A stretch of 64,000 nucleotides of DNA from positions 256,001 through 320,000 of the forward strand of contig CAVSHO010000001.1 of the NCBI GenBank assembly GCA_963727825.1, read 5' to 3'. Position 1 is the first letter of the stretch. The number at the start of each line of letters is the position of its first letter. The position numbers and the translations under genes are program-made. This document shows, one piece after another, positions 1 through 64,000 of this stretch. This DNA comes from Ignavibacteriota bacterium. GTDB taxonomy: Bacteria > Bacteroidota > Ignavibacteria > UBA10030. The notes under the pieces are model-generated. The model was not told the DNA's origin. It worked only from the letters and a program-made list of their open reading frames with translations, and ran no database searches.

Positions 1-236
1 CGAATCCGTTTAATCCATCAACAACGATAGAATTCGGGTTACCAACTGCAAGCAATGTAACTTTGAAGGTATACAATATGCTCGGTGAAGAGGTTGCTAG
101 CATTGTGAACCAAGCAATGAATGCTGGATATCATACTGTTACTTTTGATGGTTCAAAATTCACAAGTGGTATGTATATCTATAGAATCACAGCTGGTAAC
201 TTCGTTCAAGTTAAGAAGATGATGATGTTGAAGTAA
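1..236 (+). CDS. 3' end of a T9SS type A sorting-domain (secreted) protein, partial
   Basis: Frame from nt 3 reads NPFNPSTTIEFGLPTASNVTLKVYNMLGEEV...SGMYIYRITAGNFVQVKKMMMLK*, a typical Por secretion C-terminal tail; absent from the ORF track. Confidence 0.92.
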   Translation, partial: NPFNPSTTIEFGLPTASNVTLKVYNMLGEEVASIVNQAMNAGYHTVTFDGSKFTSGMYIYRITAGNFVQVKKMMMLK

Positions 237-267
237 TATCTTCTAGCTTAGATGTAGTTGTAAAATT

Positions 268-301
268 GGCGATCCCGACGAAAGTTGGGATCGCCTTTTT
301 T
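268..301 (+). terminator. Rho-independent terminator
   Basis: GGCGATCCCGAC-GAAA-GTTGGGATCGCC hairpin followed by TTTTTT, downstream of the stop at 236. Confidence 0.9.
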
Positions 302-438
302 ATGTACAAAAAATGTCTGGTGAGTATACAAGTGATCAGGAAGAGAACGTCCCCGCGCTTGCTGTCTGCCTGGAAAAGAAGACTAATTCCGTCTAATCGC
401 ATTGATATTATCCCAAATTATTTATTAGCTTGTAGAGT

Positions 439-460
439 CCCCGCCTGCGTCGGGCAGGCG
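439..460. repeat. Short GCCTG...CAGGC palindromic mini-element
   Basis: CCCCGCCTGCGTCGGGCAGGCG; a related palindrome is inserted at 49628-49648. Confidence 0.6.
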
Positions 461-662
461 ATCACCAGATCGGACAATGATGTTAACATTGTTTCATCCA
501 GTCGGTGACTGGATTCTACACCAATTCGGTTATCGTTCACTATTCCCATATTTCTAATGAATGGTTTGGGATTACTGGTGAGGGAGATGAGATTAAGAAG
601 ATTATTGAACGACTAATTGTTTAAGACGAGGCGGTACTAAAATTCCTGAAAAAAAATATTTA

Positions 663-787
663 GTCATAGTTCCGATGCTTTTGGTTACAGATGAACTTCC
701 TGAGCTTGTCGAAAGCAAGTCGGGAGAAGTATCTGATTTATAAATCGCAAGAGAGATTCTTCAATCGTTGCACTCTTTCAGAATGAC
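663..787. repeat. Degenerate REP/REPIN-like composite
   Basis: Begins GTCAT, contains CTGAGCTTGTCGAA, and ends GAGATTCTTC...CAGAATGAC; the CTGAG..TTGTCGAA core is shared with the MITE copies. Confidence 0.5.
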
Positions 788-817
788 AAACCACATATTG
801 CGAGTTTTAAATTATTA

Positions 818-2821
818 CTACTCCGATTCTTTCCCTCTCATCGAATCCCACAGTGCATAAGAGAACAACAACACGAACATCACTAAACCAGCTATCTCAC
901 CGTTTGTTGATCCTGCCCAGAGCTCGTTATTCCAACTTGCATATCCAAACGACCATTGTTGGTCAATGAATTTTAAAAACGCGTTGAAGACACCAAACAG
1001 CGCGCCACCAGCAATGAAACCAGAAGCTATCAGTGTGCCGCGTTGTAATCGGGCGTTGTTCAATTTTTCATTCTTTGTTCTTGTCGAAACGAACCATGCA
1101 ATGAATCCTCCAAATAGCAGCGGCGTGTTTAATTCCTGCGGAATGTACATTCCAAGCGCAAATGCCAGCGGTGGGACTTTCAAAATCACAAGCAGCAAAG
1201 CAATAACCGCACCGACAATATAAAGCATCCAAGGTGTCGGAGCGTTTGACATCAACGGTTTGATGACTGCTGCCATTGCGTTTGCTTGAGGAGCAACCAT
1301 TGCTTTGTCACCTGTAAAGCCATAAGCTTGATTAAGCACAAGAATAACGCCGCCTACCGTTGCCGCAGAGACAAGAACTCCAAGAAATTTCCATGTTTCT
1401 TGCTTTTTTGGTGTAGAACCAATCCAGTAACCAATTTTTAGATCGGTAATGAATCCTCCGGCAACCGATAACGCCGTGCACACAACTCCACCAATGATGA
1501 GCGCGCTCACCATACCGGATGTTCCGCTCAAACCAATTTGTGTCAACACGAGAGAAGAAAGGATCAAAGTCATCAAAGTCATGCCGGAGACCGGATTTGT
1601 TCCGACGATAGCAGTAGCATTTGCTGCAACAGTCGTGAAAAGGAAAGAGATAATTGTTACTAATAATAATGCTGCAATTGCCTGTCCGACAGTAGGAAGA
1701 ACTCCAAGCACAAAAAATGCGAAGAGTGCAATTGCCGTCAGAAGAATCAATAGGACGACCCAAAGCATGCGAATATCGGTCTGTGTACGGATAGTTTTTT
1801 CTTCATTCTCAGAAGTGTGATGTGCGATTTCTTTGTAGGCAAGTGAGAATGCGCCGGCAATAATTTTTGAGGAACGAATAATGCCGATTATACCTGCCAT
1901 CGCGATGCCGCCGATGCCAATTTGCCGAACGTAGGTACGGAAAATTTCTTCCGGGCTCATTTGCGCGATAAGTTTTGTAGTTGCTGCGCCAAGTGGAACA
2001 GTGAGATACTGACCGACTTCATATACCAACGGTATCATCACAAACCATGAAAGAAACGAACCCGCTGCAATAATTGCCGCATACTTTAGTCCGACAATGT
2101 AGCCTAGTCCGAATACCATCGCGGAAATGTCTACTTTGAGCACCATCTTAAATTTGTTAGAGATCATGTCGCCCCAGCTGAACATACGAGAAGTTATAAC
2201 TTCCGACCATGCTCCGAAAGCACTGAAGACGAAATCAAATATTCCGCCGATAAGACCGCTGACAACAAGCACCATTGCTTGTTTGCCTCCTTGTTCGCCG
2301 GCAACTAGAATTTCTGTTGTCGCTGTTGCCTCAGGAAAAGGAAGCGTGCCGTGCATATCTTTTACAAAATATTTTCGGAACGGAATGAGAAAGAGAATAC
2401 CAAGAAATCCACCAAGAGCTGATGCCATAAACATCTGAAAATAGCTTGCCGGAAGAGCAAGAATATAAAGTGCAGGAATCGTAAAGATAGCCCCAGCCAC
2501 AATAACACCGGACGCAGCCCCAATGGATTGGATAATTACATTCTGACCGAGGCCATTATTTTTTTTAGCAACACCCGTTATACCGACGGCAAGAATTGCA
2601 ATTGGGATTGCCGCTTCAAACACTTGTCCGATTTTCAATCCGGAATAAGCTGCCGCAGCGGAAAAGAGAACAGCCATTACCAATCCCCACGTTACCGACC
2701 ACAATGTAACTTCGGGGTATGATCGTTCGGGTGCCATAATCGGTCGGTATTCTTCACCTGGCTTCAATTCTTTGTATGCATTTTCAGGAATGCTATTTTT
2801 TGTGGATGCCTGTTGATCCAT
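818..2821 (-). CDS. OPT family oligopeptide transporter
   Basis: 667 aa polytopic membrane protein with YSGLKIG, IPIAIL, LPFPEA, NPVSGM, DLKIGYW and APQA motifs; AAGGAG RBS. Confidence 0.93.
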   Translation of the reverse strand: MDQQASTKNSIPENAYKELKPGEEYRPIMAPERSYPEVTLWSVTWGLVMAVLFSAAAAYSGLKIGQVFEAAIPIAILAVGITGVAKKNNGLGQNVIIQSIGAASGVIVAGAIFTIPALYILALPASYFQMFMASALGGFLGILFLIPFRKYFVKDMHGTLPFPEATATTEILVAGEQGGKQAMVLVVSGLIGGIFDFVFSAFGAWSEVITSRMFSWGDMISNKFKMVLKVDISAMVFGLGYIVGLKYAAIIAAGSFLSWFVMIPLVYEVGQYLTVPLGAATTKLIAQMSPEEIFRTYVRQIGIGGIAMAGIIGIIRSSKIIAGAFSLAYKEIAHHTSENEEKTIRTQTDIRMLWVVLLILLTAIALFAFFVLGVLPTVGQAIAALLLVTIISFLFTTVAANATAIVGTNPVSGMTLMTLILSSLVLTQIGLSGTSGMVSALIIGGVVCTALSVAGGFITDLKIGYWIGSTPKKQETWKFLGVLVSAATVGGVILVLNQAYGFTGDKAMVAPQANAMAAVIKPLMSNAPTPWMLYIVGAVIALLLVILKVPPLAFALGMYIPQELNTPLLFGGFIAWFVSTRTKNEKLNNARLQRGTLIASGFIAGGALFGVFNAFLKFIDQQWSFGYASWNNELWAGSTNGEIAGLVMFVLLFSYALWDSMRGKESE

Positions 2822-2865
2822 AGTGACTCCTTTTATTAGCCCTTAGCTCTTGCTCTTTATACTTT

Positions 2866-4101
2866 TTACTTGGAATGCTCTGCCCAAATCTGCACTAAAT
2901 TCAATACGGTTTCCACGGATTTTTCCATGCCCCATACATTTACCCATTCTGTGCGGCTATGGTAGTTTGCTCCGCCGGTGAATATATTTGGCGTTGGCAA
3001 GCCATTCTCCGTCAGGCGCGATCCATCTGTGCCGCCGCGGATTGGCGTCCACTCTGGTTGCAAACCGGATCGTTTCGTCGCTTCGAATAAATAATCGATT
3101 ACGCGGGTATCTTTTTCTAATCCTTCGCGCATATTACGGTACTGTTCTGTAATCTGTACTTCGATTTTTGCTTTCGGATACATTGACTGAACTTCTGTAA
3201 CGATTTTTTCCACAATCTTTTTTAGAGCATTCAATCCATCCGTTTTGAAATCACGAAAAAGAATTTTTACTGTTGATTTGCCAACGCCGCCTTCGAGCAC
3301 ATACGGATGAATATACGGTTCGTATCCGTCCGTCGTTTCCGGTGCCATATTCTTTGGCAGCCGTGCAATAATATCGGAGATGACACGGACAGAATTAATC
3401 ATAATATCTTTCGCACTGCCGGGATGAATATCTCGGCCATGCACAGTGATGAGACAGGAATTTGCGCTAAAAGTTTCCTTGTTCAACTCACCAGGTGTGT
3501 CTCCGTCTATTGTATAGGCAAATTGAGCGCCGAACTTCTTAATGTCGAAGAATTTTGTACCTTCACCGACTTCTTCATCCGGAGTAAAACCAATTTTAAT
3601 TTCACCATGACTAAATTTTGGATTATTGATCAACGATTGAATAGCGGTCATAATAATAGCAAGACCGGCTTTGTCGTCAGCACCGAGGAGTGTAGAACCG
3701 TCGCTAGTGACAATCATTTTACCGAGTGCGGTTTTAAGCGCAGGATTTTCTGATTCGCGTATGATGGCAGTTGGATCGCCGGATAAAATTATATCACCGC
3801 CTTTATAATTTGTGATGATTTGCGGTTTTACGTTTGCCCCGCTAACTTCCGGCGATGTATCCACGTGCGCTATAAATCCGATAGCGGGTACATTCCATTG
3901 AACATTTGCCGGAATTGTAGCCATCACGTATCCATACTCGTCTATATTGACTTTCTGAACACCAAGCTCTTTTAGTTCTTTCACTAGCAGGTTTAGCAGA
4001 TCGAGTTGCTTTGCGGTGCTGGGATAGGACTCAGAATCTTCTTTTGATTGCGTGTCAATTACAACATAGCGGAGAAATTTGTCGAGAACAGTTTCAGCCA
4101 T
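2866..4101 (-). CDS. pepT: Peptidase T (tripeptidase, M20B)
   Basis: AHVDTS, LLGADDKAG, FTPDEEVG, HPG.AK and IRGGTDG motifs. Confidence 0.95.
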   Translation of the reverse strand: MAETVLDKFLRYVVIDTQSKEDSESYPSTAKQLDLLNLLVKELKELGVQKVNIDEYGYVMATIPANVQWNVPAIGFIAHVDTSPEVSGANVKPQIITNYKGGDIILSGDPTAIIRESENPALKTALGKMIVTSDGSTLLGADDKAGLAIIMTAIQSLINNPKFSHGEIKIGFTPDEEVGEGTKFFDIKKFGAQFAYTIDGDTPGELNKETFSANSCLITVHGRDIHPGSAKDIMINSVRVISDIIARLPKNMAPETTDGYEPYIHPYVLEGGVGKSTVKILFRDFKTDGLNALKKIVEKIVTEVQSMYPKAKIEVQITEQYRNMREGLEKDTRVIDYLFEATKRSGLQPEWTPIRGGTDGSRLTENGLPTPNIFTGGANYHSRTEWVNVWGMEKSVETVLNLVQIWAEHSK

Positions 4102-4321
4102 AACGTACTCCTCTCATAATAGGAAAGTAAATTGGGCAGAATAGGATTCTGTCCAACAAGGAAACTTATTTGATAAGATAGAAATAAGGCATCATAAAAG
4201 CAGTAGTAAAAATTGAAATCTCAAAAATACTCTTGCACTGAAATGGAAATGTTCTTATTGTACAAGAGCAATTTCTTGAGACAATACCGAGTTTTTCATT
4301 ACCAAGGGGAGGGGATTTTCC

Positions 4322-6541
4322 ATGCAATTGCGAACACTTTTATTTCTGATATTAATTCAGACAACATCCATCTTTGCACAAATCACTACGTTCCCATATT
4401 CAGAAAATTTCGACAGCATTATGGCTCCGAGTTTTCCAGCAGGATGGAGCGCTACCGGTTTTTCTGTTAGTGCATCCACGGCGCAATCTTCTCCTAACTG
4501 TGTCTCCGCAACCGGCAATACTGCAATTAAGCAACTCACTTCACAAGTAATCAATTTCACAAATAAAATTCCAGACAAGTTGCAATATTATGAACGCCGC
4601 TCAAATTCAGCTGTCGATTATAGATTAGAACTCCGGGCGTCAATAGATGGGTCAAACTTCAATATTTTGTTAGCTCGATTCGATACGATTTCCACGACAA
4701 CAAATTATGTCCAACGGATTGTATCTTTAGATGAAACCGGATTGCAGCAACAAACGAACGTCCGATTTCGCTGGCAGTTGCTTGGCGATAATACGAATAC
4801 GACTGGTGTTCTCCGGATCGATGGTGTGACGCTTACAGTTTCGACTGGGTTTGATGTCGGAAATGCGAAAGGCGATATGCTGATAAATGAAATTATGTAT
4901 TATCCGATTGGCGACGAACCGGAATGGGTGGAATTATATAACGCTTCATCGGATACGATCAATTTAAAAAATTGGAAAATATCCGACAGCAACATTTCTA
5001 CGAAATCAATCATTACACAAACAGATGTACTGGTTCCGCCTAGTTCATTTTTAGTAATTGCAAAGGATAATGTCTTCGCCTCATGCCATTCCGGGGTTCC
5101 ATTCGTCATAGCAAACTTTTCTGCGCTAAATAATTCTACGTCTGACGCTGTTGTTATTTATGACACGAGATTGAACTCAATTGATAGTGTAATGTATTCG
5201 CCATCTTGGGGCGGGCAGAATGGAAAATCATTGGAACGCATTGATATAGAAATGCCAAGCACTTCAATGAAAAACTGGGGAACATCGCAAGATTCTCTCG
5301 GCAGTACGCCGGGAAAGAAAAACAGTATTGCTCGGTTAGATTACGATTTGGCTATCAGCAATCTGATGGAAATCCAAACTATGGTCGGTGGAAAAGTTGT
5401 TCCATTGGTAAATGTCAGCGTTCAAAACATCGGCAGACGAACTGTGGATAGCGTTTCCGTCAGTTTTTATTCTGATGTAAATCGCAATGCAGTTCCAGAG
5501 ACATCGGAACTTGTGGGTACTGTTATATCTGCGCAGCCATTAGTTGCGAACGATTCAATTCTTCTTTCTGAATCATTTCCTCAGCTTGGTTCCGGTGTTG
5601 CCACTCTCATTGTTGTCGTCGATTGTTGGCGCGATGATAATTTGCGAAATAATAGTTCTTCGGTTTCTGTAAATATCAATTACGAACCACGCTCATTCGT
5701 AATTAATGAAATCATGTACGATCCATTATATGGTCAGAATGAATGGTTTGAACTCTACAACCGGAGTAGTGAACCTATCAATCTTGCGCACTGGAATTTC
5801 AATGATATGCCTACTTTAAGTAGTGTAAATTCATTTGAGATATCGAAAGAGCCGTTCGTAGTCGAATCCGGTGGATATGCGATTGTCGCAGCTGATTCTA
5901 CTATATTTCAATTATTCCCAAGTTTATCACAGTCAGATTCTACTATTCATATCCGTATTCTAAATCATTCAAGCGGATTTAGTTTCAATAACGATGGAGA
6001 TGCTGTGGTATTAAAAGATGTTACCGGCCTAACAATTGACAGTGTCGCATACTTACCAAGCTGGCATCATCCTGATATTGTTGACACTAAGGGACGTTCG
6101 CTAGAGCGTATCAATCCGAATATCGACTCGAACGATCCACGCAATTGGAGCACATGCACAAATATTCTTGGAGGCACGCCAGGGAAAGCGAACAGCATCG
6201 TTACGACAAGCACAAAAAGCAACTCGATGATTTCCATCTCACCCAATCCATTCTCGCCGGATGGTGATGGCTTCGAAGATTTCTGCATCATTCGATACAA
6301 TCTTCCCCTGATGACATCTACATTGAATATAAGAATTTACGATATCAAAGGAAGGCTTGTTCGGACATTGGCGAATGGTGAGCTTGCAGGCACACAAGGG
6401 GAAATTGTTTGGGATGGCATTGGCGACAACAAGCAGCGCGCGCGGATTGGTGTGTATGTCATATTTCTTGAGGCAACAGACCGATCAAGCGGTAAAGTTG
6501 TGACAGCGAAAGCAGTAGCAGTTGTGGCGGCGAAACTATAA
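4322..6541 (+). CDS. Secreted lamin-tail-domain protein (2x LTD, CARDB-like, C-terminal FlgD-Ig/T9SS-like tail)
   Basis: Signal peptide; two INEIMY..EW.ELYN...SLERI...GTPG repeats; PNPFSPDGDG..WDG tail. Confidence 0.85.
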   Translation: MQLRTLLFLILIQTTSIFAQITTFPYSENFDSIMAPSFPAGWSATGFSVSASTAQSSPNCVSATGNTAIKQLTSQVINFTNKIPDKLQYYERRSNSAVDYRLELRASIDGSNFNILLARFDTISTTTNYVQRIVSLDETGLQQQTNVRFRWQLLGDNTNTTGVLRIDGVTLTVSTGFDVGNAKGDMLINEIMYYPIGDEPEWVELYNASSDTINLKNWKISDSNISTKSIITQTDVLVPPSSFLVIAKDNVFASCHSGVPFVIANFSALNNSTSDAVVIYDTRLNSIDSVMYSPSWGGQNGKSLERIDIEMPSTSMKNWGTSQDSLGSTPGKKNSIARLDYDLAISNLMEIQTMVGGKVVPLVNVSVQNIGRRTVDSVSVSFYSDVNRNAVPETSELVGTVISAQPLVANDSILLSESFPQLGSGVATLIVVVDCWRDDNLRNNSSSVSVNINYEPRSFVINEIMYDPLYGQNEWFELYNRSSEPINLAHWNFNDMPTLSSVNSFEISKEPFVVESGGYAIVAADSTIFQLFPSLSQSDSTIHIRILNHSSGFSFNNDGDAVVLKDVTGLTIDSVAYLPSWHHPDIVDTKGRSLERINPNIDSNDPRNWSTCTNILGGTPGKANSIVTTSTKSNSMISISPNPFSPDGDGFEDFCIIRYNLPLMTSTLNIRIYDIKGRLVRTLANGELAGTQGEIVWDGIGDNKQRARIGVYVIFLEATDRSSGKVVTAKAVAVVAAKL

Positions 6542-6739
6542 CCGAAATAATAGTCTCTTTTATTTGTAAATTATTGACAGCATAAATGTTTTTAGCAATG
6601 ATGAAGTGTTATCTGTATAAATGGATTATTCATCAATAATTCTATAATATAAAGGCATATAATTTTAGAAATTGTATTGTGCTGCTGGAAGTATTATAAG
6701 AAGAAAAATTCATTCTATTAAATCTCTGAAGGTAATTAA

Positions 6740-8665
6740 ATGAACTCAAGATATCATGAGCAATTCACTAATAATTTGAAGAATCATCCCAAGTTACTTC
6801 CTCAAACAATGAAATGGCATAAGGTACTTCATATTGCTATTATATTTTTATGCATGCCCTTCAATTCGTTGATTGTGATGGCGCAACCCTCTGGTGGTCC
6901 TTATGGTCCTATTCGGCATAACTATGATTTACCAAAAGGAACAGGTAAAGTCTTTTATGTAGCACCCGATGCAAAAGCAGAAGAATCAGGTGAAACACTT
7001 GCTCAACCCACAACGATAGAATCAGCCATTGAACAGGTGCAGACTGGTGATGTTATTGTGATGCGAGGAGGCACCTATCGTACTGGTAACTTAATATTAA
7101 ATCAAGGAATCACTTTACAGCCTTATGCTGACGAACAGCCTGTTTTAAAGGGAACTTTTATTGCAACGGAATGGAAAAACTTAGGAAATGGATTATGGAA
7201 GACCTCATGGTCTCATTTATTTCCTGCCAAGCCTGATAACTGGTGGTCACGTGATAAGTTTGGAAAGGAGACACCGTTATGCCGTTTCAATAATGACATG
7301 GTGTTTGTGGATGGTAAGTTTCTTCAAGCAGTCAGCCGCGAAGGAGAAGTTGATGAGAATTCATATTATATCGACTACGATGGCGGATATGTTTACATTG
7401 GTACTGATCCTACAATGCAATTAGTGGAAATCACAGCTTTTGATGTAGCGATAAAAAGAACAACAGGGAAATGCCATGGTAAAACCTCAGACCATAAAGG
7501 GCCTGTAATTAAGGGAATTACATTCACACAATATGCCTATCGTGCGATTGAGATTGAAGGAACAGAACCGGTCTGTGTATCTAATGAATCAGATCATGGC
7601 AAAGAAGTAGTAGGTACGACGTTGGAACATTGTACTATTTCTTTCTGTTCCAGGGTCGCCGGCTATTTTAGGGGGGATAAATTAACTCTCAGATATTGCA
7701 AGGTGAGTGATACAAGTACTGAGGGTATCTACATAATAGGTTCCTCCGATGTTCTTCTGGAAAAAAACATCTTCACTCGCAACAATATCGAAAGAATTGC
7801 CGGGTATTATCCGGCAGCAGTGAAAATCTTTAATCAATGTTATCGTGTTACTTGCCAGGATAATTTAGTCATAGATCTTCCAAATTCAAACGGTATTTGG
7901 TATGATGTAGGCAATGTTGACGGCCATTTTCTTAACAATTGGATTGAAGGAGTAGGGAACGTTGATAGGGAATTTTTAAATAAAAGGCCTTATCCGAGTG
8001 ATAATGGATTCTTTTTTGAAATATCCAAAGGTGCAGTGTGCGCCGGAAATGTGTTTGTCAATTGTGATCAGGGTATTTTCATCCTGAACAGTTCGAATGT
8101 TCAAATATATCAGAACACATTCGTAAATAGTACGGTCTGCATCGGACGCAACGGAAGGAGTCCTGCAAATGATGGGACATTCGGCTGGCATTCCGGTACC
8201 GGTCCGGACGTTCATAAACGTGGCGGACATGTGTTTGTAAACAACCTGCTTACTGGAGATAAAAATTATCACAGACCACTGATGTTGGTTTCACAGCCGG
8301 ATTCATTGAGCAAGTTATTCGACGAGGTACAGCTGAAACAATTCGATTACAATACCTTTGTACAGCACTCAGATAAAGATACTAGGCCGTTCTTATTGTG
8401 GACTCCCGCGATTGACAAAGACTGTCAAATAGCTTTTAAATCGCCGAAGGATTTGCAGAAAATGTATCCGGAATTTTTAGCCCACAGTCAATATATCTCC
8501 GATGACATACCTTTATTTAAAAGTCGCGAATTAGGTAATTATCAATTATTACATACATTTCCGGGGAATAAAATAGCATCACCGTTACCAGTTGAAATCA
8601 AAAGGCTTCTCGGCATTTCCCAAAAGGATATCATGTTTATTGGAGCTTTCCCTCCACTTCCCTGA
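6740..8665 (+). CDS. Right-handed parallel beta-helix (pectin-lyase-like) secreted protein
   Basis: FYVAPD, TIESAI, IVMRGGTY and GIWYD motifs with Asn-ladder repeats; the true start may lie slightly downstream. Confidence 0.8.
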   Translation: MNSRYHEQFTNNLKNHPKLLPQTMKWHKVLHIAIIFLCMPFNSLIVMAQPSGGPYGPIRHNYDLPKGTGKVFYVAPDAKAEESGETLAQPTTIESAIEQVQTGDVIVMRGGTYRTGNLILNQGITLQPYADEQPVLKGTFIATEWKNLGNGLWKTSWSHLFPAKPDNWWSRDKFGKETPLCRFNNDMVFVDGKFLQAVSREGEVDENSYYIDYDGGYVYIGTDPTMQLVEITAFDVAIKRTTGKCHGKTSDHKGPVIKGITFTQYAYRAIEIEGTEPVCVSNESDHGKEVVGTTLEHCTISFCSRVAGYFRGDKLTLRYCKVSDTSTEGIYIIGSSDVLLEKNIFTRNNIERIAGYYPAAVKIFNQCYRVTCQDNLVIDLPNSNGIWYDVGNVDGHFLNNWIEGVGNVDREFLNKRPYPSDNGFFFEISKGAVCAGNVFVNCDQGIFILNSSNVQIYQNTFVNSTVCIGRNGRSPANDGTFGWHSGTGPDVHKRGGHVFVNNLLTGDKNYHRPLMLVSQPDSLSKLFDEVQLKQFDYNTFVQHSDKDTRPFLLWTPAIDKDCQIAFKSPKDLQKMYPEFLAHSQYISDDIPLFKSRELGNYQLLHTFPGNKIASPLPVEIKRLLGISQKDIMFIGAFPPLP

Positions 8666-8758
8666 AATTTTGGGATAGACGAATTGTGTTAATTTAGTAG
8701 AATATCAAAATCTATTTCGCAAATTTAGAAAACAATTTTGAATATTGAATTACAAGTT

Positions 8759-10210
8759 TTATTTAGCATTAATCATCTTATAGTTTTCCGTTGCTGATTG
8801 CTTATCGCTTTTAGTTTCTAATTTTCCCAATCCCCACCAGAACAATGCCATAAATAATCCTGGGTACATCGGTTCAACTCCAAACCAATAAGATGGTATG
8901 CCGCTATGTGCGTAGATATGACCGGATATAAGACTTGCTGTTGAAATAAAACAGCCGTTCACCATAGCTCCAAAAGCATATACCGAAGAAATCTTTAATC
9001 GGTCGAAGTAGCATGCTAACACTGGTACCAATAATCCGGGAATTATACAGGTACCGATTGTGTACCAAATGCTTACTACAGAAGGTACAATAATTGCAAG
9101 CAAAACAGAGAACAATGCTGAAAACACAAGTCCAATTTTTGTCCAACGTTGAACAATATCGGAATCATGAGCGGCGTTTTTCCATCTTCCTACAATATCT
9201 TTCCCAACGGTGATCGCAGAAATCAATGTGAGACTGCTAAGCGTGGACATAATAGTTGCGAGCATACCGATATAAAACATTCCTTTCGCAATCGATGGCA
9301 GCGTTATTTCAGCAAGAAGTGGATAGGAGTACATAGGCTGTGCCAGAAGTGGCAGCGAAGCACGTGCATATAGTCCGGCAACACTTGTCATAAAGTCGAA
9401 GATAAACCAGAATATAATAGAAACAAGAATACCACGCTGTGCCGTTTTGCCGTCTTTTGCTGCATAGCATCGTTGATGAAATGCCGGGTCGACAAGTGTC
9501 CACAACGCAATAAAGAACCAGACGGCAATAAATTCCATACTGTTCCCGCCATGCCAAGTAAGATGCAATGGTGGAACGTGTGTACGTATAAAATCTAATC
9601 CACCGAATTTTGAGTATGAGAAAATCACAACTAGAGCAAAACCAAGAAACATCATCACAAATTCAAATACATTCGCCCATACATCAGAGCGAAAACCGCC
9701 TTTATAAAGATAGACAACGGTCAGAAAAGTAGTGATGATGATACAAAGCGTGAGATTGAGCCCAAAAATAAGCTGTGCAAGAATTCCCAGCATTAGCACA
9801 TACGCAGCCGGAGTAACGAGAAAAAATGTTAGAACGCCGCCTGCGATGGCAGTGCGTTTGTCGTACGCCTGCTCAAGTTTATCGGGGATTGTAAAAAGAT
9901 TTGTTGCGCGGACTTTTTTTGCAAGGAACAAAGCAAAGACAAGTGCAAAAATATAGTACGGAACTCCGAACACAACCCAATTAGAAATACCAAACCTATA
10001 GGAATATTCTCCGACGCCGAGAATTCCGCCGTACCATGTCGAAACAAGTGTGGCGACAAAAATTGGAAGTGTTAGTGTGCGGCCAGCCAGCAGAAAATCT
10101 TCTCCACTGGATTTTCGTTTCCGCGCAACGCGAAATCCGATGAAGACGACAGCTGCGAAATAGGCAACAATCAGTGCAATATCGATGAGTGAAAGATGAA
10201 CTTTGATCAT
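8759..10210 (-). CDS. Sodium:solute symporter (candidate thiamine/precursor transporter)
   Basis: SSS motifs FLLAGR, GG.RSDV, QRCYAAK and ATIMST; lies downstream of thiN. Confidence 0.85.
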   Translation of the reverse strand: MIKVHLSLIDIALIVAYFAAVVFIGFRVARKRKSSGEDFLLAGRTLTLPIFVATLVSTWYGGILGVGEYSYRFGISNWVVFGVPYYIFALVFALFLAKKVRATNLFTIPDKLEQAYDKRTAIAGGVLTFFLVTPAAYVLMLGILAQLIFGLNLTLCIIITTFLTVVYLYKGGFRSDVWANVFEFVMMFLGFALVVIFSYSKFGGLDFIRTHVPPLHLTWHGGNSMEFIAVWFFIALWTLVDPAFHQRCYAAKDGKTAQRGILVSIIFWFIFDFMTSVAGLYARASLPLLAQPMYSYPLLAEITLPSIAKGMFYIGMLATIMSTLSSLTLISAITVGKDIVGRWKNAAHDSDIVQRWTKIGLVFSALFSVLLAIIVPSVVSIWYTIGTCIIPGLLVPVLACYFDRLKISSVYAFGAMVNGCFISTASLISGHIYAHSGIPSYWFGVEPMYPGLFMALFWWGLGKLETKSDKQSATENYKMINAK

Positions 10211-10237
10211 AGCTGTTAGAAGTTTAGGTATAAGGTT

Positions 10238-10864
10238 TTAGTTATTAGTTACAATAAAAGCTATAAGGCTGCCTTTTTTGACTTTAATATTCACAGGAGA
10301 AGAGACAACGACATTGCTTGTACTCTCACGAATACCAAGCTCAAGAGCTTCATTCTTCAGATTCCATTTCAACCCTTTTGTTACGATTCCAGTGCATCGA
10401 GAAAGCGGCAAAAGTGAAATGATTGTGCCTATGGGAAGGCTGAATTCTAATGAATGATTGACTGCAATAAATGTCCCTATGTTATCAATAAAAGTAATAT
10501 GTGCTTTACGTGAGAATTTTGCGAGTGCACTCAAATTTCCAATTGCGTGATCGAGCCGTCCACCTGTTGCTCCAAGCACAACTATTTCACTATTTTTTTC
10601 CCGAATGGCCGCTATTAGCGCTTTTTCCAAATCCGTAGAATTTTGGTCCTTCAGCTTCCTTACATTGGCATTGCTGAAGACGGCAAGTGATTCCTTTTCT
10701 ATGGAATCAAGGTCGCCGATGATAAGATCAGGAGCATAACCGAAACGTGCGGCTGTATTTGCCCCTCCATCAGCACAAATGAACCAATCGGCAGATGTGA
10801 AAAATTTTTGAAAGAGCCGTTTGCTCGGCGGTTTTCCATTAGCAAGAATCAGTGCGTGAGTCAT
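10238..10864 (-). CDS. thiN: Thiamine diphosphokinase
   Basis: ICADGGAN, IGDLDS, DQNSTDLEKAL, GGRLDH, GLKWNL and STSN; the ATG at 10864 (MTHALILANG) is preferred over the TTG at 10894. Confidence 0.93.
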   Translation of the reverse strand: MTHALILANGKPPSKRLFQKFFTSADWFICADGGANTAARFGYAPDLIIGDLDSIEKESLAVFSNANVRKLKDQNSTDLEKALIAAIREKNSEIVVLGATGGRLDHAIGNLSALAKFSRKAHITFIDNIGTFIAVNHSLEFSLPIGTIISLLPLSRCTGIVTKGLKWNLKNEALELGIRESTSNVVVSSPVNIKVKKGSLIAFIVTNN

Positions 10865-10986
10865 AAATAAAACCCTAGAATACTTTGAATCCAACTCTAA
10901 TCGACCATCTGCCCCGGGATCATTACGTCCACGAATTAATTAAACAATACTCATTGTGCATAACCTTGTGAGATATGCTTGTGGTT

Positions 10987-11015
10987 AATTTACGATTTTA
11001 CGTTGAACGATGCAA
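10987..11015 (-). promoter_or_regulatory. Sigma70-type promoter internal to the thiamine locus (upstream of thiN)
   Basis: Minus strand TTGCAT-17 nt-TAAATT, the same pattern as other promoters in the window. Confidence 0.55.
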
Positions 11016-11047
11016 AAAGGTAGATAATATTATTATTTCTTGAGCCT

Positions 11048-13312
11048 TTATAATTGCAATGACATTCCAAGGATGTAATTTCGTTCGGCAGCAGGGAAGA
11101 ATTCTTGTCCCTGACCACTCATCGTATAAAGACGATCAAACAGGTTACGCACATCGCCGTGCACGGTAATAATAACATTGGACTCCAATGCAAAATGGTA
11201 GCTCATCGATGCATTACAGACGACGTAAGCATCATTCTCCCTTGTTTCGCTTTGTGTGTTGTCGGTATAGAAACTGCCGACATATTTTGTATCGAGAGAA
11301 ACGGAAAACATATCGTGTGTGTACGCAATGCGGAAATTTGCCATGTAATCTGGAGACCCTGCAATATGGTTGCCATCGAGAACATGCTGGTAAGTAATGC
11401 TTTCAGAAGTATCGGAAACAGTATATCGTATAAGCCGATTATGGGAGAGCGTTGCATTCCCGCTTATGGAGAATCCATACCCAAGATTGGACTGTCCATC
11501 TAATTCTATACCGAGGTGCCGAGTGCGGTCTGCATTGCGATTAATTGTTTCGCCAAATATATCAACATCACCAGTCTGGATCAATTCATCCCAGAATTCC
11601 ATCCAGAAGAAATTAAATGTTATCTGTGAATGTTGGTCGCGATATCCTGTCCCGATTTCAAAATCGAATAAATGTTCAGGTTTCGATAGGGGTTTATTGT
11701 AATCATAGTTCACCGTTCCGTTCACAGTGTCCTTTACTGCGAACTGCGGTGTGCTACCCCAAATAGATGATTCCGCATCGTACAGATCCGTCAGGCGAGG
11801 TTCGCGGGAGGTATAAGCCATACTCAAATATGCATTTACACGTTCAGTTGCATTGTAATTGACGCCGAAGCGTGGATTAGCAAAAAGATATGGAACGGAA
11901 AAATTATTGTCGAAGAACTTTTCGTTTTTCAAAATGTATCGATTATAGACGACTTGCAAATCGGTCATAACGGTGAGATTTTCTTCCAACGTATATAGCT
12001 CGTGGCCATAGATCGAAACAATGTCTTTCCCGCCGTTGTATTCATAGATGTAATAGTCAGGATCATAATTCGCTGGAAAATATTCCGAGTATTCAATTTT
12101 CCCCCAATGGAGAGAACGATGGATCCGCAGCTCTGCTCCTACCGTCAGTGTTCCAGTGCCATGATCAATTTCCAATCGCGGCAGCCATCCGAATTGTTTA
12201 TCTCCGACAAAAGCTCGTACGAGGACGTTACTTGGATTTGCAGTCGCCGGAATACCATAAGCGCTTCCCCAATGGATGGCTGACGTGTCCAGACCTGAAC
12301 CATCATAATCATAATATCCATCTCCTTGAATGTAGAAGAATGTATTGCTGAGTGTTATCTTCGGTGTTAGATGCCATTCGTTCAGTAATTCAAAATGCGG
12401 TTGAGAAAAAGATTCTGATTCCTGCGGTCTTCGATTTGTCGAATAGATTACAGAGTCTTCTGCATCGTTTAATTCAAAATAATTATAATTTGTGCGGCGA
12501 AGTGTGAGATTGTTATTATAGAATTTTGGAATGCCATTATAAACTAATCCATCCGTAAACGGTCCGCCGTACATTTGGATTGTTGTCGTCACTGTTGAAT
12601 CGAGTCGCTGCGCGCCGAGGAAGTACGAGTTAATATCGTCCCACGACTTGTCACGATAGCCGTCGGTTGAGAGATTGCCGAGATGTCCGTAAAACATGTA
12701 ATGGTCTGCTACCAATCCGGAATTGTACGATACTGAATATTTACGTGTTGAGAGCACGGTCGTATTTGTCGAACAGTATTCTTGAAAACCAAGATCGCTT
12801 TCAAGTGTTATACTTGGCTTCGGTTGATATGGAAGCGCAAGAATATTGACTGATCCGCCGATTGCGGGAGGACCATAGAATGCGCTTCCGGCACCGCGCT
12901 GAACTTGAATGTTGGCAGTACTTCCAAGCAAATCAGGGAAATCGATCCAGTACACGCTAAAATCCTCCGGATCGTTTTGCGGCACGCCGTTCACCATAAC
13001 CGAAAGGCGCTGCTGTTCAAATCCACGCAGGTTGATATAGCTGTAACCACCGCTGGCATTTCCATTCTCCGAATAAAATGTAATGGATGGGAGCGAAGAT
13101 AGAAGTGCCGGCGCATCTTGAGTTGTGTATTGTTGGACAATATCAGAACGTCGAATGTTAGAAAACGTAACCGGCGATAGTCGCTCGGTAGCTTGTGTAG
13201 CAGTAACCGTTACCGGTGCTACGAGGTACACTGTATCACGATCAGACTTTTCTTGTGCTGTCACAAGAGTGTAACTGAGCGCCGCAAGCAAAAAAATAGT
13301 ACCTATTCGCAT
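11048..13312 (-). CDS. TonB-dependent receptor, probably for thiamine
   Basis: Signal peptide, plug motifs (INLRGF, VNGVP, VQRGAGSAFYG), beta-barrel ending NLFDRLY...RNYILGMSLQL; directly under a TPP riboswitch. Confidence 0.92.
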   Translation of the reverse strand: MRIGTIFLLAALSYTLVTAQEKSDRDTVYLVAPVTVTATQATERLSPVTFSNIRRSDIVQQYTTQDAPALLSSLPSITFYSENGNASGGYSYINLRGFEQQRLSVMVNGVPQNDPEDFSVYWIDFPDLLGSTANIQVQRGAGSAFYGPPAIGGSVNILALPYQPKPSITLESDLGFQEYCSTNTTVLSTRKYSVSYNSGLVADHYMFYGHLGNLSTDGYRDKSWDDINSYFLGAQRLDSTVTTTIQMYGGPFTDGLVYNGIPKFYNNNLTLRRTNYNYFELNDAEDSVIYSTNRRPQESESFSQPHFELLNEWHLTPKITLSNTFFYIQGDGYYDYDGSGLDTSAIHWGSAYGIPATANPSNVLVRAFVGDKQFGWLPRLEIDHGTGTLTVGAELRIHRSLHWGKIEYSEYFPANYDPDYYIYEYNGGKDIVSIYGHELYTLEENLTVMTDLQVVYNRYILKNEKFFDNNFSVPYLFANPRFGVNYNATERVNAYLSMAYTSREPRLTDLYDAESSIWGSTPQFAVKDTVNGTVNYDYNKPLSKPEHLFDFEIGTGYRDQHSQITFNFFWMEFWDELIQTGDVDIFGETINRNADRTRHLGIELDGQSNLGYGFSISGNATLSHNRLIRYTVSDTSESITYQHVLDGNHIAGSPDYMANFRIAYTHDMFSVSLDTKYVGSFYTDNTQSETRENDAYVVCNASMSYHFALESNVIITVHGDVRNLFDRLYTMSGQGQEFFPAAERNYILGMSLQL

Positions 13313-13327
13313 CTAATTCCTCCTTAT

Positions 13328-13378
13328 AAAAAAAAACCGTTTCCTCATCTCCATGCAAACGGAAAAAAAGAAACGGCG
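13328..13378 (-). terminator. Riboswitch expression-platform terminator
   Basis: Minus strand CCGTTTGCAT...ATGAGGAAACGG followed by a long U-tract just before the AAGGAGG RBS; an alternative GCCGTTTC pairing lies upstream. Confidence 0.7.
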
Positions 13379-13397
13379 TTAATAAAAATTAATTTCG

Positions 13398-13485
13398 ATT
13401 TCCCTACGCTGGCATTATCCAGATCAGGTCACAAGGGTGTAATCTCAGCTCGATCTTTAAAAGACAGAATCGTAGCACCCCTACA
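13398..13485 (-). promoter_or_regulatory. TPP riboswitch
   Basis: Minus strand GGGGTGCT...GCTGAGATTACACCCTTGTGACCTGATCTGGATAATGCCAGCGTAGGGA matches the THI-box consensus. Confidence 0.97.
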
Positions 13486-13532
13486 ACTTATTTGAAAGAA
13501 CTTCGTTAAAACTGCCGCACAATAACTACTCA

Positions 13533-13561
13533 AATATACTCTTCGAGAAACAAGATGTCAA
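13533..13561 (-). promoter_or_regulatory. Sigma70-type promoter of the TPP-riboswitch transcript
   Basis: Minus strand TTGACA-17 nt-TATATT. Confidence 0.8.
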
Positions 13562-13881
13562 GTGCTTGATTTTAACTTATAGCATTCAAATGAGTCACAA
13601 TCGCGTAATGCATTATGAAATAAGGCGAATTAATAAACCTTGGATTTCGCTTAAATATAAAGCTCTTTATTTGGATTGGCAAAATTGCGCATCATTGTTA
13701 TTGCTTCGTAATAGAATTATTTCTACTATTATTTCGAGCTAATTCTAAATGCAGAAAATTTTCTATCAATCGAGAAAAGAATATACCTACTTTGTGACAC
13801 AGTGAACCCCAAGGATTATTGTATCTATAATTCTTAGCTGAAAGTTATAATTAACTTTCAAAAAATGAAGATAGGTGGAAA

Positions 13882-15921
13882 ATGTTTAATCTACAGAGGT
13901 GCAGTGCTATTATATTTGCATTATTAATTCTTGTCCCATCAGCTTATTCTCAGATACAAAATAATGAAATCAATCCGGAGTACGTAAAATGCATACAGGG
14001 AAAACAAGAAACAATCACAAGGTATGGACATCGATTAGGGTATATACCGCCTCCCTATAAAATACATACAGAGTTACCGGCCAACTTGAAAAAACAATTG
14101 ACAAAAAAAGAGTCTCTTCCTGCAAGTTTTGACTTACGTACGACTGGAGGATTGACCTCCGTAAAGAATCAGGGCAATTGTGGAGCATGTTGGACGTTTG
14201 CTACAATGGGTGCGATTGAATCTCGCTGGAAAGTTACTGGAAGAGGCACTTATGATCTTTCGGAAGATTATTTGAATACATGCCATTCTCCTTTTGTATA
14301 CGCCCCTTGTGCAGGGGGAAATTCATATATGTCGTTAGCATGTTTAGCAAGAGGTTCAGGACCAATATCGGAAAGCGACGATCCCTATAGCGATGCTCAT
14401 ACTACTATTAACTGTCCATCTGGACTTAATCCACAAGGTATAATCACATCTGGCTGGTTTATTCCTACAACCGATCCAAGTATTATTAAGAACCTAATAC
14501 AAACATATGGAGCACTATATACATGTTTTTATTATGATGACGCTTACTACAATTCTACAAATTATACATATTATTATTCTGGAAGTGCTGCTGCAAATCA
14601 TGCGGTGACACTTGTTGGATGGGATGATAATAAAGTAACAGCAGGAGGAACTGGTGTATGGATTATTAAAAACAGTTGGGGGACAAGTTGGGGTGAAAGC
14701 GGTTTTTTTTATATTTCATATAATGATTCAAAAATCAATTCAGAATTGGCATTATTTGAAGATTATATCAATTATGATCCAAATCAAACAATTTCTACAT
14801 ATTCGGAATCTGGATGGGTAGGTAATAATATAGGATATGGCACGTCACTAGCACATGCCTTAGTGAAGTTCGTTGCATCGGGAAATGTCAAATTGACGAA
14901 AATTGGAACATATGTAAATTATCCAGGAGCTATTGTCAGTATAGATATCTATGATAATTTCAATGGCAGTAATTCATTGACAGGATTGTTAGGGTCAATT
15001 TCTGCTCAGACTTGCACTTATACAGGATATTACACGTTTGATTTTTCATCGCCAATAAACCTCTCAACTGTAAACGATTATTATGTAAAAATTAGTTATC
15101 AAACGGCGGGTTATAATTACCCCATTCCAATTGAAGCTGCTAATAGTGGTTATAACACACCAACCTTCGAAACAGGAAAATGTTGGATAAGTTCAGATGG
15201 ATCATCATGGACTTCATTAGAGAGTTGTGGTTCTTATGATTTATGTGCTTATGCTTTTACAACCGTCCCTCTTCTTGTAAAAGCAAAGGTGTTTTTACAA
15301 GGGCCGTATAGTAGCACTGCAATGACAACCGCTTTGAATACAGGCGCACTTATACCATTAAATTCAAATACTGCATATAATACGACGACATATGGTTATA
15401 CAAACAAAACAGTCGCTGCGATACCGAACGCAAATATAGTCGATTGGGTGTTAGTTGAATTAAGATCTGGCACAGCAGCGTCAACGAAAGTTGAAACACA
15501 AGCGGCATTTTTATTAAAAGATGGTACAGTTGTCGATGTTGACGGATCAAGTGACGTAGCATTTAGCATTGCAACCACAGGTAGTTATTACATTGTTATC
15601 AGGCATAGAAATCATTTGGCTGTGATGAGTGCGGCAGCTGTATCATTGCCGAATGCATCTGTATATGATTTTACATCGGCTCAAACGCAAGCTTATGGAA
15701 CTACACCAATGGTTGCTGTAACAACAGGAGTTTATGGAATGTGGTGTGGAGATACTGATGCCAGTGAAACCATCGACGCAACCGATAGAGCTAACACGTG
15801 GAACAATAGAAATACTTCCGGTTATACGGGTAATGATACGGATCTTAGTGGTGTCGTTGATGCCACTGATAGAGCCAATACGTGGAACAACAGGAATGCG
15901 TTAACGAATGTCCCTAATTAA
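13882..15921 (+). CDS. Papain-family (C1A) cysteine peptidase with lectin-like domain and C-terminal KVFLQGPY/dockerin-like module
   Basis: QGNCGACW, NHAVTLVGW and IKNSWG catalytic motifs; duplicated D.D.S...DATDRANTWNNRN at the C-terminus. Confidence 0.9.
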   Translation: MFNLQRCSAIIFALLILVPSAYSQIQNNEINPEYVKCIQGKQETITRYGHRLGYIPPPYKIHTELPANLKKQLTKKESLPASFDLRTTGGLTSVKNQGNCGACWTFATMGAIESRWKVTGRGTYDLSEDYLNTCHSPFVYAPCAGGNSYMSLACLARGSGPISESDDPYSDAHTTINCPSGLNPQGIITSGWFIPTTDPSIIKNLIQTYGALYTCFYYDDAYYNSTNYTYYYSGSAAANHAVTLVGWDDNKVTAGGTGVWIIKNSWGTSWGESGFFYISYNDSKINSELALFEDYINYDPNQTISTYSESGWVGNNIGYGTSLAHALVKFVASGNVKLTKIGTYVNYPGAIVSIDIYDNFNGSNSLTGLLGSISAQTCTYTGYYTFDFSSPINLSTVNDYYVKISYQTAGYNYPIPIEAANSGYNTPTFETGKCWISSDGSSWTSLESCGSYDLCAYAFTTVPLLVKAKVFLQGPYSSTAMTTALNTGALIPLNSNTAYNTTTYGYTNKTVAAIPNANIVDWVLVELRSGTAASTKVETQAAFLLKDGTVVDVDGSSDVAFSIATTGSYYIVIRHRNHLAVMSAAAVSLPNASVYDFTSAQTQAYGTTPMVAVTTGVYGMWCGDTDASETIDATDRANTWNNRNTSGYTGNDTDLSGVVDATDRANTWNNRNALTNVPN

Positions 15922-15967
15922 TTTTGAAAAATCTAATAGCCTAAATAATTCCATAAAAAGAAACCCT

Positions 15968-16234
15968 ATGAAGAAATTTATGATGTTTGTTGCATGTCGG
16001 TAACTGGTCTGTGTAATATGCAACTTCGCGAATGCTCAGACATTACAATTAAGCATAGCTAATCAATAGTTTGTCGGCTGAACCTTCGCTTTTAATATTT
16101 ATCTAAAAGCAACTTCAAGAGATGTTTATTTAGATAGTTCCGATTTTATGCTTACCTTCAATTCCACGCATTTTAATCGTCCTTCAATCACAATCAATAA
16201 TGGTTCAGACGACGGATCAACTTTTATCGAATAA
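15968..16234 (+). pseudogene. Decayed secreted-protein gene (signal peptide plus beta-sandwich start)
   Basis: One frame reads MKKFMMFVACR*LVCVICNFANAQTLQLSIANQ*FVG*TFAFNIYLKATSRDVYLDSSDFMLTFN..., with three in-frame stops. Confidence 0.55.
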
Positions 16235-16490
16235 TTGCACAAGCATAGGGAAAAAGTACTTTTACGCAGGTGAAGAAATGTTGTTGATGAGATGAGAAAA
16301 GCGGAAAAAAGACACCATAAAGAAATATGAGATATAAGTTAGGGAAAAAGTTGTAGCTAGCTTTTCAGCAGTGAATAGGCTCCCGAAATCTTTCTTATCA
16401 TTCCACCAAGTAGATTTCTGGAATCTTTTCTTATAACATCCTCCCATTTATAACTTGCATTGAAGTGAACCCGCTTGAAGAGAGCTTACC

Positions 16491-16519
16491 TTGCTTGTAC
16501 ATCGTTTTCTGGCTATATT
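16491..16519 (+). promoter_or_regulatory. Sigma70-type promoter for rfaE1
   Basis: TTGCTT-17 nt-TATATT. Confidence 0.6.
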
Positions 16520-16555
16520 CTACTAAGAATTATCTAAAAAAATTGGAAATGCTCA

Positions 16556-17566
16556 ATGGTTAATTTTACTCCGAATCGTATAGAAAAAATTCAAAAGAGT
16601 TTTGCCGGCAAGCGCATTGCAGTTGTTGGTGATTTAATGCTCGACAGATATTTTTGGGGCACGGTGTCCCGTATTTCACCGGAAGCGCCTGTTCCTGTTG
16701 TCGAGGTTGATGAGGAATCCACTCGGCTTGGCGGTGCCGCAAATGTTGCGAACAACATCGCATCGCTCGGCGGCGTACCTTTAATGATTGGTGTTGTTGG
16801 CAAGGATATTGGTGCAGATATACTGCAAAACTTAGTCGCCAACAATGGATTTCCAACCGATGGAATTGTTGTTGATGATTCGCGTCCAACTACTATTAAA
16901 ACACGAGTTATTGCACACGGCCAGCATGTAGTGAGGATTGATCAAGAAGAGAAAGTAGATTTGAATGCGGGTACGCAAGCAAGAGTCCTTGCCAGTTTAG
17001 AGAATCAGATTGCTTCGCTGGATGGAATAATTTTAGAAGACTATAACAAAGGCGTTCTGACGAAAGGCCTGATTAAGTCAATTATTGAACTAGCAAAAAA
17101 ACATAAAAAGACAATCACAGTCGATCCAAAATTTAACAACTTTTTTGATTACCAGGGTGTATCGGTTTTTAAGCCGAACCGTAAGGAAGCTGAAGAAGCG
17201 CTGGGACGTCGTCTGCATACTTTTCAAGACATGGAAAATGCGGCGCGTGAATTGTTCATTCGACTCAATGCAGAAAGTGTTTTACTAACGCTTGGCGAAA
17301 AAGGCATGCTGCTTCTTGAAAAAAACGGTTCAATTGCGCACGTGGAATCAAAAACACGAAATGTTGCCGATGTTTCAGGCGCGGGCGATACCGTTATAGC
17401 AACGCTGACTGTGGCAATGGTGGCAGGCGCGTCGATAATTGAATCTGCCGCACTGGCGAATTATGCCGGCGGAATCGTCTGCGGTGAAGTTGGTATTGTG
17501 CCAATCGACAAGAATCTGCTGATTCAGACGATTCTAAAAGATATCAATCAGGGAGGCGAGCGGTGA
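16556..17566 (+). CDS. rfaE1: D-glycero-beta-D-manno-heptose-7-phosphate kinase
   Basis: VGDLMLDRY, RISPEAPVPV, GGAANVA, DYNKG and DVSGAGDTV. Confidence 0.95.
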   Translation: MVNFTPNRIEKIQKSFAGKRIAVVGDLMLDRYFWGTVSRISPEAPVPVVEVDEESTRLGGAANVANNIASLGGVPLMIGVVGKDIGADILQNLVANNGFPTDGIVVDDSRPTTIKTRVIAHGQHVVRIDQEEKVDLNAGTQARVLASLENQIASLDGIILEDYNKGVLTKGLIKSIIELAKKHKKTITVDPKFNNFFDYQGVSVFKPNRKEAEEALGRRLHTFQDMENAARELFIRLNAESVLLTLGEKGMLLLEKNGSIAHVESKTRNVADVSGAGDTVIATLTVAMVAGASIIESAALANYAGGIVCGEVGIVPIDKNLLIQTILKDINQGGER

Positions 17567-18045
17567 TGGGTGATGTCGTTACACTTGCAGACTTGGTACA
17601 AATTAGAGAAAAGTTAAAGCGTGAAGGAAAGAAAGTTATTTTCACAAATGGTTGTTTCGATATCGTGCACCGAGGACATGTTGAATATTTAACAAAGGCT
17701 AAAGCGCTTGGGGATGTGCTTCTAGTTGGCATGAATACGGATGCATCTGTTAGACGCCTTAAAGGAACTGGTAGGCCAATTGTATGCCAAGATGATCGCG
17801 CCTTGGTGCTTGCCGCCTTTCGTGTGGTTGACTATGTATGCCTCTTTGATGAAGATACGCCTCTCGCACTCATTAAAGCCATTGTGCCGGATGTACTTGT
17901 GAAAGGTTCCGACTGGACGATTGATACCATTGTAGGTAAAGATATTGTCGAGGCAGCAGGAGGCGCGGTGAAAACAATTGACTTTGTTCCCAATCGCTCT
18001 ACAACAAACATTATTAAAAAAATGCAGACGGCAAAGCGCATTTAA
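17563..18045 (+). CDS. rfaE2: D-glycero-beta-D-manno-heptose 1-phosphate adenylyltransferase
   Basis: FTNGCFDIVHRGH, SVRRLKG..RP, LVKG.DW and STTNII; overlaps the rfaE1 stop. Confidence 0.95.
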   Translation: MMGDVVTLADLVQIREKLKREGKKVIFTNGCFDIVHRGHVEYLTKAKALGDVLLVGMNTDASVRRLKGTGRPIVCQDDRALVLAAFRVVDYVCLFDEDTPLALIKAIVPDVLVKGSDWTIDTIVGKDIVEAAGGAVKTIDFVPNRSTTNIIKKMQTAKRI

Positions 18046-18126
18046 TGAGCACCGGATATTTTATTGCACGTATGCACCGTTGTATTGCTTTTTTGTTCTT
18101 CGTAATGTGCCGATGGAATGAATAAC

Positions 18127-21100
18127 GTGCGCAGATTTTTCCGAATTACATATTACATTGTCGGTATTTTTTTATTTAGCGTTATTGCTATAATCGGGTA
18201 CACACAGACCCGGTCATTTAAAACTGTACCTTCGCGATCTCCTCTTGCGTGAATCCGTAACCCTCAGCAACGGTGAACTTCAACTTGGTGCAATCGATGG
18301 TAATCTCATCACCGGGTTCAGGATTAATAACATCACAATAACCGAACGTGGTATCGAGCTTCTTTCGGCTAAACAAGTCGAATTGAAATATGATCCGTTT
18401 GGGCTGCTTTTTAAGCATGTAGGAATCAGCAATGCCGTTATTGTAAAACCTGTCATCCATATCTATCGATCCATTGACGGCACAACAAACATTACTCGGC
18501 TTATAAAACCGACACCGACCGATACGATTTCTTCAGGGTGGAATATTGATATCAAGAGGTTGGAATTAGCGGACGCAGAAGTGCTTTTCATTGATTCGCT
18601 TCTGCTTCATCAACGGCAGAATGGAGAACGTGAGGTACCGCCGGATAGCGTTATCGACTACGCCCATATTCATCTCCTCGCGCATACGCTTGTAGTTTCT
18701 GCACAAATAGAAAACAATAAATATGCTGCGAAGATAAGAAATTTTTCTGCGGCAATTTATTGCGATAGGCAATCTGCTTCATCTGCTACAGAAAAAATAT
18801 TAACAGGGCAGAATCAAACGCCGGTATTTATGCTCGAACACCTTAGTGGCGATTTCCTATTGACGAAAAATGAAGTAAACGCACGGAATGTGAATATCGA
18901 AACACAAAAGACACATATCCATTTCGATGCTGGAATTAAGGGAATTGATATTACACACCTTTCTAGTATAGAAGAATTGAAGACAATCCCAGTAAATCTC
19001 TCATTAGCAGCGGATGATATTGATACGAGGGAATTGAAACAATTTCTATATCCATCTGTAGATTTTCTTGATCATGCACTAAAACTTCAATTGAAAGCAA
19101 GCGGAACATTTAGAGAATTGAACGTTGAACAGCTTTCTATCCAAATGCCGAATTCATTAGTGAAACTCCGCGGTCAGGTCCGCAATATTCACCATCCCCG
19201 TGATTTGGAAATGACAGTGGAGGCAAGCAACAACTACATTGCGCCGCACGATATCCTTGACTATCTGCCGGGTCTTCATCTGCCCGACCTGACTTTTCTC
19301 GGTTCTGTGAAATATTCGCTAATGTATGAAGGGCGGCCGTTGAATTTTAAGACTCACTTTATAGGAAATACTACGGCCGGAGACATTGATATCAATGGAA
19401 AGATTAAAATCGATCCAACGAATACCGCCTATTCAGGTACCGTAGACGTTCATTCATTGGCATTGGAAACTATTTTGAAAAGTCAAAAATATGCCAGCAA
19501 TTTTAACGCAAAGATAAGTATAGATGGAACTGGTTTTAATCTGCGCACTATGACTGGGATAATGAAAGTGGAAATGGATTCCTCCTCGTTCACTGGACTG
19601 TCAATTCAGCATTCAGTTTTCGTATTTGATGTTGCTGATGGAATGCTGCGGTCTCATGTGGCAGCTTCTGTAGGAAGCGGAACCTATGAGATATCAAGTC
19701 TTCTCACATCATTTCGTAAAGATTCAACAAGTTATAACATCTCTGGAAGAATTCGATCGTTGGATCTTGCCGATTTGCTGAAAGATCCACAATACGGAAG
19801 TGATTTGTCATTTGACCTTAACGCCAATGGAACAATCGGCGCATCGACACGATCTGATACAGCAGAAATACATTTTTATCGTTCAGCTTTCGCGTCACAG
19901 GTATTCGAGTCGGGGCAGGCAAAGGCAATGTTTCAGGCGAAAGATAGTACGCACAGTACATTGCAGATATCATCAACAATGGGCGATTTGGATGTGAGTG
20001 GCAATTTTACACCTGCATCATTTATCGCAGCGTGGCAAAATTCTTATCAGCTTGTAACTGAGGGAATTGCATATAGGTTTCAAAGTCTTGACTCAATCCG
20101 CTCGTTCAACAGATACATGGCCTCAACGCAAAAATACCATCCTTTGCATGTGTCTGGTGTCAATCCGATTAATGCACAATATCGTTTACAAATAAAAGAT
20201 TTTAAACCGATAGGCGCTTTCATTCATTTACCGCTTGCAGGACAGGGAATAGTGGCAGGTCAAGTTGTAGGAGATTCGTCTGGAATGCAACTTAACGGCA
20301 AAGCGGATGTTGAACAATTTGAACTTGATGCTCCATCAGATACCTTGACTACAGACCTCGCATCGTTTAAATATTTCTTTGGTGGCGTTGGATACGAAAA
20401 ACTGTTTGAGAAATTCCATGCATCCGTCGAACCAGATCTTAGCAATTTTGAGATTAACGGACTTCTTTTCAATTCAGTTTCAGGCAAAATTAGTGTGAAT
20501 TCTGATTCGAGCGATTTTCAATTTTCGGCATACATCGATTCTACTGCACGTATTGAAATCGAAGGTAAATCGCATGTCAATGCTAACTTAATGAAATTTA
20601 ATATTGCTCGATTGAAAACAGAGATAGGGCAGTACATTGCTGAAAACAGAGACACTGTTCAATTGGTATTTGGGCGCGACGGATTTTACATCAATGCGTT
20701 CACGATAGCACATGAAGAAGAAGAAGCAAAATTGGCGGGATACTTTAGTCCGACTGGGATTTCGGATTTGAATATCTCGCTCAATAGATTTCTTTTATCC
20801 GATCTGAGACAAATTCTTTATCGCGGCCCATATGGCAAATCTTCCACACAATTTAACGGGTTAATGAATGCGATAACTCTTTTTCGCGGCAGTTTTAGGC
20901 ATCCAAATATTGTTATAGATATGCATGCAAATGATGTCAATGCAATTGATTTGATACAGAACAAACATAAAATTCTCGGCAGAATCGATTCGCATATCTC
21001 ATACTTTGAATATGTTCTTGGATTGGACGTAAAATTTACAGGCCGGTCTGGGGACCCACAAGCCCCGCCAGATCTGCTGCTTTTTGGATCACTACCATAT

Positions 21101-22789
21101 GATTTTGTGCTTGCACATGAAGCACCGCATAAATTGGAGGGGTACGTAGACATTACGCTGAAATCCACTGGCTTGAATTTGGAAGTGCTTGAACCATTTA
21201 TTCCTATTATTTCAAATCTTTCGGGAGTAATGACGTGCGATATGCAGATGAAAGGTCCAATCGATGCCCCGCTGTATAAAGGATTAATGTCGATTCGGAA
21301 TGCGAACTTTGTTTTTGATCCGCTTGGAATGCCGTTTGTCTTGAATGGAGATTTGGTTCCAGCAGGAGACCGAATTAATTTGGAAAAGTTCACTATTCAG
21401 AATGACCCAAAAGAACGTTTACACGTCGGAACAATGAAAGTTGGTGGAAACTTCACTCTTCTTGGATTAAATTTTAAACAATTTGATATACTGGCACAAG
21501 GCGATTTAAAGGTTATGAGCGAAGAGAAACGGCTTGCGGGGCAAAAACTATATGGTAATTTATTTGCAGCGACCGGACAAAATGGTCTTGTATGGCAAGG
21601 TAATCTCTCTACTTCTATAGTTCGCGGCGAAGTGTTTGTGAAAGATGCAGCGTTAATTCTTCCGCCGGAACGCGAGACAGAATCAGCTCGTACAGATAAT
21701 GTGAACATCACGTTTAAGGATGATACGTCGCGTGTAGATTCTAAAACCATGGAAATATTAAGTGAGCCTAATGGAAAGATAAAATCTAATCAGTCGACTA
21801 GTAAAACAATGAAGGACGGAATGTCTCCTTCTGTATCAAAGATGATTCACAATTCGTTTCTTGATGGCATCAGTTATGATGTTAGTATTGAAACGCAGGG
21901 ACCAACTACTCTCCGCTTTGTCTTCAACACTCAAACGGGTGAGCAGCTTTTTGCAGACCTTCAAGGTAAGCTCGATTTCAATCGTACGCCGGAAATGTCA
22001 CGTTTGACTGGTCAAGTCGAACTCAGTAATCGTTCTTACTATTACAACATTAAGAAGCTTGAAGCGACAGGGAAGTTACTTTTCACAGGCAATGTCCTTA
22101 ATCCTGAACTTGATGTTACTGCAACATATGAGGGACCGCATGATACTACCTCAATTCAAACTTCATCAATTCAGACACAATCAACAGGAAATATTTCTGG
22201 AACCAGTAAAGCACCACAAGTATTGGTCACACTTAAAATCACCGGAACAAGGAATGAACCAAAGACAAAGTTTTCATTACAAACAAAAACATATTCGGAT
22301 AAAGAATGGAGCAGTAGCACCAATTGGAAAGAAGGTGACGATGAAGGCAATGCTATTTCTTTTATCCTTTTCGGTCAATTCCACAATGAACTCTCAGACC
22401 AACAACGGATGGGGCTTATAGGAACAAATCTTGGAATTGCACTGGCCTGGGGAAGTGTTTCCGGATTGATTAGTGAACAGCTCCGCCGCAGCACGTCGGG
22501 TTATATCCAGTCTATGGATGTAATTTATGCCGGCGGGCAATATCAGTCGACAGATCTTCGATTGACTGGACAGGTGGGTGAAGCCGTTGTCCGTGCCGGA
22601 GGACAAGTCTTGAGTGACTTGGCAAACACGAATTTCAGTGTCGAACTTCCTATGAGTTATATAGTCAATTCCGAGCGATACCGTAATCTTATTCTGACGC
22701 TTGAGCGCCGCGTTGAAGATATCCAAAATGCAGATGAACAACGCCGTGCCTCCAATGGTGTCCGGTTGTTCTATCGCATTGTTTTTTAA
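18127..22789 (+). CDS. tamB: TamB/AsmA-like protein with a +1 frameshift near the 5' end
   Basis: GTG at 18127 gives the TM anchor MRRFFRITYYIVGIFLFSVIAIIGYTQTRSFK; the rest (LYLRDLLLRESVTLSNGEL..., 1514 aa ORF with C-terminal FTGNVLNPELDVTA) is in the +1 frame after AAAA at 18220-18223. Confidence 0.8.
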
Positions 22790-22848
22790 ATAATTGTTAG
22801 TGATTAGACAATTTATATTTCACGATCCATTCCTACAAGGAGTTCTTA

Positions 22849-25062
22849 GTGTTAAACAAAAGTACTGGCGAGAGTTTTGAATCGCTTCATGAACGCATAC
22901 CGCAATTTCTCGCTCGCTTCCCTAATGAGTCATTCAAATTCAAAGAATTAGCACGACGTTTAGGTATCCGTAACGAGAAAGATGAACAAATCTTAAAACG
23001 GGTGCTTCGATCACTGCAAGACGAAAAAAAGATTTTAATAATACGTGGAAATAAATACGGTTATCTTCACGAAACACAAATCTTGTTTGGTTCTTTAGAA
23101 GTCACATCTCGTGGTTTTGGTATTGTGACTGTTGAAGAAGGCGGAGAAGAAATTTTCATTCAGCCGGATAATTTAGGGGATGCCGCTCATGATGATACGG
23201 TAGAGGTATCGCTGTTAGCGCAAAGCACAAAACAGAAGGAACGCGGCGCTCGACGCGAGGGTGAAGTTGTACGAATTATCAAGCGTGGAATTCAAACATT
23301 TGTCGGAACGGTTGAACGAAATCATAAACAATTCTTCGTTGTACCGGATGAGCGCCGCTTAGCGCGAGAAATATCAATTGCAAAAGAATATTTGCATGAA
23401 GCAAAAGAAGGCGATAAAGTTGTAGTAAAAATGACAGTGTGGGGAAAGCATCATCAAAATTCTGAAGGTCAAGTTGTAGAAGTGCTTGGGAAGTCAGGCG
23501 AGTTATCGGCAGAAATAAAATCTGTAGCACGCGAATATCATTTAATGATCGAATTTCCTAAGGAAGTTTTATTGGAAACGGATGCTGTATCTTCCGATAT
23601 TCCCCAAACTGAAATAGCCCGCAGACGTGATCTCCGCCATCTGCTTTGCTTTACTATTGATCCAGAAGATGCTAAAGATTTTGATGATGCAGTTTCGCTT
23701 GAGCCGCTGCCAGATGGAAACTTCCATCTAGGCGTACACATTGCAGATGTATCACACTACATAACAGCTGGAAGTGAATTGGATAAGGAGGCACTCAAAC
23801 GCAGCACAAGTGTCTATTTTCCAAACGGCGTCATTCCCATGCTTCCGGAAAAACTTTCCAACGGCTTATGCAGTCTTCGCCCCAATGAAAACCGATTGGC
23901 GTTTACTGTTTTCATGAACGTTTCGCCACATGGCAGTGTTAAAGAATATGAGATTGTGGAAAGCGTTATTCGCAGTAAGCAGCGATTCAGTTATGAACGC
24001 GTCCAGAAACTCATTGACTCATTAAAACGAAACCATGTGATATCGTCGAGTGATACACCATTTGCCGAAGTTATCAGGCAGATGTATCAATTGAGTGCAA
24101 TATTAATGAAGAAACGGATGAAAGAAGGCAGCATTGACTTTGATTCTGCAGAAGCGAAGTTTGAATTTGATGAACAGGGAAAGCCGATCAAAATTATTAA
24201 GAAAGTACGCTTAGAAAGTCATCGGCTAGTGGAAGAATTTATGTTATTGGCAAATCGGGTGGTAGCACGGCATATTGGATTAGCTAAGAAGGAAGAACAG
24301 GCAAAGCCGTTTCTGTACCGCGTTCACGATTCACCCGATCCAGAGCGAATCGGCGAACTTGCAGCGTTTGTAGATAAATTTGGATTTAAACTGAACACAG
24401 ACAGCGGTGTAACGTCTAAATCTTTGCAGCAGCTTCTTAACCAAGTGAAGGGCACGGAAGTCGAAAATGTGATCAATGAGGTGGCATTAAGATCCATGGC
24501 GAAGGCTGTATATTCCGATCGCAACATCGGTCACTATGGTTTAGGTTTTGACTACTATTCGCATTTTACTTCGCCGATAAGACGGTACCCGGATTTAATT
24601 GTTCATCGGATGTTGAAACAATACGCAGCAGGTATTTCACTACAGGAACGTAATACGCTTCGCCAGAGGTTACCGTACATCGCTAAACAATCGTCTGTGA
24701 TGGAGCGGCTGGCAATGGAAGCTGAACGCGCTGCTGTGAAAGTAATGCAAGTGGAATATATGAAGCACCATATTGGTGACGAATTCCACGCCGTAATTTC
24801 CGGTGTAACAAACTTCGGCATCTTTGTCGAACTGACGGATTTACTGGTGCAGGGACTGCTCCATGTGCGCGACCTTAGCGACGATTATTACATTTATGAT
24901 GAAAAGCAGTATACATTGAAAGGAAAACGAAAAGGTAAGCAATATCGCCTTGGTGATGCGTTGGAAGTAAAAGTTGTTCGTGTTAATCCGGAAGACCGCC
25001 AGATTGATTTTGTTCTAGTAGAAAAAGACGAAGAAAAAGTTCCCAGGCGGCGTAAACACTAA
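22849..25062 (+). CDS. rnr: Ribonuclease R
   Basis: TIDPEDAKDFDDA, HIADVSHY, HFTSPIRRYPDL and a C-terminal S1 domain. Confidence 0.96.
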   Translation: MLNKSTGESFESLHERIPQFLARFPNESFKFKELARRLGIRNEKDEQILKRVLRSLQDEKKILIIRGNKYGYLHETQILFGSLEVTSRGFGIVTVEEGGEEIFIQPDNLGDAAHDDTVEVSLLAQSTKQKERGARREGEVVRIIKRGIQTFVGTVERNHKQFFVVPDERRLAREISIAKEYLHEAKEGDKVVVKMTVWGKHHQNSEGQVVEVLGKSGELSAEIKSVAREYHLMIEFPKEVLLETDAVSSDIPQTEIARRRDLRHLLCFTIDPEDAKDFDDAVSLEPLPDGNFHLGVHIADVSHYITAGSELDKEALKRSTSVYFPNGVIPMLPEKLSNGLCSLRPNENRLAFTVFMNVSPHGSVKEYEIVESVIRSKQRFSYERVQKLIDSLKRNHVISSSDTPFAEVIRQMYQLSAILMKKRMKEGSIDFDSAEAKFEFDEQGKPIKIIKKVRLESHRLVEEFMLLANRVVARHIGLAKKEEQAKPFLYRVHDSPDPERIGELAAFVDKFGFKLNTDSGVTSKSLQQLLNQVKGTEVENVINEVALRSMAKAVYSDRNIGHYGLGFDYYSHFTSPIRRYPDLIVHRMLKQYAAGISLQERNTLRQRLPYIAKQSSVMERLAMEAERAAVKVMQVEYMKHHIGDEFHAVISGVTNFGIFVELTDLLVQGLLHVRDLSDDYYIYDEKQYTLKGKRKGKQYRLGDALEVKVVRVNPEDRQIDFVLVEKDEEKVPRRRKH

Positions 25063-25263
25063 TATATCAAGCATATGAGTAATTAAGCCATTGAGCTAAT
25101 ATGTTTTTTCATATCGACGAATGGTCTACATATTGATTTAACTGCTCACAAGCTTATAGGCTAGTAAATATTTCCAAACAAGCTTTGAATTGCTTTTCGA
25201 TACGTTTTTATCTAAAATATTTTTTTAGAAGAATAAATTCAAGATAAGAAAGATAAGAATATT

Positions 25264-28200
25264 ATGCGCAGGTTTATTCTCATTAGCTTGATTCTCTGCG
25301 AAATTGCAGTGGAGGCGAATGCACAGAACTCCGTCTTCGGCAAGAATAAGGTTCAGTATAAGGATTTCCATTGGCAATATATTCAGACTGATCACTTTGA
25401 TATTTATTTCTCGCAGGACGGTTACGATCTTGCGCAATTCGCAGCAAACGCGGCAGAAGCTTCATATATTTCTATAAAGAAACTTCTACGTTATGAAATT
25501 AATAACCGAATTTCCATTGTCGTTTATAACTCACATAACGAATTCCAGCAAACAAATGTTGTGGCCGAATATATGGAAGAAGGTATCGGGGGAGTAACAG
25601 AATTATTTAAGAATCGAGTTGTCGTTCCATTTGAAGGAAGCTATGGGCAATTTCGGCATGTAATCCATCACGAATTAGTGCATGCGGTATTAAATGACAT
25701 GTTTTATGGCGGCACAATTCAATCTCTTATCTCTAACAGAGCGCCAGTACAGCTGCCAATGTGGATGAACGAAGGCATTGCAGAATATGCATCGTTGAGA
25801 TGGGATAATAATTCGGATATGTTTCTGCGCGATGCAACTGTGCACAATTATCTGCCGCAAATAGATTATCTCAGCGGATATTTTGCATACCGAGGCGGGC
25901 AATCGGTATGGTATTACATTGCAAATAAATATGGCGAGCAAAAGATTGCAGAGATATTCAGTCAGATAAAAAGCGCCCGTAGCATCGAAAAGGGATTTAA
26001 ATCTGCAATTGGTTTGTCTGTAAAAGAACTTTCAGAACGTTGGCAAAAAGAACAAAAAGTGTACTACTGGCCGGATGTCGCAAAACGCGAAGAGCCGTCA
26101 GATTTTTCATATAAACGGATGACGAACCACACTAAGGATGGCAACTTTTATAATACCAGCCCTGCAATATCGCCGCAGGGCGATAAGATTGCATTTATCT
26201 CCGACCGAAATGATTATTTCGATGTTTATATAATGTCAGCAATGGATGGCGAGATTCTTGATAAGGTAGTAAGCGGACAAAAGACAAATAATTTTGAAGA
26301 AATGCACTTGCTGACACCGGGAATTACTTGGTCGCCGGACGGAAATAAACTTGCACTTGCAGTGAAGGCTGGTGAACGCGACGCCATATTTCTTGTAGAT
26401 ATTAAGTCCGGCAAACAGGAAAAGATTTATCTTGATTTAGACGGTGTGTTTTCGGTGAACTGGAGTAACGACGGTAATTTACTTACATTTGTCGGCGTTA
26501 AATCGCCGCAATCCGATATATATATCTATAATATAACTACCAAAGAAGTGAAGAATCTTACGAATGATATTTTCTCTGATAGTGATCCGATATTTTCACC
26601 TGACGATAAAACGATTTACTTCGCATCTGATCGTGGAGACATAACATCGCCATCTATGATTTCAAAGAACTTTAAAATCTGGAAATACGATTACGCCCAA
26701 ACCGATTTATACTCGCTCGATATTTCTTCCGGTATTATCCGGCGAATTACCGCACAACCCAATGGCAATAAAACTTCGCCTGTTATCTCACCGGATGGTA
26801 AAAAGATTTTATATATCGCAGATTTGAATGGCATCAACAATATCTACGCGCAGGAATTAGATTCTAACAAGTACTATCCTATTACCAATTCCATTAGCGG
26901 GCTGTATCAGCTCTCGCTTTCACACGACGGGTCCAAATTAGTGTTTGCATCTCTTAATGAAGCAGGATTTGATATTTACTTGATGCTGCACCCGTTAGAA
27001 CGAAAACTCAATGTTACGTCGCTTGAACCAACTGAATTTTACAAAATGAAATACAAGCTTCCCCGTGAAGAGAAACCAAAAGAAGTTGTTGCTCTTGCTT
27101 CATCATCCGATACGATTGCCGTACGTAGTAATGTTGCTGTGGTTGTTGATACAGCCGGTGCAGAAGCAACATATCGTCCAGGTTTGAAATCCGATCTTTC
27201 CACTTATGTTTTTTCGCCGGATGCAATGCACGATACAACGAAAGTGCCGCCGCCGATTTCACAAGTAGAAATTACGGATAATCAGGATGTCGACAGCAAT
27301 TATATCCCGCGTCGCTATAAGCTGAACTTCTCGCCTGACCTTATCTATGGTGCGGCGGCTGTCAATACTTTTTACGGATTAGAAGGAAGCACAATTCTAG
27401 CTTTCAGTGATATGCTTGGCGATCATCAGATTATTTTTCAAACGGATCTGTTGATCGATCTCAGAAACAGCGATTATGGACTTTCATACTATTATTTACC
27501 TGGACGCGTTGATTGGGGATTCCAGGCTTTTCATGATGCAAAGTTTCTGTATTTGGATTTGCAGGGTTCTTTATATGATACGCTCTACCGATTTGAAACG
27601 TGGGCCATCGGAGCTGTAGCGTCCTATCCGATAGATCGATTCAATCGCATCGATTGCTCTTTGATGTGGCTAAATCTCTCGCGAGATAATTTGGATAATA
27701 CTTCCAGCCCTTCGCAGCAGCGCTCGCTTATAATGCCGCTCGTTAGTTATGTGAATGACAATTCCATTTGGCAAGGGGAATGGTTTGGCCCTAACAACGG
27801 TTCGCGTTTCAACTTCACATTATATGGAACACCGAAGTTAAGCAATGACGGATTGGATATGCAAACATTTACAGCAGACTATCGAAAATACTCAAAATTG
27901 GCGAAAGATTTTATATTTGTCTATCGTCTTTCCGGTGGAATGAGCATCGGAAGTAATAGACAAAATTTTCTTCTTGGCGGGACGGAAGGATGGATGAATT
28001 ACCATCTTGCGACAAGCGAAATTCCCATAAACAATGTTGAAGATTTTGCATTTCTGACGCAGGTACTTCCATTGCGTGGGTATGATTATGCCCAGCAAAT
28101 TGGAACTAAGTTTGCTGTAACAAATGTGGAATTTCGTTTTCCGCTGCTGAAATATCTTGTCTTCGGCGCAGTGCCGATTGGTTTTACCAACATTCTTGGT

Positions 28201-28431
28201 ACAGCATTTGTTGATATGGGGTCTGCCTGGAGCGATGATCATTCATGGAGGGCATTCTGTAAAGATCCAAATGATGGCTCGATTGTAACGCAAGATTTGC
28301 TAATTGGAACCGGAATAGGAACGCGGCTCTTCCTTTTCGGGTTACCGATCCGCTTTGATATTGCGTGGAGATTTAGAGTAGGAAGTTTCTCTGAGCCATA
28401 TTATTACTTTGCTCTCGGCCCTGATTTCTAG
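25264..28431 (+). CDS. Zinc-peptidase-like + PD40 beta-propeller + Omp85-type barrel protein
   Basis: Signal peptide; HHELVH...WMNEGIAEY; SPDG repeats; LRGYD and VEFRFP motifs; ends in Phe. Confidence 0.85.
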   Translation: MRRFILISLILCEIAVEANAQNSVFGKNKVQYKDFHWQYIQTDHFDIYFSQDGYDLAQFAANAAEASYISIKKLLRYEINNRISIVVYNSHNEFQQTNVVAEYMEEGIGGVTELFKNRVVVPFEGSYGQFRHVIHHELVHAVLNDMFYGGTIQSLISNRAPVQLPMWMNEGIAEYASLRWDNNSDMFLRDATVHNYLPQIDYLSGYFAYRGGQSVWYYIANKYGEQKIAEIFSQIKSARSIEKGFKSAIGLSVKELSERWQKEQKVYYWPDVAKREEPSDFSYKRMTNHTKDGNFYNTSPAISPQGDKIAFISDRNDYFDVYIMSAMDGEILDKVVSGQKTNNFEEMHLLTPGITWSPDGNKLALAVKAGERDAIFLVDIKSGKQEKIYLDLDGVFSVNWSNDGNLLTFVGVKSPQSDIYIYNITTKEVKNLTNDIFSDSDPIFSPDDKTIYFASDRGDITSPSMISKNFKIWKYDYAQTDLYSLDISSGIIRRITAQPNGNKTSPVISPDGKKILYIADLNGINNIYAQELDSNKYYPITNSISGLYQLSLSHDGSKLVFASLNEAGFDIYLMLHPLERKLNVTSLEPTEFYKMKYKLPREEKPKEVVALASSSDTIAVRSNVAVVVDTAGAEATYRPGLKSDLSTYVFSPDAMHDTTKVPPPISQVEITDNQDVDSNYIPRRYKLNFSPDLIYGAAAVNTFYGLEGSTILAFSDMLGDHQIIFQTDLLIDLRNSDYGLSYYYLPGRVDWGFQAFHDAKFLYLDLQGSLYDTLYRFETWAIGAVASYPIDRFNRIDCSLMWLNLSRDNLDNTSSPSQQRSLIMPLVSYVNDNSIWQGEWFGPNNGSRFNFTLYGTPKLSNDGLDMQTFTADYRKYSKLAKDFIFVYRLSGGMSIGSNRQNFLLGGTEGWMNYHLATSEIPINNVEDFAFLTQVLPLRGYDYAQQIGTKFAVTNVEFRFPLLKYLVFGAVPIGFTNILGTAFVDMGSAWSDDHSWRAFCKDPNDGSIVTQDLLIGTGIGTRLFLFGLPIRFDIAWRFRVGSFSEPYYYFALGPDF

Positions 28432-28556
28432 TGGATGTGTTCGATATCTATCAACATTTAAAAAAGGAAAGATGTCGGACTTTTTAACTACCGCTTGATA
28501 AAATATTCCTAACATCGACAAAAAATCACTAAACACCTTTACTTTCGGAGAATCAA

Positions 28557-29744
28557 ATGACAAAGTTATACTACTTATTGTTGCTGTTGATAACGTCTGT
28601 TGTACTTGCTCAGTCACCTGTTCCATCGGGAGCAGTACTGGAAAAGGTTGCAACGGGATTCCAGCAACCCGAAGGGCCTGTTTGGAAGGACGGCGCTGGA
28701 TTGCTCTTTAGCGATATCCAACGCAGCACTATTTATCGATGGTCGCAAATGGATAGTATCACAATATTTATGCATCCGTCCGATAGTTCCAACGGATTAA
28801 CTTTTGACCAGCAAGGACGCCTAATACTTACGCAGATGTTGTCGCGCCGCGTTGCCCGGCAGGAATTAAACGGTGATATAACTATTCTTGCGTCAACTTA
28901 TAATGGCAAGAAGTTCAACAGCCCTAACGATGTAGTGGTCAAATCTGATGGCTCAATATTTTTCACGGATCCAGATTTCAATATACCTGTAAATCAAAAG
29001 AAAGAGTTGACATTTCAAGGTATTTACAGAATAAGTCCTTCCGGTACTTTGTCGTTATTAGATTCTTCATTGAATAAACCCAATGGAATTTGTTTTTCGC
29101 TTGATGAAAAGAAGCTTTTTGTAAATGAATCGGCATTGGATAAAATTTATGTATGGGATGTAGTCAACGATTCAACAATTACAAACAAGAAACTATTTTA
29201 TGCAATTCCCATGCAGGGTTATGCAGATGGAATGAAAATTGATGCTGCTGGAAATATCTACTGCGCGGGTCCAATAGGTGTTTGGGTGATTTCCCCATCC
29301 GGAGTATGTCTAGATACGATTGTTATGCCAAATAAAGCAAGCGTATCCAACTGCAACTGGGGAGAGGCAGATAGAAAAACTCTCTATATCACTTCCGGAA
29401 GCAGCCTCTATAGAATTCGTTTAGCAACGGTGACTGGTGTTAAGGATCATGGATTTTTGCCCCCAAAGTCTTTTGAACTCTATGGTAATTATCCTAACCC
29501 ATTCAATCCATCAACTACGATATATTTTGTATTGCCTTATGAAAGCCGAGTGCTATTGGACGTATACGATATCCTAGGGCGCAAGGTCGACACACTTATC
29601 AATGGAACCATACAAGCGGGATATCACAATGTACAATTTACTCCAACGGAAATTGGCGACGGAATTTATTTATACCGTTTAACTGCAGATGCGGGAAAAT
29701 TAGGAATATATTCGGCGACCAAAAAGATGCTGGTAATCAAATAG
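28557..29744 (+). CDS. SMP-30/gluconolactonase family protein with T9SS tail
   Basis: EGPVW, SNGLT, NSPND, PNGICFS, DGMKID; NYPNPFNPSTTI tail. Confidence 0.92.
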   Translation: MTKLYYLLLLLITSVVLAQSPVPSGAVLEKVATGFQQPEGPVWKDGAGLLFSDIQRSTIYRWSQMDSITIFMHPSDSSNGLTFDQQGRLILTQMLSRRVARQELNGDITILASTYNGKKFNSPNDVVVKSDGSIFFTDPDFNIPVNQKKELTFQGIYRISPSGTLSLLDSSLNKPNGICFSLDEKKLFVNESALDKIYVWDVVNDSTITNKKLFYAIPMQGYADGMKIDAAGNIYCAGPIGVWVISPSGVCLDTIVMPNKASVSNCNWGEADRKTLYITSGSSLYRIRLATVTGVKDHGFLPPKSFELYGNYPNPFNPSTTIYFVLPYESRVLLDVYDILGRKVDTLINGTIQAGYHNVQFTPTEIGDGIYLYRLTADAGKLGIYSATKKMLVIK

Positions 29745-29833
29745 TGATTCCGCGATGTAGGAACGCCTACAGCACCGGCAGGCGGTAACGCTGAAGGCAC
29801 ACCTTTTCCGAGTTCTCTGGTTAGCGAGGGAAC

Positions 29834-30757
29834 TTATTGAAATTCATTGGACTTTAACTTTATTCGCTGTGTGCCGGGAAGCATTCCGCGTTTGAGAAAA
29901 AGCATCTGTCCATCTGCTGTGGCAACGTAAGTGCCAAAACCTGCCGCTAAATCAAAATGATTTCTCGTGTACATATATATTGCCCGCTTGAGTGGATAAT
30001 AATTTCGGTAGATATTTGCAGGGTGAGGTGAAAAGAAATTTCCAATCGTTTCGGCCGGAGCTGCAAACGTCGTATCAGTATCTTCATTTGTTCTGCCAAG
30101 GTTAAGAATTTTCGCATTTGATTTCGCCGAATCAATCCATGCTAACGCAACAAAGCCAAGTGCAAGCGGATCTTTTTCTACCGACCGAAGCGTTTGAATG
30201 TCTGAACTTGTAGGAGTGAATTTTGTCGAGATGCCAGCTTGCTTAAATAATCGCTGGTTAAGATATTCTGTTACATCCGATGAATCATGGCAGTAAATTT
30301 TAATCGTACCTTTCATTGGTTTTGTAAACTGCTCCCATCGTGTTATCGTTCCTGATAATATTTTTTGAATTTCCGTTGTTGTCATTTTAATTGTCTTGTT
30401 CTTTGGATGTACGACAGCAATAATAGCATCGTAAGCGATAATCAACTCGTTTAGATCAGTGGAAATATTTTTTGCTTGTTCTTTTTCCGCTTGCGACAAT
30501 GGACGCGTAAGAAAAGCAATGCGCGCGGTGTCTCTGACGAAGTGGCGTGCAGCTGTCTCAGCGGAGACGATAGTATCCGTTATATGCGCGCCATTTGCTT
30601 GATAGAGATTGATGAATTCATTTACTTCATCAAGCATCACGGGAGCGATAGATTCTGGAATGAAAACGTGCAAATTGCCTTTTGTTGTTGTTTCCTTTTC
30701 CTCGGTGCTGCAACCAAGAAATAGAGCAATCATACAAGTATAGCAGAATATTCGCAT
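29834..30757 (-). CDS. PstS-like periplasmic binding lipoprotein (PBP domain)
   Basis: LFLGC lipobox; AYDAII..VHPKN, I..W and YPLKRAIY motifs. Confidence 0.75.
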   Translation of the reverse strand: MRIFCYTCMIALFLGCSTEEKETTTKGNLHVFIPESIAPVMLDEVNEFINLYQANGAHITDTIVSAETAARHFVRDTARIAFLTRPLSQAEKEQAKNISTDLNELIIAYDAIIAVVHPKNKTIKMTTTEIQKILSGTITRWEQFTKPMKGTIKIYCHDSSDVTEYLNQRLFKQAGISTKFTPTSSDIQTLRSVEKDPLALGFVALAWIDSAKSNAKILNLGRTNEDTDTTFAAPAETIGNFFSPHPANIYRNYYPLKRAIYMYTRNHFDLAAGFGTYVATADGQMLFLKRGMLPGTQRIKLKSNEFQ

Positions 30758-30781
30758 AAGATATTCCTTCCTGATAAAATA

Positions 30782-32062
30782 TTATGTGGCTATAGTAGAA
30801 GTCTCTGTGGCGCGCTCTTCAACTTGTTGTAACAAAATGAGTCCGGCGAGAAGAAAGAACCCAACAGAGAGAATGGCAAACCGTTGATTGAGATATGAAG
30901 AAACGAATCCAAAAACGACCGGCCCAAGTACAGCAGATGCTTTTCCAAAGAATGAATAGAATCCAAAAAACTCTGTTTTCTTTTCTTGCGGAGTGATGAT
31001 GGACATCATGCCCCTGCTGGTTGATTGAGAAGAACCGAGAGCTAATCCGGCAAATACGCCGAGGCCATAGAACATCCATTTATTTTGAATAAAATATGCT
31101 ATTACTACTATGCTCAACCACATAAGCAAAGTGATGCTGAGCGTTCGTTTGTGAGTAGTATGATCTGCCAAGATGCCGAAAATAATAGAACCAAAAATAG
31201 CAGAAGTTTGCACCATGGCAAAGTAAATGACAATTTCACCGAGATCCATCTTTAGCGTTTCGCGTGCAAATAGAGAAGAAAATACAATTATAGTATTCAC
31301 GCCATCGATATAAATAAAATATGAAATCAGAAAGCGTGCGATGTTTCGGTACCGAGGAAATTGTCGATACGTGGTTCGAAGCCGAGAAAAACCAATTTTA
31401 ATAAAGTCCAACTTCAAACTCTTGGTTCGTTGTTTATCAGGAAGAAAGAAAAACAATGGCAATGAGAATACGAAAAAGAAAGCAGCGGCAATAATAAAAC
31501 TAAAACGAACGTTGAGAAGATTGTCCATGCCGAATCCGCCTGTGTACAAAGGAAATACTACGGCAAGTGAAACAAGCGATCCAACATATCCAAGTGCGAA
31601 TCCATAACCCGAAACACGGCCATAACTTCGAACTGTTGTTATTTCCGGAAGGAATGCATCATAGAATACCAACCCTGCCTCGAACCCGATATTCGAAATG
31701 ATAAGCAGCGCCATTCCCATAAAGATCATTCCAGCATGCACGAAGAAAAGACTCGATGTTGCAAGAATGCACAGCGTTGTGAGAATACCGAGGAATCGTT
31801 TTTTGCCTGCGCCATAATCAGCGACAGCGCCAAGAATAGGGGAAAAGAGCGCTACGATTAACATGGAAATACTAAACGCGGAACCCCATAGAAAATCTCC
31901 CTGGTTACTGCTTTGCGCGACAATTTCTTTGAAGTAGAGCGGATAACCTACGGTGAGAATGAGAACGTAAAATGCTGTGTGCGCGAAGTCGAACAGTGCC
32001 CATGAAAAGATTTGCCAACGCGTTGCTGTATGGAAAGATTGAGAATGAAGAGTGTCGCTCAT
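30782..32062 (-). CDS. MFS transporter (UMF1/Atg22-like)
   Basis: SWALFDFA, FYDAFLPEI, GRVSGYG and EFFGFYS. Confidence 0.88.
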   Translation of the reverse strand: MSDTLHSQSFHTATRWQIFSWALFDFAHTAFYVLILTVGYPLYFKEIVAQSSNQGDFLWGSAFSISMLIVALFSPILGAVADYGAGKKRFLGILTTLCILATSSLFFVHAGMIFMGMALLIISNIGFEAGLVFYDAFLPEITTVRSYGRVSGYGFALGYVGSLVSLAVVFPLYTGGFGMDNLLNVRFSFIIAAAFFFVFSLPLFFFLPDKQRTKSLKLDFIKIGFSRLRTTYRQFPRYRNIARFLISYFIYIDGVNTIIVFSSLFARETLKMDLGEIVIYFAMVQTSAIFGSIIFGILADHTTHKRTLSITLLMWLSIVVIAYFIQNKWMFYGLGVFAGLALGSSQSTSRGMMSIITPQEKKTEFFGFYSFFGKASAVLGPVVFGFVSSYLNQRFAILSVGFFLLAGLILLQQVEERATETSTIAT

Positions 32063-32538
32063 CTTTGCTTGAAGTGTTTGTTTGCCCCGGTGTTCACCAA
32101 TCCTCTTCCTGATTTCTTTATGCGGCCATCCTTTTTTAGATCATCAAGAATTGAATCGAGCACGCCATTAACAAATTTATCGCTTTTCTCGGTACTGAAA
32201 TCACGGGCGATTTCTATGGCTTCGTTGATAGTGACTTTTGGTGGAATGTCATCGAAGTACAATAATTCACATATACTCATTCGCAGTACAATCCTATCGA
32301 TAATAGCGAGGCGGTTAAACTCCCAATGTTCGATCCGCTGCCGTATCAAATCATCCAGCTCTTTGTTGCATTCAATAACTTTGAGGATTAACTGTTTTGC
32401 GAAGGCGAACGATGCTGGCTGTTTCTCCAAATCAGCAACAACGTTCTCAATGATAAACTGGATAGGTTCATGAGAAAGTTCGTACGCATAAAGCGCCTGC
32501 AAAACCCGTTCTCGTACTATTCGTCGTCGGAGAGACAT
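32059..32538 (-). CDS. nusB: Transcription antitermination factor NusB
   Basis: MSLRRRIVRERVLQALY, WEFNRL, INEAIEIA and FVNGVLD; the real start is 32538, not 32697. Confidence 0.95.
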   Translation of the reverse strand: MSLRRRIVRERVLQALYAYELSHEPIQFIIENVVADLEKQPASFAFAKQLILKVIECNKELDDLIRQRIEHWEFNRLAIIDRIVLRMSICELLYFDDIPPKVTINEAIEIARDFSTEKSDKFVNGVLDSILDDLKKDGRIKKSGRGLVNTGANKHFKQR

Positions 32539-32681
32539 GGCATTATCAATGAAAGAACTTATAAATGGAATGAATACGCTGCACACCTGTAACTTATGCA
32601 AAAAATGGGAGGGAGGCAACAGGTGATTTGTTGAAGTGATAATGGGCAAATAGTAATTGGCAACAAAGGAGAAGTTCACCT

Positions 32682-35630
32682 CTATTTCATTGGCCAATTG
32701 CCATCGATCTTTCTTGTTACTGCTGGGAGAAATCCTGATTCGTGTTCAATGAAGGAAAAATCTGCATTCAATAACTCAGTGAAATTATACTTTCGGCGCA
32801 ATGCTTTTTCTAATGCAGAAAATGTCTTTTGTATGTCACGCTGGATAGAATATAGTTCTGCACTTCGGTATAAAATCGAAGGCGAATTGTTATTAATTTG
32901 CATTGCCTTGTTCATTGCTGTTTCGCCATCAGAAAAATTTCCAAGTCGTGAATGGAACAGACCGACATATGAAAGAGCTTCAGCATTTCCAGGATTGATT
33001 TCAATTGTTTGTTCCGCTATTGCCAATCCATCTGCCAACCACTTTTGTGCGATGCTGATTTGGAGTGAGAGCTGGTAGGCGCGTCCAATCCAATAATAAT
33101 ATCGATAATCTTTGGGAGATGTGAGAAGCTTTTGCCGGAAATATTCAATTACACTGTCGTATTTTCCTTCATTAAGCCAAATATTTTGAATAAAATTAAT
33201 TGTTAGCGCTTCCTCATCTTCTCCAAATAATTGTGCCTGCTTATAGGACATTTCTGCGGCGGGGTATTCCTGTTTCATCTGTTGAATTATTGCGATAGTT
33301 AAATGTGATTTTGCATTTAACGGATCGTATAAAATGGCGTTGGAGGCATACATAGAAGCATCGTCAAGCTTGCCGGCGATGATAGAAAGAAAAGCAAGTT
33401 CCCGGTAACATTCCGGATCTTGTGGAAATAAAGCCACACTCTGAGCCACAGAAGAAAGAGCCTGACTATAATTCTGTTTAATACGAGCGTAGATTGCCAG
33501 AACCTTGTAGGCAAGAGCATTGTTGGGGGAATATCGCAGCGCGCGCTGTGCGTAGTCAAAGGCAGATTCTATAAACTGTGAATCGTCCGTTGCAGAGAAC
33601 ATACGTAACTTAATATCAGCAAGCATTGCATAAGCCAGACCGAAGGATGGATCAATTTGTACCGCTGTGAGCAATAGAGCTTTTGCAGAATCTAATTCTG
33701 TGCTGGAGTTTAGTTGTAGCAGATGAAAGGCTTTTAGATATTTTTCAAACGCAGTGATATTGGAAATCTGTGCAATCTCTGGCAGTTTGCATTTTATCTC
33801 CATTTTATCGATAACTTTTTGAAGGATATTTGCACGCATTTCACTCAGCGCAGATATCTGTCCTTCCACCGATCCAATAAAGATAACCTTCTGTTGATCT
33901 GGGTTGAACATGCGTATAAATATAGTATAGCCTCCACGATATTCTTGAACAGTCAACATCACTAGATAGCTTGTGGGAAGCAAGGAAGTGATCTTTTGGA
34001 TGTGTGCTTGATCAGGTACATATAAAAGTGAAGAAGATGGAGCAATAACAGTCAAGTGCTCGCATCGTGAGAAATCTTCCGCCAGCAAAGCTGGAAGTGC
34101 ATCAAATACGTCAATATTACTCGTATCGTGTGGAGCATTCATTAATTGCAAGATGGCAATCGATGCTTTCTTGGGGAAAATGATGTCTAATAGTTTTGGA
34201 ACACCAAGCAACGCTATTCCTATCGTTATAATCGCGGCTATGGTGAAGTACAATCTTTTGTGCCGAGATTTATGATCGATTTGTTGGCGATGATGTGCTT
34301 GCTGCCGTCTTTGTTCTTCTACTTTTTGTTGAAGCCTAGCAAGTTCATGAGCGCGTTGCTCTTCGTGTGCCTGCTTCGCTTGAATACGCAACAACTCCGC
34401 CTTTGCCTGTTCAGTTTGATGAATACTTTCTTCCAATCGTCGTGCTGCAGCATGGTTTGGGTCAATAACAAAGAGTTCGTGCAATGTAAAAGTCGCTTCT
34501 GTGAATTTTTCTTCCTGAAGAAGTGCCCGTGCCTGTTCAAGCAGTTCTTCAATATGCCGCTCTTCATCTGATACTTGCTTAGAAGCGTTTTCTAATCGCG
34601 TGGTTCTCTTCTTTTCCTCAAGTCGGTAACGTTCTTCCTCAATTTGCGCAATAAGTTGTTGGGCACCGACATGCAATGGACGGAGGCGGAAGATTTCATT
34701 TACTTCACTTTCAGCCGCGTCTAACTGGCCTTCCGCAAAATACTCATTAGCTTTTTGAAGATACTCTTGTAATATTTTCTCTTGTTCTTCTTCTGCCTTC
34801 TTGCGTTCAGTGTTAATTCGCTGCTGAGGGTCGAGTTGATAGATTTTATTTAATTCTGCCTCGGCTTCGTTTGTTTTGCCTTCTTCATAGTATTTCTCGG
34901 CATTCGCATAATGTTCCGCAATTTCTTTTCTTTGCTCTTCCTCTCTCTTTTCAAATCCTTGTTTGGCCCGTTGTTTTGCCTCTTCAACATGCCTGGCTTC
35001 AAGTGCTTCTTCAGTTTCCACTTTCTGCGCTAACTCTTCTTGATTATGTGCCAGTGTCTCCAACGCCTTGGCAGATGGTGTTGCAAATTCAGCAATGTTA
35101 TCGATTAAGATTTCATACACTTCTACTTGTTCAGGTATATTCTTCAATTGCTGAAGACCGAGTGGAAAAACCCGTAGCTGTATCTTATTGCGTATCTGTT
35201 GGTACACATCTTGTGAAATCCAAATTCGGTTCGTTCCAGCCATAGCTTCAATACGGGAAGCGATGTTCACGCCATCTCCAATAATATCCTCGTCACGGAT
35301 GATCACATCACCTAGATGAATACCTACGCGAATTTCGATTTTATCTATTTCCGACTTGTTCTTGTTGAAATGCAAAAATCGCTTTTGTACTTCAATAGCG
35401 CATCTTACCGCATTGACAGCGCTTGCGAAATCAATCATAAACGAATCGCCGATGGATTTTATGACGCGTCCATCAAATTTTGCGGCAAGCACACGTAAAA
35501 GAGCATCATGTGTTTTCAATAACTCAAAAGCGGTAGTTTCACTCTTAGCCATCTTTTTTGAAAAACCTTTGATGTCTGTAAACATAATCGCAGTGAGTTT
35601 GCGGGTTTCAATATCGGTTGGGAACATCAT
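32682..35630 (-). CDS. Class III adenylate cyclase with TPR-like repeats, TM helix and TolB-N/TPR extracytoplasmic region
   Basis: MFTDIKGF, IKSIGDSF, RVGIHLG and DIIGDGVNIASRIE; a single TM mid-protein; C-terminal TPRs. Confidence 0.88.
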   Translation of the reverse strand: MMFPTDIETRKLTAIMFTDIKGFSKKMAKSETTAFELLKTHDALLRVLAAKFDGRVIKSIGDSFMIDFASAVNAVRCAIEVQKRFLHFNKNKSEIDKIEIRVGIHLGDVIIRDEDIIGDGVNIASRIEAMAGTNRIWISQDVYQQIRNKIQLRVFPLGLQQLKNIPEQVEVYEILIDNIAEFATPSAKALETLAHNQEELAQKVETEEALEARHVEEAKQRAKQGFEKREEEQRKEIAEHYANAEKYYEEGKTNEAEAELNKIYQLDPQQRINTERKKAEEEQEKILQEYLQKANEYFAEGQLDAAESEVNEIFRLRPLHVGAQQLIAQIEEERYRLEEKKRTTRLENASKQVSDEERHIEELLEQARALLQEEKFTEATFTLHELFVIDPNHAAARRLEESIHQTEQAKAELLRIQAKQAHEEQRAHELARLQQKVEEQRRQQAHHRQQIDHKSRHKRLYFTIAAIITIGIALLGVPKLLDIIFPKKASIAILQLMNAPHDTSNIDVFDALPALLAEDFSRCEHLTVIAPSSSLLYVPDQAHIQKITSLLPTSYLVMLTVQEYRGGYTIFIRMFNPDQQKVIFIGSVEGQISALSEMRANILQKVIDKMEIKCKLPEIAQISNITAFEKYLKAFHLLQLNSSTELDSAKALLLTAVQIDPSFGLAYAMLADIKLRMFSATDDSQFIESAFDYAQRALRYSPNNALAYKVLAIYARIKQNYSQALSSVAQSVALFPQDPECYRELAFLSIIAGKLDDASMYASNAILYDPLNAKSHLTIAIIQQMKQEYPAAEMSYKQAQLFGEDEEALTINFIQNIWLNEGKYDSVIEYFRQKLLTSPKDYRYYYWIGRAYQLSLQISIAQKWLADGLAIAEQTIEINPGNAEALSYVGLFHSRLGNFSDGETAMNKAMQINNNSPSILYRSAELYSIQRDIQKTFSALEKALRRKYNFTELLNADFSFIEHESGFLPAVTRKIDGNWPMK

Positions 35631-35684
35631 TATAATATACGCTCTATCGAAAAATCGTAAGTCATCGGATAACTCATCTATCTA

Positions 35685-35713
35685 AAGATAGGTGTGGAGA
35701 GATTGAATGTCAA
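35685..35713 (-). promoter_or_regulatory. Sigma70-type promoter for the cyclase gene
   Basis: Minus strand TTGACA-17 nt-TATCTT. Confidence 0.7.
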
Positions 35714-35773
35714 CACTTTCTCCAAAAAAGGTCAGGGGTTCTTGTCGGAAAATGAGAAAAACTGTATCGTGGA

Positions 35774-37925
35774 TCACACTTCTTTCTTAAAATTGAAATT
35801 AGTTGTTTTATTAATGTAATATTTCTTCACATATTCCTCCAGCATCCTATCCGAACTAAACTGTGACAACAATGTCTGCATTGCGTTGCGGATACGTTTT
35901 AACCACATATGCGGAATGCCTCGATCGTCACGATTATAAAATTCTGGAATGACCGATTTGGAAAGGACTTCTTCCAAGTTTTCAAAATCATGTTCATCTT
36001 GCATCTCCCAATCGACTTCATCCTCATCGTTGCCTATAGTCCAACCATTTTTACCGTTGTAACCTTCACGCCACCAACCATCCATAATACTCAGATTTAA
36101 TCCTCCGTGGATCGTAATTTTCATGCCGCTTGTTCCGCTGGCTTCGAGCGGACGGCGCGGAGTATTTAGCCATACATCGGCGCCGGAAATGAGATGACGA
36201 GCTACATTAATATCATAATTTTCAAGAAACACTACCTTTCCATTTAACTCTGGTTGACGCGATATTTCTATGATGCGCTGAATGAATCGTTTGCCTTCGT
36301 TATCATGTGGATGCGCCTTGCCAGCGAAGATGATTTGAACCGGATGTTGTGTATCTGTTAATAAAGGAACTATTTTTTCTAAATGCCGGAATATCAATGG
36401 CGCGCGTTTGTAGGTTGCGAATCGGCGAGCAAATCCAATCGTCAATGCATCGGGAGATAAGATGTGGCTTGTCGCAAGAGATGTACCGCCCATACGAATA
36501 TATTTTTGCCGGCGGGCGTAATCCACTAAATCACGTCGTAATGAATAACGCAATGCCCAGAGTTCTTCGTCGGTGGCAAGTTCGTTGTCCGCTATCTTCT
36601 TCCAAAATTTTTGTTCCATTAACTTAGCTGTCCAATCAAAACCAAGTCGTTTGTTCCAAAAATCGTGCGCATGTGCTGTTGCCCATCCCGGTGTGTGGAC
36701 ACCGTTTGTTACATATCCTATAGGAATGTCGTCTACCGATCTTCCAGGAAATAATTCTTTCCACATTTCTCTGCTCACATGTCCGTGTAATTCGCTGACG
36801 CCATTTGCTGCGCGAGACATCTTTATTGCAAGCACTGTCATCGTAAATGGTTCATTCCTCTCAGCAGGATGAACACGACCGTAAGACATTAAAATTTCGT
36901 GCGACAATCCTGTGGGATTCCAGAACTTGCCAAGCGCGTATGTCATTAACTCGGAATTGAACCGGTCGTGCCCTGCCTGCACAGGTGTATGAGTTGTGAA
37001 GACGCACTTTGAGCGAACTGCTCGTTCAGCTTCTTCCTGTAATTTTCCGGATTCTAATTCCTGCTTAAGTAATTCCAATACTAGAAACGCGGAATGTCCT
37101 TCATTCATATGAAAAACAGATGGCGTTATTCCAAGCGATTGCAGAAGCCGCACACCTCCGATGCCAAGGACAATTTCTTGCCCGATGCGTGTGTCTATGT
37201 TGCCACCGTACACCGTGGCTGTTAGTTCCTGAAAATGCTGGTCATTCTCTGGAAGATTTGTATCGAGCAAATAAAGAATTACTCGCCCGATATGGACAGC
37301 CCATGTTTGGAAGTACACAGTACCTGTGTCCTATTTCAACAGAGTTCAGTAAGCGGCCGCCTTCGGGTTGAAGTACGAGTTCCATCGGAAGGTTATCTGT
37401 ATTATTTGTCGGATATGACTCTTCCTGCCATCCATCGGCATTTATTCGTTGTTGGAAATATCCTTTACGATAGAATAGTCCGATTCCGACGAAAGGCATA
37501 CCAAGGTCGCTTGCAGATTTTGTCTGATCACCGGAAAGAATCCCAAGACCGCCAGAATAAATCGGTAGTGATTCATGTATACCGAATTCGGCGCTAAAAT
37601 ATGCTATTGGATCTTTCAAAGTTGATGCATAGCGTTTCGACCAAGTTGCAGGTTCCGCCATATACAAATCGAATTCTTCAAGTACATTGTGTACACGCCG
37701 GGAGAATTCATGGTCTCGTAGCCGGGCTTCTAATTCCAATTCGGAAATATCTTGCATTACCTCAACCGCGTTGTGATTGGAATAGCGCCATATAAGCGGT
37801 GAAAGTTCGTTGAAAAGATCTTGAGCTTCCGGATTCCAAGTCCACCACATATTTCTAGAAAGAGTTCGTAGGCGTTTTGCAAGGGAAAAGTGAGAGTGAT
37901 TTTTCAACTTGAAGATTGTCGACAT
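35774..37925 (-). CDS. glgP: Alpha-glucan phosphorylase, interrupted by a single-base frameshift (~37323)
   Basis: N-part AYFSAEFG...YSGGLGILSGD; C-part HMNEGH, FARRFATYKR, EASGTSGMK; removing one G restores VEIGHSTVYFQTW. Confidence 0.9.
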
Positions 37926-38008
37926 TTTACCTCTGTTAATTGATTTAATATTATGCTATTAAAAATGTAAAATAATTGGTAATAAAACCATTTAGAGGTG
38001 AGTCTATG

Positions 38009-38043
38009 AAAAACGAAAAGCGCGAACCTCCAAGTCCGCGCTT
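38009..38043 (-). terminator. Rho-independent terminator of ackA
   Basis: Minus strand AAGCGCGGAC-TTGGAG-GTTCGCGCTT followed by TTCGTTTTT. Confidence 0.8.
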
Positions 38044-38071
38044 ATGTTAGAATTTAATTTCGGAGTTGTTC

Positions 38072-39319
38072 CTATATTTTTCGAGGCACATTAAGAACAC
38101 ATCGAACGGTATCGCGCGCGATCAGCAGTTCTTCGTTGGTCGGGATAACGAACACTTTTACACGGCTTTTCTTCGTGCCGATTTCTCCTTCTTTGCCCAT
38201 AACCATTTCAATATTTAGTTGTTTGTCGATTTCGATGCCGAGCCATTCGAGATTTGTGCAAATGTGTTGCCTGATCACTGCGGAATTTTCACCAATACCT
38301 CCTGTGAAAATGACGGCATCAGCGCCATTCAATTCTGCTAGATAAGAACCGAGATACTTCTTGGCACGTTGCACAAAAATGTTGATAGCGAGCGTAGCGC
38401 GGCGATCCTGATGATTCTCCACCTCATCCATCAAATCCCGCATATCGTTTGTTAATCCGGAAAGGCCGAGTAATCCAGATTGTTTGTTAAGTAGAGTGCC
38501 GATTTCGCTCATCGACATACCTTCTTTGTGCGATAAAAACTCAAGAACTGCTGGATCGATATCACCGCTACGCGTTCCCATTACCAATCCTTCCAATGGA
38601 GAAAATCCCATCGACGTATCGAAAGATGCTCCATTCTTGATGGCACAAGCTGAACATCCATTGCCGAGATGCATAGTGATTACGTTGGTCTCTTCACGTG
38701 TCTTACCAGTTAACTGTCGATATCGGAACGCTACATAACGGTGCGAAGTTCCATGAAATCCGTATCGCCGTATTTTATGTCTTTGATAAAGTTGGTACGG
38801 AATAGCGTACAGGAAGGATGACTCCGGCATTGTAGAATGGAATGATGTGTCGAATACTGCAGCTGCTGGAACGCCGGGTCCGAAAAGTTCGCGCGCGGCA
38901 TTAATGCCTTTTAAGTTTGCCGGATTATGCAATGGAGCAAGGTCAATGCAGTCTTCAATTCCACGAATTACTGAGTCGTTAATGATGATAGATTTTGTGA
39001 ATAACTCAGCACCGTGCACCACACGATGACCAACAGCATGAATATCCGAGAGTGATTCAATGCCAGGAATTTGTGCATCAGTGGAGATAATCCATTTAAC
39101 AATATAGTCAAGTGCTGCTTTATGATCGCGTAACGGAGCTACATGTTTTATTGGAGCTTTACCTGCAGCTTGAAATGTAACTAGTGCTTGATTGCTGATC
39201 CGTTCAATGACACCTTTCGCAAGTTGTTTATCTGCATCTTTCTCAATCATCTCAAGATCGGTTTGAATGATTTGGAATTTTAGAGAAGAACTGCCGCAAT
39301 TTAAAACGAGAATATTCAT
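38072..39319 (-). CDS. ackA: Acetate kinase
   Basis: LNCGSSSLK, GHRVVHG, APLHNP, YGFHGTSH, FTGGIGEN and PTNEE. Confidence 0.97.
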   Translation of the reverse strand: MNILVLNCGSSSLKFQIIQTDLEMIEKDADKQLAKGVIERISNQALVTFQAAGKAPIKHVAPLRDHKAALDYIVKWIISTDAQIPGIESLSDIHAVGHRVVHGAELFTKSIIINDSVIRGIEDCIDLAPLHNPANLKGINAARELFGPGVPAAAVFDTSFHSTMPESSFLYAIPYQLYQRHKIRRYGFHGTSHRYVAFRYRQLTGKTREETNVITMHLGNGCSACAIKNGASFDTSMGFSPLEGLVMGTRSGDIDPAVLEFLSHKEGMSMSEIGTLLNKQSGLLGLSGLTNDMRDLMDEVENHQDRRATLAINIFVQRAKKYLGSYLAELNGADAVIFTGGIGENSAVIRQHICTNLEWLGIEIDKQLNIEMVMGKEGEIGTKKSRVKVFVIPTNEELLIARDTVRCVLNVPRKI

Positions 39320-39521
39320 ATGTTCAATCTGAAAGTTTAGGTGATAAAAAAAGTAACGATTTCTATTCGGAAATTACATCACTAAGTTATTAAAAAAGAC
39401 GCTTCAAACTTACGGCTTTGTTGCTGAAAACTCAAGTTAGGTTTGTTTCATTTTACGGGTTTTTTCAGCTATCTTCATGACAGTAATTCCTGAATCCATT
39501 TATTAAAGAATTCATTACTTC

Positions 39522-40532
39522 TTGAAAAAATTCACACTCAAATCGCTTCCTGGTGATCATCTTCACCTTGTTCAACCGCAGCACCTGCGCATTAACTATC
39601 AACAGGAGTTGAATTCGGCACAGTATGCAGCGGCTACATCGGTCAATGGCCCGCATCTCATCATAGCCGGAGCGGGAACTGGAAAAACGCGCACAATTGT
39701 GTACCGCGTGGCGTATCTTGTGGAGTTAGGTGTAAAACCGGATTCTGTGCTGTTACTCACGTTTACACGAAAAGCCGCGCAAGAAATGTTGCGAAAGGCA
39801 TCGATATTATTGGACAGCCGATGCGATCAAATCTCTGGGGGAACATTTCACTCATTCGCTAATAACGTCTTGCGGAAGTACGTCAATCAAATAGGCTATG
39901 AAAGTAATTTCACTATTCTGGATCAGACTGATGCTGAAGATGTTGTTAATCTTATTCGGACAAGGCAAAAATTAGATACGAAAGAAAGACGCTTCCCGCG
40001 CAAGGAAACGCTTTATGATCTTTACAGCCGTTCACTTAATACGATGACACCGGTGAAAGAATTGCTGGCGATGGATTACCCGCAATACCTTGAAATCGAA
40101 ACCGACATCGTAGCGCTCCATGCTGCTTATGTGAAATACAAGCATGAACACAACCTGATGGATTACGATGATCTACTGCTTAATCTTGCAGTGCTTCTCC
40201 GTAAGAACGAAGCCGTACGCGCAGCGCTCTCAGATCGCTATAAATATATTATGGTGGATGAATACCAAGACACGAATAGACTGCAAGCAGAGATTGTGAA
40301 GCTGCTGGCATTTAAGCACCGAAACCTAATGGTTGTCGGTGATGATGCGCAGTGTATTTACTCCTTTCGCGGCTCTACGATTCAGAATATTCTTTCATTC
40401 GGAAAAGAATTCAAGGATTGTAAAATTATTAAATTAGAAGAAAATTTTCGAAGCACTCAGCCGATTCTAAATTTAGCGAATGAAATCTTATTGAAGGGTG
40501 GAGAAAGATTGGGTGAGACTAAGAAACGGTAG
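39522..40532 (+). CDS. UvrD/PcrA-like helicase, N-terminal half (motifs I-IV)
   Basis: AGAGTGKT, LTFTRKAA, GTFHS, VDEYQDTN, VGDDAQCIY and ENFRST; stops shortly after motif IV. Confidence 0.9.
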   Translation: MKKFTLKSLPGDHLHLVQPQHLRINYQQELNSAQYAAATSVNGPHLIIAGAGTGKTRTIVYRVAYLVELGVKPDSVLLLTFTRKAAQEMLRKASILLDSRCDQISGGTFHSFANNVLRKYVNQIGYESNFTILDQTDAEDVVNLIRTRQKLDTKERRFPRKETLYDLYSRSLNTMTPVKELLAMDYPQYLEIETDIVALHAAYVKYKHEHNLMDYDDLLLNLAVLLRKNEAVRAALSDRYKYIMVDEYQDTNRLQAEIVKLLAFKHRNLMVVGDDAQCIYSFRGSTIQNILSFGKEFKDCKIIKLEENFRSTQPILNLANEILLKGGERLGETKKR

Positions 40533-40541
40533 TGGAATGTT

Positions 40542-40611
40542 CAACTAACAATAAACAATGATCAGTTACCAATAACAAATTACTTTTTCCTTTTGATTTT
40601 GCACTTTTAGC
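40542..40611 (+). repeat. Ten in-register degenerate heptamers inside the helicase split
   Basis: CAACTAA CAATAAA CAATGAT CAGTTAC CAATAAC AAATTAC TTTTTCC TTTTGAT TTTGCAC TTTTAGC. Confidence 0.7.
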
Positions 40612-40619
40612 GTGAACCG

Positions 40620-41645
40620 ATGTACACAAAAGAACTTTTCACAAAAAAATCAGGCGGAAATTTACCGCAGCTTGTTTCTGCACAAACGGAAAACCAGCAA
40701 TCACGATACGTAGTGCAAAAGATTCTTGAATACCGTGAGGCGGGCATTCCACTGGAAGAAATGGCTGTCCTATTCCGCTCATCTTTTCATTCATTTGATC
40801 TGGAAATTGAACTGGCAAAAGCGAATATTCCATTTCTAAAATTTGGCGGATTTAAGTTTATTGAAACAGCACATGTGAAGGATGTTATTGCCTATTTGCG
40901 CGTGCTGGAAAATCCACGCGATGTTGTCTCGTGGAATCGAATCCTGTTGTTGATTGATGGTGTTGGCCCGCGCACAGCTGAAAAAGTTGTGGATGATATA
41001 CTAAAACGGCGCGTTGGTTTAGCGAAGGAATTTAAGGAAGCCGTCACGGCTACTACGAAGTTTTGGATGGACTACGGCAGCTATCCGGACAATGTCCGTA
41101 AGTTATTCAATATACTAAAAGATATTGCCGCGCCTAATATTCCACCGTCAGAGAAGACATTTCAGATTCTTCAATATTATGAACCAATTCTACGGGCAAG
41201 GTATGAAGATCATTTAAAAAGGAAAAAAGATCTCGATACATTTCAGAATATCACCGAGCGTTACAAATCGGTAGATGAACTGCTGACCGATCTCGCGCTT
41301 GAGCCGCCAAATGAAAGCATAGCCGACATCGAATCACCTGGTCCAGAAACAGAATACTTGACGCTTTCAACCATCCATAGCGCCAAAGGATTGGAGTGGA
41401 ATACCGTGTTTGTTATCTACGCGCTCGAAGGAAGATTCCCGACTATGCGTTCTGCTGCAAGCGATGAAGAAATGGAGGAGGAACGCCGCTTGATGTACGT
41501 TGCTTGCACGCGTGCAAAAGAACATCTTATCATCACGTATCCAATGAATATCTATGATCGTGAAAGCGGTTTGATACTGACAAAACCTTCGCGATTTATC
41601 GAGGGCATTGGTGAAAATTTGTTGGAGCCATGGGTGGTGGAATAG
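40620..41645 (+). CDS. UvrD/PcrA-like helicase, C-terminal half (motifs IVa-VI)
   Basis: AVLFRS, STIHSAKGLEW and EERRLMYVACTRAK; same frame as the N-half. Confidence 0.9.
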   Translation: MYTKELFTKKSGGNLPQLVSAQTENQQSRYVVQKILEYREAGIPLEEMAVLFRSSFHSFDLEIELAKANIPFLKFGGFKFIETAHVKDVIAYLRVLENPRDVVSWNRILLLIDGVGPRTAEKVVDDILKRRVGLAKEFKEAVTATTKFWMDYGSYPDNVRKLFNILKDIAAPNIPPSEKTFQILQYYEPILRARYEDHLKRKKDLDTFQNITERYKSVDELLTDLALEPPNESIADIESPGPETEYLTLSTIHSAKGLEWNTVFVIYALEGRFPTMRSAASDEEMEEERRLMYVACTRAKEHLIITYPMNIYDRESGLILTKPSRFIEGIGENLLEPWVVE

Positions 41646-41754
41646 ATGCAATGAATAGCGAAAAATGACAAGTGATTGCTAAAGAATTCTAAAATTCAAA
41701 TTTCTAAGTGACTGAAGATCAAAATAGCAGAACAGCTAATGATCGGTTAATAAA

Positions 41755-42651
41755 ATGTATTCCTATCGCGATTCTGTTAAATCTGATAAATCCGACGAAC
41801 TCATCAATACATATCTGCTTCGTCCAATTGCAGGCGTCATTGTCTGGGCACTCTACTATACTCCGATCACGCCAAACCAAGTTACCATTATCGCAATCTT
41901 ATCGGGTATTATAGCCGCACTTTTTTATTTAAAAGGAACAGCAAGCGCGTTCGTTATTGCTGGACTGCTTATTACATTAAAAGATATTCTTGATTCTGCC
42001 GATGGACAGCTTGCACGAGCTAAACAACAACAAAGTCGTACTGGAAGATTCTTAGATTCAATCGGTGATTTTGTAGTGGATGCTGCCGTCTTCGGTTCTA
42101 TCGGATGGACATTGTATAAATTAAACAATGAGTGGGTTATGTTATTTTTGGCTTTGTTCGGACTCATTGGAATTTCTCTGCGAGTGTCATATCACGTGTT
42201 TTATCAGGTACAATTTCTTCACTTACAGAAACAATACAAAAACAATCGTATCACAGAAGAAGTGAGAATTGAAGATCTCGCCACAGGTGGAATTGAATTG
42301 AAACTCCAGTACATTTTTCAAATCATCTACGGTTGGCAGGATAGATTGATAGCATGGATTAATTTATGGAATTTAAATAAACCCGTGCAAAATTCTCCAG
42401 AGTCTGAACAAAGAGGACTTTTAGAAAGTTATAAAGCTTGGTATTCGGATACACTTGCTCTTCGTATCTCCGGGTTACTTGGTTTCGGTACGGAGTTATT
42501 TCTGTTGACGCTATGTTCTATTTTCAATCATTTAGAATTATATCTTTATCTTAATATATTTCTTATGAATGGGATTCTGATAATTTGTATCTTGTACAGA
42601 AGATTTATTCTGTCCGCACGATGCTTTGCTGAGAAAAGATATCTGAATTGA
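41755..42651 (+). CDS. CDP-alcohol phosphatidyltransferase family protein
   Basis: TPNQVT and DSADGQLAR...GRFLDSIGD signature. Confidence 0.9.
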   Translation: MYSYRDSVKSDKSDELINTYLLRPIAGVIVWALYYTPITPNQVTIIAILSGIIAALFYLKGTASAFVIAGLLITLKDILDSADGQLARAKQQQSRTGRFLDSIGDFVVDAAVFGSIGWTLYKLNNEWVMLFLALFGLIGISLRVSYHVFYQVQFLHLQKQYKNNRITEEVRIEDLATGGIELKLQYIFQIIYGWQDRLIAWINLWNLNKPVQNSPESEQRGLLESYKAWYSDTLALRISGLLGFGTELFLLTLCSIFNHLELYLYLNIFLMNGILIICILYRRFILSARCFAEKRYLN

Positions 42652-42673
42652 CATTTGAACTGAGGAGAATAAC

Positions 42674-45028
42674 TTGAAAATACATTTTCTATCAATTCTA
42701 ACGTTTACAGTAGTTGTTACGCTTAATTCTCAAATTCCAGGTGAGAAAGATAACCGCGTGCTCCTGCCAAATGGGTGGTGGCTCTCACCGGCCGGCGAGC
42801 AAATTCGATTGGGCGATTTTCCCATGAATGCAGCGCTTTCAGAAGATGAAAAATATCTTGCAATTTCGCACAGCGGAGAGTCGAAAGCAGAAATCTGGTT
42901 GATGGACTTAAAAGCGAGGAAAAATCTGCAGAAAATCGAACTGCCGGACACATGGTACGGAATAAAGTTTGCAAGCAGGAAACTCTACGTTTCAGGCGGT
43001 TATCAGAATTGCGTATTCACGTTCAAATTGATAAAAGAAAAATTGGTAATGGCAGACACGATTTCCTTTGCCGAACCACATCCAAAGTATAATGGTTCTC
43101 TGCAAGGATTGGATGTACAAAAGAATTTGCTTGCAGTCGTCTTTCGCAATGACAGCACTTTCCGGGTGATGAATCTGAAATCAAAAAAGCAAGAAGTAGT
43201 GAAGTTGGATGGAATGCCATATACCTGTGTTTTCCTGAAAGACGGTTCAGTGATGGTTTCCATTTGGGGATCGAAGAAAGTAGAAATATTTAAGAGAATG
43301 AAGCTTCAATATGAAATTCAAACCGGTGACCATCCCAATGAAATAACGCTTTCGAGCGATGGTAAGTTTGCCTATATCGCTTGTTCTAACGACAATACAG
43401 TAACTATCATTGACATTGCAAAGAAGAAAGCCATTGCATCTGTTTCTACAGCAATTCATCCGGATGCACCGGAAGGCTCGACGACGAATTCTATTGCATT
43501 GATTCCAGATCAAAAAAAAATACTTGCGGCAAATGCGGATAATAATTCGCTTACTGTCATCGATATTAAAGAAATGGATAAACCAATGCCGGTCGGATTC
43601 ATTCCGGTTGGTTGGTATCCTACAAAAGTAATGGTTTTAAAAAACAGAACGGTTCTTGTACTGAATGGCAAAGGCAGCCGTTCGTTCGCAAATCCGGATG
43701 GACAATATATTGCTAGTCTAATGGAAGGTTCGCTTTCAATCTTTCAGATGCCGGATGAAAAAAAATTGGAAGATTACTCAAAGCGAGTTTTTTCAAACAC
43801 ACCGTACAAGCATGAACAGTTACTTAATGTTCCTTTCTCAGACGAAAGTGCGATTCCTCACAAAGTAGGCGATCCTTCGCCGATTAAGTATGTCTTTTAT
43901 ATTATAAAAGAAAATCGGACGTACGATCAAGTGCTTGGTGATATGAAAGAAGGTAATGGTGATTCATCGCTCTGCATTTTTGGAGAAAAGGTGACCCCGA
44001 ATCATCACAAGTTGGCGCGTGAGTTCGCGTTGTTTGATAACTTCTACGTTAATTCGGAAGTCAGCGCTGATGGACATAACTGGTCTATGGCTGGCTATGC
44101 AACGGATTATATCGAGAAGACATGGCCCACGCAGTATGGAGGGCGCGGTGGCGAGTATGATTTTGAAGGGGGGCAAGTCGCTGGTGCTCCAGCGTCGGGA
44201 TATTTGTGGACACTTGCTGCGAAACATAATGTTAGTTTCCGGAGTTATGGTGAGTTTATTACGGCTGATAAAATAATTGGGAAAGCTGGTGTTCCGCGCG
44301 AAAAAGGATTGGAAGGGCATTTTGCACCGTTCTATCGCGGCTGGGATTTGAGTTATTCAGATGTAGATCGTTTCAAAGAGTGGAATAAAGAATTTTCAGA
44401 GTTTGAGAAGAAAGGTACATTGCCGCAACTTTGCATTATGCATTTACCAAACGATCACACTGCCGGATCAAAAAAAGGTGCCTTGTCGCCGCGTGCATAT
44501 GTTGCTCAAAATGATTGCGGACTTGGTCTGATTATAGATCGAATTTCAAAAAGTAAATTTTGGATGGAGACTGCGATTTTTGTGCTGGAGGATGATGCAC
44601 AAAACGGTCCTGACCATGTGGATGCGCATCGTTCAGTATGCCTTGTTGTAAGTCCATTCGTCAAGAAACGCGATATTAATCACACACTTTACACTACAGC
44701 TTCAATGCTGCGTTCGATGGAATTGATTCTTGGGCTGCCTCCGATGAGCCAGTACGATGCAGCCGCTACACCGATGTTTAATGCTTTTACAACTCTGGCA
44801 GATACTACTCGCTATACAGCCGAAGAACCGCGCTGGGATTTAACTGAGAGAAATAAAAGCGGTTCTTATGGTGAAGCATTGATGGATAAATTTAATTTGA
44901 AGAAAGAAGATGATGTACCGGATCGTGAGTTCAACGAAATCATCTGGCGGGTAGTTACAGACAAGCCAATGCCTGCACCGCGATATTCTATATTTTCAAA
45001 AAAGAAAACTTCGGAAGAACGCGATTAA
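42674..45028 (+). CDS. YncE-type beta-propeller + alkaline-phosphatase-like phosphoesterase
   Basis: LLPNGW, IPVGWYP, IIKENRTYDQVLGD, SADGHNW, LPNDHT and EDDAQNGPDHVDAHRS. Confidence 0.9.
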   Translation: MKIHFLSILTFTVVVTLNSQIPGEKDNRVLLPNGWWLSPAGEQIRLGDFPMNAALSEDEKYLAISHSGESKAEIWLMDLKARKNLQKIELPDTWYGIKFASRKLYVSGGYQNCVFTFKLIKEKLVMADTISFAEPHPKYNGSLQGLDVQKNLLAVVFRNDSTFRVMNLKSKKQEVVKLDGMPYTCVFLKDGSVMVSIWGSKKVEIFKRMKLQYEIQTGDHPNEITLSSDGKFAYIACSNDNTVTIIDIAKKKAIASVSTAIHPDAPEGSTTNSIALIPDQKKILAANADNNSLTVIDIKEMDKPMPVGFIPVGWYPTKVMVLKNRTVLVLNGKGSRSFANPDGQYIASLMEGSLSIFQMPDEKKLEDYSKRVFSNTPYKHEQLLNVPFSDESAIPHKVGDPSPIKYVFYIIKENRTYDQVLGDMKEGNGDSSLCIFGEKVTPNHHKLAREFALFDNFYVNSEVSADGHNWSMAGYATDYIEKTWPTQYGGRGGEYDFEGGQVAGAPASGYLWTLAAKHNVSFRSYGEFITADKIIGKAGVPREKGLEGHFAPFYRGWDLSYSDVDRFKEWNKEFSEFEKKGTLPQLCIMHLPNDHTAGSKKGALSPRAYVAQNDCGLGLIIDRISKSKFWMETAIFVLEDDAQNGPDHVDAHRSVCLVVSPFVKKRDINHTLYTTASMLRSMELILGLPPMSQYDAAATPMFNAFTTLADTTRYTAEEPRWDLTERNKSGSYGEALMDKFNLKKEDDVPDREFNEIIWRVVTDKPMPAPRYSIFSKKKTSEERD

Positions 45029-45166
45029 TATTCTAACAAGACGAGTTATAAATATATAATTTGAGATGATTTTGGAGGCGAGTAAATCGTAACGTATTAC
45101 ATAATATAAACTATAAGTATTTTATATAATTCTCAATCGCACTATGTTATAACTTCAACAAATAGC

Positions 45167-46372
45167 TTATGCCGCCGCCATCGCATGAGTAGTAGCAGTC
45201 ATTATTTTATTAAGTTGTCTAAACCGCTTCAATTTGCCGTGTAGAGTCGAAACCAGTGTTTGTTCAGAAATTGGCTTCATCAAGTAATCATCCACGCCAA
45301 GTTCTTTGCCGGTGCGAACTAAAGCTTCATCTGTTAGGCCGGTTAAGAAAACGAATGGAATGCTCTGAATATTTTTCAGTTCCTGCACTTTTTCATAGAA
45401 TGTAAATCCACCCATTGTAGAGGTTTCGAGGTTAATATCACACAAAATTAAATCGGGAACGAATTTACGGAGAAGTGCATACGCCTCATCAGATGTGGAA
45501 AGTGCGGTAACGTCAAATCCGTTGTCCTCCAACGAGGTTGCAAGCAACTCCAAGAGCCTTGTGTCATCATCAATGACAAGCACTTTGTCCCGCTGTTTGT
45601 GCTGTATTGTATCCATCAATTGTGTCTGAATATGCAAATGTTCCTCGTCAGAAATTTGGAAAGTGCGCTGTAAATCGGCGAGAGATTTTGTGTTAGAAAA
45701 AGATGTTGAATTATCGGATAGTTGTCTAAGTAATGCATTCCGATAGCATTCATGTTTCACATTCTTTTCAATCTGCTCATGTTCAACTTTCGCAATATCA
45801 AATACCGTTCGGAGTTCACTCAACTGTCGTTCTTCGTTTTCAGTTAACGCACCGTCGTACCATGCATGAGTTAAAGCTTGTCGATAGGACTCCAAATCGG
45901 CGGGTCGATCAAGAAGGCGATCTTCCCGTTTTTCTTGGGGTTTTGCTGCATTATCAGTAGAAAGTGGTAAAGGTGTGATAAGTGGAGCCTTTAAATTCGG
46001 AGCCGGTAAAGAAATTGTAATAGTTGGTCCTGGCTCCAGTGAAGTAAGTATCTGCGGAACCTCAGTTTCCGTTTTGGGAATATGTCCGATCACGGGCGAG
46101 GGGATTGGTTTGTTAATATGCCGGGTTTCTTCCAATCGTTCAAATTCAGCTTTAAGAATAGAGATACGTTCTTCCAAGGCAAGTGCATAAACGTTGCGCG
46201 GATCTACTTCTTTTGCCTTTTTAACTTCTAATTGTGCATGGTCAAGATTACCAGTTCGAATAAGTTGATCTACACGTTTTAAAACTTCGCTAACCGTTTT
46301 CTTAGCATCATCGCGCGGGGTTGGCTCATGTGGAACGGGAATCTTCTGCTGGGGTATTGTTTGTCCAATCAT
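45167..46372 (-). CDS. Response regulator (C-terminal REC) with N-terminal TPR-like and TerB-like helical repeats
   Basis: VLVIDDD, LILCDI, FLTG and DYLMKP; AWYDGALTENEERQL..LR repeat. Confidence 0.85.
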   Translation of the reverse strand: MIGQTIPQQKIPVPHEPTPRDDAKKTVSEVLKRVDQLIRTGNLDHAQLEVKKAKEVDPRNVYALALEERISILKAEFERLEETRHINKPIPSPVIGHIPKTETEVPQILTSLEPGPTITISLPAPNLKAPLITPLPLSTDNAAKPQEKREDRLLDRPADLESYRQALTHAWYDGALTENEERQLSELRTVFDIAKVEHEQIEKNVKHECYRNALLRQLSDNSTSFSNTKSLADLQRTFQISDEEHLHIQTQLMDTIQHKQRDKVLVIDDDTRLLELLATSLEDNGFDVTALSTSDEAYALLRKFVPDLILCDINLETSTMGGFTFYEKVQELKNIQSIPFVFLTGLTDEALVRTGKELGVDDYLMKPISEQTLVSTLHGKLKRFRQLNKIMTATTHAMAAA

Positions 46373-46667
46373 TTTCTCAATCCTTCAGATCGCTAATTTG
46401 CAAACGACTGTAATTATAAATTTATCACTTCTATTAACACGAGCACGCTATCTATTTCTTGTCTCTGAATCTAATACCACAATAACTGTTCCGACTTATA
46501 GCAGCTTAATGCCAGAATAAAGCTGCCATCGAAACGGCTTATTTCATCTAAAAAAGAGGATAATTTGCCATTAATTATCAAAACTGAAATTGTTAAGTTG
46601 ATAATTGTAGAAAAGTAAATTTTTAGAATAGGAAAAGGATGAAGGGGAGGTATAATAATGATTATGG

Positions 46668-47375
46668 TTATTTGGCAATCGCTGCAGATGCGGCTATGAT
46701 TCTTATCGCACCCGCCGATAATATTACTTGTGCGCATGAATTCGTTGTCGCGCCGGTGGTAATGACATCGTCCACTAAAAGACATTTTTTCCCTGATAAG
46801 ACGTCAGACGAATATGGAATTAATTCAAACGCATGCTCCATATTCTTGCGCCGTTCTTCGACGTTTAGTTTTGTTTGCGTCTGTGTGTGACGTGTACGTC
46901 GAACTGCTTCCGGAACAATCGGCTTGCCAATGATGGAACTAATACCGCGTGCAATGAATTCGGATTGGTTATAACCACGCTCGCGGTGCTTTATTTGATG
47001 AAGAGGTATTGGAATAAGAATATCAACATTTAGGTCCCATTTTTTCAATGCATCCCCAAGGCGTATTCCCAAATCTATACCAACAGACTTATATTCTTTG
47101 TATTTCAACGCATGTGCAATATGCTGAAAAGGTCCCTTCTCCTCGAAAACAAAACACGAAACAAGATCGCTGATAGTGCCTTCGGCGAGAAGTTTTGTGC
47201 GTGTTTCTTGGTAGAGAGGGAGATTCTTAGTCACCAGCGGAATTGCATTCCAGCAGTCAGCACAGACTTTTTGGTTTCCATCCGACAGAGGTTTATTACA
47301 AGCGATGCACACCGGCGGGTAGAGAAAGTCGAGAAAAGGAGTGGCAAGACGATTTGTTAAGTTGCGGATTTTCAA
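46668..47375 (-). CDS. comF: ComF family phosphoribosyltransferase-like protein
   Basis: CIAC..CADC, RGYNQS and LVDDVITTGAT. Confidence 0.92.
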   Translation of the reverse strand: MKIRNLTNRLATPFLDFLYPPVCIACNKPLSDGNQKVCADCWNAIPLVTKNLPLYQETRTKLLAEGTISDLVSCFVFEEKGPFQHIAHALKYKEYKSVGIDLGIRLGDALKKWDLNVDILIPIPLHQIKHRERGYNQSEFIARGISSIIGKPIVPEAVRRTRHTQTQTKLNVEERRKNMEHAFELIPYSSDVLSGKKCLLVDDVITTGATTNSCAQVILSAGAIRIIAASAAIAK

Positions 47376-47454
47376 TGTTCAATCTATAATAACAATATTA
47401 ATTTGTATGTATTCATATTTTAGTTATTATTGATCACTCATCACTGCTTACTGT

Positions 47455-49470
47455 TCATTGCTTCTTATCTTCAAGCCTCTCAATCTCGTTTCGTAGTTCC
47501 GCTGCGCGTTCGAACTCTAAATCTTTTGCCGCTCGTTTCATCTCTACCCTTAATTCTTCCAGCATGTCTTTCTTCTGGTCACTGGTTAGATATTTTGCAA
47601 CTGTCTCGGCAATAGCCATTGGTTTTGATTTTTGATAGCGTTCATCATGTTTCATCTTCACGTCGGCAATAGATGTGGCGGCAAGAATTTCGTCCGTCGT
47701 TTTGTAGATAGTTGTTGGTGTAATGCCATGCTTCGTATTGTAAGATATCTGCTTTTTGCGGCGGCGATTTGTCTCACCAATCATTCGCTCCATCGAGCCG
47801 GTCATTTTGTCGGCATAAAGAATAACTTTGCCGTTCGAGTTGCGCGCAGTGCGGCCTGCAGTTTGGATGAGCGAACGTTCGGAGCGGAGAAAACCTTCCT
47901 TATCAGCATCTATGATGGCGACGAGTGAGACTTCAGGTAAATCAAGCCCTTCGCGAAGCAAATTCACGCCAACAAGAACATCGAATTCACCTAATCGCAA
48001 ATCGCGTAACGTTTCAACACGTTCAAGCGCGCCTACTTCGGAATGAATATACCTTACTTTGATATTAATATTTGATAGATACTCGGTCAAGTCTTCAGCC
48101 ATGCGCTTCGTAAGAGTTGTGACGAGCGTGCGTTCTTTCTTCGAGGCGCGAGAACGAATCTCCCCAATCAAGTCGTCAATCTGATGCTTGCTTACACGTA
48201 CTTCCACTTCCGGATCAATTAATCCGGTGGGACGAATCACTTGTTCTACAACGACGCCTTGGCATTTCTGCAATTCGTATGGTCCAGGTGTTGCACTGAC
48301 GTAAATAACTTGCTTCTCCATTGCTTCCCATTCATCAAACATTAATGGACGATTATCGAGTGCTGATGGAAGGCGAAATCCATACTCCACGAGTGTGGTC
48401 TTACGCGAACGATCGCCGGCATGCATGGCACCGATTTGTGGTACAGTAACGTGCGACTCGTCAATAATTGTAAGAAAATCTTTTGGAAAGTAATCTAATA
48501 GGCACGAGGGGCGAGAACCCGGCGGCCTGCCTGCAAAGTGCCGCGAATAATTTTCGATGCCGGAGCAGTATCCAACTTCGCGCAACATTTCCATATCGAA
48601 CCGCGTTCGCTGTTCGATTCTCTGCGCCTCAACAAGTTTGCCAAGCGAACGAAGTTCGGTGGTTCGCTCGCGCAATTCATCGTAAATGCCGCTCATTGCA
48701 CGTTCTATCGTCTCGCGCGAAGTGATAAATTGTTTTGCAGGATAAATCATTTCGTTATCCGCTTCGCCAAGAACCTGTCCATCAACTTTATTGATATAAG
48801 AAATACGTTCTATTTCATCGCCAAAGAATTCGATGCGAATCGCTTCTTCGTTTTCATAACTTGGAATCACTTCCACAACATCACCGCGCACACGGAATGT
48901 GCCGCGCGCAAATTCGTAATCATTTCGTGCGTACAAAAGATCGACAAGCCGCTTGAGCAATCCTTGACGGCCGATGCGATCGCCTTTTTTGATCATTAAT
49001 GTCTGGCTGATCCATTCATCCGGCGCACCAATTCCATATATGCAACTGACAGATGCGACGACGATGACATTTGGATCGCCGCTCAACAACGCACTTGTCG
49101 CCCGCAACCGCAAGCGGTCAATTTCATCATTCACGGATGAATCTTTGGCAATATATGTGTCAGTTGTAGGAACATACGCCTCCGGCTGATAGTAATCATA
49201 ATAACTAATGAAAAACTCGACGCGGTTTTTAGGAAAATAATTTTTGAATTCCGCATATAATTGTGCCGCCAGCGTTTTATTGTGGGACATCACCAAAACG
49301 GGCTTGTTGATGTGTGTGATAACGTTAGAGATAGTAAATGTTTTTCCGCTACCAGTTACACCAAGAAGTGTTTGGTGCCGATCTCCGCGTTCTATTCCTT
49401 CTACAAGCTGTTTGATTGCTTCCGGTTGATCGCCGGAAGGGGTTAAATCAGAGATGAGTTGATAAGCCAT
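47455..49470 (-). CDS. uvrB: Excinuclease ABC subunit B
   Basis: [30 protein letters not shown] and a C-terminal UVR motif. Confidence 0.97.
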
Positions 49471-49494
49471 AAATAAATATAATCTTCTAATTAT

Positions 49495-49689
49495 TAGAAG
49501 CTATCTTAAAAATACGTTGTTACAGTCAGACTGAGCGTTCGCCTGAACGTTCGACCGAGCTCACATCGAGGTCTCACGCCGAAGGCTTGTCGAAGTCTGG
49601 CTGTAGAGTGCTTAGTCACATTTCGACCCGCCTGTCGGACGGGCAGGCAAGCTCAATGTGACTTCAAATCATTTTTGAGATAGGTTCGA
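49495..49689. mobile_element. MITE-like element, copy 1 (with nested insertions)
   Basis: TIRs TAGAAGCTATCTTAAAAAT / ATTTTTGAGATAGGTTCGA; internal CTGAG..CTCACGCCGAAGGCTTGTCGAAGTCT shared with copies 2 and 3. Confidence 0.8.
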
Positions 49690-50243
49690 GATATTGATTC
49701 AGGATTACTTTTAAAATAACATATTGATTAAAATACATATTTTATTTGCTTGAGAAAAGACTTAATAATAGTCCAATTAATGCCATATATTTTTTGATTG
49801 CGTGAGATTTAACTTGTTTTGATTTTGATAATATTATAGAGTAACTTAAAATATATATTTATGTTTTATACAGATGTTATTCGGCGAAAGTGAAAGAATT
49901 GAATGATAAAGTAATTGCTCGTTGGTGTACGCACTGTTAATTCTTCAAAATGCCTTCTTTAATTAGCGCCACAGTGCCTTTCCTTCAAAAAGAGATATAT
50001 TTTGCCCATTTATACTTGAGCTAATATCTGTTTTTTGAAGATTTTATTTACTTCTGACATTCCTGCGCTTTTTACTCAATGGCATGGTTTGTGATAATTA
50101 CTATTGTTGTGACCATCGAAGCGGGGAAAATCGTATGACCCGTTTTATTATAAATATCCTTCAAAGTTGTGCATTATTATTCTAACAAATGCAATGCAAT
50201 GTGATTGCGGGGATATTTTATAACTAAGATGAATGATTAGATC

Positions 50244-53200
50244 ATGAAGATGGATGGAATTTGTCGATCAGTAAAAGATAGGAAAGAACGGTTGCTGTCT
50301 ATGGCAACTCGTATAAGTAAAGGATTCTGGAAAATGAAAAATAAATCTTCAGGAATTTTAGTTAAATCATTTTTGTCGTTATTAATGCTTGCAGGGATTT
50401 TTATTTTTACATTCCCTCGTCTTGCGAATGCACAGTCGCAAAATATCCGATTTAAACATCTTACAAGGGAAGATGGACTTTCACAAAGTTGGGCTCATTC
50501 TATTATTCAGGATAAGTATGGTTTTATGTGGATAGGAACCGAAAGCGGCTTGAACCGCTATGATGGGCATAGTTTCCGTGTATATAAAAATAATTATCGA
50601 GATCAATATTCAATCAGCAACAATTGTGTTTTGGCTTTATTTGAAAATAGTAATGGAGATTTATGGGTTGGTACTCGAAAAGGCTTGAATCTTTACGATA
50701 GAAAAAACGATAAATTCATTCGGTATCCTAGATTGTCAGAAAGAATAACATCAATTACAGAAGATAAAAACAAAATATTGTGGGTAGGTACGGATGTTGG
50801 CCTGTACACTCTCGATTTAAAGAATGATAGTATTAATACTTATAGTAGCCCGGGTGATCTATCTCGCAATAGTGTGAGCCGCTTGGTTAGTGGAGAAATA
50901 TTGAAAATATATGTTGATAGCAAGAATAACGTATGGATAGGCTCCTCCAGAGGTTTGCATTTATATGTCAGAGATAACAACTCATTTATTAATTATTATC
51001 ACGATGAAAAAAATCCGAATAGCATAAGTAGTGATGAAATACGCCCGATATTGGAAGACAATGCCGGCAGATTATGGATGGGCACATCGGCGGGTTTAGA
51101 TTTGTTTGTAAACAATCAGGAGCATTCCACAAAAGGTAGATTCATACACTATCAAAATATTATCGGCAATAAAAACAGTATTTCTAATGGCCCAGTTATG
51201 TCTCTTCTTGAAGACGATAAACATAATTTATGGATAGGTATACAAAATGGCGGATTGGACGTAATTAATCTCAAAACCTATAATAAGAATACCGCCATCT
51301 TCAATCATTTCAAGAATGATCCTAATAAAGAAAACAGTTTAAGTAATAATTCGATTTATTCGATAACTCAGGACAATCAAGGTAATATCTGGATCAGTAC
51401 ATTTGGAAAGGGATTAAATATAATAAATCCGTTAGGAGACAGATTTATCCATTATAAAAGTGAAAGCGGGAGTAAAAATTCGCTAAGTAATAATCAGGTT
51501 AATACTTTTCTTGAAGATAATGACTTTCTCTGGATTGGCACAGAAGGCGGTTTAAACCTATATAATAAAAAAGACGATACTTTTAAGCATTATGTCCATG
51601 AACCTTTAAATAAAAGAAGTATCGGCTCCAATGCTGTCTGGGCTATTTGTAAGGACAGACGAGGGAATTTATGGATTGGAACATGGGGCGGCGGTCTAAA
51701 TAAATTCGACTATAAGACCGAGACGTTTGAACATTTTTATAATGATCCGGACGACACCAATAGTATCAGCAGCAATAATATGTTCTCCATTTTTGAAGAC
51801 AATAAAGGGAATTTGTGGATAGGAACCATGGGCGGTGGATTGAATATGTTCGACTATAAAAATAATAGATTTATCAGATATACAGAATCAAATTCCCATA
51901 TATATACGAACTATGTTCCTTCAATAATAGAAACGAAAAGTGGTGATTTATGGTTATCGAATGAAAACTCATTTGAACGGTTTAATATAAAAACGAAAGA
52001 ATTCGAAAACTTCACTCATTCTGACGATGATAGTACAAGTTTGAGTAGCAATAAATCAATATCAATTTTTGAAGACAGTAATGGAAATCTATGGATGGGG
52101 ACAGACGCAGGCCTTAATCTTTTTAATAAGGCTACTAAAGGATTTAAATGCTATCGAATAGAAGATGGGCTGCCTGATAATGCCATTAACAGCATCGTTG
52201 AGGATAATCATGGAAATCTTTGGCTGAGTACAGATAAAGGCCTTTCAAATTTTATTAATGCAATAAATCTTCCAGCAAAGCCAGAGTTCCGAAATTATGG
52301 ATACGAGGATGGTTTACAAGGCAATGAATTTTGTCCCAGATCAAGCTGCAAAGGCGCTGATGGCAAGTTGTATTTTGGTGGACCAAACGGATTCAATGTG
52401 TTTGATCCTGATAAAATAGTAGAAAATACATATGTCCCACCAATAGTTATCACAGGTTTTAGTATTTTTAATAAACCTGAACCTCTTGGTGAAAGAGGGA
52501 TTAAGCAAGGCCTCGATAGCACTGAAGATATTGTTCTCTCCTATAAACAATCCGTATTTTCATTCGATTTTGCAGCATTGAATTATATTTCATCATATAA
52601 AAACCAATTCGCATATAAAATGGAAGGATTTGATAAAGATTGGAACTATGTCGGCACAAAATACACTGCGACCTATACGAATTTAGATCCGGGAAAATAT
52701 ATTTTCCGAGTGAAAGGATCCAATAACGACGGAGTGTGGAATGAGAAAGGCATTGCTTTGCCGATCATTATAACACCACCGTACTGGGAAACTATCTGGT
52801 TCCGACTTCTCTTAGTAGCCGTTGCAGCGGGAATTGTTTTCTGGATATACCATTGGCGGGTGCAAGCGAGAGACTTAGAAGCACGGAAACGGATGGAAAC
52901 GGCTGTTACTAAGGAACGTAATCTTCTTCGTGCATTAATCGATCTGATCCCCGATTATATCTATCTCAAGGACACCGATAGCCGCTTCATTCTCGGCAAT
53001 AATGGACTCTTACGAAGCTTTGGGAAGGAGACCATTGATGAAATCTATGGGAAGACCGACTTCGACTTTCACCCTATAGAAAATGCCCGCGAGTATTTTG
53101 CCGATGAGCAGGAAATTATCCGTTCCGGTCAGCCGCTGATTAATAAAGAAGAGCTTGTGGTTGAATCTACCGGTCAACGGAAATGGAGCATATCCACAAA

Positions 53201-53567
53201 ATTGCCTTTCCTAGATTCGCAGGGAAAAGTCGTAGGCATAGTAGGCATAGGCCGCGATGTTACCGCAAGTAAACAAGCAGCAGAGGAGCGCGAAAAGTTA
53301 ATTAGAGAATTGCAAGATGCCGCTGCCGATATTAAAGTTTTAAGCGGACTTGTCCCAATTTGTTCAAGTTGTAAAAAAATACGAGACGATAAAGGATATT
53401 GGACACAACTCGAAGGATATATACAGGCGCACTCAGAAGCTAAGTTTAGCCATGGTGTCTGCCCAGAATGTGCCCAAAAATTATATGGTGAGCTTTATGC
53501 AAAGGTTAAAAAACAGCAAGAAGAAGCTTCCGCAAAATTGCCACCATCAAATTCATCGAAGGGATAA
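50244..53567 (+). CDS. Two-component-regulator propeller + Y_Y_Y + TM + PAS protein lacking a histidine kinase; C-terminal CxxC/HxxCxxC domain
   Basis: Many ED..GNLWIGT..GL repeats, YTNLDPGKY, PPYWET, PAS (IYLKD..GKTDFD) and PICSSCKKIRDDKGYW...SHGVCPEC; the start is probably nearer 50334. Confidence 0.88.
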   Translation: MKMDGICRSVKDRKERLLSMATRISKGFWKMKNKSSGILVKSFLSLLMLAGIFIFTFPRLANAQSQNIRFKHLTREDGLSQSWAHSIIQDKYGFMWIGTESGLNRYDGHSFRVYKNNYRDQYSISNNCVLALFENSNGDLWVGTRKGLNLYDRKNDKFIRYPRLSERITSITEDKNKILWVGTDVGLYTLDLKNDSINTYSSPGDLSRNSVSRLVSGEILKIYVDSKNNVWIGSSRGLHLYVRDNNSFINYYHDEKNPNSISSDEIRPILEDNAGRLWMGTSAGLDLFVNNQEHSTKGRFIHYQNIIGNKNSISNGPVMSLLEDDKHNLWIGIQNGGLDVINLKTYNKNTAIFNHFKNDPNKENSLSNNSIYSITQDNQGNIWISTFGKGLNIINPLGDRFIHYKSESGSKNSLSNNQVNTFLEDNDFLWIGTEGGLNLYNKKDDTFKHYVHEPLNKRSIGSNAVWAICKDRRGNLWIGTWGGGLNKFDYKTETFEHFYNDPDDTNSISSNNMFSIFEDNKGNLWIGTMGGGLNMFDYKNNRFIRYTESNSHIYTNYVPSIIETKSGDLWLSNENSFERFNIKTKEFENFTHSDDDSTSLSSNKSISIFEDSNGNLWMGTDAGLNLFNKATKGFKCYRIEDGLPDNAINSIVEDNHGNLWLSTDKGLSNFINAINLPAKPEFRNYGYEDGLQGNEFCPRSSCKGADGKLYFGGPNGFNVFDPDKIVENTYVPPIVITGFSIFNKPEPLGERGIKQGLDSTEDIVLSYKQSVFSFDFAALNYISSYKNQFAYKMEGFDKDWNYVGTKYTATYTNLDPGKYIFRVKGSNNDGVWNEKGIALPIIITPPYWETIWFRLLLVAVAAGIVFWIYHWRVQARDLEARKRMETAVTKERNLLRALIDLIPDYIYLKDTDSRFILGNNGLLRSFGKETIDEIYGKTDFDFHPIENAREYFADEQEIIRSGQPLINKEELVVESTGQRKWSISTKLPFLDSQGKVVGIVGIGRDVTASKQAAEEREKLIRELQDAAADIKVLSGLVPICSSCKKIRDDKGYWTQLEGYIQAHSEAKFSHGVCPECAQKLYGELYAKVKKQQEEASAKLPPSNSSKG

Positions 53568-53824
53568 ACTGTCAGTATTGATTTTTATTACTGTACATAT
53601 TTTTAGAAGCAATAGTCTTTTATTCACATACCTCATATATTCGTCGTTGAATGCTCTTTCTCATCCGCTTGATGTTTTGCAACACATACCGGCGTATGGA
53701 AAATGAAACATAGCTTGCTAAAGACAACCCTTCGGGCAAACCAACTCTCGCTCTACTAAGCCGCAAGGTGAGGAGACTTTCTATTGAGGATTTTCCAAGG
53801 CTCAAGAATTCAGCACTTTTATCC

Positions 53825-53853
53825 TTGCCCTCCCAATCGGGAAAATGTATATT
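53825..53853 (+). promoter_or_regulatory. Sigma70-type promoter upstream of the cassette-like gene
   Basis: TTGCCC-17 nt-TATATT. Confidence 0.55.
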
Positions 53854-53996
53854 TAAGGCAAGAACAATTCCGAACCGCTGCAGTTACCATTATAGAAGTT
53901 TAACGCGAAATTGAAATTGGTTATGCGGCAGCTTTTTACTCGCTGTTTTAGTAGCGGATGTTACCATCTGTTAGGTGGGTACAATTATTAATTACA

Positions 53997-54377
53997 ATGA
54001 TTTGCAAATACGAATATAAAAACGGTCTCTTATTCCAGATATTTCCCGATGTTCTAACTGTTCATGACATTTATCCACTTGCTAAGGAAATGGATATTAT
54101 TGACAATGAATATTCTATTATGCCAAATCGTCTTGTTAATCTCCAACCAATAAAATATTTTAATGGAGACTTCAATTCAGTACTTGATCTAGCAAATATA
54201 CGTATAGCAAAAAAATTCCCAAATCAATTTAAATCAGCATTGTTAGTTGCAAATGATTTACAGTTAGGATTTGCCCGTATGTTTCATACTCTCAGCGATA
54301 ATCCGCAAATAACAATGGAAATATATATGGATGAGTTAAAAGCTATTGAGTGGTTAAAAACCAAAGGTACTCACTAA
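53997..54377 (+). CDS. Small AT-rich hypothetical protein (STAS/SEC14- or SpoIIAA-like)
   Basis: KSALLVANDLQLGFARMF...EAIEWL-type pattern (here KAIEWL); the ATG at 53997 is preferred. Confidence 0.65.
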   Translation: MICKYEYKNGLLFQIFPDVLTVHDIYPLAKEMDIIDNEYSIMPNRLVNLQPIKYFNGDFNSVLDLANIRIAKKFPNQFKSALLVANDLQLGFARMFHTLSDNPQITMEIYMDELKAIEWLKTKGTH

Positions 54378-54535
54378 ACTAGACGCTCTAGGTTATCAAA
54401 TAGCGGAATTTCACAAGCAATGCTCCTCAACAAGCTGAGGGAATAAGTTCGACTACGTTAAAAAGCAAACTTCGGCGTGCAGGCTTAATGTAAGATTTAT
54501 TACGTGCATAGGTGTTGTATAAATTTTAAAGTTAT

Positions 54536-54702
54536 TAAAAGGCGTCTCAAAAACAACATTTGCTGTCAGGCTGAGGGTTCGTCTGAGCTCACGCCGAAGG
54601 CTTGTCGAAGTCTGATCTGTAGCAAATTCCGTCACCCTTCGTGCTTCGACCTTGCTTAGCATGGCTCAGGGTGACTTATAATCATTTTTGAGATAACTTC
54701 TA
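54536..54702. mobile_element. MITE-like element, copy 2
   Basis: TAAAAGGCGTCTCAAAAAC ... ATTTTTGAGATAACTTCTA; colinear with copy 3 over 167 nt. Confidence 0.8.
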
Positions 54703-54791
54703 GAATGAACTTCTTACGTTTTCTACATTTTGATGGTTAGAAACGCTGCAGGTTTTGAGATATAACAGGATTATTTTCATAAGGATAAAGA

Positions 54792-55601
54792 ATGATACAA
54801 TCGATTTTCAAAGATAAGGTGGTCATCATTACCGGAGCTTCAAGTGGAATTGGCAGGGAGCTCGCTTATCAGCTAGCAGAGCAAGGTTCATGGTTATCGC
54901 TTGCTGCACGTAACAAAGAACGCTTAGAATCGGTAAAAACAGAATGTGAAAGTCGCGGGGGCAAAGCGATTGCTCTTTTGACAGATGTGAGTGAGCCTAC
55001 ACAGTGTGCTGCATTGATTCATCAGACTTTGGAACACTATTCGCGACTTGATATGCTTATCAATAATGCCGGAAGGACGATGTATGCGAATTTTGAAGAT
55101 GTCCGTGATCCGAGTATTTTTGAGAAACTCATGCGCGTAAATTATCTGGGAAGTGTTTATTGTACATATTACGCTTTGCCGTACCTGAAACAAACGCATG
55201 GACGCATTATCGGTATATCTAGTTTGACCGGTAAAACGGGTGTGCCGACGCGGAGCGGCTATGCGGCGAGTAAACATGCGATGGCGGGATTTTTTGACTC
55301 TCTGCGCATCGAAGTGTCACAATATAACATAAGTGTAACGATGATCTATCCTGGCTTTGTGGCGACGACTGTGCGAGAACAAGCAGTTGGCGAGGATGGC
55401 CAGTCTGTAGGTCGAAGTACAGTACAAGAGAGTAAAGTAATGCCGGTTGAGACATGTGCGAAAATAATTCTTCGAGCTGCTGCACAGCGTAAGCGGGAAG
55501 TGGTGATGACGCTGCGGGGCAAACTCGGGATGTGGCTAAAGCTGATTGCACCCGGACTGGTTGATTACATTGCTCGCCGTGCTATCCGCACAGGGTATTA
55601 A
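54792..55601 (+). CDS. SDR family oxidoreductase
   Basis: TGASSGIG, NNAG and YAASK. Confidence 0.93.
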   Translation: MIQSIFKDKVVIITGASSGIGRELAYQLAEQGSWLSLAARNKERLESVKTECESRGGKAIALLTDVSEPTQCAALIHQTLEHYSRLDMLINNAGRTMYANFEDVRDPSIFEKLMRVNYLGSVYCTYYALPYLKQTHGRIIGISSLTGKTGVPTRSGYAASKHAMAGFFDSLRIEVSQYNISVTMIYPGFVATTVREQAVGEDGQSVGRSTVQESKVMPVETCAKIILRAAAQRKREVVMTLRGKLGMWLKLIAPGLVDYIARRAIRTGY

Positions 55602-55627
55602 TGTAGATTGACATCAGAGGAACATCA

Positions 55628-55819
55628 ATGAATTTTGCAAAGTTTATAGCAGCGCAGCTCCGTCAGCCGTCAGGTTTTTTTGGGCGATATGTGATGGTGC
55701 ATCTCCTCAATCGCTTAAACGTATCCATAAACACTCTGGCGTTTGAAGCTCTGCAACTTGATCCTTGTGACTTTGTACTGGAAGTTGGCTTCGGCGGTGG
55801 TGAAATCGAATGCGGATGA
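55628..55819 (+). pseudogene. Truncated class I SAM-dependent methyltransferase
   Basis: QLRQPSGFFGR...VLEVGFGGG (motif I), then stops after five more residues. Confidence 0.75.
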
Positions 55820-55883
55820 GTCCTTTAATAATTCTATTGGTGAGATTGCAGAGAAAAATAATATAGAAATGGAAGGGAAGTAG

Positions 55884-56300
55884 ATGGAAAATTTTCAAAT
55901 GGTCGCAGCAAAGATGATAACTGAAATGGAGAGTCATGCAAGAAAACTTGGAGTGAAAGGAGTCATAGTGATCGCGAGTATGGATGATTCCGGTTTTTCA
56001 TGGATGTCTCAAATGAAAGCCGTGGATAGCATAAAGGTGCTTGACGATAGTCCCGAAAAGAAACAATACTCCGGTTATAACTTTATTGGGATTGCTTACT
56101 CGAAAGCAGCAGAAATGGCTGACACGAAGTTAGATAGTGGAAGTAAGGTAAGACCAGCTTACCAGGGAGAATTTGGTTATCAGGGTGGTGTGATAAAAGA
56201 AGTTCAGTCGGGATATATATTGTCGGTTTTTAGCGGCGCTACTAGTGAACAGGATTTAGAAATAGCCAAAGCCGGGATGAGCGTATATCAGATAGAATAA
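55884..56300 (+). CDS. GlcG/HbpS-like (heme-binding-like) small protein
   Basis: IAYSKA...GGV..FSGATSEQDLEIAKAG pattern. Confidence 0.65.
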   Translation: MENFQMVAAKMITEMESHARKLGVKGVIVIASMDDSGFSWMSQMKAVDSIKVLDDSPEKKQYSGYNFIGIAYSKAAEMADTKLDSGSKVRPAYQGEFGYQGGVIKEVQSGYILSVFSGATSEQDLEIAKAGMSVYQIE

Positions 56301-56519
56301 AACAAATAATTTCATTATGATTTACTATTACGATTGCCTCTTGTAGCTGTTAATTTTTCAGTTCTAATGCAGGACGCAATGAATTATACGCCTGCCGAAG
56401 AAAGAGTTCTCAGTTATAGAGAATTACTTGATAATTATCTATATGTAAAGGAACCCTTTCGCTTACTGCAGATGTTTATATTATTGTTCCACATAATAAA
56501 TTATCCAAGGAGATGTCCT

Positions 56520-57350
56520 ATGATTAAGAAAACTATTTTCATCATGCTTGCTGTTGCATTAATTGTAACACTGGTCAATGCGCAAACGCAGTTGCGCATC
56601 CCACAGCTAAGTCAAGCGGCTAAAATCTCTCAGTCTATTGGTTTAAGTGAAGTTTCGATTTCTTATCATCGTCCGGGTGTGAAAGGACGTGAAATCTGGG
56701 GTGGATTGTTACCATATGACGTCGTCTGGCGGGCTGGCGCTAACGAACCAACTCTCATAACTTTTAATGACGATGTGACAATCGAAGGGAAGAAACTCAA
56801 AGCCGGAACATATCGGTTCGTAGTAATTCCTTCAAAGACTGGGGATTGGGCTTTGATCTTCAACACAGAGATCAAGAATTGGGGAACAGTGTATGATGCA
56901 AAGTATGACACATTAAAAATAATGGTAAAACCGGAAAGCGGATCGCATGAAGAGTGGATGTCATTTAGTTTCACAGATCTGACTCCAGCCTCTGCCCGTA
57001 TTGTGCTCGCGTGGGAAAAAATCCGATTGAGCTTTAAGTTCGAAATCAACTTGCTTGCGAAATTGCAGGCGTCGTTGGGAACGTGGCAAATGCTCAACAG
57101 TGCGGCGCGGTTCGCACTCGACAATAAAATGTACCTTGAAGAAGGACTTGGGTGGGCAGAACGCTCTATCTCTCTTGAAAAGAATGCGCGTAACCTCCAG
57201 ACCAAAGCAGAACTCCTTGCTCAAATCGGTAAGATTGATGGCGCAATCGCAACGGCTGAAGAAGCCGTGAAGATAACGAAGGAAAAAGATCCGAAAGCAA
57301 ATACAAGCGGATTAGAAAAGATGATTGCAGATTGGAAAGCGAAGAAGTAA
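56520..57350 (+). CDS. DUF2911-domain protein with C-terminal TPR
   Basis: AAGGAG RBS, signal peptide, YHRPGVKGREIWGGL.PY..VWRAGANE. Confidence 0.88.
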   Translation: MIKKTIFIMLAVALIVTLVNAQTQLRIPQLSQAAKISQSIGLSEVSISYHRPGVKGREIWGGLLPYDVVWRAGANEPTLITFNDDVTIEGKKLKAGTYRFVVIPSKTGDWALIFNTEIKNWGTVYDAKYDTLKIMVKPESGSHEEWMSFSFTDLTPASARIVLAWEKIRLSFKFEINLLAKLQASLGTWQMLNSAARFALDNKMYLEEGLGWAERSISLEKNARNLQTKAELLAQIGKIDGAIATAEEAVKITKEKDPKANTSGLEKMIADWKAKK

Positions 57351-57367
57351 AAACGAATATTACACAC

Positions 57368-57407
57368 GACGCCTTCCGGGAAATTATATCTTTCGGAAGG
57401 CGTTTTT
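57368..57407 (+). terminator. Rho-independent terminator
   Basis: GACGCCTTCCGGGAA...TTTCGGAAGGCGTT followed by T-rich sequence. Confidence 0.8.
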
Positions 57408-57484
57408 ATTTCTGGTTAACTGATGTTATACAAAGCCATCATATGTGTTGATAAACATAACATGTAATAGAGTAAAGAATACCA

Positions 57485-57517
57485 ACCCTTAATCCCCTCC
57501 TCGTTTGAGGAGGGGAA
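57485..57517. repeat. REP-like GC hairpin
   Basis: TCCCCTCCTC-GTTT-GAGGAGGGGA perfect palindrome in the convergent intergenic region. Confidence 0.55.
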
Positions 57518-57631
57518 ATTCCGACGTTTGATATTATATCGCGTCGGGATGGGGAGGTGGACAATTATATAATCCTTTGAAGAAAAACATGCAGTGCATA
57601 ACATAAATGATCAAAATATTTTTCGCAGTAG

Positions 57632-59341
57632 CTATGATGATGTCAAAATGCCGGAAGTTTTACTTCTCTCGAAAACGGATAGAATAATGCCAATACCAAC
57701 CACAACAAAACACCCGATTACGTTATACCACAACCAGGCGATAGATGTGAATCGAAAACAATACAATACTACAATCTCACCAAACAAGGCGCCAACGAAT
57801 GCGGCTGTTCCCTTGACCGATTTGAAATAGAACGCCAGAAGAAAAACACCAAGCATCGTTCCATAAAAGAGTGAACCAAGAATATTTACCGCCTCAATCA
57901 GAGATCCCATCCTGCCCGCATACTGCGCGAATGCAATTCCATATAAACCCCAGAATGCCATCATTATACGCGAGACTAAAAGATAATGCTTTTCATTTGC
58001 CTCACGTTTAATGAAACGTTTATAGATATCAATGATAGAGGTTGTTGCCAGAGCGCTTAATTCACCGGATGATGAAGACATCGAAGCAGCAAAAATACAC
58101 GCAAAGATTAGTCCTACCAATCCTACTGGCAAGTAGGTCAACACAAAACTTAGGAAAATATAATTTGTATCACTTGTGTCGGATTTGCGGTTGTTTTCTG
58201 CAATAAGTTGAGATGCATCTGCGCGGACTGCATCATATTGTTGTTGGAGCAACTGTAGTTCTTTTTTTTTCTCGGTGACCCGGACATCATCGTGTTGATG
58301 CCGAGCTTGCAGGTATTCTTTTATCTCTTCCGATTTCTTCTGAAATAAATTATTGTGCTTATCTTCCAATTGCCGGAAATCTTGTGCATGCACTCCCGAT
58401 TTTACTTTTCCTGCTTCAACAGGATTAAAAATAAGCGGGGGTTGAACGAATTGAAAGAATACAAATACCATCACTCCAATGAACAGTATAAAGAACTGCA
58501 TCGGCACTTTTGCCAGACCGTTGAATAACAACGCAAGACGACTTTGCGTGACCGATTCGCCGGTCAAATACCGCTGAACCTGCGACTGATCTGTTCCGAA
58601 ATAGGCAAGCGCAACGAACATACCGCCAATAATGCCCGACCAAACATTATATCGGTTACTGAAATCGAGAGAGAAATCGACTGTGTTTAGCTTTCCCATT
58701 ACAGCGGAGACAGAAAGAGCGTCGGTGAAAGAGATTTCTTTGGGAAGTAAATAAAGAGCAACACCAAGCGCGATACACATTCCAGCCATAATTATAATGA
58801 GTTGAAAAAAATCTGTATAGTTAACTGCTTTAACGCCTCCGGAGGTTGTATAGATGATTACGATGCCACCGATGATAATAGAGGTAATCCTTATATCCAT
58901 ACCAAGCATAACAGAAAGGATAAGCGATGGCGCATATATTGTTATTCCGGCAGCGAGTCCTCTTGAGATGAGGAAGATTAGAGTTATCAGCACTCTGGTT
59001 TTTGTATCGAAACGATTTTCAAGATATTCGTAAGCTGTATAGACCCCGAGTTTGTGGAAGATAGGAACGGCAGTGATGCAAAGAATTACCATCGCTATTG
59101 GCAGGCCAAAATAGAACTGCACAAATCGCATCCCGTCCGTGTATGCTTGACCTGGGGTCGATGTAAAGGTGATGGCGCTTGCTTGCGTTGCCATAATTGC
59201 GAGCGCGACCGTATACCACTTCATTGATCTATCTGCTAATAAAAAGCCCTTTATGTTTCGGCTTCCGCGTCCTTTCCACATCCCATAGAGAACGATGAAG
59301 AGGAGAGTTGTTGCAAGCACAATCCAGTCAAGTTGTTTCAT
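57632..59341 (-). CDS. Sodium:solute symporter
   Basis: ATQASAITF, GTDQSQVQRYL and AASMSS. Confidence 0.92.
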   Translation of the reverse strand: MKQLDWIVLATTLLFIVLYGMWKGRGSRNIKGFLLADRSMKWYTVALAIMATQASAITFTSTPGQAYTDGMRFVQFYFGLPIAMVILCITAVPIFHKLGVYTAYEYLENRFDTKTRVLITLIFLISRGLAAGITIYAPSLILSVMLGMDIRITSIIIGGIVIIYTTSGGVKAVNYTDFFQLIIIMAGMCIALGVALYLLPKEISFTDALSVSAVMGKLNTVDFSLDFSNRYNVWSGIIGGMFVALAYFGTDQSQVQRYLTGESVTQSRLALLFNGLAKVPMQFFILFIGVMVFVFFQFVQPPLIFNPVEAGKVKSGVHAQDFRQLEDKHNNLFQKKSEEIKEYLQARHQHDDVRVTEKKKELQLLQQQYDAVRADASQLIAENNRKSDTSDTNYIFLSFVLTYLPVGLVGLIFACIFAASMSSSSGELSALATTSIIDIYKRFIKREANEKHYLLVSRIMMAFWGLYGIAFAQYAGRMGSLIEAVNILGSLFYGTMLGVFLLAFYFKSVKGTAAFVGALFGEIVVLYCFRFTSIAWLWYNVIGCFVVVGIGIILSVFERSKTSGILTSS

Positions 59342-59481
59342 TTAAACGCTTCGGAAAAGGAATAGAAAAGAATTATCAATACCAATAAATTCAGAAGAAC
59401 GACAAGATAGATTTTTTTCCAAGAACCGAGGATGGGCGGCTTCTCTTCAATGATGACTTTATCAGAATTCAAGTATTCCAT
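59338..59481 (-). CDS. 47-aa single-TM membrane protein
   Basis: MEYLNSDKVIIEEKPPILGSWKKIYLVVLLNLLVLIILFYSFSEAFK*; ATGA overlap with the SSS start; GGAG RBS; below the ORF-track cutoff. Confidence 0.8.
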   Translation of the reverse strand: MEYLNSDKVIIEEKPPILGSWKKIYLVVLLNLLVLIILFYSFSEAFK

Positions 59482-59519
59482 CTTTCTCCGTCCTGAGTGG
59501 TTGGCGCTTATTTTTTATT

Positions 59520-62024
59520 TCAGCGATATGCGGCTTTCTGTAATGGTTGGCGATTACCATGCAGTGAAAGAATGTTAGCAAATAAACGATACGCCCCTTC
59601 CACGCCTGCAGGCAATTGACGGAAGAATGCGTAGGCACAAAACACATAGTATCCTTTTCCATACTTTGCTGCCAACAAACCACCTGCCCGATCCGGTTCA
59701 TTCGTATCGTGGCAACTAATAACTGAGTCATACTTTGTGTCCCAACGATCGGCAAAATACAGTCCCCGTTCTTGAACCCATCCCTTGAAATCTTCCTCAG
59801 TGATTTTGTTGGGGGTCGTCAATAAAGGATGCTCCCGATTCACGAAAGTGATTTTAGCATCTTCTTCTGTAACTCGATCGCGTGATATATTCAATGGATA
59901 TGGTCCAATATTTTCCGATTCAATTCTCTGCGCAGTAACATATTGGACTACATATGTTCCTCCGCGTTTAATATAGTCCAGAAGACGTTGCTGGTGAATT
60001 CGAAGTTTCGGTCGTGTGTTGTACGCCCTCACTCCTGCGACGATAACATCGTATTGATCAAGATTTCCCTTAGCAAGTTCTTCATCTGAAAGAAGTGCAA
60101 CTGAATATCCCATCTGCCGGATTGCGGAAGGTACATCGTCTCCGGCTCCCATAATGTATCCGACAGAGCGGCCATTTTTTCTTAGATCAATTTTTAAAAG
60201 TCTTCCCTCAGCGAGTGGAAACATTATCTGCGGTGGAATGTGCTTATACTGCGCAATTTGTAGACCTCGGTCAACAATTGTTTTCCCAATCTCAACTTCT
60301 CCAGTGAACGTACCGCTCTTCGCCCCTTTAAGTGGATGCACAGCAAAGGAGAAAGTCTGCTCCTCGTCCTTATTTTGAAATTGAAACTCAGACTGTTCAG
60401 GCTTAACACTCCAAAATTCCGGTAGTTTTAATTTTACTATTCCATGTGTATTCGATATTGAGGTTTTGAGAGAAAGTATTATTTGTCGTTCGAATAAATC
60501 CGGAAATAACACAATTGGTTCCTGAATATTAACTACAACCGGGGGAACAATTTCAAAAGGACGCAATAATTCTCCATCTATTGGGTCAATGACTCTTTGA
60601 TGCAACGGGATATCAATTTTCAATTTACCATCTGGTGAAGAGAGTATAACTGTGATATTGATAGGCGGCTCGTTTTCCGGTTGACCAATCAATAAATGGT
60701 TTGAAATATTGTATGAGCCAATATCAGGTTTCTCCAACAACCAGTACGGTTGAGTATAATTGATTTGTTCTGGCAGTTTCAATGTAAAGTTTGAACGGAT
60801 GGGCTTGTTTGTTTCAAGTTTTGAGCGGAAGAGAGTATCAATTCCGCCAAATGGCAATATGATGCGTTCAAGAATAAAAGGATATGCCGACCGGTTGACA
60901 AACGAAGTGGTGAGTTTCACTTCACCGCCCGGAATTGCGGAATTATCTGGAGTTGCGGCGTCAATCCATAATCCTGCACAAGAAAGAATCACATGTGTCA
61001 ATTTTTCCTTTTTGAAAATAACCCATGGGTCTTGTGTGAGAGAGTTAAGCAAATTCAAGGCTTTGAATAGCAATGGAATCGATTGAGCCGGTGCTTCACC
61101 ATCGAACTTCCGATAGGCTTCGTCAAGAATTTTTCCTACGCTATCCGCGCCTTTTACTCTTGACCATCCAGTGTTGATTCCATCAAAAAGATCTTTTTTT
61201 GCAGTATCCCCGGCAACGTGTTGGAAGTAGTTCAAAGACTCACCGCGGCTTTGCCCGGCACCCATACCTTGACTTTTGTGCATACTCCGTCCCTCGCCGG
61301 CAATTTCTGTAAATGATTTTCCAAGCAGAGGAGAATAAGTTCCAACGTCTATGGTCATCATAGGCATAGCTTTCTGCATTGTATCGGTTTGTAATGGACG
61401 GAATCCATTCCACACAATTCGCTTCGCTTGCCATGTCGATACATACTGAAGCTGTTTCGGGAAACGAGATGGATCTGCAGCGGCACGAAATGCTTCCTCT
61501 GCAAGTATCGCAGATGCTGTGTGATTTCCGTGACCTCCAAGTGTCGGTGTGAAACGCGTTATGATAACATCAGGTCTGAATGTACGAATGACCCAAACTA
61601 CATCAGCAAGAGCTTTTTCTTTTCCCCAGAAGCGAAGAGTTTCTTCCGATGTCTTGGAGAAGCCGAAGTCAATTGCGCTCGTGAAGTATTGTTCTGCGCC
61701 ATCAATTCTTCGTGCAGCAAGAAGTTCCTGAGTTCGGATTAATCCCAGCATTTCCCCCTGTTCGGGGCCAAGTAGGTTTTGACCTCCTTCGCCGCGTGTA
61801 ATCGATAGATATGCAGTTCGATAACACCTATCCTGTGCAAGAGTAGCAAGCAATGCTGTATTTTCATCATCTGGATGTGCAGCGATGTAAAGAACCGATC
61901 CCAGCACCGTGAGTTTCTTTAATGCTAATTTGATCTCTGCAGCGTCCCGTGGATCTGATGATTGAGCATATACTGATTGAGCAATGAGAAATATTAGTAG
62001 AAGCAACGAGGTTCGTCGAATCAT
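59520..62024 (-). CDS. Secreted PIG-L family deacetylase with Ig-like and GATase-like C-terminal domains
   Basis: AAHPDDEN, TRGEGGQN, DFGFSK, HGNH and SMHKSQG; GYIMGAGD. Confidence 0.92.
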   Translation of the reverse strand: MIRRTSLLLLIFLIAQSVYAQSSDPRDAAEIKLALKKLTVLGSVLYIAAHPDDENTALLATLAQDRCYRTAYLSITRGEGGQNLLGPEQGEMLGLIRTQELLAARRIDGAEQYFTSAIDFGFSKTSEETLRFWGKEKALADVVWVIRTFRPDVIITRFTPTLGGHGNHTASAILAEEAFRAAADPSRFPKQLQYVSTWQAKRIVWNGFRPLQTDTMQKAMPMMTIDVGTYSPLLGKSFTEIAGEGRSMHKSQGMGAGQSRGESLNYFQHVAGDTAKKDLFDGINTGWSRVKGADSVGKILDEAYRKFDGEAPAQSIPLLFKALNLLNSLTQDPWVIFKKEKLTHVILSCAGLWIDAATPDNSAIPGGEVKLTTSFVNRSAYPFILERIILPFGGIDTLFRSKLETNKPIRSNFTLKLPEQINYTQPYWLLEKPDIGSYNISNHLLIGQPENEPPINITVILSSPDGKLKIDIPLHQRVIDPIDGELLRPFEIVPPVVVNIQEPIVLFPDLFERQIILSLKTSISNTHGIVKLKLPEFWSVKPEQSEFQFQNKDEEQTFSFAVHPLKGAKSGTFTGEVEIGKTIVDRGLQIAQYKHIPPQIMFPLAEGRLLKIDLRKNGRSVGYIMGAGDDVPSAIRQMGYSVALLSDEELAKGNLDQYDVIVAGVRAYNTRPKLRIHQQRLLDYIKRGGTYVVQYVTAQRIESENIGPYPLNISRDRVTEEDAKITFVNREHPLLTTPNKITEEDFKGWVQERGLYFADRWDTKYDSVISCHDTNEPDRAGGLLAAKYGKGYYVFCAYAFFRQLPAGVEGAYRLFANILSLHGNRQPLQKAAYR

Positions 62025-62078
62025 ATATGATTATCCAGTGTTTTATTTTTATTTGAAGAGGTGCATTTTTTCACTTAC

Positions 62079-62107
62079 AATTTACGATTCACGCCCTCAA
62101 CCTGCAA
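62079..62107 (-). promoter_or_regulatory. Sigma70-type promoter for the PIG-L operon
   Basis: Minus strand TTGCAG-17 nt-TAAATT. Confidence 0.55.
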
Positions 62108-62240
62108 GGACGATTAAATATTGAGGATCCGTCCTAACAAAGGGAAGAGATATGATATTAGTATTGAATGCAGATAAAAAGTGAGGTGGAGTTCCCTTTG
62201 AAAAGACATTAAAGAGATAGGAATATTATCTATAATTTAT

Positions 62241-62407
62241 TAGAAGTTATCACAAAAATACAATTTACTGTCAGACTGAGCGTTCGCCTGAGCTCACGCC
62301 GAAGGATTGTCGAAGTCTGATCTGTGGAATATTCCGTCACTCCTCGTGCTTCGACTTTGCTCAGCATGATTCAGGGTGACTTAAAATCATTTTTAAGAGG
62401 GCTTCTA
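62241..62407. mobile_element. MITE-like element, copy 3
   Basis: TAGAAGTTATCACAAAAAT ... ATTTTTAAGAGGGCTTCTA; sits just beyond the phoU stop. Confidence 0.8.
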
Positions 62408-62415
62408 ATAAACTT

Positions 62416-63078
62416 CTATTTTTCTTCTGCATGGTGCTTGACTACGCGTGCTTGAATATAGAAAATTACTTCTTCTGCAATGTTGGTTGTTAGATCTGCA
62501 ACGCGCTCTAAGTTCCGGCTCACACGGCTCAATTCCAATCCACATTCGATTGTTTGAGTATTGCTCTTCACCAATTCAATAATTCTTCTGGCCACCAATC
62601 GATTCAAGTCATCAATCTGATCGTCAGTTTCTAAGACGAGAAGCGCTTTTGCAGGATCAAGGAGGATAAAGCTATCGAGTGCTTCTTTGAGCATCATCTT
62701 TGTGATATCTGCCATCTTTGGAATTTCTTCCAGCATCTCTACAGTCGGAAATGAGCAGAGCGTTTGAGCAGCTTCTGCGATATTTACTGCATGGTCGCCA
62801 ATTCGCTCAAGATCATTGTTGATTTTTTGCGCTGCGATGATAAATCGCAAATCACTGGCTACCGGCTGCTGCAATGCGAGCAAATCGATAACTGCATTGT
62901 CGATTTCAATTTCAAGCGAATCAACGCGTTTGTCTGTTTCGATAACCTTGTGAGCAAGCTCGTCGCTCTTTTCCAGAACTGCACGGATCGCTAATGCGAT
63001 ATTTTCTTCTACCACACTTCCCATTTTAATAAGTGAGGTTTTAAGACTTTCTAATTCCCTTTGAAAGTGGCGTTCCAT
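62416..63078 (-). CDS. phoU: Phosphate signalling protein PhoU
   Basis: QQPVASDLR, DLERIGDHAVNIA and LERVAD..NIAE. Confidence 0.96.
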   Translation of the reverse strand: MERHFQRELESLKTSLIKMGSVVEENIALAIRAVLEKSDELAHKVIETDKRVDSLEIEIDNAVIDLLALQQPVASDLRFIIAAQKINNDLERIGDHAVNIAEAAQTLCSFPTVEMLEEIPKMADITKMMLKEALDSFILLDPAKALLVLETDDQIDDLNRLVARRIIELVKSNTQTIECGLELSRVSRNLERVADLTTNIAEEVIFYIQARVVKHHAEEK

Positions 63079-63099
63079 TGCTTTTATCTCCTATCGTTA

Positions 63100-63858
63100 T
63101 TATCCAAATCTTCCTGTAAGATAATCTTCTGTTCGTTTCTCTTTTGGTGAAGAATAAATATGTCTCGTTTCTCCATATTCTACAAGTTCTCCGAGATAGA
63201 GAAACGCGGTGTTGTCACTTGTGCGCGCAGCTTGCTGCATATTATGCGTAACAATGACAATAGTATAATTCTTTTTCAACTCCTGCATTAACTCTTCAAT
63301 TTTCAATGTCGCTATCGGATCGAGAGCTGAGCAAGGTTCATCCATTAATATAATCTGTGGTTTCATTGCAAGCACACGGGCGATACATAAGCGCTGCTGT
63401 TGTTCAAGCGAGAGTCTGAGTGCTGAATGATCAAGACGATCTTTCAGATCATTCCATAGCAAAACGTCTTTCAGGGATGCTTCGACGATAGAATTATGCT
63501 CTCTCTTTTCGTGTTTATCGTGAATCTCAAGGCCAAAAGCAATATTCTCGCGCACTGACAGGGGAAATGGATTCGGCCTCTGAAATACCATGCCAACCTT
63601 TTGTCGGAGTATAATAAGATCAGTCTCAGGCGAAAAAATATTATCGCCTAATACATTAACATCGCCGGTTATCCGAACTCCATCTATCAAATCGTTCATT
63701 CTATTGAAGACCCGCACAAGAGTCGATTTTCCACATCCTGATGGACCTATAAGCGCCGTAATCTTTTTTTCTTCGATGTTGAGATTAATATTGATCAGCG
63801 CCTGAAAGCTGCCATAAAACAAATCAAGATGTCGTGTTTCAATAACGATATTATTCAT
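63100..63858 (-). CDS. pstB: Phosphate ABC transporter ATPase (degenerate signature)
   Basis: [32 protein letters not shown] and [10 protein letters not shown]; signature reads LSLEQQQR. Confidence 0.93.
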
Positions 63859-63860
63859 GA

Positions 63861-64000
63861 TTATCCGAATTTTCCAGTGATATAATCATCTGTACGCTTG
63901 TCCATCGCCGATGTAAAGAGCCGTTTTGTTTCATTAAGTTCGACCAATTCACCCATCAGGAGAAATGCAGTTCTGTCTCCTACACGCGCCGCCTGCGCAA
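63861..64000 (-). CDS. pstB: Second phosphate ABC ATPase, 3' end only
   Basis: [20 protein letters not shown]...[11 protein letters not shown]; runs off the window. Confidence 0.88.

Follow-up and report, generated by a model that had tools for sequence, protein, structure and literature searches.

The closest described relatives of the enzyme analyzed here are the one-piece UvrD/PcrA/Rep helicases of the SF1A group, for example those of structures 1pjr, 3pjr, 2is1, 4c2t and 1uaa, which belong to the same family and have the same Pfam domains and conserved stretches. In one-piece SF1 helicases the ATP site is built from both RecA-like domains. One-piece orthologues from outside the order Ignavibacteriales are single proteins of about 660–700 aa, whereas here there are two gene products, the chain being cut about 15–25 residues past the motif IV arginine. 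With the domain boundaries as given in the PcrA/UvrD literature and the packing as predicted, such a cut would leave the start of the second RecA-like domain on the N-terminal protein.

Enzymes encoded in two pieces are also known from phages: the T4 topoisomerase gene is split into gp39 and gp60, and in Aeromonas phage Aeh1 the NrdA gene is split by a mobile endonuclease gene, a case presented as 'genes in pieces' (PMC3045599). The likeness is that inserted DNA, which in some lineages amounts to a whole ORF, breaks up the gene of an essential-type enzyme, and that the two polypeptides reassemble, as the helicase halves presumably do. Unlike in Aeh1, no homing endonuclease is found among the helicase inserts examined, and our own locus holds only 87 nt of filler; unlike in the phages, the host is cellular and the split has become fixed throughout an order instead of being a phage polymorphism. 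Insertional gene fission, described for example for mitochondrial cox2 (PMC5374615), similarly turns one ancestral gene into two complementary genes.

The helicase lies in a window of 64,000 nt from an Ignavibacteriota genome, and its features are, in window coordinates:

39522 to 40532, plus strand: N-terminal half gene (N-half) of the split UvrD/PcrA-family helicase, 336 aa, with a TAG stop at 40530
40440 to 40454, plus strand: E-N-F-R-S stretch, 25 residues upstream of the N-half stop
40503 to 40529, plus strand: non-conserved N-half tail E-R-L-G-E-T-K-K-R, variable in length and sequence among relatives
40533 to 40619, plus strand: intercistronic spacer, 87 nt, AT-rich, single copy in the genome, with a predicted unstructured RNA
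40542 to 40596, unstranded: degenerate period-7 (heptamer) array, seen as a lag-7 self-match, one of 34 such arrays in the genome
40577 to 40619, plus strand: T-rich 3′ part of the spacer, leader of the C-half, from an alignment of five spacers
40620 to 41645, plus strand: C-terminal half gene (C-half), 341 aa, with a conserved ATG start, M-Y-T-K-E-L-F

Together the two halves cover a whole UvrD/PcrA-type sequence. The N-half matches the whole of PF00580 (E = 2.3e-76) and aligns to residues 11–301 of the PcrA chain (E = 3.9e-56), while the C-half matches PF13361 from profile position 33 (E = 2.4e-49). In the NCBIfam PcrA model the N-half covers positions 3–299 and the C-half positions 301–637, so no sequence is missing at the cut; each half scores below the equivalog cut-off of that model because the query is only half a protein. 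The stretches GxGTGKT, DEYQD, GDDxQxIYxFRG, R310, TxHSAKGLE and YVACTR stay invariant when 14 N-halves and 19 C-halves are aligned. We take the N-half stretches to be Walker A, DEYQD, the VGDDAQ-type stretch and ENFRS, the last being the motif IV arginine region, and the C-half stretches TIHSAKGLE and VACTRAK-type to be helicase motifs as well. A preliminary description of this DNA, made from the sequence alone, had noted that the halves share one reading frame, that every helicase motif is intact and that in-frame TAG stops occur at 40530 and 40608, and the ORF positions and alignments agree on all of this. Its estimate of about 110 nt of non-helicase sequence needs correction: the spacer is real, but it is the 87 nt from 40533 to 40619, and the remainder is the non-conserved tail of the N-half. 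By both domains and the conserved motifs the pair belongs to the UvrD/PcrA/Rep (SF1A) group, but it is not a single polypeptide, given the stop at 40530 and the start at 40620. The same genome also has a one-piece UvrD-family paralogue in an open frame of 758 aa (38% identity).

Far from being confined to this genome, the split is common to nearly all sampled Ignavibacteriales that have this helicase. Among 201 genomes assigned to the order by their record titles, the N-half is found in 133 and the C-half in 133, with both halves in 127, only the N-half in 6, only the C-half in 6 and neither in 62. The 12 one-half genomes, out of 139 with either half, are likely owed to fragmented assemblies. 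In 118 genomes the halves share a contig and a strand; 116 of these have them separated at the same residue, and 2 have them fused. When 82 distinct loci are read base by base, the frame ends and restarts at the same position in 80, and 2 are fused. Outside the order, by comparison, 113 of 115 orthologues occupy open frames of 656–835 aa. A locus flagged as fused by a script (L092) turned out to be split, tblastn having aligned through its TGA stop. Five N-half matches sit in longer open frames (566–678 aa), and the one of these that was read (genome G086, locus L059) is split. In one genome of the same genus (G008) there is a frame change within the N-half, which could be decay or an assembly error. 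Public annotation already lists half-size proteins of 326–380 aa as separate 'ATP-dependent helicase' genes (among the best 120 matches listed, all at least 75% identical to the query), and our literature search found no description of a split UvrD/PcrA or of a helicase split in Ignavibacterium.

The two pieces are under strong purifying selection. Using the NG86 method on 15 loci (105 pairs per half, with dS saturated at 0.7 or above), the median dN/dS is 0.040 for the N-half (range 0.018–0.071, 28 of 105 pairs usable) and 0.027 for the C-half (range 0.011–0.056, 24 of 105 pairs usable). Values of about 0.04 and 0.03 refute relaxed selection on either half, which the preliminary description had proposed to check in this way, and together with the recurrence of the same cut they bear out its view that the split gene still works and is not a single-base sequencing error. 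Both pieces are conserved, co-inherited and under purifying selection, with one homologous cut site, which is the signature of a gene fission. In the gene tree the fused family, f4, falls within the split clade next to family f3 (SH-aLRT 85), but an AU test does not reject a tree in which all split sequences form one clade without it (p = 0.42), and the fused form may be either a re-fusion or the ancestral state.

The same data bear on the possibility that this is a recently broken pseudogene or that the spacer is an assembly artefact. An interrupted frame is the usual mark of a pseudogene, and the whole spacer is spanned by no window-identical contig: in public runs no window-identical read or contig bridging 40519–40583 was found, and runs X2 and X4 added no cover of the whole spacer. 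However, dN/dS is low in both halves with saturated dS, the cut is shared across the order, and homologous spacers occur in four other genomes, the closest relatives to have one. In addition, a public run yields a contig that is 100% identical to the window over 40583–40764, and the spacers of other strains appear as loose contig ends exactly at both gene borders. We therefore consider a broken gene or an artefact very improbable.

The junction itself is well defined. Fused forms read ..A-x-E|K-Y-x-K..., while split N-halves terminate in ..R-A-R-E or ..A-L-D followed by the stop, and split C-halves begin with M-x-R-H-K-Y-T-K (families f2, f3, f5 and f8) or M-Y-T/Y-K (f1 and f7). The ATG heading the C-half is conserved in the split forms and absent from the fused ones. 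N-half tails differ from genus to genus, those of relatives ending at the ancestral junction or a few residues past it; overall, N-half tails extend about 0–14 residues beyond that junction and C-half heads 0–4 residues.

In contrast to the cut site, the DNA between the halves varies greatly. The gap ranges from a 1-nt overlap of stop and start to 13.8 kb containing unrelated genes, with frame offsets of 0, 1 and 2; measured from N-half residue 325 to C-half residue 2, it is 20 nt to 13,791 nt in the 118 genomes. Among the closest relatives the offsets are 1 or 2 and the spacers either 0–1 nt or more than 800 nt. At base level many relatives have overlapping TAATG or TGATG junctions, or TGAATG and TAAnATG, which are typical of translationally coupled cistrons. 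The halves in the window lie 87 nt apart, though, and those of some relatives are unlinked, so coupling is not required. At the other extreme, about eight ORFs, some on the opposite strand, lie between the halves in one genome (G034) and about five in another (G171), and in some f8 genomes the halves are 4–14 kb apart in different transcription units. The inserts examined include a homocysteine S-methyltransferase, a weakly EEP-like lipoprotein, small ORFs and a 23S_rRNA_IVP protein, which bears out the earlier suggestion that relatives may carry a longer insert with an ORF.

This variation is what decides against a single polypeptide made by programmed ribosomal bypassing. The preliminary description had offered a 111-nt hop from GAA 40503 to GAA 40614, and the locus does resemble the T4 gene 60 bypass in its in-frame gap of tens of nucleotides, the stops inside it and the identical flanking codons. 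In bypassing of the T4 gene 60 type, a stop directly follows the take-off codon and there is a hairpin at the take-off site. Here the take-off GAA is followed by AGA instead of a stop, and no hairpin is predicted: the region folds at −1.4 to −4.1 kcal/mol (−1.4 for 40497–40540). The matched codons may mean little, because GAA, with 43 of 677, is used more often in the two ORFs than any other codon, and the landing GAA is missing in a closely related genome (G005), there being no conserved landing codon among the closest relatives. Neither gap length nor frame is conserved, and the C-half keeps an ATG that fused forms lack. With gaps between a 1-nt overlap and 13.8 kb and every frame offset represented, hopping and RNA excision are both excluded as a general mechanism, and for this locus we give bypassing practically no credence.

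Alternatively, the spacer could be removed from the RNA, as by an intron-like element, or at the protein level by split-intein trans-splicing. Intein halves are about 100 aa and 35 aa long, and the new ends of about 0–14 residues are far too short for them; no intein family is found among the Pfam matches. Split inteins with intervening genes ('fractured genes') are described in other helicase and replication genes (PMC2677866), but at this locus nothing beyond the shared frame points to such removal. Excision at the RNA level, which the preliminary description had listed, fares no better. A search of the locus against Rfam gives no credible family, only a sub-threshold snoRNA match inside the N-half (19 bits against a gathering score of 50); there is no conserved structure, and the spacer RNA (MFE −5.9 kcal/mol, z = +1.10) folds worse than its shuffles. 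Moreover, the length, sequence and frame of the spacer are not conserved, and a contig of a relative from an RNA library, covering 40568–40735, retains 52 nt of spacer joined to the C-half, although this evidence consists of short contigs of a relative strain, 90–95% alike, in one metatranscriptome library where DNA carry-over is possible. The chance that the spacer is spliced out at either level seems to us negligible.

The spacer has few features of its own. Its only match in the genome is itself, and the idea that it is a repeated mobile element of this genome was rejected on that ground. Scans limited to sigma-70 promoters and intrinsic terminators find no site inside it, nor is a convincing TAnnTTTG/TTTG pair of the Bacteroidota type seen by eye. 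In the alignment of the five homologous spacers the invariant columns cluster in 40577–40619, the best-conserved part. The preliminary description counted ten in-register heptamers. The degenerate period of 7 is real, with a self-match at lag 7 in 41 of 71 positions (0.58, versus 0.19–0.42 at lags 5, 6, 8 and 9), but the count was overstated, for repeat finders come out nearly empty: Tandem Repeats Finder reports no repeat in 40400–40750 at a minimum score of 30, and a direct repeat search yields just one 21-nt direct repeat (71%). Period-7 arrays occur across the intergenic DNA of this genome and also in the spacers of relatives, where they are often inverted arms folding into long hairpins; the array in the spacer, C1:296542-296596, has no part in a long ORF. 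The short tandemly repeated heptamers (STRR) of heterocystous cyanobacteria are similarly intergenic, of 7-nt period and not known to have a function, but they belong to another phylum and the copies here are much more degenerate. Our search of the literature on heptamer repeats found no match concerning Ignavibacteria. The arrays may be worth a separate study as an unexplained feature of the genome.

How the C-half is translated can be narrowed down. No Shine–Dalgarno (SD) core is found upstream of ATG 40620, as had been pointed out before, but such a start is normal for this genome, since a 4-mer SD core precedes only 32% of its 1463 putative starts (6% of controls). No structure is predicted around the start (−3.3 kcal/mol, z = +1.18). 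Given the 87-nt gap, the C-half in this genome more likely initiates independently, at its conserved ATG, than by termination–reinitiation. Of the earlier proposal of a two-subunit helicase made by re-initiation, the two subunits are therefore the supported part and re-initiation the less likely one.

The predicted complex of the two halves is consistent with such an enzyme. Its score is 0.77, compared with 0.31 for the best control, and the mark it passes is reached by 58 of 80 solved complexes but by 2 of 110 mismatched pairs. At least 94% of contacts are shared between runs, and the partner pLDDT is at least 82, although the pass may reflect only the likeness to solved single-chain UvrD/PcrA structures. 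The predicted interface includes N-half residues 306–326, and in the model the ENFRS stretch and the following helix are packed into the C-half.

Both halves could also be functional without still forming one helicase, for example if the N-half were an ATPase in its own right and the C-half served other partners as an accessory protein. The f8 genomes with distant halves in different transcription units and the 12 genomes with only one half would fit this. On the other hand, the halves show a strong tendency to occur together (both in 127 and neither in 62 of 201 genomes, a figure overstated in that kin are not independent), the ATP site of one-piece enzymes takes in both RecA-like domains, and the arginine stretch of the C-half remains invariant. 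In addition, because the cut is predicted to lie inside a domain, the N-half tail should depend on the C-half for its folding. On balance we find separate functions improbable.

We conclude that the split helicase is very probably two subunits of one UvrD/PcrA-family enzyme that arose from a single ancient fission, since nearly all sampled Ignavibacteriales that have the helicase keep both pieces under strong selection, and that it most likely works as a two-protein helicase with no need for exotic decoding. Specifically, at or near the base of the order one event would have cut an ancestral gene of about 670 codons between the conserved glutamate and K-Y-T-K, roughly 15–25 residues after motif IV. 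Each half would then be translated separately, the C-half from the conserved ATG that fused orthologues lack, and the proteins would assemble non-covalently, with the last helix of the N-half lodged in the RecA-like domain that the C-half forms. Between the cistrons the sequence would be free to vary, from overlapping stop and start codons up to whole inserted genes; in this genome it is 87 nt of unstructured, AT-rich filler that consists in part of degenerate heptamer repeats. The data show the conserved split and start codon, the co-occurrence of the halves, the purifying selection on each and the varying gap, whereas physical assembly, helicase activity and the mode of C-half initiation in this genome are what we infer.

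A more far-reaching interpretation, which we hold to be possible without leaning toward it, is that in most sampled Ignavibacteriales with this helicase the enzyme is an obligate heterodimer, cut inside the second RecA-like domain, whose inter-cistron slot is a permissive landing site that has repeatedly taken up cargo genes and heptamer-repeat hairpin elements. The S-methyltransferase, the EEP-like lipoprotein and the 23S_rRNA_IVP protein would then be cargo, the inserts may serve to adjust subunit ratio or timing, and f4, as the sole fused family, would be the last unsplit lineage or a precise re-fusion.

For annotation, the split means that the helicase halves should not be flagged as pseudogenes. 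A same-frame gap with stops and identical flanking codons can mimic programmed bypassing, a question that the comparison of a few relatives settles. For the Ignavibacteriales, the split is a clean, datable gene-fission character. For the helicase family, the two-subunit enzyme would be a natural, long-lived experiment in which an SF1 motor keeps working with its backbone broken right after motif IV, a tolerance useful for ideas on domain coupling and for split-protein design.

The UvrD/PcrA-family helicase of the window is encoded by two open reading frames, an N-half and a C-half, which share a common frame and are divided by in-frame TAG stops at 40530 and 40608. The elements of the locus, all on the forward strand, are:

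39522-40532: N-half ORF, 336 aa; Pfam UvrD-helicase, whole profile, E 2.3e-76
40440-40454: E-N-F-R-S, 25 residues upstream of the N-half stop
40533-40619: intergenic spacer, 87 nt
40620-41645: C-half ORF, 341 aa; Pfam UvrD_C, profile positions 33-347, E 2.4e-49

The N-half covers positions 3-299 and the C-half positions 301-637 of the NCBI PcrA model, so the gene is cut without loss of helicase sequence, and residues 11-301 of solved PcrA align with the N-half. Half-size proteins are already annotated in public databases as genes in their own right ('ATP-dependent helicase' or 'DNA helicase II / PcrA'), and the best 120 of 7717 database matches are 326-380 aa long. Because the same genome also holds a one-piece UvrD-family paralogue (C12:32851-33807, reverse strand; 758-aa open frame, 38% identical to the N-half) and, on the contig that carries the window, a more distant relative of ~1030 aa (C1:176358-176717, forward strand), the split helicase is not its sole SF1A helicase.

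Relatives' genomes were searched with the two halves separately, and the split is common to almost the whole order Ignavibacteriales. Among 201 sampled genomes of the order each half was found in 133: both in 127, only the N-half in 6, only the C-half in 6, and neither in 62. The two lie on one contig and strand in 118 genomes, separated in 116 and contiguous in 2, the latter both with a single 669-aa frame of family f4 (one of the order's labelled families; the window belongs to f1). Same-genus orthologues read at base level all stop and restart at one shared place. The comparison of orthologous loci proposed in the preliminary description finds the cut common to relatives (22 of 24 loci from the genus and other relatives split, 2 fused), with longer ORF-bearing inserts in some. 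Base-by-base reading of 82 distinct loci gives 80 split and 2 fused; locus L092 reads as split, as does L059 (genome G086), one of five N-half matches within the order that lie in longer open frames (566-678 aa). Outside the order, 115 orthologues come from the remaining orders of the class and from elsewhere in the phylum: 113 occupy open frames of 656-835 aa, and two are shorter, at 557 aa and at 422 aa, the latter match beginning 246 nt from the end of its contig.

Two loci are unusual in other ways. At L026 (G008:C8:187100-189800), from the same genus, the N-half matches in two frames (query residues 1-265 and 263-331), which could reflect a frameshift, decay or an assembly error. Genome G175 carries identical split pairs, inverted and ~50 kb apart on one contig (C31:35573-37761, forward, and 87566-89754, reverse), which points to a large inverted duplication or else to an artefact of assembly.

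Pairwise NG86 dN/dS for 15 loci, taken from the genus and the lineages nearest to it (105 pairs), has a median of 0.040 for the N-half (range 0.018-0.071; 28 of 105 pairs usable) and 0.027 for the C-half (range 0.011-0.056; 24 of 105), the unusable pairs being those with saturated synonymous sites; even against the closest relatives, dS reaches 0.7-1.0. Alignments of 14 N-halves and 19 C-halves show no variation at the presumed helicase motif residues. Judged by these results both halves are alive, in line with the earlier view of a split gene without decay. Gene decay or an assembly error is contradicted by purifying selection on both halves and by the conservation of the split, which also bears out the earlier argument against a sequencing error.

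Fused proteins read ..A-x-E and then K-Y-x-K.. at the junction. In split families f2, f3, f5 and f8 the N-half ends in ..R-A-R-E* or ..A-L-D* and the C-half starts M-x-R-H-K-Y-T-K; f1 and f7 have a variable N-half tail of up to ~14 residues and a C-half start M-Y-T/Y-K. The shared cut site and M-x-R-H head argue for one origin of the split. The fused f4 proteins have the junction exactly as in the outgroup, ..E-K-Y-T-K... In a quick maximum-likelihood tree built from the concatenated halves (37 rows), f8 is basal within the clade of the order and f4 neighbours f3 (SH-aLRT 85). An AU test does not reject an alternative in which all 26 split rows are monophyletic to the exclusion of f4 (log-likelihood difference 1.98, p 0.42), so f4 could be the last lineage to remain unsplit or one that re-fused precisely.

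The distance between the halves varies widely. Measured from N-half residue 325 to C-half residue 2, in nt, it is:

f1: 21-492
f2: 37, 144, and 823-846
f3: 907-955
f5: 27-40 in three genomes, 797-1255 in others
f7: 20-36, and one of 359
f8: 39 in one genome, 913-13,791 in others

Frame offsets of 0, 1 and 2 are all represented. Where the junction is short, it takes the form of a TAATG or TGATG overlap, TGAATG or TAAnATG; long gaps contain same-strand ORFs, unrelated from family to family:

f1, one genome (L045, G069): 23S_rRNA_IVP protein, E 1.8e-34
f3 (L019, L020): two small ORFs without a Pfam family
f5 and f2 (L035-L044, L024, L025): lipoprotein of ~265 aa, with sub-threshold endonuclease/exonuclease/phosphatase (EEP) matches only (E 0.013-0.02, 3 of 3 tested)
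f8 (L028, L029-L033): homocysteine S-methyltransferase, PF02574, E 3.3e-66; in one genome an additional DUF456 protein

The inserted genes frequently share overlapping stops and starts with the two halves. About eight ORFs, some on the opposite strand, intervene in G034, and about five in G171; in these genomes the halves cannot form one translation unit. A ribosomal hop from GAA 40503 to GAA 40614, as had been suggested, would join the halves, but its defining features are absent: the take-off codon has no following stop and no hairpin, GAA, the matched codon, is used more than any other, and neither gap nor frame is constant among relatives.

The spacer is single-copy in its own 3.12-Mb genome. 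Non-helicase DNA with stops does divide the halves, as described earlier, but its true intergenic length is 87 nt, not ~110. Likewise the 7-nt period is real (lag-7 self-match 41/71, or 0.58, versus 0.19-0.42 at neighbouring lags), but the reported ten in-register heptamers are degenerate copies and not specific to the locus. With a cut-off of at least 28 matches in 42, the genome has 24 lag-7 arrays versus 0-8 at each of nine other lags; a threshold of 27 gives 34, most of them outside long ORFs, though such ORFs make up 86% of the genome. Two lie in the window:

40542-40596: period-7 array
47412-47466 (C1:303412-303466): period-7 array

Recurring units include CAATGAA, CAGTGAT, TTTTTAC and AATCCxC, and the longest arrays (C9:4-239 and 871-999, AATCCxC-type) stand at the start of contig C9. 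Of 33 spacers of 40-320 nt from relatives, 22 score best at lag 7 among lags 3-12; their repeat units differ considerably. Three spacers of other Ignavibacteriaceae consist of a heptamer array and then its own inverted copy; they fold into long hairpins that might attenuate or terminate transcription between cistrons:

L087:2373-2500: -45 kcal/mol, z -4.9
L078:1158-1251: -36 kcal/mol, z -4.2
L085:2430-2500: -29 kcal/mol, z -2.8

In the window, the spacer folds less strongly than shuffled versions of itself (z +1.10), and so does the start region 40590-40650 (z +1.18); we found no support for RNA excision, another earlier proposal, or for intein splicing as a way of restoring one chain. Among four genomes with a homologous spacer its T-rich last ~40 nt are best conserved, which hints at a leader function. 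That the C-half start has no SD is normal in this genome, where a 4-mer SD core precedes only 32% of 1463 putative starts versus 6% of controls.

Contigs from four sequencing runs support a genuine spacer that varies in nature. One DNA contig, 100% identical, spans 40583-40764; metatranscriptome contigs, 90-95% alike and with G001-type spacer substitutions, cover 40568-40735 and parts of both halves; and in another peat run other strains' spacers appear as loose ends exactly at 40544 and 40620. The metatranscriptome contigs are compatible with a transcript that includes the leader, but are no proof of transcription or of one shared mRNA.

Of the rival explanations only one is serious, a loss of cooperation between the halves; their co-occurrence and the position of the cut inside a domain speak against it. 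Complex prediction, with each half given its own alignment, scored 0.77 versus 0.31 for the best control, a mark attained by 58 of 80 solved complexes and 2 of 110 mismatched pairs, though this pass may stem from likeness to the solved one-chain UvrD/PcrA structures. Contact agreement between runs was at least 94% and partner pLDDT at least 82. The model shows that the halves can be placed together as in a normal helicase, which is not proof of binding. N-half residues 306-326 (E-N-F-R-S and the next helix) are predicted to contact the C-half at residues 1-16, 283-303 and 326-335. The second RecA-like domain thus seems to take its first element from the N-terminal protein.

In the portions of articles returned by full-text literature searches we found neither a split UvrD/PcrA-family helicase nor such a feature of Ignavibacteria; the nearest cases described there are phage 'genes in pieces' (PMC3045599) and insertional fission (PMC5374615). 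The split helicase is not the recoding event hoped for at the outset; it is of interest to specialists in helicases and in genome evolution.
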